The notes under the pieces are model-generated. The model worked only from the letters and a program-made list of their open reading frames with translations, was not told the DNA's origin and did no database searches. From Heterodontus francisci (Eukaryota), in contig NC_090399.1 in NCBI RefSeq assembly GCF_036365525.1, positions 54,468,430 through 54,532,429 of the forward strand: a stretch of 64,000 nucleotides of DNA, read 5' to 3'. Within the stretch, counting starts at the first letter, position 1; each line of letters opens with the position of its first letter. The position numbers and the translations under genes are program-made. Positions 1-64,000 of the stretch are shown piece after piece.

Positions 1-2
1 AC

Positions 3-404
3 TGTACAAACAGGGAGCACTCACAGCACAGTGCTGAATATCACCGGAGCCAAGGGCTCAGTGGATGCAAAAACATTAATACTGAGGAACTAATATCAGA
101 GAATTGTACAATTCTGATTGCTGGTGATGATTGTTTCAAGAATAAAGACACTGACGGAAAATGGATTCCTTACAAGAACTACAGAACTGTCAATGACAAG
201 TACAGTTGCTGGAATATTCCTGCCGATACCAGCATCGAAACATCAGCCTATTGGAAATGGGTTTTGTCCAAATACAACGAACAGTTCGCTAAAACACACT
301 CAGCAAAACCAGCAAGTGACATTTCCAGTTGGAAGATATCCTGGGCTAACGTTAAAACAGACATTGAAGATAAATACAATGTGAAGATTGACGAGTTCCA
401 CTAA
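3..404 (+). CDS. GVIN1: 3' end of an interferon-induced very large GTPase (GVIN1/VLIG/URGCP-family) coding exon, 5'-partial
   Basis: Frame 3 is open from the window edge to TAA at 402-404: CTNREHSQHSAEYHRSQGLSGC...LISENCTILIAGDDCFKNKDTDGKWIPYKNYRTVNDKYSCWNIPADTSIETSAYWKWVLSKYNEQFAKTHSAKPA..W. The H-x-x-HRxQGL, PYKxYR and YWKWV motifs match the VLIG C-terminus. Absent from the ORF track because it has no start codon. The symbol is family-level. Confidence 0.85.
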   Translation, partial: CTNREHSQHSAEYHRSQGLSGCKNINTEELISENCTILIAGDDCFKNKDTDGKWIPYKNYRTVNDKYSCWNIPADTSIETSAYWKWVLSKYNEQFAKTHSAKPASDISSWKISWANVKTDIEDKYNVKIDEFH

Positions 405-669
405 CTTGTTATCTTCAAAGACAGATAACCTGAGAAACTCCTTTTCTAAATATCACCAGATGCAATAATCCTGAATTTAAATGGCCTGAGGTGAGAAACA
501 GCAATTAGACTGCTAAAGGGGTGAGAAAGATCAGACACAAACTCTTTTAAATCAAAGGAATTTACAACTCTTGGGTGCAGCAAGTTAGGATGTCATTTTG
601 TAAATACTGCAAACATCATAAATAATGAACAATTTGGGGCGAAAACTAATAGGAAGAATACACAGGAAT

Positions 670-2936
670 GTTTTCTTCTTCTTTGGCCTCCTTGTCTCGA
701 GAGACAATGGGTAAGCGCCTGGAGGTGGTCAGTGGTTTGTGGAGCAGCGCCTGGAGTGGCTATAAAGGCCAATTCTAGAGTGACAGACTCTTCCACGGGT
801 GCTACAGATAAAATTGGTTGTCGGGGCTGTCACACAGTTGGCTCTCTCCTTGCGCTTCTGTCTTTTTTCCTGCCAACTGCTAAGTATCTTCAACTTGCCA
901 CTCGTTAGCCCTGCCTTTATGGTTGCCCGCCAGCTCTGGCGATCACTGGCAACTGACTCCCACGACTTGTGATCAATGTCACAGGACTTCATGTCTCATT
1001 TGCAGACGTCTTTAAAGCGGAGCCATGGATGGCCGGTGGGTCTGATACCAGTGACTGGCTCGCTGTTCAATGTGTCCTTGGGGATCCTGCCATCTTCCAT
1101 GCGGTTCACATGGCCAAGCCATCTCAAACGCCGCTGGCTTAGTAGGGTGTATATGCTGGGGATGTTGGCTGCCTCGAGGACTTCTGTGTTGGAGATACGG
1201 TCCTGCCACCTGATGCCAAGGATTTTCCGGAGGCAGCGAAGATGGAATGAATTGAGACGTCGCTGTTGGCTGACGTACGTTGTCCAGGCCTCACTGCCAT
1301 AGAGCAAGGTACTGAGGACACAGGCTTGATACACTTGGACTTTTGTGTTCCGTGTCAGTGCGCCATTTTCCCACACTCTCTTGGCCAGTCTGGACATAGC
1401 AGTGGAAGCCTTTCCCATGCACTTGTTTAATTCTGCATCAAGAGACAGGTTACAGGTGATAGTTGAGCCTAGGTAGGTGAACTTTTGAACCACTTCCAGA
1501 GCGTGGTCGCCAATATTGATGGATGGGGCATTTCTGACATCCTGTCCCATGATGTTCGTTTTCTTGAGGCTGATGGTTAGGCCAAATTCATTGCAGGCAG
1601 CCGCAATCCTGTCGATGAGTCTCTGCTGACACTCTTCAGTGTGAGATGTTAATGCAGCATCGTCAGCAAAGAGGAGTTCCCTGATGAGGACTTTCCGTAC
1701 TTTGGTCTTTGCTTTTAGACGGGCAAGGTTGAACAACCTGCCACCTGATCTTGTGTGGAGGAAAATTCCTTCTTCTGAAGACTTGAATGCATGTGAGAGC
1801 AGCAGGGAGAAGAAGATCCCAAACAGTGTAGGTGCGAGAACACAGCCCTGTTTCACGCCACTCAGGATAGGAAAGGGGTCTGATGAGGCGCCGCTATGCT
1901 GAATTGTGCCTTTCATGTTGTCATGGAATGAGGTGATGATACTTAGTAGTTTTGGTGGACATCCGATCTTTTCTAGTAGTCTGAAGAGACCACATCTGCT
2001 GACGAGGTGAAAGGCTTTGGTGAGATCAATGAAAGCAACGTAGAGGGGCATCTGTTGTTCACGGCATTTCTCCTGTAGCTGGTGAAGGGAGAACAGCATG
2101 TCAACGGTCGATCTCTCTGCTCGAGAGGGTAGACATGCTCAGCCAGTTTATAGAGTCTGTTTAAAGCGACACGAGCGAAGACTTTCTCCACTATGCTGAG
2201 CAGGGAGATTCCACGGTAGTTGTTGCAGTCACCGCGGTCACCTTTGTTTTTATAGAGCGTGATGATATTGGCATTGTGCATGTCCTGTGGTATTGCTCCC
2301 TCATCCCAACACAGGCAAAGCAGTTCATGCAGTGCTGAAAGTATAGCAGGCTTAGCACTCTTGATGATTTCAGGGGTAATGCCGTCCTTCCCAGGGGCTT
2401 TTCCGCTGGCTCGAGAATCAATGGCATCACTGAGTTCCGATTTTGTTGGCTGTACGTCCAGCTCATCCATGACTGGCAGGGGCTGGGCTGCATTGAGGGC
2501 GGTCTCAGTGACAACATTCTTCCTGGAGGACAGTTCTAGGTAGTGTTCCACCCAGCGGTCCATTTGCTTGTGTTGGTCAGTGATTTTGTCCCCTGATTTA
2601 GATTTGAGTGGGGGGGCGATCTTCTTGACGGTTGGCCCAAAAGCTCTCTTAATGCCATCATACATCCCTCTGATGTTTCCGGTGTCTGAGGCCAGCTGAA
2701 TATGACTGCATAGGTGTTGCCAGTAGTCATTTGCGCAGCACCTGGCTGTTCTTTGTGCAGTGCTTCTGGCAGCTTTAAGGGCTACGGATGTTAACTCGTT
2801 GGGGCTTTCTTGTAGTTCAGCAGTGCAATGCGCTTAGCGGCTATGACAGGTTCCAGCTCTTCAATGTGAGATTGAAACCAGTCTGCATTCCGCTTCACAC
2901 AATTGCAATAGGTGGTCATTGCTGAGTCGTAGATGG
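670..2936 (-). mobile_element. RTE-clade LINE, 5'-truncated, few frameshifts, long TSD
   Basis: ORFs 1973-2665, 996-2099 and 729-992 give RT (GVKQGCVLAP, LFADD) and a C-terminal zinc finger. (AAG)n tail at ~671-684. Flanking 29-bp direct repeat at 641-669 and 2938-2966. Confidence 0.93.
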
Positions 2937-3619
2937 AGAAAATTAATGGGAAGAATACACAGGAATAGTAGTCGGCCATTCAGTGTTTTCCACCAATCAA
3001 TTAGATTACGGTTGATCTTTACCTCAGCTACATTTCCACGCCTTTGCTCCATATCCCTCAATCCCCATATCCAACCAAACTCGACCGATCTCAGTCTTTT
3101 TAAATAGGCTCACCAGGCAGCTCCTGTGATACTCCATAGAAACGAGCAGGAGAAGGGAATCTGAGGAAGTTCTCCTCACAACAGGAGTATTTTCCAATGT
3201 CATCATTTTTGGGTTTATGGGAACCGGTCCATGAGTAAACCGGAAAATAGCAACCTGCACTGCTCTGTATGAGGACCTGAGTTCCTGGGAAGTTTAATGG
3301 AGTATAGATCCACTGTGTTAGTGAAAGGAGAGCTGGGAAATGGCAGTCTGAGGGAAATAACAGTGAGGGTATCTTCAACCAAGTACAAGACGTAGAGCGA
3401 ATGTTTCATTATAACTATCATATCCTGACATGTCCAAGATCTGTTACTTAATACATTCTGATGCGGTATTACTGCTTGAAATGCAAATACAAACTTGCAC
3501 TTCAGAACTGCATCTCAATTGATAACGCATTGGGACTGACTTTCACTTCTGAGTGCATGGAACAGATGGTGTTCCACTTACCTTTATTTTGTCAGCTGCT
3601 TATACCCTTGCTGTATTCT

Positions 3620-3765
3620 CCAAGAGGAGAGCTACAAGGATGATTCCCAGGGCAAACAACCTCAGCTACATAGATAGGCTCAAGGAGCTTGGCCTGTTTA
3701 CTTTAGAGCAGCTTGGTGATGACCTGATCGAGGTCTACAAAATAATTAGAGGGCTGGATCATACC
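3620..3765 (+). mobile_element. CR1 LINE 3' fragment
   Basis: RRATRMIP..LSYIDRLKELGLFTLE..DLIEVYKIIRGLD. Confidence 0.8.
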
Positions 3766-4689
3766 TACCCATGCTGCTTTACAAACCCTCCCTCCTTCAG
3801 GGAGCACCCAACCCACAGGGTTCTGCCAGTCATACCTGCTCCCGCTCCGGAACCTATCCTGGGGGCTCTGCCAGCTATACCTGCTCCTTCTCTGATAACC
3901 GGCCCGCGGGGCTCTGCTGGTGCCGAGATCAGCCGGTCTTACTTCATGGGCTGCATCCGGATCCTTGTTTGACACCCAAAGTTCACCTGCCGGAGCCTCA
4001 ATCACAGCAGCCCCTTCACCATCTGATGTGAATGTCAGCCCCATGTGGGCTGCATATTCCTTGGAGCCACTCCTGCTCTGCTGCTCTAACTTTGCCAGAA
4101 ACCCTTCCCTTTCTGCTAGGTTATGGCGTGGGAGCGGGAGCGACCCTGAGGAATTTTCCAGCTGACCGTATTGATTTTACCGAGTTTCACTAACAGTGAA
4201 CTTAATGCTGTAATACAGAGAGGTTAAACATTAAATTAACATTTGTACTAGGCTATTCCTATCATTATATCTTATCATTTAATGGTTTCAGATGTTTTCT
4301 TCAAATAATGAAATAGCGGGTTACAAATTATGTTGCTTGTGTTCAATTATTGGACAATATATGATTCCTGGGAATGTTATTCTGTTTCCAAAATTTTAAA
4401 ACTATAATGTAAAACAATACCAAGACTTTATTCTGAAATTTTTATTGTAATCGCTTGGACTTTTAATTCCACAATTTAATAGAATTTTCTATAAGTTTGC
4501 AAGAAGTGTTTCTCTATTCCATTATTCAACTGTACTTTATCAAGTGATTTGCTTTGAAACCATATAAACTTTAATCAGTTATCACCTGCTTGTCAATAAA
4601 ACAAATGAATTAATCCAGCTCAGCGTCATCATTAATAACAATTAAATACCTGGACAAAGCTTTGTATCTAACAACCATTATCAACGTCC

Positions 4690-5346
4690 AGGAGGTTGCC
4701 ATTGGCCAGGAACTGAACTGGACCAGCCACATAAATACTGTGGCTACAAGAGCATGTCAGAGGAATTCTGCAGTGAGTAACCCACCTCCTGTCTCCCCAA
4801 TGCTTGTCCATCATCTGCAAGGTACAAATCAGGGTTTTGATGAAATACTCTCCGCTTGCCTGGATGAGTGCAGCTCCAACAACACTCAGGAAGCTCAACA
4901 CCATCCAGGACAAAGTGGCCCGCTTGATTGGCACCCCATCCACCACCTTCATCATTCACTCCCTCCACCAACAACACACAGTGGCATCAGTGTGCACCAT
5001 CTACAAGATGCACTGCAGTAAATCACCAAGCCTCCTTCGACAGCACCTTCCAAACCCGCGACCTCTAACACTAGAAGGACAAGGGCAGCAGATGCATAGG
5101 AACATCACCACCTGCAAGTTCCCCTCCAAGCTACATACCAACCTGACTTGGAACTATATCACTGTTCCTTCACTGTCAAAATCCTGGCATTCCCTTCTTC
5201 ACAGCACTGTGGGCGTATCCAGACCACATGGACTGCAGCGGTTCAAGAAGGCAACTCATCGCCGTCTTCTCAAGGGCAATTAGAGATGGGCAACAAATGC
5301 TGGCTTTGCCAGTGACACCCACATCCTATGAAACAAATAAATAAAA
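4690..5346 (+). mobile_element. CR1-group LINE 3' fragment (clade unresolved; same family as 30246-31258 and 53075-55030)
   Basis: YSPLAWMSAAPTTLRKLNTIQDKVARLIG...RLLKGN stop, followed by the family 3' UTR and an A-rich tail. Confidence 0.85.
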
Positions 5347-5454
5347 AGAGAATAAGTGACTGGAGGATGTGTGCTGTTTCAGACAGATGGGAATATGGTG
5401 TGGGTGTCTTCTATTTTTCACCTCCCAACTGACTGCAGGTAGCGTTTTTAAAAA

Positions 5455-5700
5455 CAAAGTAATTCATGACAACGCTACTTCATCGGAGAACGTCATCAGG
5501 ATGCGCCGCGGTGCGCACATGCGCACACGGTCTCATGCCCCCTGCGCATGTTTCATCTCTGTGATTTTTTGAGCAGCGCCATCTTTCGTCCTGGCAGCTG
5601 CAACAGTCGCAGGCTGTGACGTTTTCGTGGCACATGCTGTAACTGCACATGTGCCAAAACAGCGCCACCTACCGATCGCGTTGTCAACAATTGCGGTCTT
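5455..5700. mobile_element. Short GC-rich MITE-like element; a second copy of its right part lies at ~7395-7527
   Basis: Inverted TGACAACGC (5467-5475) / GCGTTGTCA (5678-5686). Internal palindrome TGGCACATG..CATGTGCCA. About 130 bp is directly repeated at ~7395-7527. Confidence 0.55.
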
Positions 5701-5709
5701 TAAAAAATG

Positions 5710-6552
5710 ATGTTTAGGTCCCTGAGTGTTTTTAGGGTCAAATAAACAGACAAATGACAGGTTTACTCGTGGGTTAAAACAGAAAGATGAATATTTATTA
5801 AACACAATCACCAAATATGTCTGCAACTTCACCCACTCATGCATTCACACAAACACACATATACAAGAAAAGATAGTGAGTAGAAAGAGAGGACCATGCA
5901 ATTAAAGTTTGATTGCTGTACAAGAATTTGTTGTTTAAAACTTTCAGAATTATTCCAGGAGGAAATTTTATAAGTGTTGTAAGCATGGTGTTTTGTCTTG
6001 GAATTGATGAAATGTCACAGACTCCCTTAGTTAAAACTCAATCTGAAGTTGGGTTTGGAAGTCCCAGTTCAATTTCACAGATGGGGAGTTTTTTCGGTCA
6101 CCTTTGTGGTCTCTGCCTCTGTTGTTTAGATAGTTTAAAGCTGTTTTGCAGGCCGGGTCTGTTCCTAAGCTGGATTGACCTCACAGCTTCTCTCAGTGGA
6201 GTTGGCTTTCTGACTTCTGTTTTCTTCTGTCTGTTCCTGAGAGAAATACCTTCCTTCAAGGTAAAAACTTCATAGGTTTCGGTTTTAATCAAGTGACTCC
6301 AAACATACACGCCCTCCCACCCGGGGTGTTGATACAATCTTCCAGGATGGGAATTATTGACACAATAATGGCCTCTGAAGTGGTCCATTTCGATATCATG
6401 GTTTTATTTCACATCTATTATCTTGGCCCTGGCTTTGGAGTCAGTCTGTCTGCAAAAATCTTTGTTAGCTCCATTCCTGCAGATAAAGGTCATTAGTATG
6501 GAATGGACTGTTTTTCCAATTCAATGGGCTAACCCCAAAGCAATTCCAGACA
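5710..6552 (-). mobile_element. Probable solo Gypsy-type LTR
   Basis: Ends in CA at 6551-6552 (TG on the - strand). TTTATT followed by a (CA)-rich tract, as in the other Gmr1-type LTRs here. Non-coding. Confidence 0.4.
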
Positions 6553-6559
6553 TTAAGAA

Positions 6560-6872
6560 TGGGGGGAAGGGGAAGGGGGGTGGAGGGGAGGGGGGCTGGG
6601 GGGAGGAGGGGGAGGGGGATGGGGAGGAGGGAGGGGGATGGGGAGGAGGAGGAGGGGGATGGGGAGGAGAGGAGAGGAGGGGGGGAGGGGGTGGGGGGTT
6701 AGGGGTGGGAGGGGGAGAAGGGGGGGAGGACGGGGTGGGTGGGAAGTAGAGAGGGGAGGGGGTTGGGGAGAGAAGGGGGATGGGGGAGGTAGGGGGTGGG
6801 AGGTAGAGAGAGGGAGGGGGAGGGGGAGAGGTAGAGGGGGATCGGGGGAGACGGGTGTGGGGGTGTAGTGGG
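6560..6872 (+). repeat. Poly-purine G-run low-complexity tract (G-quadruplex prone)
   Basis: Almost entirely G/A with runs of 4-7 G. The Gly/Pro-rich ORFs over it are artefacts. Confidence 0.9.
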
Positions 6873-7529
6873 AGGAAGTTAAATTCAGAAGTTCCTGAAG
6901 AGAGGGATGCAAAAGGCAGGGACCAGACAGCTGCAATGCCTGAAGTACAGTTGAGAAATAGGGGAGAAAGCGGCTGGATGGGGGATCTGCAGCTGGTGGG
7001 AACGGCTGGATGGAGAGGGCCAGAAGCGAGAGGCCGTAGAGAGCCGCGAGGAGCGAGCGGCCGAAGACCTTGGTGTCGCCGGGTGCGGGGATTGGCCGGT
7101 GTGTCTTTTGCCGTTGCAAGTTTATGGCGCATGGGCAGAAAAACGCACTCCTCCCCCCCCCCCCCCCCGCTGCTGTCTCCGGCTGCACCGCTTCCCTCTG
7201 TCACCAGCCAGTTTGCTCACCCACTCGCCGCCCGTTCCGCTCCCCCCTCACCCACCCAGCACCACTCCCCGACCCCGCTCGTTCGCCCCTCCCCGCCCCC
7301 GCTCCCCCTCCCCCTCCCCGGCCCCGCTCATTTGCTCTCTCACTCCGCCATTGTGTGCTGCCATGTGTTTGTTAGGTTGCCTCCGTGTGATTATTTGGGC
7401 AGCGCCATCTTTAGCCCTGGCAGCTGCCTAAAGTCGCAGACTGTGACGTTTTAGTGGCACATGCTGCATTTGCGCATGTGCCACAGCAGCGCCACCTCGC
7501 GGTAGCCTTGTCAGCAAATGCAGCCTTCC

Positions 7530-9238
7530 CCTCACTATTTGGGCAGAACTAAACTTTTTACTGGTACTTCCATACCTTCTGTTTTTAACTGTACACGTTC
7601 ACTTCGGATTGCCTCCACTCTTTCCCCCTTCTACCCCTTGTATTAGTATGGTCTGTTTAGTCGTGGGTATTTCCTCCTTTGTAAGAGAGATGGATGCCCC
7701 TGTGTCTATTAACATTCTGCAATGCCGGTTCCCCAACACCGCGTTAATAAACATCCTCCGATCCCTGTCTCTCCAGCTCCCGGGGGGCCCGATGCTCCCT
7801 ATTTCAGCTGTAAGAGTTTCTGTAAGTTTGACAGATCCTGTTTGCTGGCGACCCTCACTGCCTTCCTTGTCCCCTTGTTGTTTGGGCCCCATTCCCTCTT
7901 GACCATTCCCCAATCCTGTGGCCAGATTTTTCTGATAGTCTTCGCCTAAGCCTTCTTTAACCATATTTAAGAATACTAAATCACCCTCGGTGGGAAATCT
8001 TGTCCCGCTATGATCTTTATAGTCTTCCCATTTTCTTTTCCTGAACTCAAATGGTGACTCCCCTTCTGTCTGTGCTATTCCCATTATAATTCCCCAATTT
8101 GGTCTCACCTCCCCCAATGCCTCACCTCTTTGATATCTGTGATTTCCAATCGTCCGGTCTTGGGTTCCCGTTACTCTGTACCTCGGGTCAAATCTATTCC
8201 CTCTCCCACCCGTGGTGATACGTTATCCCACGTCCGTCGGTCTATTTTTGATTTTACCAGGACATGGCAATCTCCTGGGGTCAGGGCGTGGGTTTCCCTT
8301 AACTCGTCTACCTTTAACCAGAAGTCTGTGTTCCCACTGCTTCTCTTGGGAGTGGGTAGTTCTTTCAGTAACATATGCCTCTCAGTGGTGGTAAACCGTG
8401 TTACTACTGTATCTTTAGCTGTTTGCCAGGGGTTCCGGCTACTCTTACCTATTGTTTGATGCGGGGCCATTCGTACCGGGTTTGGTCAAGCAGTGGACCC
8501 GTGGTACGGGGGCAGTCTGTCCCCTTTTTCCCCATCGTCCCATTTGGCTGTATTTACGCTTCCTGGAAGGAATTGATCTACCGCCACAATTGGGGCTGAA
8601 GGTGGGTTGTTCATCCGTTTTGCTTTTGGATAATTTTTACTTGCTGTTAGTACTGGCTTAAGATGAGTATCATAGCCTTTTTCAGTCTTATCACTTGTTT
8701 GCGCCTTCCACCACTCCTTAGAGCGTTGTGGCAAATCGCTGGGCTGCCAGCCTTGTTTTTTTCATTTACTGCCCTGATCGAGGTATACAAGATTATGAAG
8801 GGCATGGACAGGGTGGATAGGGAGCAGCTGTTCCCCTCAGTTGAAGGGTCAGTTACAAGGGGTCACAAGATTAAGGTGAGGGGCGGGAGGTTTAAGGGGG
8901 ATTTGAGGAAGAACTTTTTTACCCAGAGGGTAGTGACAATCTGGAATGCACTGCCTGGGAGGGTGGTAGAGGCGGGTTGCCTCACATCCTTTAAAAGGTA
9001 TCTGGATGAGCACTTGGCACGTCATAACATTCAAGGCTATGGGCCAAGTGCTGGCAAATGGGATTTGGTAGACCGGTCAGGTGTCTTTAATGCATCGGTG
9101 CAGACTCGTTGGGCCGAAGGGCCTCTTCAGCACTGTATTATTCTGTGATACTGATCAGTTTCCTAAATTTTTGGGCAATGTCTCTTCACCTCCCCGCTCC
9201 GCCACAAACTCAAGGTCCGTTTTCTCGGCCGTCGCCAT
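7530..9238 (-). mobile_element. Endogenous retrovirus-like gag-pro, decayed and 3'-truncated
   Basis: Begins MATAEKTDLEFVAERG at 9238. MHR-like QTEGESPFEFRKRKWEDYKDHSG and protease motif MLIDTGASIS lie in one frame (7599-8117). Stops and frameshifts elsewhere. Interrupted by a CR1. Confidence 0.8.
8780..9150 (+). mobile_element. CR1 3' fragment inserted in the ERV gag
   Basis: LIEVYKIMKGMDRVD...FFTQRVVTIWNALP. CTGATC on both sides (8774-8779 and 9151-9156). Confidence 0.9.
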
Positions 9239-9499
9239 TCTGAGCGCACTCTCCCTTCAATCCAGGATTCAGTCGTCCCCCGGGACACACTCGTCCCAAC
9301 TTACCCGTGCACTCGGGGATGCAGTCGTCCCCCGGAATCCTAGTCCCCCCGCCGCCCCCTCCACCTGAGTCTCAGGTCTAATGTTCGGACCCACCCTGTG
9401 GACCTCCGTTCTAGTCTGATGCAAACAACAGGAGAGTCTTCTTTCAAATGAAACAACACTCACCACATCATGTTTTTGCCTTCACAGAGGGCCAGGTGG

Positions 9500-9517
9500 A
9501 TCCTGCCGACTATGCCA
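9500..9517 (-). promoter_or_regulatory. Primer-binding site complementary to tRNA-Ser
   Basis: + strand ATCCTGCCGACTATGCCA matches the 3' 18 nt of vertebrate tRNA-Ser (ATCCTGCCGACTACGCCA) with one CpG transition, 1 nt from the LTR end. Splice-donor-like GGTGAGT on - at ~9458-9464. Confidence 0.9.
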
Positions 9518-9518
9518 C

Positions 9519-10012
9519 TGAAAGGGAGTTCAGTCACCCTCCGATTCCGCCATAGACCACATGAGACTCAAGCTCTTTGTTCAGCGGTTTATTGCAAGCA
9601 TATGCAAGGGAGACCGTACCCATACAAGATGGTGTACCAACTCCCCCAGTGGTTACTAAACATCATTCTTATACCATTTTACAGATAACAGTTCGTTTGC
9701 ATTTACCAATCAATCGGTTACACTCTCTTATTTCTATCTAATTGTGTCTCCTTGTACATAGCTAGGTTACCCTATTACATTCTAAGCAGGTATAGATTAT
9801 ACTATCCAATCATTAGCAAGACACGAACACATGAAACTTAGAGAGTTGTCACTCCTGACAGCATCAAGCCTTCTTTGTTCAACCGAAGGCATGTATACAT
9901 AAAACATAGTTGACCCTTATCTCCTGAGACATCAAGCCTCCTCCTTTGATCACCCTCAGGCATGTACACATGGAACATACTTGCCCCTTACCTGGTTCAA
10001 ATCATCCTAACA
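9519..10012 (-). mobile_element. 5' LTR of the ERV-like element (494 bp)
   Basis: On the - strand TGTTAGG...CCCTTTCA. AATAAA at 9588-9593. Tandem ~65-bp U3 duplication. Abuts the PBS. Confidence 0.8.
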
Positions 10013-10415
10013 TCTGGTGGTTCACCGGGCCTTCTCCTTTGTTCACTGTCCTAGTCCTTTTTCTCCCCCTACATCCATGTACCAGTGATAGGGTTTTGGA
10101 TGGTAACTTGCTGACCAATAGCTAATTTAGGAAGTTCACTCCCAGCATGACTGTCATGCAGTTTTTTCATTTTCCTGCGTTGTTCCAGAAGAACACCTCT
10201 AACCTCCGCATAAACAGATCGGTGGAAACTGGGAAGATCCGTACGAACCTGACATCCAACCATGAGTTCAGCTGAAGACGCAAGTGTAGAACTTAGTGGA
10301 GTTGAACGAAGGTGGAGCATGTTAATGTTCAGATCCTGACCCGTCTGCTGGCACTTGACGATCAATGACTCGACAGTGCTATCATATGTTCCACAATGTC
10401 GTTGGAACACTGGTA
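10013..10415 (-). mobile_element. Gypsy (K02A2.6/Mag-like) integrase C-terminal fragment
   Basis: MLHLRSTPLSSTLASSAELMVGCQVRTDLP...KKLHDSHAGSELPKLAIGQQVTIQNPITGTW. Confidence 0.75.
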
Positions 10416-11750
10416 CAAGAACACAAGAAATAGGAGCAGAAGTAGACCAGATGGCCCATCGAGCCTGCTCCATTCAATACCATCATGGCTGATCTTGGTC
10501 TTCAATTTCACTTTCCTGCCCGCTCCCCATATCCCTTGATTCTCTGCGAGACCAAAAATCTATCTATCCCAGCCTTAAATGTATTCAATGATGGAGCATC
10601 CACAACCCTCTGGGGTAGAGAATTCCAAAGAATCACAACCCTTTGAGTGAAGTAATTTCTCCTCATCTCAGTCCTGAATGATTGACCCCTTATCCTGAGA
10701 CTGTGTCCCCATGTTCTAAATTCCCTGACCAGTGGAAACAATCTCTCAGCTTCTCTCCTATCAAGTCCTTTCAGAATCTTGTATGTCTCAATTAGATCAC
10801 CTCTCATTCTTCTGAACTCCAGAGAATATAGGCCCAATTTACTCAGCCTCTCATCATAGAACAACCCCCTCATCCCAGGGACCAATTTAGTAAATCTTCG
10901 CTGCACTGCCTCCAGTGCAAGTATATCCTTTCATAAATGTGGAGACCAAAACTGCACACAGTATTCCAGGTGCGGCCTCACCAAAGCCCTGTAAAATTTG
11001 TAAGCCCTGTAAGACTTCTTTATTCCTGTACTCCAATCCCCTTGCAATAAAGGCCATTTGTCTTCCGAATAGCCTACTGCACCTGTTTGTTAACTTTAAG
11101 CGTTCCTTGTACGAGTACACCCAAGTCTTGCTGAACATCAACACTTAGAGTTTCACACATTGAAAACAAAATTCTGCTTTTCTATTTTTACGACCGAAGT
11201 GAACAACTTCACACTTCCCTACATTGTACTTCATTTGCCATCTTGTTGCCCACTCGCTTAACCTGTTCTATATCTCTTTGCAGCCTCTCTATGTCCTCCC
11301 CGCAGCTTACCTTTCCATCGAGCTGTGTGTCATCAACAAACTTAAGATACATTGCTCTGTCTCTTCATCCAAGACATTAATCTAGAGTGTAAATAGCTGA
11401 GGCCCCAGCACTGATCCTTGCGGCACCCCACTATTCACCGCCAGACGACTTGAAAATGCGCCATTTATGCCAACTCTCTGCTTCCCGTCGGTTAACCAAT
11501 ATATTACCCCCAACACCATGAGCCCTTATCTTGCCAACTAATCTTTTGTGTGGCACCTTATTGAATGCCTTTTGGAAATCCAGGTATACTACATCGACTG
11601 GTTCCTCTTTACCTAACCTACCAGTTACATCCACAAAAAACTCCAATAAATTTTCAAACAGGATCTCCTTTTAGTAAAACCATGTTGACTTGTTCTAATC
11701 ATACAATGATTTTCCAAGTGCAGTGCTAAGAATTCTTTAATATTAGTTTT
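10416..11750 (-). mobile_element. CR1 LINE, 3' half, decayed
   Basis: VDVVYLDFQKAFNKVPH, then QRRFTKLVPGMRG...FTQRVVILWNSLP, then 3' UTR with simple-repeat tail. Confidence 0.92.
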
Positions 11751-11854
11751 CACTGTAGTACTGGGGTGATGATATGGCAGCTGTGTTAGGTCACTGGGAG
11801 GCCTCCTTTAGACACAAGTAAAGAGTGATGTGGCTGGGCCCACACTTCAAAGCT

Positions 11855-11923
11855 CCAGCCAAGCTCAGCCCAGCACAGCCCAGCCCAGCCAAGCTCAGCC
11901 CAGCCCAGCCCAGCCCAGCCCAG
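11855..11923 (+). repeat. (CCCAG)n pentamer repeat
   Basis: Imperfect tandem CAGCC units. Confidence 0.9.
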
Positions 11924-13240
11924 ACCACAATCCCTGCCCCCAGTCCGTAATCCATCCCCTGAAACCTCTCCAGGAGCACCATATCTCAGTGAAGATCGAG
12001 TGTCCCAGCACAGGATCACCAGGCTCACTGCACAATCTATCAGTCTAAGACCCAGGCTCCAAAATGAAGTCTAATCTCTGTCCCCACGTACACAGCACAA
12101 CTATCTCCCCCTCTCCAGGTGACAGATCCCATCCTCCAGTATATTAAACAGCTGCAGTGTCTCACTAAACAGCTGACAGCATCCGGAAGTTTGTTGCTCA
12201 CCAGCCCAGCTTTAGAAAGTTCCAGTTCTCCATGTGATTCATGTCTTTGCTGCCTGGAATATTAACCTGCACAATCCAGTCACACTCCTGGAATCACCTG
12301 CTCCCTTCCCAACATATTGACCTCCCATTGGTCCAAAACAGTTGTACGTTTAATTCATTGGCTCAAGGGAACTGGATGCAGGTCAGGCACATTTAACAGA
12401 ACAAGAGAATCCCAGGAGGTTCATGTTACACCATCAGTGCAGGACCAGGGGTACAAAGTAACAAGACAAGTTCAGAACAAGTCAGCAGTACTTAGACTGG
12501 TCTCTGGATAGAGACGTGGACAGCAGTTAGACATGGGGGAGTGTGAGGAATCATAGCAGTCTGAGCAAGGAGGAGCCAGAGAGGCTGAATGGCCTCCCTG
12601 TGGTTTGTAATATACAAGTATATCTTTGTGATGGGGAAGAGCAGCAATGAATGGTGAGGAGCAGTAGGAGAATGAAAGGAGGTGACTCGAGGTTAAATTG
12701 AGGAGGACAGCTTCATTCTACCTGACCAGACCTGGACCTGCTCAATACTGATGGTGGGTTAAAAAAACTGCTCCTTGTCACAAAACCAGCTGATATTGAT
12801 GGAACTCCTGTGTATTAAACCAGAGTTGATCAATGGTAGGCCACGACTATCAGAGTTAGTCACTTTACCATTGGAGCTTGTGTCTCTTACAGACTGGCTC
12901 ATGAAACTCAACTTACACTGTGCGAGAAATTTATATAAACAAGTGAAAACACAGCGAGCCAGTGGTGAAACTCAGTACAGTCCCTTCCGATACCCTGACC
13001 TCACAGTTACTGCTGCTTATAAACCAGTTTGGTGCTTGTTCAGCTGCTACTGTTAAACTGCAGTGAGTGACTGCAGAGCTCAGGCCGAGACTGATGAGTT
13101 TGAGGATGATTGCACTCTTTCAGCAGCTATGAAAAGGAAAGAGTTCTATCACACAGTCACTTTACGACATGGTGCATGTGAATGACAGAGCGGGCGCACG
13201 AAACACAGAGTGTGAAAGAGACAGAGCAAGACACTCTGTG

Positions 13241-13565
13241 GGGGCGGCACAGTGGCACAGTGGTTAGCACCACAGTCTCACAGCTCCAGCAACCCAGGTT
13301 CAGTTCTGGGTACTGCCTGTGTGGAGTTTGCAAGTTCTCCCTCTGACCGCGTGGGTTTCCTCCCACAGCCAAAGACTTGCAGGTTGATAGGTAAATTGGT
13401 CATTGTAAATTGCCCCTAGTGTAGGCAGGAGAATGGTGAGGACGTGGTAGGGAATATGGGATTAATGTAGGATTAGTATAAATGGGTGGTTGTTGGTCAG
13501 CACAGACTCGGTGGGCTGAAGGGCCTGTTTCAGTGCTGTATCTCTATCTCTATGACTATGACTAA
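13241..13565 (+). mobile_element. HE1-type tRNA-derived SINE (V-SINE)
   Basis: A box TGGCACAGTGG, B-box-like GGTTCAGTTC, central GTGGAGTTTGCAAGTTCTCCC, CR1-like tail GGGCTGAAGGGCCTGTTTCAGTGCTGTAT. Confidence 0.9.
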
Positions 13566-13627
13566 GACACAGAGAGATAGAGTCATATAGTCAAAACAGC
13601 ACAGAAAGAGGCCATTCGGCCCATTGA

Positions 13628-16600
13628 GGTAGGAAAGATATTAGCTATGACGATGTGGAATCTGTATGGGTAGAGCTGAGAAACACTAAGGGGCAAAAAG
13701 CGTTAGTGGGGGTTGTATATAGACCCGCAAACTGTAGTGGTGATGTTCGGAATGGCATTAAACAGGAAATTAGAGATGCATGCGATAAAGGAACATCTGT
13801 AATTATGGGTGAATTTAATCTGCATATAGATTGGGCAAATCAAATTAGTCACAATACCGTAGAGGAGGAATTCATGGAGTGTATACGGGATGGTTTTCTG
13901 GACCAATACGTTGAGGAACCAACTAGAGAACAGGCCCTCATAGACTGGGTATTGTGTAATGAGAGAGAAATAATTGACAATCTAGTTATGCAAAACCCCT
14001 TGGGGATAAGAGACCATAATATGATAGAATTCTTCATCAAGATGGAGAGTGACGTGGTTGATTCTGAGACTAGGGTCCTGAATCTTAATAAAGGAAACTA
14101 CGAAGGTATGAGGCACGACTTGGCCATGACGGATTGGGAAACATTACCTGAAGGATGACTGTGGATAGACAATGGCAAACATTCAAAGAGCGCATGGATG
14201 AACTGCGACAATTGTTTATCCCTGTCTGGCGCAAAAGTAAAATGGGAAAGGTAGCCAAACCATGGCTTACAAAGGAAATTAGAGATAGCATTAGATCAAA
14301 GGAAGAGGCATATAAATTTGCCAGAAAAAACAACAAACCTGAGGATTGGAAGCAGTTTAGAATTCAGCAAATGAGGACCAAGGGATTGATTAAGAAGTGG
14401 AAAATAGAGTATGAGAGCAAGCTTTCGGGGAACATAAAAACTGACTGTAAAAGTTTCTATAGGGATGTGAAGAGAAAAAGATTGGTGAAGACAAGCGTAG
14501 GTCCCTTACAATCAGAAACAGGGGAATTTATTATGGGGAACAAAGAAATGGCTGACCAACTGAATGCATACTTTGGTTCTGTCTTCATAAAGGACGACAC
14601 AAATATCATACCAGAAATGTTGGGGAACACAGGGTTTAGTGAGAGAGAGGAACTGAAGGAAATCAGTATTAGTAGAGAAATGGTATTAGGGAAATTAATG
14701 GGACTGAAGGCCGATAGATCCCCAGGGCCTGATAATCTACATCCCAGAATACTTAAGGAAGTGGCCCTAGAAATAGTGGTCATCTATCAAGATTCTATAG
14801 ACTCTGGAACAGTTCCTACAGATTGGAGGGTAGCTAATGTAACCCCACTATTTAAAAAGGGAGGTAGAGAGAAAACAGGAAATTATAGACCAGTCAGCCT
14901 GATGTCGGTAGTGGGGAAAATTCTAGAGTCCATTATCAAAGATTTTATAGCAGAGCACTTGGAGAACAGTGGTAGAATCGGGGAGTCAGCATGGATTTAC
15001 GAAAGGGAAATCATGCTTGTCAAATGTACTAGAATTCTTCGAGGATGTAACTAGTAGAGTTGATGAGGGACAGCCAGTGGATGTGGTTTATTTGGACTTT
15101 CAGAAGGCTTTCGACAAAGTCCTACCTAAGAGATTAGCGTGTAAAATTAAAGCACATGAGATAGGGGGTAGTGTATTGCGATGGATAGAAAATTGGTTGG
15201 CAGACAGGAAACAAAGAGTAGCAATAAACAGGTCTTTTTCCTAATGGTAGGCAGTGACTAGTGGGGTATCGCAGGGATCGGTGCTAGGACCTCAGCTATT
15301 CACAATATATATTCATGATTTAGATGAGGGAACTAAATGTAATATCTCCAGATTTGCAGATGACACAAAACTGGGTGGGAGAGTAAGTTGTGAGGAGGAT
15401 GCAGAGAGGCTTCAGGGTGATTTGGACAAGTTGAGTGAGTGGGCAAATGCATGGCAGATGCAGTATAATGTGGATAAATGTGAGGTTATCCACTTTGGTA
15501 GCAAAAACAGGAAGGCAGATTATTATCTGTTCAGCTATAAACTGAGAGAGGGGAATACGCAATGAACATAGAACATAGAACAGTACAGCACAGTACAGGC
15601 CCTTCGGCCCATGATGTTGTGCCGAACCTTTAACCTACTCTAAGATCAAACTAACTACCTACCCTTCATTCTACTATCATCCATGTACCTATCCAAGAGT
15701 CGCTTAAATGCCCCTAATGTATCTGCTTCTACTACCACCGCTGGCAGCGCATTCCACGCACCCACCACTCTCTGTGTAAAGAACCTACCTTTGACATCTC
15801 CCCGAAACCTTCCTCCAATCACCTTAAAATGATGCCCCCTGGTGATAGCCCTTTCCACCCTGGGAAAAAGTCTCTGACTATCCACTCTATCTATGCCTCT
15901 CATCATCTTGTACCCCTCAATCAAGTCACCTCTCATCCTTCTTCGCTCCAATGAGAAAAGCCCTAGCTCCCTCAATCTTTCTTCGTAGGACATGCCCTCC
16001 AGTCCAGGCAGCATCCTGGTAAATCTCCTCTGCACCCTCTCTAAAGCTTCCACATCCTTCCTATAATGAGGCGACCAGAACTGAACACAATATTCCAAGT
16101 GTGGTCGAACCAGGACCTTATAGAGCTGCAGCATAACCTCGTGGCTCTTAAACTCAATCCCCCTGTTAATGAAAGCCAACACACCATATGCCTTCTTAAC
16201 AACCCTATCAACTTGGGTGGCAACTTTGAGCGATCTATGGACATGGACCCCAACATCCCTCTGTTCCTCCACACTACCAAGAACCCTGTCTTTAAGCCTG
16301 TATTCTGCATTCAAATTCGACCTTCCAAGATGAATCACTTCACACTTTTCCAGGTTGAACTCCATCTGCCACTTCTCAGCCCAGCTCTGCATCCTGTCAA
16401 TGTCCTGTTGCAACCTACAACAGCCTTCCACACTATCCACAACTCCAGCAGCCTTCGTGTCATCGGCAAACTTGCTAACCCAGCCTTCCACTTCCTCATC
16501 CAAGTCATTTATAAAAATCACAAAGAGCAGAGGTCCCAGAACAGATCCTTGTGGAACACCACTGGTCACCGAGCTCCATGCTGAATACTTTCCATCTACT

Positions 16601-17535
16601 ACCACCCTCTGACTTCTATGGGCCAGCCAATGTTGTATCCAGACAGCCAACTTTCCCTGTATCCCATGCCTCCTTACTTTCTGAATGAGCCTACCATGGG
16701 GAACCTTATCAAACGCCTTGCTAAAATCCATGTACACCACATCCACTGCTCTTCCTTCATCAATGTGATTTGTCACATCTTCAAAGAATTCAATAAGGCT
16801 TGTGAGGCATGACCTGCCCCTCACAAAGCCATGAGACCTAGGTGTTCTCATACACAAGTCGCTGAAGGTAAGCATGCAGGTACGACAGGCGGTAAAAAAG
16901 GCAAATGGTATGTTGGCCTTCATAGTGAGAAGATTCGAGTACAGTAGCAAGGATGTCTTGCTGCAATTATACAGGACCTTGGTGAGGCCACACCTGGAAT
17001 ATTGTGTGCAGTTTTGGTCTCCTTATCTGAGGAAGGATATTCTTGCTCTCGAGAGAGTGCAGCAAAGGTTTACCAGACTGATTCCTGGGATGGTGGGACT
17101 GATGTATGAGGTGAGATTGAGTCGGTTAGGATTATATCCTCTAGTGTTCAGACAAATGAGGGGGGATCTTATAGAAACCTATAAAATTCTAACAGGACTT
17201 GACAGGGTAGATGCAGGTGGAGGAGTCCAGAACCAGGGGTCATAGTCTAAGGATACGGGGTAAACCTTTCAGGACTGAGATGAGGAGAAATTTCTTCACC
17301 CAGAGAGTGGTGAGCCTGTGGAATTCGCTACCACAGAAAGCAGTTGAGGCCAAGACATTGTATGTTTTCAAGAAGGAGTTAGATATAGCCCTTGGGGCGA
17401 AAGGGATCAAAGGATATGGGGGGATAGTGGGAGCAGGTGACTAAGTTGGATGATTAGCCATGATTATAATGAATGGCAGAGTAGGCTTGAAGGGTCGAAT
17501 GGTCTACTCCTGTTCCTATTTCCTATGTTTCTGCT
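13628..17535 (+). mobile_element. Near-complete CR1 ORF2 (APE endonuclease + RT), split by a nested CR1
   Basis: ESVWVEL..VGVVYRP..MGEFN (EN), SPGPDNLHPR, NYRPVSL, DFQKAFDKV, SQGSVLGP, FADDTKL. Resumes at ~16833 and runs to the 3' UTR. Confidence 0.95.
15566..16833 (-). mobile_element. Younger CR1 (RT to 3' end) nested antisense in the above
   Basis: Uninterrupted frame HGFVRGRSC...PQGSVLGP..FADD..RMKGR stop. (ACATAGA)n tail at ~15566-15581. Confidence 0.95.
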
Positions 17536-20500
17536 ATGGTTCCAATTGTTTTGTGCTTTCCTTCCAGGTGTCCCTATTGTCGATCACCTCAGCCAGGTGA
17601 ACTGCACAGCTAGGAGTACTGAACACTGCTGGGTTCACTATTCTCTGAGCAGTTTCTTGAGTACCCCTTAAAATATGTGACATCACTTGACACTGGAAAA
17701 ACCCTGTCCAGTGTAACAGAAGCTGATTTTTTCTTACCCTGGGGTGTCAAAGGAATTTGACAGTATCCCTCCAACACATCTGTCTCTTTAAGACACATTG
17801 TGTTGCCCACTCTGTCCATACAGTCCTTTAAATGCGAATTTGGGTAGGAGTCGGCGTTCTTTACCACAGTGACTTTTCTAGAGTCTATGCAAGTTTGAGC
17901 CGTCCCACCAGTTTAGATATCAAGACCATCTGCGAATTCCAGCTGTCCTGACTAGGTTCAACTAAGCTGCCCTTCAGCATGCATTGTACCTCTGCTTCCA
18001 CTTGGTCCTGTCTGTCTGGACCTAAGCAACAAGGATGTTGTTTTAAAAGAATGGCTCTCCCAATACCCACATCATTTGTGGCTAAGGTTGTACATCCTGG
18101 CTTATCCCTACAAACATTTTGAAATGTTGTGAAAACCCTGGTTAGGACTTCACGCTGTTTTGCCTCTTAGTGTAAAAACCTATTGTTTAATTTTCCTAGC
18201 CATTCTGCATTCGCTAATGGGATAGTTGGAGGTTCAATCTGAGAATTTCCTAGGCTTACTTCTGCCTCATCCTCATTATCCTTTTCCTTCTCAACAGTCC
18301 CGATTACCTGACATACCTGCATTGGCTTATCCTCCTCCCTGTGGTAACATGGTTTGAGTACATTTATGTGACACAACCAGTTCTTCATCTGGCGATCAGG
18401 GTTGTCAATCAAGTAATCTACATTACCCACTCTTTTAATCACTCTATATTGGCCACTGAACTGTGCTTTCACTGGTTCTCCCTGTGATGGTAACAACATT
18501 AATACTTCATCCCCTGATTTTATGGTTGGTTTTGGTTTTCCCACCGTTTGACAGGTATGGCACGCCCTACAAAATTGTCTCACATCCTTTGTAAGAACTG
18601 GCCAGTAATAATGTTTGCGTATGTCTGATTTGGTCTTCCGAATTCCCCTATGTCCTGCAAAATGAATGTTATGTGCTAACCTTAATAATTCTTGTTGATA
18701 TTTCGGTGGTACCACTATCTGTTCAACAACTGTCCAGTCTTCATCGGCAGGTCTATGAGGCAGTCTCCATTTCCTCCTCAAAACCCCATTTACCATATAA
18801 TAGCCTTCCAGAACTCCTTTCATCTCAGCTTCTGTCAGAGCCATCTGTTCTATTCAGTATATCTCTGGATCAGCTTGCTGTGCTGCAATGATGGACAATC
18901 TGTTAAACATCTCATCTGGATTATCTAAATCCCTAAATAAGGTTTCAGATGCCTGATTATCTATTTGTGGTGCCCCTTTTACCTCTGACAGTGGATCCTG
19001 TTTAGCCATTGCTCGGGTAACTGCACACATGGGAAATATTCCCAGAACTTGCTCCTGTAATTGCTCCATTTCCTAATTGCACATGTTTCCTCTGTAACTG
19101 TAGGAGAAACTGATGTTTTTGATCCAGCCAAATCGTTTCCTAGGAGTAGATCAATTCCTTTTACTGGTAAACTGTGGACAACACCTGCAGTTACTATCCC
19201 AGATATTAAGTCACTCTCTAGGCATACTTTATACAAAGGTATGGGCATACACTCCCCGCCAATTCCATTAACTAAAACTTTAGTGTTCAAGCCGCTCTCT
19301 GTTGGAAACCTCATATCTTTCCTCAGTAAGAGCATTTGGGTCGCTCCTGTGTCCCTGAGTATAATGATAGGTTTTCCTGCGTCACTTACAGGATACTGAG
19401 TTATTCTCCCCTTTGACAAAAAAAATCATTATAACTCTCAGGTATTTGATTCTTAACCTCTACACTCGTTTTAGTTTTAGTATCTGGTTTCATATTCACA
19501 GCTGTCATTAAAGCTATAGCCTGGTCTCTCATACCCTCAGTCAGAGTCTTTTCCTCTGCACTAACTTTGCGTACCCCAACAAGTCCTATGGGTTTACCTC
19601 GCAATTTCCAGCACTCTGAACCAAGATGACCTGTTTTGTTGCAATGATAACACTTTGGCTTGCAAACCTCACTTCTACCCTCAGCACCTTCCTTTCTGAC
19701 CTGAGGAGGTGATCCTGGGGCATTCCCAACTGTTCCTTCTTGTCCCTGGCTACCTGCCTTCCTTTCACTTCCCCACTTTCTATCCTTCTCGGATTTATGG
19801 GGGTGAAGGACAAAATAGGTTGGCTTATTCACAAGCTTAAAATCATTAGCAATCTCCGCTACTTGCCTAGCTTTCAAAACTTTCAGGTTATCTATATGAG
19901 TTCTCACTACTGAAGGAATGAAGTTTTTCAACTCTTCTAAGAGAATCAATTCTCAAAGGTTCTCATATGTGGTTTCCATCTTCAGTGCCCATATCCAATG
20001 GTCAAAATTCATTTGCTTCACCCTCTCAAATTCTAAATATTTCTGCCCAGTCAATCTCTGTAAATTCCTAAACTTCTGACGGTAAGCTTCAGGGACTAAC
20101 TCATTCGCAGCGTGAATAGCCTTTTTTGCCATCTCATAATCTGCAGAAGCCTCTTCCGGAAGCATGGTATAAGCTTCATGAGCTCTGCCTACCAAACTGC
20201 TTTGCATGAGCAATGTCCAGCTTTCTTTTGGCCGTTTCATCTGTTTGGTTATTTTTTCAAAAGATATGAAAAATGCCTCTACGTCCCTTTCCTCGAACTT
20301 AGGAAGAGCCTGTATAAATTTAAACAACTTCTCACTGGGTCCTGATCTAAACTCAGATTCTTCCTGACCCGAATTTTCCCTGGATTTAAGACTACCCTTT
20401 TTCTTAGTTCCATCTCTTTTAACTTAAATTCCCTTTAATCTCTTTCACTTTCTCTCTGAAATGCTCTCTCTTTCTCCCTTTCCTCTTTTTCCAATTCAAG

Positions 20501-21225
20501 TTTTCTTAATTCTTTTTCCCGCTGAAGCTCCAGATTTTTCATTTCTAACTGAATCATATCCAATTCCACTGCATCAGTCTTGGACCTATTACCTTCATGT
20601 GTCTCATATTCCCTTTCTTGTTCCTCGTGTTGCCCTTCATCTGTATCATCATCATCATCTTCTACTAATTCCAGATGTTCGGCTATCTTGCTAATTATCC
20701 CTGCTTTTTTGGCATCTGATTTCAATTCCAACCTCAATTTCGTTGCCAATTCTTTTAATTTGTTCTTAGTTAAAGTTATCAAGTCACTCAGGGAAGCATT
20801 CTGCTTTCCCAAAAACTCTGCTACAACCGCTAGTGCCATAACAATGGTATAGACTGTACCTTATTATACAAAAGGCCTGGTTCTTTTAATTTCTTTGTAA
20901 TTGGTGTCAGATTTAGATCCCAACAATTAAGTTTCCATTTAATAAGATCCCAGACTCAAGATCAATTAATCTGATGCCAAACGCAAGGCCCCATTTAAAA
21001 TATGTTATCCCAGGGATGAGTGATTACTATGATTCCAAATGTAAGCCCTCCAAATTTGTCTGATTCTGATCCCAGATGCGAGCCACCGAATTAAATATGG
21101 TTGAACTGCGAATGAGCCCCCAATCAAGATATGATTCAAATCCCGAGAAACCCAATTAATATGTAATTCAAATCTTGAGTGAGCCCCCAATTAATATGTT
21201 ATTCAAATCCCTGGACGAGCCCCCA
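17536..21225 (-). mobile_element. Gmr1-like Gypsy LTR retrotransposon internal region (gag-PR-IN-RT order), decayed, IN core deleted
   Basis: SCAN-related gag (FEERDVEAFFISFEK..LVGRAHEAY), CCHC knuckle CYHCNKTGHLGSEC, protease ILRDTGA, IN HHCC (LAH..FAGH..CRACHTC) placed before RT remnants (DSYP..DCMDRVG..GYCQIPL). Confidence 0.92.
20910..21225 (-). repeat. Tandem array of ~33-36 bp degenerate tRNA-Pro PBS units
   Basis: Best unit 21202-21225 TTCAAATCCCTGGACGAGCCCCCA versus tRNA-Pro 3' end TTCAAATCCCGGACGAGCCCCCA. Further copies end at ~21189, 21154 and 21122, with more diverged ones leftwards, each followed by ATTAATATG-like sequence. Confidence 0.75.
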
Positions 21226-21232
21226 ATAAATA

Positions 21233-22530
21233 TGTTATGACTGACTGCTCCAGTCAAAGCCCCCAATCAAAGTATATGATTCTGATTCTGGTAGGAGAAA
21301 CCCACTGATAATTCAGTCCCGTCACTCCACAGATCACCTAACATATCATTTAAAACTTTCCAAATTAAAGGGGCAGCACAGTGGCGCAATGGTTAGCACC
21401 ACAGCCTCACAGCTCCAGGGACCCGGGTTCAATTCTGGGTACTGCCTGTGCGGAGTTTGCAAGTTCTCCCTGTGACCGCGTGGGTTTTCGCCGGGTGCTC
21501 CGGTTTCCTCCCACTGCCAAAGACTTGCAGGTGATAGGTAAATTGGCCATTGTAAATTGCCCCTAGTGTAGGTAGGGAATATGGGATTACTGTAGGGTTA
21601 GTGTAAATGGGTATTTCTTGGTCAGCACAGACTCGGTGGGCCGAATGGCCTGTTTCAGTGCTGTATCTTTAAAAAAAATAAAAATAAAAGAAAGACCCAG
21701 CCAAATTGTACCATCTATTAACCCCCAAATGAGGCTAACCAAACCAGGTGTCTTTAAATCAACAAATTAACTGTTTAATTAAAAGAACTAAATTCTTAAG
21801 CACTATGAAGATATAAACAACATTTAAAATAGAAAAAAATAGAGCCCTTGCAAATTTACAGTCCAACATTGCTTGAAGTCCTCACAGAATGTGGCTTGAA
21901 GTCCTCAAAGTTGTCTGATATGGGGAAAAAAGGTTCTTCCAGAGTAGAACAGTCCACAGTCTAACTCCAACAGTAGGTAATGCTTTCCTTCTCCAGTGAA
22001 TTTCAACAATTAACAACTTGAAAACACTTTCAATAGAATCAAGCTGACTTTAGAGTTTTTGAGGGATGAAAGATTGTTACAGTCTAACTTCCTTTTCTTC
22101 AATTTAAATTACCGGAGATCTCTGTTTTGGTTTGACCTTTTTTAGAATTTTGAGAGGTAATAATTCAACAGACTAAAATCCAATTCCTTCAATTTAAATG
22201 GTTGAGTGCTCTTTTTCCAGGTGCTAACACCAGCTGTCTGTGTCCGTGTGTCCTCTGTGTCCTGTTAGAACAAACTCTTCAACTAAAAAGCCAGTTCAAA
22301 ATTGAATTGTAACAAATGTATCGCTTAAGACTCACTCTCAATGGCTGTATCTATGGTAACGAGAATGCACCCTTTGAATCGCAGTGTCCAAATGGCTGTT
22401 TCTAAGGCAACGAAAATGCACCTTCCTATAACTTCTGAGGCTTGCTGGTTCTCAAAGCAATACTGATCTTTTGCAAGACTTAAAGGCAAACCGCATATTC
22501 CTGGAAAAAAAAAACTACAGGACCATGACA
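21233..22530 (-). mobile_element. 5' LTR of the Gmr1-like element (contains an HE1 SINE)
   Basis: + strand TGTTATGA (21233)...CATGACA (22530), adjacent to the PBS. Confidence 0.8.
21370..21690 (+). mobile_element. HE1-type SINE
   Basis: A box TGGCGCAATGG, B box GGTTCAATTC, CR1-like tail and A-rich end. Confidence 0.92.
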
Positions 22531-23795
22531 CTGTGTATCCCTTTAAGTATTCTGCAGGTGTCAAGGAGATCACCTCTCATTTTTCGAAACTCTAGGGAAT
22601 ACAGGCCCAGTTTCTCAGTCTCTCTTCATAGGACAGTCCCACCATCCCATGAACAAGTCTGGTGAACCTTCGTTGCACACCCTCTATGGCAATAATATCC
22701 TTCCTAAGGTAAGGAATCAAAACTGCACACAGTACTCCAGTTTCGGTCTAACCAAAGTTCTATACACTTGAAGGAAGACTTCACTACTCCTGTACTCAAA
22801 TTGTCCTGCGATAAAGGCTAACATACCATTAGCCTTCCTAATTGTGTGCTGCACCTGCGTGTTAGCTTTCAGTGACTTATTGACAAGGATAACCAGGTCC
22901 CGTTGTACATCTACACATTCTAATTTCTTACCATTTAAGAAATACTCTGCACATCTATTCCGCCTACCAAAGTGGATAACCTCACATTTTTCCACATTAT
23001 ATTCCATCTGCCATGCTCTTATCCACTCACTAAGTCTGTCCAAATCCTCTTGAAGCCGCCCACAACACACATTCCCACCTAGTTTTGTGTCACCCATGAA
23101 CTTGGAAATACTACGTTTGGTCTCACATCCAAATCATTGATATATATTGTGAACAGCCAGGGCTCAAGCACTGATCCCCGCAGTACTCCACTAGTCACAG
23201 CCTGCCAACGCGAAAATGACACGTTTATTCCTACTCTGTTTTTTGCCTGTTAACCTATCCTTAATCCATGCCAGTATATTATCTCCTATCCTATGTGCTT
23301 TAATTTTATGAATGAATTTCCTGTGGGGGACTTTATCAAAAGCCTTCTGAAAATCTAAGTAGACTACGTCCACCAACTCCCCTTTATCAATTCTGTTGAT
23401 AACATCCTCAAAAAACTCTAACAGGTTTGTCAAACTTGATTTCCCATTCATAAATCCATGTTGACTATGCCCAATCAGATCATTATTATCCAAGTGTCCA
23501 TTTATCACATCCTTTAGAATAGATTCTCACATTTTCCCTACTACTGGTGTAAGGCTAATAGGTCTGTAATTCCCTTTTTTCTCTCTCCCTCCCTTCTTAA
23601 ATAGTGGGGTGACATTTCTATCTTCCAATCTGCAGGAACCGTTACAGAATCTATAGAATTTTGCAAGATGATCACCAATGCATCCGCCATCTCCATAGCT
23701 ACCTCTAGGATGGAGAATATCAGGTCCTAGGAACTTATCAACCTTTAGACCCATTAATTTCTCTAATAGAACCTTCTTACTGATGCTAATTTCCT
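22531..23795 (-). mobile_element. CR1 RT fragment
   Basis: NYRPISLT, SQHGFMNGKS, DFQKAFDKVPH, VRPKLEYCVQF. Confidence 0.9.
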
Positions 23796-24054
23796 TCAAT
23801 TCCTCTTACAGGAGGACATGAATAAACTTGCAGAATGGTCAAATAATTGGCAAATGAAGTTCAACATAGATAAATGTGAGGTAGCACATTTTGGTAGAAA
23901 GAATAGGAAGGTCACATTACTTGGAAGATGGGGGTCTGGGTGCAGTAGAAGAACAAATACACCAATCACTAAAAGTTGCTCCACACGTTAGCAAGCCCAT
24001 TAAAAAAAAAGCAAAGCAAGCCCTAGGATTCATTTCTAGAGGATAGAATTGAAA

Positions 24055-24185
24055 AGCATCTGTGGAAAGAGACAGAGAAACAGAGTTGACATTTCAGGTA
24101 GATATGACTCTTCTTCAGATTCAGTTCTCTCTCCACAGATGCTGCCAGTCCTGCTGAGTATTTCCAGCACTTTCTGATTTTATTA
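24055..24185. mobile_element. Penelope-type fold-back terminal remnant
   Basis: GCATCTGTGG..AGAG / CTCTCTCCACAGATGC inverted pair. - strand hammerhead-like CTGAAGA..GAAATGTC. Confidence 0.75.
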
Positions 24186-26650
24186 TGCAACAAAATTTAC
24201 AAGCATGATACATGAAATGCGAGGGTGCACCTATCAGGAAAGGATGAACAGGCTGGCTCTCTTTTCTCTTGAAATAAAGGCGGCTGAGGGGTGACCTAAT
24301 GGAGATCTTTAAAATTCTGAAAGGATTTGCCAGAGTGGTTACAGAATGTTTCCACTTGTGAGGAGGAACATAACTAGAGGCCATCAATATAAGATAGTCA
24401 CTAAGAAATCTAATAGGGAATTCAGAAGAAGCTTCTTTATGCAGAGAGTGGTAAGAATGTAGAACTCGCTACCACAGGGAGTGGTTGAAGGTAAAAGTAT
24501 AGATGATTTTAAGGGGAAGCTAGACAAGCATAGGAGAGAGAAGGGAATAGAGGGCTATGATGATAGATTTAGTTGAGGGCAGATGGGAGGAGGCTAGAGT
24601 GGAGCATAAACGGCAGCATGGACTGGTTGAACTGAATGACCTATTTCTGTGCTGTATACCCTGCATAATCCTGTGTAATCTTTCAATCCTCAATGGATAC
24701 GGGAGTACTACTGAACAAGTGGAGGGTTGCTAATGTTATACCACTATTCAAGAAAGAGGGGAGGGAGATAAACCAAGAAACTACAGGCCAATCAGCTGAT
24801 AATTGGTGGTGGGAAAGTTACTGGAAAACTGTAATCAGGGACAAAACAAACTTTCATTTGAAAAGGCATGGGTTAATCAAGGAGACCTAGCATGGATTTG
24901 TTAAAGGAAAATCGTGTCTGACTAACTTGATTGAATTCTGTGAGAAGGTTGATCAAGGTCACTTAGTAGATGTTGCATATATGGACATTAAGGCTTTTGA
25001 CAAAGCAGTATGGGAATATGAAGTAGTGGCAACAATAGAAATGTGGCTTAAAAATGGTGAGGACTGGGCGCTTAACATACAAGGGTACAAAGCGCTCAGA
25101 AAAGATAGCGAAGGAATAAAAGGGAGGTGCAGTGGCAGTACTGATTAAGGAAGACATTGTAGTATTGGAAAGAGAGATATCCTTTAGGGGGCAATGACAG
25201 AATCCATTTGGTTAGAGTTAAGAAGAAAAAAGGAGTGAGTGAAGTGAGTGAGTGAGTGAATGAGGGATCTGCAGGAAAAATGACAGAGATGTGCAAGAAC
25301 TATAGTTTTGTGATATTGGTGGGAAACTTTAATTACCCAAATAGCGATTGAGATAATTTTAGAGAAAAGGGTAAGAAGGGGGAGCAATTTCTGAAATGTG
25401 TTCAGAATTTCCTTGATCAGTTTGTTCTTGATCCAACTAAAAAAGAGGCATTGCTGGATCTGGTGGTGGGAAATGAGGTGGACCAAGTTCCTGTGGGGGA
25501 ACAGTTGGGTAAGAGTGATCATCGTATCAGAAGGTTTAGACTCATAATACAGAAAAGCAAGGAACAATCCAAGGTAGAATGGCTAGATTGGAAGAGGACT
25601 AATGTGATAGGAAGGGATCTAGCCATGATAAAATGGAACCAAAGACTGACAGGAAAAACTGTAACAGAACAATGAGTTATCTTTAAGGAAGAGATGCTAC
25701 GGCTGGAGGTTAGGTACATTCCAACAAGGGTGGAAGGTTGGTGAACCAAAAACAGGTCTCCTTAGATTACGAGGGAAATAGAGATTATGATGAAATAAAA
25801 CAAAAAAAAAGAGGCTGCATGATACATGTCAGGTGAATTCTTCAAGTGAAAACCAGGCCATATACAATAAACTGAGAGGGGGGGATGGAGAGGAAAATAA
25901 GACTGGCAAAGACAGAATACCAGACTGGAATGGCAGTCAACATAAAAGGGAACCCAAAGATCTTCTACCGGCATGTAAATAGTTAGTGAGTAGTAAGAAC
26001 TGCAGTGGGACAAAGAGGGTGATATATGCTTAGAGGTATAGGGCAAGGCTAGAATACTTAATGAGTACTTTGTATCAGTGTTTACTAAGGAAATGGAATC
26101 TGACAAAATATCGGTAGAAGCAGAGAGAGTAGAGACAACGGACGGGTAAAACTTCAGAGGGAGGAGGTACTGAAAAGGTCGGCTACGCTTCAGGTAGATA
26201 AGTTACCTGGTCCGGATAGCTTAAATCCCAGGTTGCTAAAGGAAGTGGGGGTGGAAACAGCAGAAAGGCTTGCCATAATTTTCCAATTTTCTCTACATAT
26301 GGAGAAGGTACCGGAGTATTGGAGAGTGGCAAATGTGACACCCTCATTCAAGAAAGGGTGTCAGGACAGTCTAGCAACTACAGGCCGGTTAGTTTCACAT
26401 CAGTGGCAGGTAAGGTTTTAGAAACAATGATCAGAGAGAAAAAAAAAATCTACAGGCACTTGGAGCATTTGCGATAATTAAGGATAGCCAGTACAGATTT
26501 GTGAAAGGCAGATTATGCTTGACTAATCGAATTGAATTTTTTGATGAAGTAACAGAAGGTTACTGAAGGGAATACAGTGGATGTTGTCTACATGGATTTT
26601 AAGAAAGTGTCTGATAAAGTACCACATAAAAAGGCTGGGTAGGAATAGGA

Positions 26651-26852
26651 GGTTCTGTTAATTGTTTAATCATATGCAAGAGGAGGATGTTAATTGGGGT
26701 CTTACTTGAGTATATATATGGACACACTTATTAAAACTGGGTGAAGGTTTGAGTGAGAGCTGTAATCTTTTTACTTTGTGAAATAAATGCAAGACTGAGT
26801 AAATATTGGCCCTAGCATAATCCTTCATTACTAAGCTTTCTGGAATATAACA
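26651..26852 (+). mobile_element. Solo LTR related to the LTR at 43855-44082
   Basis: Shares GGATGTTAATTG, AATAAATG, ACTGAGTAAATAT and the terminal AAGCTTTCTGGAAT(A/T)TAACA. Confidence 0.8.
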
Positions 26853-26989
26853 GGGTCAGCATTCAATTGGATAAAAAAAAATTGGCTGAAGTACAGAAAA
26901 CAGTGAGTCACAGTAAATGGTTGTTTTTCAGACTAGATGATGGTAGACAGTGGTATTCCCCAAGGGTCAGTGCTTTTTGGGCTATATAT

Positions 26990-27914
26990 TGTTACTACCA
27001 AGGTGGGAGGAGTGCACAGTTTTTCTAGTCCTACTTGGCCGCAGGTCACAACATATATTTTTAACTGTTTACCCAGTTACTGATTCGGTCAATTGTATGC
27101 TCTACTCTCTATCCCGGAATAAAATACACCAACCAGATTTCTTTAATAAACAACAAAATTATCAGTTTATTGTAAAAACAAGACTTATCCAGCAACGACC
27201 AAAGCATTAACACAGATTGAAATATGAAAGTCCCTCTTTTAAAAACCCCCCAAACCAAGAAATTCTCTCTGCAGAGCCATTACAAAGAAAAAAAAGAATA
27301 CTTTGGCAAAGTACATGGTAATTCTCAAACAGAACAGAAAAGATATGAGAAGCTGTCAGTTTCCCTTTTGATCTGGCATCCGAGTAGACATAGACTGGTT
27401 ACTGGGAGCTTTTCTGGAGCAGTTCTTGTCAGGCGGCATCAAGAATTAATCTAACAGGTTTTTTCCGGCTTCTCAGGAGAAATGTGGCATCAAGAGCTTT
27501 GGTTATCACATTGAATATGCAGTGTTTTTCAGCGACAGGAGGAAAGAGAGGAGTTGGCTGTTTTTTCCTTGACAGGTGAAACTGCTTTTTAAACACAGTC
27601 CAAACCCCAACTGAATCAAAACAATAGCTCAGAAGTGAAACCACACCAACTAGTCAGAACCTCCTGACGTCATAAATCTTGACATGTCACTTCTCTGTGA
27701 ACATCTTCTCCAGGTCACCAAGGTTTCTGTTTATTTATTGTAAGGCATGTAACATACAGTAAAGGTTGCTTTCAAACACAACATCTCAGTGAACGGTCAA
27801 CAACAGAACAAAGTCCAGCATTTATGAAATCTTCAGCCTTTCAAAATCAAATCCATTTCCATCATTTAAATATGAGTCTTCAAAAATGTTTTAAACGGAA
27901 GCACTTTCGTAACA
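26990..27914 (-). mobile_element. Solo Gmr1-type LTR inserted in CR1
   Basis: TGTTAC...GTAACA perfect termini. Flanks ATAT/ACAT (TSD-like). CR1 RT sequence continues on both sides. Confidence 0.8.
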
Positions 27915-29356
27915 ACATAAATAATTTGGATCTAGGAATACAGTAGAATTTTAAAATTTGCCAATGATATCAAACTTGGAGGTGCGGCAAACAGTGAGGA
28001 TAGTATGAGCTGCCTACAACAAGTCATAAATAGGCTAGTAGAATGGGCAGAGTGGTGGCAGATGAAATTTAATACTGACAAGTGCGAGTTGATGCATTTT
28101 GGCAGAACGGATAGGATGAGGCAATAGACATTTAATGGCACAGTTCTAAAGAGTGCAGGAACAGAGGGACTTTGGGGTTCATGTGTATCGATCTTTGAAG
28201 GTGGCAGAACGTATTGGGAGAATGGTTAGCAAAGCATGTGGGACCTTGGGCTTCATAAACAGAGGTACAGAGTACAAAAGCAGGGAAGTTATGCTGAACC
28301 TTTATAACGCTCTGGTTAGGCCCCAACTGGAGTACTGCCTCCAGTTTTGGTCACCACATTTCAGGCAAATGTGAGGGCCCTTGAGAGGATGCAGAGGAGA
28401 TTTACCACTGCACAGCTGTTATCAGGACACCTGTAGCCAACTCCCATTACAGCTTTAAGTCCTTTCTTATTTATCAATTCTCATCGGAGTCTCCATTGAT
28501 TGCTTTCCCTTACCTAGATCCTCTCATTAATGTAACAGCTCGGGACAAAAAATGTCACTTGGAAAAATATGGGTTAATGAATTAAAGCCAGCAGAGAATT
28601 GTTAAAGGCAAACTTGATCAAGTTCTCTGATGAATAGGCGGACAGAGTTGATGAGGGAAGTGTGGGTGATGTTGTGTACATGGGCTTTCAAAAGGCATTT
28701 GATCAAAAATAGACTTTGTAGTAAATTTGAAGACAACGGGATTGGAGGGATGGTGTCAGAGTGGATATGGAATTGGCTCAGGAAAGAAATCAGAGAGGAA
28801 TGGTGAATGATTATTTTTCAGTCTGCAGGGAAGAATACAATGGATGTTCCCCAGGGATTGGTATGAGCACTACATCTCTTTGAAATATATTCCAACACCA
28901 CCGCCCACCCCCCCCCCCCCCCCATCACAACCACCCCCTTGGCTGCACCCTCCTGGTCTCGTCGCTTCACCCCCCACCACCCCACCAAAATGCTCCCCAC
29001 CCCCCACCCCCTCGGCTGTTTGCTGCCAGCCTCTCTGCTTCCCCCTGCAGTCGCCGCTCCTGGCCTCACTGCTTCCCCCACCTCGGCTGCTTGCTCTTAG
29101 CCTTGCCGCTTCAGCGGCTCATTCACCACACCCACCCCACCCGGCTGATGGTTCCCGGTCGTGCCGCCCGGAGAAGTGGGGGGGAACCAGCCACCAAGGG
29201 TGAAGCAAGCAGCCGAAGGGTGACGGGGCGACGTGGGGAGAGAGCCTCCGAGAGGGAGGAAGCGGTGAAGCCGGGTGAGTGGGCACAAGGGGAAGCAGCG
29301 AGGCAAGCGGGAAGGGAGTGACCGAGTCAGCAAACACAGCCTTTAATGACCTCGAT

Positions 29357-29565
29357 AAAAGCAAAATACTGCAGATGCAGGAAATCTGAAAAACAAACAG
29401 AAAGTGCTGGAAATACTCAGATCAGGCAGCATCTGTGGAGAGAGAAACAAAGCTAACGTTTCAGGGTTCTGATGAAAGGTCACTGACCTGAAACATTAAC
29501 TCGGCTCCTCTCTCCACAGATGCTGCCAGACCTGCTGAGTCTTTCCAGCACTTCCTGTTTTATTA
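29357..29565. mobile_element. Penelope-type palindromic terminal remnant
   Basis: Left arm GTGCTGGAAATACTCAG..GGCAGCATCTGTGGAGAGAG is the reverse complement of right arm CTCTCTCCACAGATGCTGCC..CTGAGTCTTTCCAGCAC. Confidence 0.85.
29464..29502 (+). ncRNA. Minimal type I hammerhead ribozyme motif
   Basis: GGGTT-CTGATGA-A-AGGTC.ACT.GACCT-GAAA-CA-TT-AACTC. Core boxes, stem II and stem I are pairable. Stem III reads ACAT instead of ACGT. Confidence 0.65.
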
Positions 29566-29794
29566 TTAATGAGCTGGACTTGGCCACAAGAGCATAATTT
29601 CAGAAATTTTCAGTTGACACAAAACTCAGAAATGCAGTAAACAATGAGAAGGATTGGAACAGATTTCAGGAGGACATAGACTGATGAAATGGGCAAACAT
29701 GACAAATGCAGTTTAATGCAGAGAAGTGTGAGGTGATTGATTTTGGAGGACAGAATGAGGAGAGGTGATAAGAAACAGTCACTTTTCCTCTTAC

Positions 29795-29969
29795 CCCAGT
29801 CTCAGGTCTCCACTCCTTTTCCGTTCTGCTCAGACCGACAGGAATAGGTGGCTCCATCCTCGGGCTTGATCAGAATCCATCTCCTGAGCTGGTAGATGCC
29901 ATATTGGTTGGGTAGGATGCCAGTGGAATACGTGCCTGCAATTGGTGCGCCATTTCTCAGTAGGGTAAT
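29795..29969 (-). pseudogene. 3' half of an MHC class I alpha-3 (Ig C1) exon
   Basis: ITLLRNGAPIAGTYSTGILPNQYGIYQLRRWILIKPEDGATYSCRSEQNGKGVET*DW, then a phase-1 donor G|GTAAG (29794-29790). The GILPNxxGxYQ and YSC motifs are typical of class I alpha-3. TGA at 29802-29804. 5' half missing. Confidence 0.8.
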
Positions 29970-29993
29970 TTATCCCTTTAAATTGGGGATTAG

Positions 29994-31935
29994 ACTCACT
30001 CGCTCCCCTCCCCCACTCACTCGCTCGCTCGCTCCCATCCTCCACTCACTCACTCACACCCCTCCCACACTCATTCGCTCCCCTCACCTACTCACTCGTT
30101 CCCCTCCCCCACTCACACACTCGCTCCCCTCCCCCACTTACTCACTCGCACCCCTCCCACACTCATTCACTCACTCGCTCCCCACCCCCACTCACTCGTT
30201 CCCCTCCCCCACTCACTCACTCACTCGTTCCCCTCCCCCATTCACTCTGAGGTCCACGACATAATTGCAGGAGTTCCTCAGGGTAGTGTCCTCGGCCCAA
30301 CCATCATCAGCTGCTTCATCAATGACCTTCCTTAAATCATAGGGTCAGAAGTGGGGATGTTCGCTGATGATTGCACAATGTTCAGCACCATTCGTGACTC
30401 CTCAAATACAGAAGCAGTCTGTGTAGAAATGCAGCAAGACTTGGACAATATCCAGGCTTGGGCTGATAAGTGGCAAGTAACATTTGTGCCACACAAGTGC
30501 CAGGCAATGACCATCTCCAACAAGAGAGAATCTAACCATCTCCCCTTGACATTCAATGGCGTTACCATCGCTGAATCCCCCACTATCAACATCATAGGGG
30601 CTACCATTGACCAGAAACTGAACTGGAGTAGCCATATAAATACCATGGCTACAACAGCAGGTCCGAGGCTAGGAATCCTGCAGCGAGTGACTCACCTCCT
30701 GACTCCCCAAAGCCTGTCCACCATCTACAAGGCACAAGTCAGGAGTGTGATGGAATACTCTCCACTTGCCTGGATGGGTGCAGCTCCAATGACACTCAAG
30801 AAGCTCGACACCATCCAGGACAAAGCAGCCTGCTTGATTGGCACCCCATCTACAAACATTCACTCCCTCGACCACTGACGCACAGTGGCAGCAGTGTGTA
30901 CCATCTACAAGATGCACTGCAGCAATGCACCATGGCTCCTTAGACAACACCTTCCAAACCCGCGACCTCTACCACCTTGAAGGACAAGGGCAGTAGATGC
31001 ATGGGAACAGCACCACCTGCAATGTTCCCATCCAACTCACACACCATCCTGACTTGGAACTATATCGCCGTTCCTTCACTGTCGCCGGGTCAAAATCCTG
31101 GAACTCCCTTCCTAACAGCACTGTGGGTGTACCTACCTCACATGGACTGCAGCAGTTCAAGAAGGCAGCTCACAACCACCTTCTCAAGGGCAATTAGGGA
31201 TGGGCAATAAATGCTGGCCTGGCCAGTTACGCCCACATCCCATGAATTAATTTAAAAAACTCACTTGCTTGCTCTCCCACTCACTCACTTACTTGCTCCC
31301 TTCCCTCACTCACTCGGTCCCCTCCCCCACTCATTCACTCTCTCCCCTCTTTCACTCACTCACTTGCTCCCTCGCTCACTCACTCACTCACTCCCCTCCC
31401 TCACTCACTTGCTCCCCTCCCCCACTCACACTCCCAAACTCTCTCCCCACCCCCACTCACTCACTCCCTCACACGCTTCCCTCCCCCACTCACTCACTCC
31501 CTCACTCACTCCCCTCCCTCACTAACTCTCTCCCTCACTTGCTCCCCTCCCTCATTCGCTTCCCTCCCCACTCACCCCCTCACTCACACTCCCCTCACTC
31601 ACTCACTCATTCCCCTCCCCATTCACCCCCCTCCCCCACTCACTCCCTTCCCTCACTCATTCCCCTTCTCCCACTCACTCCCCCCACTAACTCACTCCCC
31701 TCCCCTCACCTCGTTCATTCCCCTCAGCTCATTCACTCCCCCCCTACTCACTCACTCCTTCCCCACTCACTCCCTTCCCCCCACTCAGTCCCCTCCCCCC
31801 CATCCCCCCTGCCCCCTCTCACCCCCTTGCTCATCCCCTCCCCGCTTGCTCACTCCATCCCCCTCACTCACCCCCCTCCCCCCACTCACTCACTTCCCCT
31901 CCCCCTCCCCCGTCAGCCCCCTCCCCTCCCCCTAC
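29994..31935 (+). repeat. C/T-rich (CACT/CCCT)n low-complexity tract split by a LINE
   Basis: CTCACTCGCTCCCC-type units at 29994-30245 and 31259-31935. Confidence 0.85.
30246..31258 (+). mobile_element. CR1-group LINE 3' part
   Basis: GVPQGSVLGP, MFADDCT, YSPLAWMGAAP, LLKGN stop, 3' UTR. Confidence 0.9.
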
Positions 31936-32402
31936 TTTGACTTCCTGTATTTACATTTTAAAATATCTGACTGTAATCTCAGCAATAGAATTATGGGTCC
32001 ATAAAAATCTGAATCTATAAATCAGCTGCCAGGATAAGGGAGACAGTTTTATCAATGTTAACCTAATGAGACAATGCACAGCGCTCACTCTCCGGTGACC
32101 CAAACTGCAGAGCAAACAAATATAAAAGCATGGAGCTCGATTTCATTCCTTATTGGAATGTTATTCACCATTAGTACACAATGGAAGCTGGAACAACATT
32201 AAATGGGGAGAGGGCTGCATGCAAATCAAGAATATTTAAGCATCAAACTCTGGGTCTGCATTTCTACCCAAGGATAAACTGTGAGGTTAAGTCATCTGTT
32301 AGAGATTAAATAGGCCACTAATGAGGATAATAAATCAACTGTCAATCTATATTAGCTCATGTTTGACAAAAATAGTAATTCATGATTTTTATACTAATCT
32401 TT

Positions 32403-33064
32403 TGTAACGCCCACATGGAGTAGCTGAAAATACAGAACCCAAACTGACGAGTTATAAAAATTGACATTTCCTTTTAAAAACTGGACAATGTGCTGAAAAA
32501 TTGCCACCAAAGGTCAAACAACTTGGCCCTGTATATTCAAACTGTCTCATTGTCTGTTAAGAACCAAAGGATACATTTCAAGCTAAGAGGTGTCAATTAC
32601 ATCCATCCTGAACCATTCAAGAGACATTTTTGAATTGAATTGGTTCTTCTGAAATAAAGAAGCTGTGAGGTAGCCACATCCTAGTCCATTGTGGGTCACC
32701 ACAGGGAGTGGACTCTGTGTCTCCCAACAATGGCAACATTTTGACCTTAAAAAGCAACTCTCTGAAGAGAGAGAGAGAGAGAATCAGAACAGCACCATCA
32801 AAGCCTGACCAGCAAAGAGCTTAGAGATCCAGCAAAAGCCAAAGAAGATGCCTGCTGTGAATGCTTTACTTCAACTTGTTCAGCAGAGAACTGGAAGTAA
32901 TCCCCATCTCCAGATTGAAGACTCAACCACCAGAGAAATCTACAAACGACCCAGGCCTGCAACTTTAAAAGAGAAATTGTCCTCCAAGAAGATTTAACAG
33001 GTTTACTGTAAACCTTGAAAACCTGCCTCACTTCAAACCCCTTTTCCCCTCTTTCTATTTATTC

Positions 33065-33101
<37 letters not shown>

Positions 33102-33324
33102 AGTGAATGCATGTTTGGGTGCGATTGCAACAATTTCAGGAATGAATATTGCTCAATAAATAGTTAAACTTCTATTTTAAAGCTACAAGAAATCCCATCA
33201 CTCTATGCTTATTTGACAAATAAAACACAAGGGGTTAAAACTCCAGTAACAAAAGCACATGCTGTGGTCAGCTGGGAGGTGAATAGTGGGAACCACCCAC
33301 ACCCTTTACCACCTGGCTTTAACA
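32403..33324 (+). mobile_element. Solo Gmr1-type LTR
   Basis: TGTAAC...TTAACA termini. Internal (GA)n and (GT)n, AATAAA at ~33155. Its 3' end is the reverse complement of the end type seen at 33887. Flanks CTTT/CTCT. Confidence 0.75.
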
Positions 33325-33445
33325 CTCTTGATTTTGAAAATGATTTCTCTGCTGATTTATGGGACAGTGAGGTTGGCATTGCTGTTCAATGGAGCATATC
33401 ATTTTTCTGTAACTAACCTATCAAAATATGTTAACATTATAAATT

Positions 33446-33790
33446 TTAGATTTAGAGATACAGCACTGAAACAGGCCCTTCAGCCCACCGAGTCTGTGCC
33501 AACCATTAACCACCCATTTATACTAATCCTACACTAATCCCATATTTCTACCACATCCTCACCTGTCCCTATATTTCCCCTCCCACCTACCTATACTAGG
33601 GACAATTTATAATGGCCAATTTACCTATCAACCTGCAAGTCTTTTGGCTGTGGGAGGAAACCGGAGCACCCGGAGGAAACCCACACAGACACAGGGAGAA
33701 CTTGCAAACTCCACACAGGCAGGACCCAGAATTGAACCCGGGTCGCTGGAGCTGTGAGGCTGCGGTGCTAACCACTACGCCACTGTGCCG
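33446..33790 (-). mobile_element. HE1-type SINE
   Basis: Reverse complement of the + strand copies, with A and B boxes near 33730-33785. Confidence 0.92.
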
Positions 33791-36679
33791 CGAAATTAGG
33801 TCAGTGCTTCTCAAACTGTTTCAGTTGAAGGGCCTCTTTTCAAATGCATTAGTGATCAGAAACTCCCATCTAAATTGTAACACTACTGTTATGACCACAT
33901 GGTGTGAGGTGGGTGGTTCCCACTGTTCAACTCCCCACTTGACCACAGCAAGTGTATTTGTATTAGAGTTTAGCCTCTTGTTATTTTATTTTTTAAATAA
34001 GCAGACTGCAATAGGATTTCTTGTCGGTTTTCACAGAATAACAGAATTGTTATGACCCATAGTGTCCGCACTGACTCTTTGAAAGAGCAATTCCCTCAGT
34101 TCCATTCCCCTGCCTTCTCCCCATAACCCTGCAAATTCTTCCTTTTCATATAAATGTCTAATTCCCTTTGGAATGCTTCAGTTGAACCTGCCTCCACCAC
34201 TTTCTCTGGCAGCGCAGTCCAGACCTTAACCACTTACTGCGCGAAAAAGCTTTTCCTCATGTCATTTTTGCTTTTTAAAAAAACATAAAGTCAATTGTTT
34301 CTTGATCAATGCACCTTATCCCAAAATTGTCACAATCTGCTCACACATTCGCTTTCTCACACCCGCACACCCACACAAGAAGAAACGGGTAGAGAAGGGA
34401 ATAAGGAAGGTGGCTTTTAGTAGGGGGGAAAGGGTTACGAAAAACCTTTTAAATTCTCTTGGAAATCAATTCTTGATAGATGCAGGCCTGAGATGATTGT
34501 ACATTTCTCTTTCTCTCTTGATTGAAGGTTCAGTTGAAGACGGAAGGAAAAGCTGTTCCCATTAACAAATGGTACAAGGACTAGGGGAGACAGATTGAAA
34601 GTTTGGGGCAAAAGATGCAGGGGGAATATGAGGAAGTACTTTTTTTTGTGCAGCGGATGGTAATGACCTGGAACTCACTGCCCACAAGGGTGCTGGAAGC
34701 GGAGACACTCAGTGATGTCAAGAGGAAGTTGGATGGCCACCTGAGAGAAATAGACTTGCAGGGCTACAGGGATCGAGCTGAGAAGTGGGACTGACAACAT
34801 AGCTTTTAGGAGAGCTGGCATGGACTCGATGGGCCAAATGACCTCCTTTTGTGCGGTAAATGACTCTATGACTGTAAGATGGTGGGTTACTTTTAGCTCT
34901 CACTGTTGTATAATGTAGATGTTGGATTCTGCAGCAGGGCATGTGCTTTTTCTGTCTTGGCTAGTACACAAGTTGTAGGATGTTGACGTTGATTCTTGCT
35001 TGCTCTCTCTCTCCCTCTGCTGTCTGTTTTAAGGCAAAGCAGTTATCGCTCACCTCCTGTTAGGAGACGCACTGGTCTCTTCCTCATGGTGATTGCGCAA
35101 TGGCCCTGGACATGGCCCAGGACATGGCCATTTCACATCTTCTTTGTTTCAGAGAAAGACATTCAATTCTGGAATGTTGTAGGATAGATGTAGGATGGGT
35201 TCATTTGACACCTCTTAGCTTTGAAGATTTGTCCTTTGCCTTTGTCAGACAGTTTAAATACACAAAAAGCAAATCCCTTTTTTCCTTCAGCAGCCATTTT
35301 AGACCATCGTCTACTTTTTAAAATAAAGGCTCATTTTTTAAAGACAAAGTCCATTTTTTATAACTCTTCAGAGTAAGTCCATGATTGTTGTATAATCATA
35401 CTTCCGGTGTGGGTGACACCTCCCCCAAAAGGGGAAAAAATGAAATTCCTTGGACTTCATTTTTATGTTGGTTGTTGGGTTCAGAAAGATGGAAGAAAAC
35501 GGTAAGAAAGTTTAGGGTCACACAACTCTACATAGTCATTTCATTCACCCCTGAATATAGCAGCCATTTGAGGTTCAAGTTCAAGCTTTTTTCATCCTTT
35601 GGATGAGGTATCAACAAAAAATTGCATTTCTTTTGGGTAGTGTGTTGTCAAATGGGGTTGTAGTTTCTCTCGCATCAGTTTGTACTACTTTAGGGATATT
35701 AATCTCCAGGACTGTGTGAGTGTTGGTGAAGCTTGTAGTATGCAAATTTCTACTACTGCTTGTTGTAAGGGTCCCTGTTTATACAAACTTTAAACCTTTA
35801 ACTACTGCTTCCACAAGACATGGTGTTCACCATTCAGATTCTGGCACATTGATAGTTCTTATTTTAAGGTGATAATGGGTGATACATTGTCTTTTAGCCC
35901 CTGAGAGGCATCTAGGATTTCTTCCTTCCCCTTGTTCTTGCTGAATTCTGACTCTAAATTGTTTGGATTTGCTTAGTTTTGGATTTGGAACCTGATTGTT
36001 TGATTCATCATGAGGTAGATCCTTGTTGACCTCACTTTCAGTTTTCTTGTGATTTTCACAAGTGTGGTTCACTTTAGGGTATTTTACCTTCTCTATTCCT
36101 TTTATTTCAGAGATAGGTGTTTCCCTTATCTGCCTCATGTCCTTTGGGATATTACTGCTTGCAAGTGGTAGTCCAGCTTCCACTGCAGTCCCCTGTGGCA
36201 CTTCAACTAGGTGAGGCATCTCCCTCACTCTTGGCTTTCCTGTCTGGGAACTTTCCTTGTCCCTATTTAAATCTTTTAAAAATGGTTTCAGCTAACCATA
36301 TCTCGGTTGCTTTTCCGTCAACTTTTGCAGCTTTTATTTTAGCTCCTTTAAGTCTTTTTGACTTAACTGGACCCTCTGACTGTATTGGCCCCTATGGAAT
36401 TTTTGGGACCTCCTCAGCCCTTTGCAGTTATACAGAGTTTGGTTTATTCCCCTCAGTTTCTCCAGTCTCTATGGTCTGTTCTGGACCCTCTGGGTACAAT
36501 ATTGTGCTTCCTGCCAAGTCACTGCCCAGCAATAGGTCTCACCCCCTGCATGGGTAAGCTCGAAATGATTCCGACTGTCACAACCCCAGTGACCAAATTA
36601 CTCTGTAGGTAAATTTTAATGAAGGGAACCTTCAAGAATTTTCCAATAAGCCTTTTCACTAATATTGTGGTAGTTGTTC

Positions 36680-38812
36680 TGCTTTCTATCATTGATGCAA
36701 AAAACAGAGCCTTGATGCACAACAAAAAACCAACAGCTAAGACACGGCATGATCTGAAAGTAGTCAAACAGCAGTGCAAAAGCGAAGGACATACTTGTGC
36801 AAACAAACACTGAGCAGCTTATGTCAAGAAATCCAAAACTGCATGTGACAAAACAAATCTACGAGCTCTTATGAAGAGATCAAGAGGGTTCTTGATCACC
36901 AAAGTTGCTCCCCTGAAGTCAGCAGCTGTTGACGTACTCAGTGACAGAAGTAAACAGTTGTCCGACTGGGCTGAACACTACTGTGACCTATACTCCTGTG
37001 AGTCGGACAACTCCCAGTCTACACTCAATGCTCTCCCACAACTTCCTGTCATGGATGAGTTAGACGAAGAACCCTCATCATTGGAGCTTGAGAAGGCCAT
37101 AGACCGCCTCACGAACAGATGGGAAAGGACGGAATCCCGGCCGATCAAGCATGGAAGGTCCCATCTATTGCCACACCTTTATGCCCTTCTCCTTCCCTGC
37201 TGGAAAGTAGGCTGTGTTCCATATGAGATGCACAATGCCTAAATCATGACAATATACAAAACAAAGACAACAGAGGAGACCGCAACAACTATAGGGGCAT
37301 CTCACTTCTCAGTGTCACAGGGAGCCTTTGCTAGGGTCATACTTAAAAGACGCCATTTCCTTGCAGGCCGAGTGTACTCGGAAGCGCAGTGCGGTTTCCA
37401 TGTCTGCAGATCTACTATGGATATGATCCTCTCCATTTGCCAGCTACAAGAGAAGTGAGGGAACAGAGTATACCCCTTTACCTTACTTTTGTAGATCTCA
37501 CTAAGGCATTTGACACTATCAGCAGAGCAGGGCTCTACAAGATCTTGGGAAAAATTGGCTGTCCACTAAAGCTCCTCAATCTCATCCGCTCCTTCCATGA
37601 CAACATACACTGCACTGTACAGTTTCAGAGTGAAGAATGGAGTGAAACAGGGGTGTGTCCTAGTCCCCACTCTGTTTGGCATCTTCTTCTCCATTCTCCT
37701 GACCTTCGCCTTCCCTGCAGATATGGAAGGAGTCTACTTGCACACTAGGTCAGACGGCCAGCTTTACAATCTATCAAGGCTGAAATCAAAGTCAAAAACA
37801 CATCACATCCTGATCAGAAAACTCCTCTACACTGATGATGCTGTGCTAGTCGTTCTCAGCTATAAAAACTCATGGACTGTCTCTCCCGTGCCTGTAACTT
37901 GTTCTCCTTGACTATAAGCATCAAGAAAACTGTGGACATGGGATAAGGTGTTGCATCTCTGTCCCTGACCACACTAAATAATATCCCACTGGATGTCAGT
38001 GGCAAATTCTGCTACCTTAGATCCACGGTGACAGACAATCTGTCCCTTGATGCAGAGCTCGATACTCGCACAGAGAAAGCAGCTACCACCTTTTGTCGAC
38101 TTGCGAAATGCGCATGGGATAACATCAAGCTGACCCTTAGGACCAAGCTGATGGTTTATAAAGCCTGTTGTCTCAGCACCTTGCTGTATGGCTGTGAAAC
38201 ATGGGTGACTTACAGCTACCAGGACAAGAAGCTCAATAATTTCCATCTTCGCTGTCTGTGGCACATTATGTGTATATCCTGGCAGGACAAAATCACAAAT
38301 TCACAGTCCTCTCAAAGGCAGAATTCCCAAGTTGTTGTGTTGGCACTAATCAAATAGAGGCAGCTTTGGTGGATCAGACAAGTCCACAGGATGGAAGGCA
38401 GTCACATACCCAAGGACCTTCTGTATGGTGAGGCAGCCGGGGTGAGGTGACCAGTGAAGCACCAAAGCTCCACTTCAAAGATGCTTGCAAGCATGACATG
38501 AAGGCCCTAAACATCAACTATCGCACCTGGGAGTCACTAGCTGGCGAAAGAGGGAAATGGCGACACATCCTGTGGGCTGGTGTGCACGACCACGATGACC
38601 AGTTACTACAGCAGCTCGGCAACAGGCGCCAATGTCAAAAACAACAACTCATGGCATCACTTGGCAGCTTCATGTGCAGCACTTGTGGCAGAACCTGCCT
38701 CTCAAGAATTGGCCTTCACAGCCATCAACAAAGGTTCACCAAGAGAAGACACCCCACCTAAATGAATTGTCTGCGACATGCCCATCATCTTTCATAGATG
38801 GAAGGATGTCAA
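36680..38812 (+). mobile_element. Older RTE-clade LINE inserted in the protease region
   Basis: FVDLTKAFD, GVKQGCVLVP, LLYTDD, STLLYGCETW and the terminal CxxC..H zinc finger. Many frameshifts. Confidence 0.9.
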
Positions 38813-40289
38813 CTAGATATTTGTTCTGCTTTCCAGTGGCATTTCTGTCAGTTTGCCTGCCTGTAGAGTTTGAAAACAACTGGTATTCCTGAGGATGGTT
38901 CTCTCCTTGTCCGGTGCCTGGGACACAAAAGGAGTCATTTATCCTTTGTGCAAAAAGTTCTTATATACGCTCTATTCTTTCATTATATTAGAACACAGGC
39001 TTACCACTTTCAAAGCCGCAGATACAGGCATGGCTAGAGCGCCTCCTGCTGTTTTTCTTTGGCATACCAACAATTGGCTTGGACTTGCCCAGATATGCCA
39101 CATTGGAAACATGTCGGGCAGACCCCTACTGATTTATCCCATCGGTTTATTCTTTTAAAAGTTGGAGACTGGTCTGGTTTTCCTTCCCTGCTCTCCTTTT
39201 CTCTCGAACCCATTTCTGCTTCCTCAGCATCCCTGCTATCTCTCCTTAGCTGTTGCGAGTTACTAGACCCAAATTTATTTGGCGTTAGGGATTTGTGTAT
39301 TAATTCATAGTCATCTGCCATTTTAGCTGCTTCCTTTGCTCTTGTGACTTTTTGTTCTGCAATGTGGGTTCTTATACTACTTGGGATGCTATTTTTAAAT
39401 TCTTCCAGTATCATCACTTCTCTCAATTTTTAATATGAGCGTTCTAGCTTGAGAGATCATATCAGAGATCAAAAGCGATATGTTTAATTCCTTCAAATTC
39501 AATGCAAGTCTGTGTGGGTCTTTTCCGGGTCTTTCAGAATCTCTGTCTATATGCTTCAGGTACAAGCTCATATGCATTTAGAATTGCAATATTAGTTTGT
39601 TCATAACTTTTTTCTGATAACAGAAAAAGGTTTCACGAGCCTTGCCCACGAAATTGCCTTGTAAGAGGAGAGGCCAAAATTCTTTCTGCCATTTTAGCCT
39701 GGTAACTATTCGAGATAAAATAGGACTCAGCCTCCTCCTCATTAAATTTTGGCACCAGCCTTGAGTGTCTCAGTGCCTCAAAGTTTTACTTTGAATTGGA
39801 GTTTGAGTAGCTGGTAGCATTTTCATTTTGGGTTTGCAATCTCGGTAACTGAACCCTCCGTAATTATATTTCCTCCTCCTTTCTTTCCTTTTGTAACTGA
39901 AACTCTCTTTCCTCTTTTTCACTTTGTAACTGAAACTGTCTTTCTTCTTTTTCCTTCTGCAACTGTATTTCTTCCTTTTTCATCCGCAACTGGATTCTAG
40001 CTAGAATTATTTTTTTTCAAGTCTCTGCTTCCATGTGTCCAAGTTTAAAATGGTTGGTTAGACTTTTCACTAGTTCAGGTTTCTTTGCTTTTTGTCTGAA
40101 AGTGATTCTACCGCTTTAGCTAAGCTTTTTAAATCTTCAACACTTAGTTTGTTTATCCTATCATGGGACATCCCTGCTCTATAAACTCCTTAGCATTAAA
40201 TGTGGCCATCTCTTTTGCTTCAAGAACCATAGAGAAAAAACAGAGGAATACAAGAAAACCTGTTTGTTTATTTTTCCACAATTTTGCAA

Positions 40290-40892
40290 AGAACGAAGAA
40301 CAGTACAGCACAGGAACAGGCCATTCGGCCCCTCAAGCCTGCGCCGATCTTGATGCTTGCCTAAACTAAAACCTTATGCACTTCTGGGGACCGTATCCCT
40401 CTATTCCCATCCTATTCATGTATTTGTCAAGATGCCTCTTAAACGTCGCTATTGTACCTGCTTCCACCACCTCCCCCGACAGCAAGTTCCAGGCACTCAC
40501 CCCCCTCTGTGTAAAGAACTTGCCTCGCACATCCCCTCTAAACTTTTCCCCTCTCACCTTAAACCTATGTCCCCTAGTAACTGACTCTTCCACCCTGGGA
40601 AAAAGCTTCTGACTATCCACTCTGTCCATGCCGCTCATAACTTTGTCAACCTCTATCATGTCGCCCCTCCACCTCCGTCGTTCCAGTGAAAACAATCCAA
40701 GTTTATCTAACCTCTCCTCATAACTAATGCCCTCCAGACCAGGCAACATCCTGTTAAACCTCTTCTGTACCCTGTCCAAAGCCTCCACGTCCTTCTGGTA
40801 GTGTGGCGACCAGAATTGCACGCAATATTCTGAGTGTAACCTAATTAAGGTTCTGTACAGCTGCAGCATGACTTGCCAATTTTTATACTCCA
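40290..40892 (-). mobile_element. CR1 3' fragment
   Basis: EYCVQFWSPH...FFTQRGVSAWNLL, with (AAG)-type tail. Confidence 0.92.
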
Positions 40893-41181
40893 ATTTTTAG
40901 AGGTCAGATTTCCTCCCGTTTGCCAAATCTCTCGTTTATCTGACGATTCAGTTCCTGGCTTCGAGCACCCAATTTGTTAGGACCATGTGGCATGAGGTGG
41001 GTGATTCCCACTGTTCAACTCCCCAACTGATCACAGCAAATGTATTTGTATTAGAGTTTAGCTCCTTGGGGTTTTATTTTTCAAATAGACAGCGAGAGGT
41101 TTTCTTGCAGGTTTTAAAAAAACATAAAGTCAAATACATATTGATCAATACGCCTTATCCCAAAACTCTCACAACCACATC

Positions 41182-41351
41182 NNNNNNNNNNNNNNNNNNN
41201 NNNNNNNNNNNNNNNNNNNNNNNNNNNNNNNNNNNNNNNNNNNNNNNNNNNNNNNNNNNNNNNNNNNNNNNNNNNNNNNNNNNNNNNNNNNNNNNNNNNN
41301 NNNNNNNNNNNNNNNNNNNNNNNNNNNNNNNNNNNNNNNNNNNNNNNNNNN
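41182..41351. other. Assembly gap (170 N)
   Basis: Run of N inside the 5' LTR. Confidence 1.
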
Positions 41352-42329
41352 GTGGGTGGAAAGGTTATGACATACCTTTTGAAGTCTCTCGAAAATCAAG
41401 TTCTCAGTGGATGCAGACCTGAGATGATTGTAGATTTCTCTCTTGAGTAAAAGTTCAATTGAAGATGATGGGTAACTTCTCAGTCTCACTGCTGTATAAT
41501 GCAGATGTTGGATTCTGCAACGGGGCATGTGCTTTTGTTGGCTTGGCCGGAACACAAACTTGTAGGATGTTACTTTTTGCTCACTCTCTCGTGTCTTTTT
41601 TTTAAGGCAAAGCTGTTATCTCTCACCTCCTGTTAGCAGACTCTCTGGTCTGTTTCCCATGGTGATCACACAATGGCCCAGGACGTGGCTACTTCCCGCT
41701 CCTTTGTTTCAGAGGAAGACATTCAATTCTGGAACGTTTTAGGATACGTGTATGATGGGTTCAGTTGACACTTATCCCTTTTTTCTTCTGTGGCCTTTTT
41801 GGACCATTGTTCACTTTTTAAAATAAAGGTTCATTTTCATAACTCTCCAGAGTTAGTCCATGATTGTTGTATCATTGCACTTCCAGTATGTGTGGCACTA
41901 TATAATATTCATAATATAAACTTTCTGCATGTAACGAGTGTTTTAATAATGCTTCTAATTAAACAGGTATTTGTTTACAGTTATCAGTGATCTGGGTGTG
42001 CCTGCTTCTCACTACAAAGCATGTAGTAAAATATTTAAAAAGTTCCCCTCTCTAGAACAAGGCTGAACTCACCTGATGCCCATCGCCAGCCTTGGTACCT
42101 GTGGGTCTAGTTGACAATCTTTCTGCTGCCCTCAGTGCTTCTCAGTGCCCATTCCCCTTCTCAATGAGACAGTTAACCCACTCAGCAATCCATATGGGGC
42201 AGTCGCACTCCACTCCTGCCTCCCAGCTCACAACGAGCCTGTCTCCAGCTGCTGCTCAGTTATTTCACAGATCCCTGGAAAGTCTTTACAGACCCCCCGG
42301 AGTCCTTGGACCCAGGTTTGACCACCTTT

Positions 42330-43852
42330 TTTCCCCCCAAATATATTTTATTCATACAATTTATACAAATATATTACATACCACTTTAAATTTGACAATA
42401 AATTAAGTGTGATACAGATCAGTTTCTTTCAATACACTACCTGCGGTACCTCACTTCTCTTGCCATTTCAGGTATTTCAACAATGTACATTTACATTACA
42501 CGTCAAACATTCCCTGGTCATACAGCCCGAGGGATTTTACACAGTTTCCATCCCCTCGGTATGCTATGGTGGCAGGGCCTTACACAGTGGCCTATTCCCA
42601 TTGAGCCTTTGCAGCAGCTGCCCCAAGCTTTTGTGCGTCCCTCAGCACATAGTCCAGGACCTTGGAATGTGTCAGTCTGCCACACTCGGTCATGGACAGC
42701 TCTTTGCATTGGAGGACCAGCAGGTTTCCGGCAGACCAAAGTGTGTTTTTCATTGACTTGATGATCCTCCAGCTATAGTTGATGTTTATCTCAGTGTGAG
42801 TCCCTGGGAACAGCCCATAGTGCACTGAGTCCTGCATAATGGAGCTGCTCGGGATGAACCCGGACAAAAAACACCGCATCTCTTTCCAGACCTGCTTTTC
42901 AAAGGTATATTCCAGAAGGAGGTAGGCCATGGTCCCTTCCCCACCACAGCCGCCTTGAGGGCAGTGTGCGGAGGTGGTGAGACTCTGGTCGTGCAGGAAG
43001 GATCTTACAGGGAGGGCCCTTCTCACCACCAGTCAATCGATGTCTTGGTGCTTGTTTGAAAGTTCTGGCAATGAGGCATTCTGTCAAATGAGGTTGAAAG
43101 TCTGCTTGGAGAACCATCCGACGGGATCCACCATCTCCTTTTCCCTCAAGGTCTTGAGGATGTTCCGTGCAGACCACTGCCTGATGGACTTGTGATCAAA
43201 GGTGTTTTTCAGTACAAAGATTTCCATGAGGGATGGATGGTACGACACGGTCCAAATCAATGGAGCATTCCGCAGCAACATGGCCAGACCCATCCTTCAT
43301 AAGACCATGGACAAATAGAACCACAGCACGTAGTAACACTTAGTTTTTGCGTACCGGGGGTCTACGCACGGCTTGATGCAGTCACCGATAAAGTTGGCCA
43401 TCAGGATGAGGGGGACATTGGGTACATTTTTTCTTCCTTTATATAGAGGCTTGAAAATCACATCCCTGCAGACACAGTCCATTTTCAATTTTCAGATAAA
43501 GCGGTAGCTGGCTCTGGTGACCGCCACAGCGCAGGAGTGGGGTATGGGCCAGAACTGCGCCACGTACAGCAATACTGAGAGCACCTCGAACCTGATGACC
43601 AGTTTCTTACTGGCAATGGAGAGGGAGCGCTGCTCCCAAATGACCAGTTTCCGTTTCACCATGGCTGCTCACCCCTTTCAGTTTTTGGCACACTCCCCAG
43701 CCCCTCCAAATCATATTCCCAGCACCTTCACAACACACACAATGGGCCAAGCGGCCTCTTTCTATGCCTTAAGCTTTCTCTGATTCAGCCTTCAGGTAGT
43801 CTGACCTGACAGTGAAGGGAACAAAGGATTAGTCAACCCGGCTTCCAAAGAA
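42330..43852 (-). mobile_element. Tx1-clade (L1 group) LINE 3' part
   Basis: AHCPQGGCGGEGTMAYLLLEY..VW zinc-finger region, YGLFPGTH, SKVLDYVLRDAQKLGAAAAKAQW. AATAAA and A-rich end on - at ~42326-42352. Confidence 0.85.
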
Positions 43853-43854
43853 CA

Positions 43855-44292
43855 TGTGTTAATCTGTTAATTGTGTGTCAACGGCTGGATGACATGCAGG
43901 TGAAGGATGTTAATTGTGGTTTTAATTGAGCACTTATAAGCAGACACTCACTGAGACTCGTGATGGGTTCTGAGTGAGGAGCTACATGTTTGTAATCCTT
44001 TTATTCTGCACAATAAATGTGAAACTGAGTAAATATAAGCTCCAGAATTATCCTTCAATAACAAGCTTTCTGGAATTTAACATGGCAGCAGACAACGGCT
44101 GCCTAAAGCTTGAAGGTTGGAAAATAGAAACACTTTTTTTTTGGATAGAAAACTAAAATCTCAAGTGCTATCGCAGAAAATATAGCAGAAAGAAAGGCAG
44201 AAAGCAAGTGTAAATTATTAGCGTATGATTACCCTCCGGTGTTCTTGGAGTCTGAACCATATGACCAGTGGAAGAATGAAGCGGATATGTGA
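43855..44292 (+). mobile_element. LTR + PBS + gag start of a probable Ty1/Copia (GalEa-like) element, truncated
   Basis: LTR ends TTTAACA (44082). TGGCAGCAGACAACGG resembles the tRNA-iMet PBS TGGTAGCAGAGGATGG. Then AYDYPPVFLESEPYDQWKNEADM (44221-44289). Confidence 0.6.
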
Positions 44293-44299
44293 GACCACC

Positions 44300-46015
44300 C
44301 GATCAGGTAAACACACAGCAAATCCCGTGTAAGAGCAGCCTTGGTCATGGTATGATGTAGACATTTGGGCCACCCACTATCTCGTCAGACTGTACAAAGG
44401 TATTGTCAATATAAATGACTGGGAGGGTACATTGATGTGGTTCTCCTGAGTATAATAGATGGTCAGGAAGGAGTGTGGTATGTTTTGCTGTGACGTCTAA
44501 ATATCCAGCCTGTCTTAAGAGAGTCCAATGGTTTAACCTGGCCGAGGATACCATGGTGTTACCAGGTTTCAATAACAAATTCAGCAGTGTGTGAGTGGAG
44601 TGCAGGTAACATTTTGGAATCCTAAAATGCTTGATCGCCCAAAAGGTAGTGAGCATGTGTCATTCACTGTCATTATAACTCATTTCGACACCAGTGAGGG
44701 TACGTGACATGTAGGCATTTGATTGTAGCCGACCGTGGATCTCTCGACATAACACTGCAGTAAGACTTCAATCAGTGACAGCCACTTCAATGTGGAACAG
44801 CTTGTCTGGTTGTGGGGAGATGAGACATGTAGTTTGCATTATTCCCATTCTCAGTTGCTGTATTGTTTCTGTGTCTTCCTGACTCCACCACTGTCTTACT
44901 TGATCATCTGCGACTCACAGAAGAATCACAGAATTGTTACAGTGCAGAAGGAGGCCATTTGGCCCATCATGTTTGCACTAGCTCTCCGAAACAGCATTTC
45001 ACCTAGTGCCATCTCCCCGTAACACTGCACATTCTTCCGTTTCCTATCACAGACTAATTCCCTTTTGAATGCTTCAATTGAACCTGCCTTCACCACACTC
45101 TTACATAGTGCATTCCAGACCTTAACAACTTGCTGCGTGAGGAAGTTTTTCCTCATGTCGTTTTTGCTCCTTTTCCCAATTACTTTAAATCTGTGCCCTC
45201 TCGTTCTCGATCCTTTCACTGTTAATAAACCAGACAGTGGTATGGTGATTTCTACAAACTGATGGACGAACATTCTCTGATATCCCACCAATCCCAGGAA
45301 TGATGGCAAAGTGGTTTTCGATGTGGGAAGAGAGAGTGGGTGAATAATGTGGACTTTCTGCTGAATGGAGCTGCTTCCTTCCGGTGACACCATAGTATCA
45401 GGAACTGGCCTTCCTGCTGGAACAACTGAGCCTTTCCTCAGCTTCATTTTCAGTCCAGTGGCTTGTGAGACGCAGGAGCTCCGATGCGAGCTGTTTGTGT
45501 TCATCTCCTGTCTCAGTTGCGAAGGGCAGATCACCCACGTACTGCAACATAAACTCAGAATGGGAAATATTCTTCCCAGCTGTGCCATCCTTTTGTGGAA
45601 TATTGTTGGTGAATTGTGGAATCCTTGAGGCAAACATTTCCAAGTGTACTGCTGTGCATCAAATGTAAATTTATACTGACTCCAGAATCCAGTTCAAACA
45701 TCCAGGGTGGAGAACCGTTCTGCCTTCACTGGGAGCGAGGATTAAAGGGTTTTGGTTACCCAGAGAACAAGTTGAGGGTAAGTGAATGAAGTTGCCTGTG
45801 GTTTACGGTCAGTCTCGAAGATTTTTCAAGTTGAATCACAGGCCTGATTGGAGAATTTGACATGAACGTTTCCTTCTGAATCATTTCCTGTTATAAAAGT
45901 ATATCGAGTGAGGCCTTGATAATAGGGGATTGCTTTAGGGGTTGGTTAGGGGATCCTGTTATGTATTTCACTCCCATTAACTGTCTGTATTCGTGTTTGT
46001 GTTTAACAAACCTGC
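44300..46015 (-). mobile_element. Retrovirus-type pol fragment (RT + connection/tether), with a CR1 3' fragment inserted at ~44925-45215
   Basis: NSPIRPV..SRLTVNHRQL, FSTLDV.TGFWS, QQYTWKCLPQGFHNSPTIFH, LQYVGDL (from YVDDL), SFLGLVGYQR, VSSARLNHWTLL..GEPHQC. Confidence 0.85.
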
Positions 46016-46039
46016 CGGTGTATTTTGGAATGTCAGTTT

Positions 46040-46625
46040 TCACATACCCAGCTCTACCTCACCGCCATCTCTCTCGACCCCTCCACTCTCTCTAAGTTAT
46101 CCGACTGCTTATCCAACATCCAGTACTGGATGAGCAGAAAGTACCTCCAATTAAATATTGGGAAGGCTGAAGCCATTTTCATTGATCTCCATCACAAACT
46201 CCGCTCCCTGTCCACCCACTCTAGCCCTCTCTCTGGTAACCGTCTGAGGCTGAGCCAGTCTGTTTGAAACCTCACTCTCACATCTGACCTGAGATGAGTT
46301 TTCAACCACATAGCCACACCATCACAAAGCCCGCCTATTACCACATCTGTAACATCACCCGACTCTACCCCTGCCTCAGCTCTTCAACTGCCGGAACCCT
46401 CATTCATGCCTTTGTTAACTTAGGACTTGGCCGGCCTCCCACATTCTACCCTCCGTAAACTTGAGGTCATCCAAAACTCCACTGCTTGTCTCCTAAATCA
46501 CATCAAATCAGATTCACCCATCACCCCTCTGCTCGCTGACATACACTGGCTCCCAGTTAAACAACACCTTGATTTAAAAACTCTCATCCTTGTTTTCAAA
46601 TCCCTCCATGGCCTTACCCCACCCT
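46040..46625 (+). mobile_element. L2 LINE RT C-terminal fragment
   Basis: TQLYL..LSDCLSNIQYWMS..LQLNIGKAE, then ITPLLADIHWLPVKQ..ILVFKSLHGLTPPY. Confidence 0.9.
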
Positions 46626-47960
46626 ACCCCATCACATCAGACCCTCACTCCTGACTATGGGGAGACCACTCACTCCTCCCTACCCCATCACATCGGACCC
46701 TCACTCCCGATTGTGAGGAGACCACTCCCCCTCCCTACCCCATCACATCAGACCCTCACTCCGACTGTGGGGAGACCACTCCCTCCTCCCTACCCCATCA
46801 CATCGCACCCTCACTCCTGACTATGGGGAGACCACTCCCCCTCCCTACCCCATCACATCAGACCCCCACTCCTGACTATGGGGAGACCACTCCCTCCTCC
46901 CTACCCCATCACATCGCACCCTCACTCCCGATTGTGAGGAGACCACTCCCCCTCCCTACCCCATCACATCAGACCCTCACTCCTGACTATGGGGAGACCA
47001 CTCCCTCCTCCCTACCCCATCACATCGCACCCTCACTCCCGATTGTGAGGAGACCACTCCCCCTCCCTACCCCATCACATCAGACCCTCACTCCTGACTA
47101 TGGGGAGACCACTCCCTCCTCCCTACCCCATCACATCGCACCCTCACTCCCGATTGTGAGGAGACCACTCCCCCTCCCTACCCCATCACATCAGACCCTC
47201 ACTCCGACTGTGGGGAGACCACTCCCTCCTCCCTACCCCATCACATCGCACCCTCACTCCCGATTGTGAGGAGACCACTCCCCCTCCCTACCCCATCACA
47301 TCAGACCCTCACTCCGACTGTGGGGAGACCACTCCCTCCTCCTTACCCCATCACATCGGACCCTCACTCCCGATTGTGAGGAGACCACTCCTCCTCCCTA
47401 CCCCATCACATCAGACCCTCACTCCAACTGTGGGGAGACCACTCCCCCTCCCTACCCCATCACATCAGACCCTCACTCCTGACTATGGGGAGACCACTCC
47501 CCCTCCCTACCCCATCACATCAGACCCTCACTCCGACTGTGGGGAGACCACTCCCTCCTCCCTACCCCATCACATCGCACCCTCACTCCCGATTGTGAGG
47601 AGACCACTCCCTTCTCCCTACCCCATCACATCGCACCCTCACTCCCGATTGTGAGGAGACCAGTCCCTCCTCCTTACCCCATCACATCGGACCCTCATTC
47701 CTGACTATGGGGAGACCACTCCCTCCTCCCTACCCCATCACATCGGACCCTCACTCCCGATTGTGAGGAGACCACTCCCTCCTCCCTACCCCATCACATC
47801 AGACCCTCACTCCCGATTGTGAGGAGACCACTCCCTCCTCCCTACCCCATCACATCGGACCCTCACTCCCGATTGTGAGGAGACCACTCCCCCTCCCTAC
47901 CCCATCACATCAGACCCTCACTCCTGACTATGGGGAGACCACTCCCTACCCCATCACACA

Positions 47961-48324
47961 GGGCGGCACAGTGGCGCAGTGGTTAGCACCGCAACCTCAC
48001 AGCTCCAGGGACCCGGGTTCGATTCCGGGTACTGCCTGTGTGGAGTTTGTAAGTTCTCCCTGTGTCTGCGTGGGTTTTCTCCAGGTGCTCCGGTTTCCCT
48101 CCACAAGCCAAAAGACTTGCAGGTTGATAGGTAAATTGGCCATTATAAATTGTCACTAGTATAGGTAGGTGGTAGGGAAATATAGGGACAGGTGGGGATG
48201 TTTGGTAGGAATATGGGATTAGTGTAGGATTAGTATAAATGGGTGGTTGATGTTCGGCACAGACTCGGTGGGCCGAAGGGCCTGTTTCAGTGCTGTATCT
48301 CTAATCTAATCTAATCTAATCTAA
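47961..48324 (+). mobile_element. HE1-type SINE within the minisatellite
   Basis: A box TGGCGCAGTGG, B box GGTTCGATTCC, (CTAAT)n tail. Confidence 0.95.
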
Positions 48325-49597
48325 ATCAGACCCTCACTCCCGACTGTGAGAAGACTAGTCACCCCTCCCTACCCCATCACATCGGACCCTCACTCCCGAT
48401 TGTGAGGAGACCACTCCCCCCCGCCCTACCCCATCACATCAGACCCTCACTCCCGACTGTGGAGAGACCACTCCCCCTCCCTACCCCATCACATCAGACC
48501 CTCACTCCTGACTATGGGGAGATCACTCCCTCCTCCCTACCCCATCACATCAGACCCTCACTCCCGGCTGTGGGGAGATCACTCCCTCCTCCCTACCCCA
48601 TCACATCAGACCCTCACTCCCGACTGTGGAGTGACCACTCCCCCTCCCTACCCCATCACATCAGACCCTCACTCCTGACTATGGGGAGATCACTCCCTCC
48701 TCCCTACCCCATCACATCAGACCCTCACTCCCGGCTGTGGGGAGATCACTCCCTCCTCCCTACCCCATCACATCAGACCCTCACTCCCGACTGTGGGGAG
48801 ATCACTCCCTCCTCCCTACCCCATCACATCAGACCCTCACTCCTGACTATGGGGAGACCACTCCCTACCCCATCACATCAGACCCTCACACCCGACTGTG
48901 AGAAGACAAGTCCCACCTCACTGCCCATCACATCAGACCCTCACTCCCGACTGTGGAGAGACCACTCCCCCTCCGTACCCCATCACATCAGACCCTCACT
49001 CCTGACTATGGGGAGATCACTCCCTCCTCCCTACCCCATCACATCAGACCCTCACTCCCGGCTGTGGGGAGATCACTCCCTCCTCCCTACCCCATCACAT
49101 CAGACCCTCACTCCCGACTGTGGGGAGATCACTCCCTCCTCCCTACCCCATCACATCAGACCCTCACTCCTGACTATGGGGAGATCACTCCCTCCTCCCT
49201 ACCCCATCACATCAGACCCTCACTCCTGACTATGGGGAGATCACTCCCTTCTCCCTACCCCATCACATCGCACCCTCACTCCCGATTGTGAGGAGACCAG
49301 TCCCTCCTCCTTACCCCATCACATCGGACCCTCATTCCTGACTATGGGGAGACCACTCCCTCCTCCCTACCCCATCACATCGGACTCTCACTCCCGATTG
49401 TGAGGAGACCACTCCCTCCTCCCTACCCCATCACATCAGACCCTCACTCCCGATTGTGAGGAGACCACTCCCTCCTCCTTACCCCATCACATCGGACCCT
49501 CACTCCCGATTGTGAGGAGACCACTCCCCCTCCCTACCCCATCACATCAGACCCTCACTCCTGACTATGGGGAGACCACTCCCTACCCCATCACACA

Positions 49598-49961
49598 GGG
49601 CGGCACAGTGGCGCAGTGGTTAGCACCGCAACCTCACAGCTCCAGGGACCCGGGTTCGATTCCGGGTACTGCCTGTGTGGAGTTTGTAAGTTCTCCCTGT
49701 GTCTGCGTGGGTTTTCTCCGGGTGCTCCGGTTTCCCTCCACAAGCCAAAAGACTTGCAGGTTGATAGGTAAATTGGCCATTATAAATTGTCACTAGTATA
49801 GGTAGGTGGTAGGGAAATATAGGGACAGGTGGGGATGTTTGGTAGGAATATGGGATTAGTGTAGGATTAGTATAAATGGGTGGTTGATGTTCGGCACAGA
49901 CTCGGTGGGCCGAAGGGCCTGTTTCAGTGCTGTATCTCTAATCTAATCTAATCTAATCTAA
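49598..49961 (+). mobile_element. Duplicate of the HE1 SINE, offset 1637 bp
   Basis: Same junctions and tail as 47961-48324. One substitution noticed. Confidence 0.95.
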
Positions 49962-51334
49962 ATCAGACCCTCACTCCCGACTGTGAGAAGACTAGTCACC
50001 CCTCCCTACCCCATCACATCGGACCCTCACTCCCGATTGTGAGGAGACCACTCCCCCCCGCCCTACCCCATCACATCAGACCCTCACTCCCGACTGTGGA
50101 GAGACCACTCCCCCTCCCTACCCCATCACATCAGACCCTCACTCCTGACTATGGGGAGATCACTCCCTCCTCCCTACCCCATCACATCAGACCCTCACTC
50201 CCGGCTGTGGGGAGATCACTCCCTCCTCCCTACCCCATCACATCAGACCCTCACTCCCGACTGTGGAGAGACCACTCCCCCTCCCTACCCCATCACATCA
50301 GACCCTCACTCCTGACTATGGGGAGATCACTCCCTCCTCCCTACCCCATCACATCAGACCCTCACTCCCGGCTGTGGGGAGATCACTCCCTCCTCCCTAC
50401 CCCATCACATCAGACCCTCACTCCCGACTGTGGGGAGATCACTCCCTCCTCCCTACCCCATCACATCAGACCCTCACTCCTGACTATGGGGAGACCACTC
50501 CCTACCCCATCACATCAGACCCTCACTCCCGACTGTGAGAAGACAAGTCCCACCTCACTGCCCATCACATCAGACCCTCACTCCCGACTGTGGAGAGACC
50601 ACTCCCCCTCCGTACCCCATCACATCAGACCCTCACTCCTGACTATGGGGAGATCACTCCCTCCTCCCTACCCCATCACATCAGACCCTCACTCCCGGCT
50701 GTGGGGATATCACTCCCTCCTCCCTACCCCATCACATCAGACCCTCACTCCCGACTGTGGGGAGATCACTCCCTCCTCCCTACCCCATCACATCAGACCC
50801 TCACTCCTGACTATGGGGAGATCACTCCCTCCTCCCTACCCCATCACATCAGACCCTCACTCCCGACTGTGAGAAGACAAGTCCCACCTCACTGCCCATC
50901 ACATCAGACCCTCACTCCCGACTGTGGAGAGACCACTCCCCCTCCGTACCCCATCACATCAGACCCTCACTCCCGACTGTGAGAAGACAAGTCCCACCTC
51001 ACTGCCCATCACATCGGACCCTCACTCCCGGCTGTGGGGAGACCACTCCCTCCTCCCTACCCCATCACATCAGACCCTCACTCCCGGCTGTGGGGAGACC
51101 ACTCCCTCCTCCCTAACCAATCGCAACAGACCCTACAAGTGGAAACATTTTCTCTACCCTATCAAACATTACACATCTATCAGGTCATCTCTCAGTCTTG
51201 TCTTTCCTAGAGGGAGCATGACAGGCTGTTCAATCATCCCAGCTAGGTATTACCCTCTCAGTTCTGGTACCATTCCTGTGGGAATTCAGCTTTAACTGAG
51301 ATTTGGAATTTGATTGTGGGACTCAAAGTCCAGA

Positions 51335-51872
51335 CAACTCAGCATTTCTCCATGGCATTCACATCTTTCAATTTATAAAAACTACATTTGCTGCTCATGA
51401 TGTTGTCTTCTGTACATTGAGGAAGCCAAACACAGAATGGGCGATCACTTTCATCCGTAAGAGTAACCCCAAGCTTCTGGCCAGCTGTCATTTTAATTCT
51501 CCTCCCACTCCCACTCTGATCTCGGCCTCATACACTCTTCTTATGTAGCTGAACTGAGCTCGAGGAACAGCATCTGATCTTCTGGACTCAACATTGAGTT
51601 CAACAATTTCAGATTGTGCAAAAGCAAAATGCTGGAAATCTGAAATAAAACAAAGTTCTGGAAACACTCAGAGGGTCTGGCAGCAGCTGTGGAGAGAGAA
51701 ACAGAGCTAATATTTCAGCTCAATGACCTTTCATCGGAACTCAGGCCGAAAGATCATCGCCCTGAAAGGTTAACTTTCATTCTCCACAGTTCCTGTCCAA
51801 CCTGTTGAGCAGTTCCAGCATTTTCCCTCTTTTCTTTCAGATTTCCAGCATCTGCAGTATTTTGCTTTTGTT
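51335..51872 (+). mobile_element. Penelope-like element remnant: GIY-YIG endonuclease C-terminus plus fold-back terminus
   Basis: YICCS.CCLLYIEEAKHRMGDHF..CHFNSP..LEEQHLIF..GLNIEFNNFR. Inverted arms AAAAGCAAAAT..GCTGGAAATCTGAAA (51620) / TTTCAGATTTCCAGC..ATTTTGCTTTT (51870). Confidence 0.8.
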
Positions 51873-51949
51873 CTTCCAGATTCTCAGGGATGGCGCGGAT
51901 ACGTGGTCGGAAGCACATTTTGAGGTCAAATATGACACTAATGTTATGA

Positions 51950-52572
51950 ACAGCCGCTTATTTCCACCTCCATAACATCACCAGACTCCAGCCTGCCTCA
52001 GTTCATCTGCTGCTGAAACCCTTGTTCATACCTTTGTTACCTCGAGAGTTGGCTAATTCCAACACACTCCTTGCTGGTCACCCACATTCTCCTCTCTGTA
52101 AACTTGAGGTCATCCGAAACTCTGCAGCCATCTCCGAACTTGCACCAAGTCCTGTTGCTCTACCACCCCTATGCTCACTGACCTAAACTGGTTCCCAGTC
52201 AAGCAACACCTTGATGATAAAAAATGCAGATCCTGTTTTCAAATCCCTCCATGGCCTCACCCCTCCTTAACTCTGTAATCTCCTCCAACCCCTCAACCCT
52301 CTGAAATATCTGCACTCATCCAATTCCCAATTTTAATCAGTCCACCATTGGTGGCTATGCTTCAGTTGCTGAGGCCCTAAGCTCTGGAATACCCTCCCTA
52401 CACCTCTCCACCTCTCTCTCTCCTCCCTAAAACCTATGTCTTACCAAGCTTTTGGTCGTCTGCCCTAAGACACCCTTATGTGTCTCAGTGTCATATTTTG
52501 TTTTATAATGCTCCTGTGAAGCACCTAGAGTTGCTTTATTATGTAAAAGGCGCTATATAAATATAAGCTGTT
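51950..52572 (+). mobile_element. L2 LINE 3' end
   Basis: Decayed ETLVHTFVTSR..WFPV..FKSLHGL, then the L2 terminus TGTGAAGCAC..AAAGGCGCTATATAAAT. Confidence 0.88.
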
Positions 52573-52719
52573 TCTTGTTTAATTGTCAAACAATATTCAG
52601 TTCAGTGCCCCTGTCATGTGATGATGAAGATCATAGTATTTCTTTAATTAGAGAGTTCGCAATATTTGGAAACTTTATTGTGACACTGACTCAAACTCTC
52701 CAGGACTCTTCCAACTGGA

Positions 52720-52785
52720 GAATGTTGACTGAGTGATGTTTCTTTATTTTGATTGGACACTAACATGTCATCCAACCAATCACTA
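52720..52785 (+). promoter_or_regulatory. Candidate MHC class I proximal promoter (X2-like, Y box, CCAAT)
   Basis: TGACTGAGTGATG, ATTGG at 52752-52756 and CCAAT at 52776-52780, ~140-170 bp upstream of the leader ATG. Confidence 0.5.
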
Positions 52786-52922
52786 TGAAGGTGTCTGAAT
52801 AAACAGTAGTATTTTCTGGTTTAAGACAGTCAACATTGGGCATAGTTTATGGACCCAGAGACAGTCTCTTGGGAAAGGATTTCACAAAATCTGTTCGTTC
52901 CAGCCTGTTGAGAGAAGCAACA

Positions 52923-52972
52923 ATGATTGGATTCATAGTGCTGGCCCCTTCTGTGTGGAGGGGTCTCGGTGG
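52923..52972 (+). pseudogene. MHC class I pseudogene exon 1 (leader), +1 frameshift
   Basis: ATGATTGGATTCATAGTGCTGGCC[C]CTTCTGTGTGGAGGGGTCTCGGTGG|GTGGGT. Removing one C gives MIGFIVLALLCGGVSV-G with a phase-1 donor, like shark class I leaders. Confidence 0.8.
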
Positions 52973-53074
52973 GTGGGTAATAAGTCTGTGAGTGTCTCTG
53001 TGCCAGGCTGGGTACTGAGGCATTAACCTCGGTCAGTAGATAATGGGCTCTGAGTGGATCAGTGCCAGGCTGGA

Positions 53075-55030
53075 TTTTTAAAATTTATTCTTTCATGGAT
53101 GTTGGCATCACTGGCTAGGCCAGCATTTATTGTCCAACCCTAATTGCCCTTGAGAAGGTGGTGGTGAGCTGCCTTCTTGAACTGCTGCAGTTCATGTGGG
53201 GTAGGTATACCCACAGTGCTGTTAGGAAGGGAGTTCCAGGATTGTGACCCAGCTATCAAGTCAGGATGGTGTGTGACTTGGAGGGGAACTTGCAGGTGGT
53301 GGTGTTCCCATGTATGTGCTGCCCTTGTCCTTGGGGGTGGTAGAGGTCGCGGGTTTGGAAGGTGCTGCTGAAGAAGCCTTGGTGAGTTGCTGCAGTGCAT
53401 CTTGTAGATGGTACACACTGCTGCCACTGTGCTTCGGTGGTGGAGGGAGTGAATGTTTGAAGATGGGGTGCCGATCACGTGGGCTGCTTTCTCCTGGATG
53501 GTGTTGAGCTTCTTGAGTGTTGTTGGAGCTGCATTGATCCAGGTAAGTGGAGAGTATTCCATCACACTCCTGACTTATGCCTTGTAGATGGTGGACTTTG
53601 GGGAGTCAGGAGGTGAGGTACTTCAGAATTCCCAGCCTCTGACCTGCTCTTGTAGCCACAGTATTTATATGGCTACTCCAGTTCAGTTTCTGGTCAATGG
53701 TAGCCCCTAGGATGTTGATAGTGGGGGCTTCAGCGATTGTAATTCCATCAAATGTGAAGGGGAGATGGTTAGATTCTCTCTTGTTGGAGATGGTCATTGC
53801 CTGGCACTTGTGTGGCGCGAATGTTACTTGCCACTTATCAGCCCAAGCCTGGATATTGTCCAGGTCTTGCTGCATTTCTACACAGACTGCTTCAGTATCT
53901 GAGGCGTCGTACTGAGCAATGGTACTGAGCATTGTGCAATCATCAGCGAACATCCCCACTTCTGACCTTCTAATTGAAGGAAGGTCATTGGTGAAGCAGC
54001 TGAAGATGGTTGGGCCCAGGACACTACCCTGAGGAACTCCTGCAGTGATGTCCTGGAGCTGAGATGATTGACCTCCAACAACTGCAACCATCTTCCTTTG
54101 TGCTAGGTATGACTACAACCAGCGGAGTTTTCCCCTGATTCCCATTGACCTCAGTTTTGCTAGGGCTCCTTGATGCCATACCTGGTCAAATGCTGCCTTG
54201 ATGTCTAGCGCAGTCACTCTCACCTCAATTCTTGAGTTAAGCTCTTTTGTCCATATTTAAACAAAGGCTGTAATGAGGTCAGGAGCTGAGTGGCCCTGGC
54301 AGAACCCAAACTGAGCGTCACTGAGCAGGTTATTGCTAAGCAAGTGCCGCTTGATGGCACAGTTGATGACATCTTCCATCACTTGGCTGATGATTAGGAG
54401 TAGACTGATGGGGCGGTAATTGGCCGGGTGAGATTTATCCTGCTTTTTGTGTACAGGACATACCTGGGCAATTTTCCACATGGTCGGGTAGATGCCAGTG
54501 TTGTAGCTCAACTAGAACAGCTTAGATAGGGGCATGGCCAGTTCTGGAGTACAGGTCTTCAGTACTATTGCTGGAATGTTGTCAGTGCCCATAGACTTTG
54601 TAGTTTCCAGTGCTTTCAGCCATTTCTTGATATCACATGGAGTGAATCGGATTGGCTGAGGACTGGCATCTGCGATGCTGGGGACCTGAGAAGGAGGCCG
54701 AGATGGATCCTCCACTCGGCACTTCTGGCTGAAGATTGTTGCAAATGCTTCAGCCTTATCTTTTACAGTGATGTGCCGGGCTCCCGCATCATTGAGGATG
54801 GGGATATTTGTGGAGCCACCTCCTCCAGTTATTTGTTTAATTGTCCACCACCATTCACGGCTGGATGTGGCAGGACTGCAGAGCTTAGATCTAATCCCTT
54901 GGTCATGAGATCACTTTGCTCTGTCTATCCCATGATGCTTGCGCTGTTTGGCACGCAAGTAGTCCTGGGTTGTAGCTTCACCAGGTTGACACCTCATTTT
55001 GAGGTATGCCTGCTGTTCCTGGCATGCCCT
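53075..55030 (-). mobile_element. CR1-group LINE (RT to 3' end) in MHC intron 1
   Basis: KSMGTDNIP, NYRPISLL, GVPQGSVLGP, FADDCT, LLKGN. Confidence 0.92.
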
Positions 55031-55314
55031 CCTGTACTGGGGCATTAACCCTCAGTCAGTGGGTAATGGAGACTGAGAGGGTCTCAGTGCCAGGCTTGGT
55101 AGTGGGGCTGGAGAGGGAGAGAGACCATGCTGGGGACTGAGTGTTAGGTTCATGAGGCTGGGAGGCTGATAGTGGGGCCAGAGAGAGGAAGCAGTAAGAG
55201 GAGGGTTTCAGCCCCTCGAGTCTCTTCCTCAGCCAATGAGATCATGGCTAATCTGTACCTCATTTACCGCCTTTACACAATATCACGCGACCTCCTTTCT
55301 TAACAAATCTATTT

Positions 55315-55475
55315 ATGGAGCGAGAAACAGAGTTAACATTCTGACGAAAGGTCACATACCTGAAACGTTAACTCCGTTTCTTTCTCCACCGATGCTGCCA
55401 GACCTGCTGTGTATTTCCGGCATTTTCTGTTTATATTTCAGATTTCCAGTAGCTGCAGTATTTTGCTTTTGTAAA
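55315..55475 (+). mobile_element. Penelope-type terminal remnant with hammerhead core at 55341-55369
   Basis: CTGACGA-AAGGTCACATACCT-GAAA-CG-TT, followed by the family right arm. Confidence 0.75.
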
Positions 55476-55481
55476 AGACGA

Positions 55482-56907
55482 TGGACTGGATTTGCAAACC
55501 CCCCACTAAGTGCAGGTGAGCGCGATTTGAATATTGCGTTCTCGGAGGTCGGGGCTGGATCCCGCCGGCTCCGAAACGTGACACCATTTTGGAAGGAACG
55601 AGCCTGTTGAGTGTGAAAGTGCCTGTTGAGCTCATTGTAACAGGCTTGTCTGCAGCAGGTCGGAATTTTTAAAGGCTGGGAACACGACAGAGTTAGAAAG
55701 ATGTGAATAATGCGGAGGGCCATGAGGAAGGGCAGAGTAAAATAAAGCAGAGGCAGAAAATAAAGCTTCAGATGTGCCTGCAGAGTGGCCATTGCTGCAG
55801 CTGGAAGACTTGCTTTGCTCAGTGGCAATTGGCAGGAAAGCGGAGAGGGTCGTGCGGCCGTTGGCATCACAGGGACAACTGGAATTGGCAAGGTCAGTCT
55901 GGTGAATGCATAAAGCCCAGCTGGGGGAGTTCAGATGGGAACGGGCTACTCTGTTGTTGTACAGAGCAGCCAGGATGAGCTGTGGCAGATACAACCTCCT
56001 GGGCAGTCGGAGGTCAGAGGAGCAGAGCGGGAGGGCTGCAAGGGGAGGAAGATGCTACCCACAACATTGGGTGGACAGCCCAAGAGTCAGCTATCTGCAA
56101 ATGACAGAGAGCCAGTGCCGTAGGATGCTACGCCTATCCAGGCAGATGGTCTCGGTCCTGTGTGCTCTGATCCACAATGACCTGAGAGGCCTCATGGCAG
56201 TCCCTTACCCGCAGCAGTCCAGGTCTCTGTCAACCTGAACTTTTAATCAACCAGGTTATTCCAGGGATCAGCTGTGGACCCAGGTAGCATCACACAGTCT
56301 GCAACTCCTTGGGCCATCAGGCAGGTTATGGATACCATATTCAGGAGGGTGGGGCACGACATTCACTTTGACACTAATGGGCCTGGAAGGGCTTCCACTC
56401 CTTCAACTGGTCTGCGACCACAAGACATTCCTCCATGTGTGCACTCACTTTCCTGGCAGCTGCCATGACTCCTTCGGCCTCGGTCCTTCACTCTATCCCC
56501 CAAAGCGCATGGGGACCAGGGAAATCCCTTGAAGAGATGGCTACTGACCCCTCGACAGGAACTCCGGACAGAGGCACAGAGACGAAACAACCAATGTGGG
56601 CATCGATGGAGCGAGGTTCTGCCCTGCTCCTAGTGTCAGGTCTCCAGCTCTTCTGTGACATCTCACTTCCCTGTGGTGCTGTGGAAGGCAGATCGCTCCC
56701 CCAGGACAACAAGCAGCCTCAGTGATGGCTGCCCTGGGGAGTCTACATGAGCCCCACACATGATCTGACCCACTGCCATTTTCAATCCCACTGGCTCTAA
56801 GAGGGCTGGAAACCCGTCTCCAAACTAAGTTAGGGCTTTCCTACTCAAAACTTGCAATCTGAATCAGTATCCCACAGGAGGCAGGTTTCTGCCCAAAAAC
56901 CAGACCC
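55482..56907 (+). mobile_element. PIF/Harbinger DNA transposon remnant (HARBI1-like transposase N-terminus)
   Basis: SYLQMTESQCRRMLRLSR..LCALI, then VQVSVNLNF*STRLFQGSAVDPGSITQSA..IRQVMDTIFRR (~56085-56370). Degenerate GG(A/G)CTGG-type ends. Confidence 0.75.
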
Positions 56908-56924
56908 AGTTCCTGTTTTCCACT

Positions 56925-58050
56925 TCCATATCTCTCCCAGTTTTGAAAGATTCGATTGACCCCCAGTGGTCACAGCCTTTTTTGGGGAGATCATTCCAGA
57001 TTTCACTACCCTTTCTCTGAGAAAGTGTTTCCGATTTCTCTCCCAAACGGCTGAAGTTTAATTTTAAGATTATGCCCCCTGTTCTTGATTCCTCCACCAG
57101 AGGGAATAGTTTCTCCATAACTAATCTATTGGGTTGTTTTTAACATTTTAAACACCTCGATCAATTCACCCCTTATACTTCTAAACTCAAGGGAATACAA
57201 GGCAACTTTACACAACCTGTGCTCGTAATTTAACCCTTTGCGCCCCAGTATCATTCTGGTACATCTGCACTCCCTCCAAGTCCAATATATCCTTTGTGAG
57301 ATGCAGTGCCCAGAACTGACTGCAGTTCTCCAGGTGTGGTCTATACAGCTGGAATATAACATCCACCTCTTTGTATTGCAGCCCTTCAGATAAAGGTTAA
57401 CATTCCATCAGCCTGTTTAATGATTGTTTATACCCGTCCTCTAGCTTTTACTAATTTCTGTAAAGGGGCCCTAAATCTCGCTGCTTCTACACTTCCTGCC
57501 ATCTCACTATTTAGAAAATACTCTGATCTATCTTTTTTAGTTCCATCGTGGATGACCTCACCTCCCCACATTGACCTCCACCTGCCACAGTTTTTCCCAC
57601 TCACTTAATCTGTCAATGTCCCTTTCCAACTCCCATCTTCACATCCTACTGTTCCTCCTAACATTGTGTCATTGATTCCTTCATCCAAGTCATTTCTAAA
57701 TGTTGTGAAAAGTTGAGTTCCCAGACCAGATCCCTGGGGGCACCATAAGTCACATTCCACTATTCAGAGTTCATACCCTTTACCCCCACTCTCTGTCTCC
57801 TCCTTCCCAACCAATATTCAAACTCAAGTCAAAAGACTGCCTCCAATTCCATGCACTCTCATTTTTGCTGAACAGTCTCTCATGTAGAAGCTTATCAACT
57901 GCCTTCTGCAAATCCGTCCATAGACACTCCCTTATCCTCCATGTTGGTGACCTCCACACAGAATTCAACCAGATTAATCAGATCTGTGGTTTCTTTAACA
58001 AATCCATGGCCCTCTCTGATCAGCTCATATTTATTCATGTGCTCCGTCAC
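56925..58050 (-). mobile_element. Old CR1 fragment
   Basis: HMNKYELIREGHGFVK, DLQKAVDK, RSIRGELIEVFKML. Confidence 0.85.
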
Positions 58051-58294
58051 TCTGTTAATAGTGACAGGTTCTCGTAGCTTCGCCAAATCCAACATTAGAC
58101 TGACTCCTTCAAACTCCAACCCCTCAGTACTGCTGCTCCTGGTCCATGATGCTTTGTTCGCTATTATGACCATCCTTCCCACAACCTTGCTTTTTATCCC
58201 CACAGGTAACAGATCCATCGTATGTGTTGGACAAGACTAGATACCACAGTCCCTCCTTCTCTGTCAATACATGATTCCCCAACCCTGCAGTCTG

Positions 58295-60880
58295 TCAGAT
58301 GGGTCTTCCATCCCTTGCAGTGGGACATTAACAATGCAATACAGATACGGCGCGATGCCAATATCATCACCCTCTATAAAAACAAAGGTGACCGCGGTGA
58401 CTGCAACAACTATCGTGGAATCTCCCTGCTCAGCACAGTGGGGAAAGTTTTCGCTCGAGTCGCTCTAAACAGGCTCCTGAAGCTGGCCGAGCGCGTCTAC
58501 CCTGAGGCACAGTGTGGCTTTCGTGCAGAGAGATCGACCGTTGACATGCTGTTCTCCCTTCGTCAGATACAGGAGAAATGCCGTGAACAACAGATGCCCC
58601 TCTACATTGCTTTCATTGATCTCACCAAAGCCTTTGACCTCATCAGCAGACGTGGTCTCTTCAGACTACTAGAAAAGATTGGATGCCCACCAAAGCTACT
58701 AAGTATCATCACCTCATTCCATGACAATATGAAAGGCACAACTCAACATGGTGGCTCCTCATCAGACCCCTTTCCTATCCTGAGTGGTGTGAAACAGGGC
58801 TGTGTTCTCGCACCCACACTTTTTGGGATTTTCTTCTCCCTGCTGCTTTCACATGCGTTCAAGTCCTCTGAAGAAGGAATTTTCCTCCACACAAGATCAG
58901 GGGGCAGGTTGTTCAACCTTGCCCGTCTAAGAGCGAAGTCCAAAGTACGGAAAGTCCTCATCAGTGAACTCCTCTTTGCTGACGATGCTGCTTTAACATC
59001 TCACACTGAAGAGTGCCTGCAGAGTCTCATCGACAGGTTTGCGGCTGCCTGCAACGAATTTGGCCTAACCGTCAGCCTCAAGAAAATGAACATCATGGGG
59101 CAGGATGTCAGAAATGCTCCATCCATCAATATTGGTGACCACGCTCTGGAAGTGGTTCAAGAGTTCACCTACCTAGGCTCAACTATCACCAGTAACTTGT
59201 CTCTAGATGCAGAAATCAACAAGTGCATGGGAAAGGCTTCCACTGCTATGTCCAGACTGGCCAAGAGAGTGTGGGAAAATGGCGCACTGACACGGAACAC
59301 AAAAGTCCGAGTGTATCAGGCCTGTGTCCTCAGTACCTTGCTCTATGGCAGTGAGGCCTGGACAACGTATGTCAGCCAAGAGCAACGTCTCAATTCATTC
59401 CATCTTCGCTGCCTCCGGAGAATACTTGGCATCAGGTGGCAGGACCGTATCTCCAACACAGAAGTCCTCGAGGCGGCCAACATCCCCAGCTTATACACAC
59501 TACAGAGTCAGCGGCGCTTGAGATGGCTTGGCCATGTGAGCCGTATGGAAGATGGCAGGATCCCCAAAGACACATTGTACAGCGAGCTCGCCACTGGTAT
59601 CAGACCCACCGGCCGTCCATGTCTCCACTATAAAGACGTCTGCAAACACGACATGAAGTCCTGTGACATTGATCACAAGTCGTGGGAGTCAGTTGCCAGC
59701 GATCGTCAGAGCTGGCGGGCAGCCATAAAGACGAGGCTAAAGTGTGGCAAGTCGAAGAGACTTAGTAGTTGGCAGGAAAAAAGACAGAGGCGCAAGGGGA
59801 GAGCCAACTGTGTAACACCCCCGACAAACAAATTTCTCTTCAGCACCTGTGGAAGAGTCTGTCACTCTAGAATTGGCCTCTATAGCCACTCCAGGCACTG
59901 CTTCACAAACCACTGACCACCTCCAGGCGCTTACCCATTGTCTCTCGAGATAAGGAGGCCAAAGAAGAGAAAGAAGAAGAAGAAAGAAGACAGATACGGC
60001 AAGTCAACATGGAAACCACAAACGTTCTACCTGGTAAATACAAGCAGACCAGCAGTGGCAGGACTACCAGTGTGTAAGAACCTCAACATCATAACCATCC
60101 AGAAGGTCACCAAGATACCCATTACAATAAAAGAGACCAAGGGGATGCACATTGAGTCAGTTCACGATCTACAACAAATGTACCCGGACAGATTCGATGC
60201 CATCGGAGATTTCAAAGGCAATGCCAGACTGCACCTCAGAGAGGATGCAATTCTGTTCATCGACCTTCCCAGAAAGTGCAGCGTGCACATACAAGAAAAG
60301 CTTAAGCATGAGTTGGATGGCATGGAACGCAATGGCATTATCCATTGTGTGTATCATCACACAGACTGACTGGTGCAGCTCAATTACATGCGTACTGAAG
60401 AAAGATGGAGCAATTGGGTTATGTCTAGATCTGAGGCGTCTAATCCTCTCCCTAAAGAGATACTCCCACAAGATCCCGACATTAGAGGAATTGAATCCAA
60501 GTTCACAGGAGACAAATTCTTCTCCAAGTTGGATGCCAAACATGGATATTGGTTGATACACCTAACTAAGGAATCTCAGGAAGTCACCACCTTCAGAACA
60601 CCATTTGGAAGATATTGTTTCAGAGACTGCCCAGTAGCTCGTCACGAAGGGCTCATTTTTAACAGCAAGAAGTTCCAGGTGAATGTAAGTCAGATCGGTT
60701 TTTTTTAGCTCCATCTATTCCAGTTGCGGAATCCGTCCTGACCCAGGCAAAATCGAAGATGTAAGACATATGCCTGCCCCACAAGATAAGGAAGACTTCC
60801 AGAGATGTATTGGATTTTTCAGCTATTTGGCACCACACATTCCAAATTTTTCTGACAAAGCATCATCTGCTCACACTGAG
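58295..60880 (+). mobile_element. Gypsy (K02A2.6/Mag-like) pol fragment (protease end + RT), split by an RTE
   Basis: DGSSIPCSGTLTMQYRYG|KSTWKPQTFYLV..GLPVCKNLNII, WCSSITCVLKKDG..CLDLRRL, FSKLDAKHGYW..TTFRTPFGRYCF. Confidence 0.85.
58352..59989 (+). mobile_element. Young RTE-clade LINE, 5'-truncated, open RT frame
   Basis: Stop-free frame to 59916. (AAG)n tail. Perfect 11-bp TSD ACAGATACGGC at 58341-58351 and 59990-60000. Confidence 0.96.
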
Positions 60881-60899
60881 AAAAGATGTTGCATCAGAC

Positions 60900-61150
60900 A
60901 ACATGTAAAAGCTTCTCATTACATTATCCCCGGGGTCCTGGCCAATATTTAATCCCTCAATCAACATCACAAAAACAGATTATCTGGTCATTATCACATT
61001 GCTGTTTGTGGGATCTTGCTGTGTACAAATTGACTGCTGCATTTCCGACATTATAAACAGTGACTACACTTCAAAAATATTTCATTGGACTTCTCAAAGC
61101 GGTTTACAACCAATGGCCGTGAAAGGTGCTGCATAAATGCAAGACTTTTT
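60900..61150 (+). mobile_element. DeuSINE (SacSINE1-like) 3' part
   Basis: CCTGGCCAATATT..CAGATTATCTGGTCATTATCACATTGCTGTTTGTGGGA..CAGTGACTACACTTCAAAA..GTGAAAGG..ATAAATGCAAG. Confidence 0.85.
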
Positions 61151-61209
61151 TTTCATACCCTGATTTATCTCTCTGTGGGGTTGGTGTTTTGGGGTTCATT
61201 CTCTGATTT

Positions 61210-61460
61210 GTTTGTCTGTCTCTCTCTCTGTCTGTGTCTGTGTGTCTCTCTCTCTCTGTCTGTGTGTCTCTCTCTCTCTCTCTCTCTGTCGGTCTCTGTG
61301 TCTGACTCTCTCTCTGTCTCTCTCTGTCTGTCTCTCTCTGTCTGTCTCTCACTCTCCCTGTTTCTGTCTCGCTCCCTCTGTCTGTCTGTCTCCCTCTCTT
61401 TGCCTCTCTCCCCCTCTATTTCGCTCTCTCCCTTCATATCTCTCCCTTGATATCTCTCGC
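61210..61460 (+). repeat. (TC/TG)n compound microsatellite
   Basis: Direct reading. Confidence 0.95.
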
Positions 61461-61544
61461 TCTCCCTTTTACACATTATTTCTCTTCTTTTTTGGTTTGG
61501 TGTTTTGGGGTTCATGTCCTGATGTCTGTCTCTCTCTGTATCAG

Positions 61545-61805
61545 GCTGTCACTCTCTCCTGCATTTACTCGCAGCACTGACCCTGATTCTCGGTCTGCAG
61601 TACTTTGTGTTGGTTGGTTATATGGATGAGATGCTGAGTGTCCTGTATGTCAGCAATCGGAAGCAGCTGAACCCTCGGCAGGCTTGGATGGCGGAGAGCG
61701 AGGGCCCTGAGTACTGGGAGCAGTAGACACAGATGCAGCTGGGTGTAGAGAGAGAGATGAAATACAATAGTCAGACCATAATGGACTGGTCCAACCAGAC
61801 AGGCA
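61545..61805 (+). pseudogene. MHC class I pseudogene exon 2 (alpha-1 domain), in-frame stop
   Basis: Pyrimidine tract-CAG acceptor, 261 nt, phase 1-1, GTGAG donor. (G)CHSLLHLLAALTLILGLQYFVLVGYMDEMLSVLYVSNRKQLNPRQAWMAESEGPEYWEQ*TQMQLGVEREMKYNSQTIMDWSNQTG shows HSL, VGYxD, PRxxW, GPEYWE and the NQT glycosylation site. TAG at 61724-61726. Confidence 0.93.
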
Positions 61806-61879
61806 GTGAGACAGCACCGCGAACAGCTCTTTCTGCGAGTCAGGGCTGCGAATGCGGCAAAGGACCGGGAACGAGGGAA

Positions 61880-64000
61880 CAGGGAGAGGGTGGTGTGTGT
61901 CCTGGAGAGAGGAGTGTGAGTGTCCCAGGGAGTGGGATCAGTGGCCCCAGGAGAGGAGTTGGGGGGAGGGTCAGTGTCCCGGGAGAGGGTCAGTGACCCG
62001 GGGAGGGGGTCAGTGTCCTGGGGAGAGGGGTGGGGAGAGGGTCAGTGTCCCGCAGAGAGGGTCAGTGTCCCGGGGGGAGGGTCAGTGTCCCGGGAAGAGG
62101 GTCAGTGTCCTGGGGAGATGGGTTGGGGGGGGGTGGGGGTCAGTATCCCGGGGAGAGGGGTTGGGGAGAGTCTGTGTCCCGGAGAGAGGAGTGTGAGTGT
62201 CCCAGGGAGTGGGGTCAGTGGCCCCAGGAGAGGGGTTGGGGGGAGGGTCAGAGTCCCGGGAGAGGGTCAGTGTCCTGGGGAGATGGGTTGGGGGGAGGGT
62301 CAGAGTCCCGGGGAGAGCGGTTGGGGAGAGTCTGTGTCCCTGAGAGAGGGGCTGGGGGGAAAGTCTGTGTCCCGGGGAGAGGGGCTGGGGAGAGGGGTTG
62401 GAGAGAGGGTCAGTGTCCTGGGGAGAGGGTCAGTGTCCCAGGGAGAGGGGTTGGGGGAAGGGTCAGTGTCTCGTGGAGAGGAGTTGGGGAGGGGGTCACT
62501 GTCCTGGGGAGAGGGTCAGTGACCCAGGGAGAGGGGCTGGGGGGAAAGTCTGTGTCCCGGGGAGAGGGGTTGGGGAGAGGGGTTGGAGAGAGGGTCAGTG
62601 TCCCGGGGAGAGGGTCAGTGTCGCGGGAAGAGGGTCAGTGTCCCAGGGAGAGGGGTTGGGGGAAGGGTCAGTGTCTCGGGGAGAGGGGTTAGGGAGAGGG
62701 TCAATTTCCCGGGGAGAGGGTTTGGGGAGAGGGTCAGTGTCCCGGGGAGAGGGGTTGGGGAGAGGGTCAGTGTCCCGGGGAGAGGAGTTGCGGAGGGGGT
62801 CACTGTCCTGGGGAGAGGGTCAGTGAACCGGGGAGGGGGTCAGTGTCCTGGGGAGAGGGGTGGGGAGAGGGTCAGTGTCCCGCGGAGAGGGTCAGTGTCC
62901 CGGGGAGAGGGTCAGTGTCCCGGGGAGAGGGTCAGTGTCCCGGGGAGAGGATCAGTGTCCCGGGAAGAGGATCAGTGTCCTGGGGAGATGGGTTGGGGGG
63001 AGGGTCAGTGTCCCAGGGAGAGGGGTTGGGGAGAGTATGTGTCCCGGAGAGAGGAGTGTGAGTGTCCCAGGGAGTGGGGTCAGTGGCCCCAGGAGAGGGG
63101 TTGGGGGGAGGGTCAGTGTCCCGGGAAGAGGGACAGTGTCCCGGGAAGAGGGGTTGGGGGGAGAGGGGCAGCATCCCGGGGAGAGGGGTTGGGGGGAGGG
63201 TCAGTGTCCAGGGGAGAAGGATGGGGAGAGGGGTTGGGGAGAGGGGCAGAGTCCCGGGGAGAGGGGTTGGGGAGAGGGGTTGGGGAGAGGGGCAGTGTCC
63301 CGGGGAGAGGGGTTTGGGGGAGGGTCAGTGTCCCGGGGAGAAGGGTTGGGGAGAGGGTCAGTATCCCGGGGAGAAGGGTTGGGGGGAGGGTCAGTGTCCC
63401 GGGGTGAGGGGTTGGGGGGAAGGATCAGTGTCGTGGGGAGAGGGGTTGGGGAGAGGGTCAGTGTCCCGGGGAGAGGGGTTGGGGGGCAGGTCAGTGTCCC
63501 GGGGAGAGGGGTTGGGGAGAGGGTCAGTGTCCCGGGGAGAGGGGTTGGGGAGAGTCGGTGTCCCGGAGAAAGGGGTTGGGGAGAGGGTCAGTGTCCCGGG
63601 AGAGGGGTTGGGGAGAGGGGTTGGGGAGAGGGTTTGGGGAGAGGGTTTGGGGAGAGGGTCAGTGCCCCGGGGAGTGGGGTTGGGGGGAGGGTCAGTGTCC
63701 TGGGGAGAGGGGTTGGGGAGAGGTTCAGTGTCCCGGGAAGAGGGTCAGTATCCCGGGGAGAGGGTTTGGGAGAGGGTCAGTGTCCCGGGGAGAGGGGTTG
63801 GGGAGAGGTTCAGTGTCGCGGGGAGAGGAGTAGGGGGGAGGGTCAGTGTCCCGGGAAGAGGGTCCGTGTCCCAGGGAGAGGGTCAGTATCCAGCAGAGAG
63901 GGTCAGTGTCCTGGGGAGAAGGTCAGTGTCCCGGGAAGAGGGTCAGTGTCCCGGGAAGAGGGGTTGGGGGGAGAGGGGCAGCATCCCGGGGAGAGGGGTT
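61880..64000 (+). repeat. G-rich compound minisatellite in MHC intron 2
   Basis: ~19-21 bp GAGAGGGTCAGTGTCCCGGG units interspersed with GAGGGGTTGGGG units. A longer block recurs at ~61905, 62183 and 63047. Confidence 0.95.

Follow-up and report, generated by a model that had tools for sequence, protein, structure and literature searches.

LTR retrotransposons are taught as having a single primer site, and a leader in which that site appears several times over raises the question of how the copies came to be there and whether they serve any purpose. Such a leader is found in a stretch of 64,000 nucleotides from Heterodontus francisci (NC_090399.1, positions 54,468,430 to 54,532,429; hereafter the window), for which the preliminary description had claimed a tandem array of tRNA-Pro primer-binding sites (PBS) between an LTR and gag. 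The array proved real, and ten units of 27–38 bp could be cut from it at 20900–21225, between the LTR end (21233) and gag (20839); with the spacer included the array occupies 20900–21232. The element lies on the minus strand, so the motif strings of that description give the tRNA-sense strand. The reading favored here, with a probability of roughly 70%, is that the array grew unit by unit at its LTR side through slips of strand transfer and is a tolerated by-product of which only the first unit is needed.

The element that carries the array is a dead Gmr1-like Gypsy copy. Its assignment to the Gmr1-like Ty3/Gypsy elements, made from sequence, is based on the SCAN-type homologues of its capsid and on an integrase located upstream of the reverse transcriptase (RT). 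The SCAN domain (PF02023) was present in 20 of 21 homologues of the capsid, and the decayed gag frame of the window itself fell below Pfam significance for this domain. The domain order in full-length homologues is SCAN-integrase-RT-RNase H, and the element was placed among the Gmr1-like Gypsy elements because integrase precedes RT in these homologues and the window is collinear with them; the integrase-before-RT order of Gmr1 elements was reportedly set out by Goodwin and Poulter in 2002. The SCAN domain has been linked to Gmr1-like elements (PMC4592553). The broken gag-pol region (17561–20839, minus strand) retains a SCAN-type capsid, a zinc knuckle, a protease region, the ends of the integrase and the start of RT; gag is interrupted, the integrase core is deleted and the sequence stops within RT. 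No 3′ LTR of this copy was found within the 64-kb window, the 3′ end of the copy having been lost, and other family copies have paired LTRs with TG...CA ends. Nested CR1/L2-type LINE fragments occupy 13628–17500 and 22540–23530 of the window, and one of them truncates the RT of the element. The family is abundant, with 5,464 first-look candidates obtained from a leader query (40 scored).

The 5′ LTR (21233–22530, minus strand) measures approximately 970 bp without a SINE insert and has TG...CA ends, the outer end being set from other copies and from target duplications. Its inner end lies at 21233, as sequences diverge immediately after this position in 22 of 29 hits selected by U5 and in 13 second LTRs. 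An exact 4-bp target duplication was present at 11 of the 15 solo LTRs for which both ends were found. The insert at 21370–21689 (plus strand) is probably a tRNA-derived SINE, judging by its tRNA-like head and A-rich tail; it is repeated elsewhere in the window and is private to the window copy, the corresponding site being empty in other copies of the family. Further repeats in the window are a 56-bp satellite at 46617–51134, within which a SINE-containing block of ~1.64 kb is itself duplicated, and a G-rich 20/33-bp satellite with higher-order periods at 61961–64000.

Each unit of the array is built from a tRNA-Pro primer site, the LTR-terminal CA and a spacer, and units 1–9 each close with 2–5 nt of the LTR terminus followed by spacer. 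All lie on the minus strand. The LTR end is separated from the current PBS by a 7-nt spacer (21226–21232) which has the same length in the closest single-PBS family. The unit next to the LTR had been described as matching about 23 nt of tRNA including the T-loop, and this was borne out: unit 1 (21190–21225) is a 23-nt complement of the 3′ end of the host tRNA-Pro, including the CCA, with one inserted base in the window copy. The match halts at the T-loop and gives way to a copy of the LTR end and a spacer rather than to further tRNA. Unit 2 occupies 21155–21189, unit 3 21123–21154 and unit 4 21090–21122. Units 1–3 carry the 23-nt form of the PBS; unit 3 is shortened in the window, and in the subfamily in which it comes first it has 24 nt and is tRNA-exact at PBS positions 7–23. 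Units 5–9 (20938–21089) are decayed, shorter PBS copies which end near 18–20 nt and are followed by CA or AACA and spacer. Unit 10 (20900–20937) is the most distal.

The units had been said to decay with distance from the LTR. Median tRNA matches for units 1–10, measured over 32 copies, were 19, 13, 9, 10, 10, 7, 6, 6.5, 7 and 6, and the inner units lose the bases that pair with the CCA. Similarity to unit 1 falls with distance, giving a rank correlation of −0.84 for units 2–10, so that the decay holds as a trend although the gradient is not strictly monotone. The tRNA-likeness of the distal units gave a divided result. Compared with the tRNA individually, units 1–5 beat dinucleotide shuffles (p ≤ 0.015) and units 6–10 were no better than the shuffles (p 0.09–0.35), but when whole units were compared with unit 1, all of units 2–10 beat shuffles, at p values of 0.0007–0.034 that are somewhat optimistic as unit boundaries were set by hand. 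No case is made for other tRNAs as the source of the inner units: in a comparison set of Pro, Thr, Lys, Cys and Phe genes, the Cys, Thr and Phe genes matched units 6, 7 and 10 equally or slightly better, at values near the shuffle level. Units 6 and 8 (0.73) and units 7 and 9 (0.67) are mutually alike, which may reflect a block duplication; the even/odd split ranks only 2 of 35, making a two-unit periodicity suggestive only.

The array is a trait of the family and not a local slippage confined to one copy, the same array being carried by all 30 of the best hits, which were chosen by similarity. Other Gmr1-like families of the genome have a single site. Among loci selected by gag, the junctions of other families contained one PBS in 19 of 19 cases, and the two nearest families, selected by junction similarity, had one PBS in 20 of 20 and 6 of 6 copies. 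Gmr1-like loci from metagenomes with enough upstream DNA contained exactly one PBS in 38 of 55 cases and two in none. The closest single-PBS family is 84% identical to the array family in gag. When its leader was compared with the array, the ancestral single PBS aligned to the far end, at unit 10 in a multiple alignment or at unit 9 in an end-anchored pairwise alignment; unit 9 was the first placement and was weakened by further outgroup copies, which favor unit 10. The single PBSs of related Gmr1-like families (L212, L226, L383, L232, L248, L275, L289) often regain complementarity to the T-loop. In these sites the match resumes after changes around tRNA position 58, a pattern that read-through of a modified base might leave.

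Copies of the array family fall into nested subfamilies led by unit 4 (7 units), unit 3 (8 units), unit 2 (9 units) and unit 1 (10 units), with units 5–9 present in all of them. For type A, picked by its diverged LTR end alone, 30 loci were fetched from 73 matches; two of these have no leader, two are one duplicated locus, and all 28 leaders begin with unit 4. The long unit 3 leads in 19 of the 25 loci fetched from 31 matches, with unit 4 directly next in 13, and this 8-unit subfamily has its own LTR markers; the first unit with which its members (L421–L445) multiplied departs from tRNA-Pro at PBS positions 5–6. Unit 2 followed by unit 3 leads in 11 of the 14 loci fetched from 96 matches, the other three having unit 4 first. 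Some family copies occur at regular spacing (G000:C30 14.43–14.81 Mb, C2279, C15 77.24 Mb) and lie within segmental or tandem duplications. No subfamilies with 2–6 units were found, so the order among units 5–9 is that given by decay.

The relative ages of the subfamilies were estimated from gag segments of at least 420 nt. Departure of gag from its own group was 0.062 for type A (n = 18), 0.046 for the 8-unit form (n = 7) and 0.041 for the 10-unit form (n = 42); type A differed from the 10-unit form with p = 1e-6, and the 8-unit and 10-unit forms showed no difference (p = 0.14). A control with similarly selected 10-unit copies gave 0.106 for type A against 0.080, the pairwise values not being independent. 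Eight gag sites separate the 7-unit from the 10-unit form, and the closest single-PBS family has the A state at 6–8 of these sites in 6 of 6 copies. The median number of A-state sites of the eight was 7 for type A, 2 for the 8-unit form, and 1 for both the 9-unit and 10-unit forms. Gag of the 10-unit type was found in two of the 18 type A copies, which indicates recombination. Dating by LTR pairs, which covered the A and 10-unit forms, failed to separate them (0.067, n = 13 of 20 fetched, against 0.054, n = 12 of 20; p = 0.13), and a tree of LTRs was star-like and unresolved, good support being confined to 4 of its 73 branches; the unit-9 labels on it were poorly defined and were disregarded. 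The suggestion that units were added in a polarized manner at the LTR junction and left a chronological record is thus upheld by the nested series of 7, 8, 9 and 10 units, by the oldest gag occurring with the shortest array and by the ancestral PBS lying at the far end, and the growth chronology may be regarded as largely supported from these sequence comparisons.

How a unit might be gained is indicated by copies in which the junction is rearranged. Unit 1 is doubled or tripled in seven copies. In five of these the twins belong to different subtypes and in two to one subtype; in four, the twin on the LTR side is of the tRNA-exact type. One of the patterns used for collecting twins favors exact units, and three further hits proved not to be twins. 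Twins of mixed subtype are not what a duplication after insertion would yield. In L171 two U5 subtypes are joined via the spacer and 8 nt of PBS, in L389 a PBS head and LTR end have been added in front, and in L426 and L443 the first unit of the 8-unit subfamily stands ahead of a full 10-unit array. Together with the mixed twins, the sequences of these four copies point to two genomes meeting at the junction, as expected in reverse transcription. Among the 17 loci shown, tRNA-exact heads were found on unit-3 tails in six and on unit-2 tails in five, which would fit either a plus strand landing among the inner units or a mismatched first unit having been rewritten. The changes in the head of unit 2 are lineage mutations common to unit 4, indicating that unit 2 was copied from another genome copy and not fresh from tRNA; not every unit, to judge from such shared changes, is a fresh tRNA copy. 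Aberrant strand transfer, which had been put forward as the cause, is sustained in part: some junctions join different subtypes, but repeated copying from the primer does not describe every unit, as unit 2 derives from a genome copy and units 6–9 are alike in pairs.

A sequence of steps can be proposed on this basis. Minus-strand DNA would end just past the PBS, within the spacer and the last 2–5 nt of the LTR. A plus strand consisting of LTR, spacer and primer copy, or else the first unit from a genome packaged alongside, would join there by short homology. Such joining would replace the annealing of PBS to PBS, placing a new unit in front and pushing the old PBS inward, where units no longer rewritten from the primer would decay. 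Landing on an inner unit would delete the units ahead of it. The exact step may be the plus-strand transfer or the last switch of the minus strand. RTs, including that of Tf1, can switch on 2-nt homology in vitro (PMC3035444). Gains and losses were counted in 63 leaders chosen by gag or by the leader end and hence blind to the array, loci without an LTR end or leader anchor being left out of the leader and LTR counts. Gains were seen in 1–3 of these leaders, and approximately 29 lacked whole units relative to the 10-unit form, a figure that was read by eye and includes some older subfamilies. An explanation of all short leaders as deletions was accordingly dropped, since part of them belong to those subfamilies.

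The series could also be read in the opposite direction, with a long array being ancestral and the 7-, 8- and 9-unit forms having lost units from the LTR side. Losses on this side are the commonest change in single copies and the LTR-pair dates overlap, but the 7-unit form is the more diverged and has gag states in common with two outgroup families of the single-PBS type, and unit 3, shortened when it stands third, is intact when it comes first. This makes loss a very improbable origin of the series. Slippage or unequal recombination of host DNA might instead have doubled the junction, unit 1 being the best match through selection and rewriting, so that a gradient would exist without any order of addition. 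Adjacent units are homologous enough for slippage, duplications of units 2 and 3 do occur (L152, L157, L175), and both the one-subtype twins and the paired likeness of units 6–9 speak for such a process. The gradient nevertheless stands when unit 1 is left out, the subfamilies differ only by LTR-side units and are ordered by gag markers, and most of the twins are of different subtypes. Slippage in the host is already strained as an explanation and appears decidedly unlikely as the source of the array as a whole.

The variants of unit 1 were compared with the tRNA genes of the host. Of 30 copies, 7 carry a variant with two changes that is identical to one form of the host tRNA-Pro gene, a form with 13 exact matches in a tRNA array of at least 402 genes. 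As a sign of rewriting from the primer this is suggestive only, and subfamily A shares one of these changes. No host tRNA gene was found for the variant of unit 1 with a +1 insertion (11 of the 29 listed) or for the head of unit 3, and unit 1 seldom shows the commonest host tRNA-Pro variant. With two frequent first-unit variants lacking a host gene and the commonest host variant rare, rewriting from the primer would appear to be incomplete. The tRNA array itself is a tandem repeat with a period of ~4.6 kb and at least 402 matches in which intron-containing tRNA-Pro alternates with tRNA-Phe, located at G000:C35 ~16.4–26 Mb, at C28 ~62–64 Mb and on unplaced contigs (L144–L146, L191–L200). Further intron-containing tRNA-Pro genes were observed at L131, L141 and L142, many near-identical tRNA-Thr(TGT) genes on C35 and unplaced contigs (L051–L067, L078–L080), and a tRNA-Lys(TTT) cluster on C28 (L068–L073).

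One junction has entered the LTR itself. Unit 0 (21233–21285, minus strand) consists of an old tail, a spacer and a PBS head inside U5, followed by the present LTR end. In single-PBS relatives the LTR end and the start of the PBS fall at the register of unit 0 within U5, and in the closest single-PBS family ~45 nt are missing at its position. Unit 0 would imply that priming once moved to a site downstream and that the LTR absorbed the unit in this way. PBS-like motifs had been noted in the LTR end, and one of them, AAGCCCCCA, belongs to this genuine absorbed junction. The other, GAGAAACCCA, is private to the window copy: its CCA is missing in other copies, and it aligns with ordinary LTR sequence of single-PBS relatives.

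It might be supposed that selection keeps the units. They could offer spare sites for primers or for plus-strand acceptance, act as decoys or escape variants towards tRNA fragments and PBS-binding zinc-finger repressors, or be needed for the structure of the leader. Fragments from the 3′ end of tRNAs can silence LTR elements. Units 5–10 persist in all subfamilies, even though single copies often lose them; units 4, 3 and 2 each led a subfamily that multiplied, showing that imperfect units can serve; and unit 0 records one past priming shift. In mouse, the tRNA-Pro PBS is known to be targeted by repression, and binding of a SCAN zinc-finger protein from a lizard to one Gmr1-like PBS has been predicted (PMC4592553). 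The idea of spare primer sites, which had accompanied the first account of the array, found no support in the LTR right ends: 62 of 62 sampled stop at the normal end and none at an inner unit, and a pattern for LTR ends at the tail of unit 1 gave 0 matches against 39 for a control. In three cases (L186, L433, L561) an extended LTR terminates in the normal LTR end, and a target duplication was found for L186 only. These cases were set aside as proof of downstream priming, being ambiguous and explicable as deletions from the leader to the 3′ LTR. The loss of CCA-pairing bases from the inner units, the folding of the leader, which was no better than that of shuffles (z +1.19), and the multiplication of relatives with one PBS likewise argue against selection for the array, which is considered unlikely. 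A more specific form, in which the array is a selected, self-extending archive of primer sites, with a new unit written in front whenever the active PBS has drifted or has come to be targeted by silencing and the old units serving as backup acceptors or decoys, is thought quite unlikely. If true, this would be a eukaryotic retroelement with a polarized, CRISPR-like memory of its primers.

The array family resembles other Gmr1-like Ty3/Gypsy elements in its SCAN-type capsid, in its integrase before RT and in a tRNA-Pro PBS that follows a GTAACA-type LTR end and a short spacer; it differs from them in having 7–10 sites where relatives have one. HIV-1 with a mismatched PBS yields multiple PBSs in culture, the extra primer sites lying at the U5-PBS junction (PMC1084362). 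These variants are transient culture products of engineered viruses, whereas the shark units have become fixed in one natural subfamily after another, to a depth of up to ten. MAL-type HIV-1 carries a 23-nt duplication on the downstream side of its PBS that is natural and heritable and was present in 14% of isolates, but this is one partial extra copy, and neither an LTR-terminus module nor serial growth is described for it (PMC3185550). A second RT stop near tRNA position 54 has been reported for retroviruses, where complementarity between genome and primer extends beyond 18 nt into the T-loop as it does here; that case concerns lentiviruses and tRNA-Lys, whereas the shark family shows tRNA-Pro and 23 nt in units 1–3, with units 5–9 ending at ~18–20 nt (PMC8599865).

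A looser analogy can be drawn with another ordered array. CRISPR arrays gain units at the leader side and decay at the trailer side, and these give their order. The nested series of 7, 8, 9 and 10 units, with its age and outgroup polarity, parallels this leader-side ordered addition. The array family differs in having neither foreign spacers nor a dedicated integrase of units, its units being the element's own LTR/PBS junction (among the five tRNA types compared). The literature searched, which did not extend to subscription journals, repeat databases or supplements, yielded no account of a serial PBS array in any retrotransposon family.

The locus contains a real, family-wide, polarized array with a partly datable growth series, which is a variant of known errors at the LTR junction and most likely a by-product. 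Leaders of this kind will be misread by annotation tools built to expect a single PBS no more than a few bases from the LTR, and the array itself is a marker by which subfamilies can be ordered. Rare anomalies known from HIV cultures become in this family a fossil series, which allows counts of plus-strand transfer errors, of read-through at tRNA modifications, of the use of primer variants and of shifts of the LTR boundary. In a natural family with hundreds of datable copies, the junction can be followed as it is gained stepwise, moves inward, disappears and, in one case, becomes part of the LTR.
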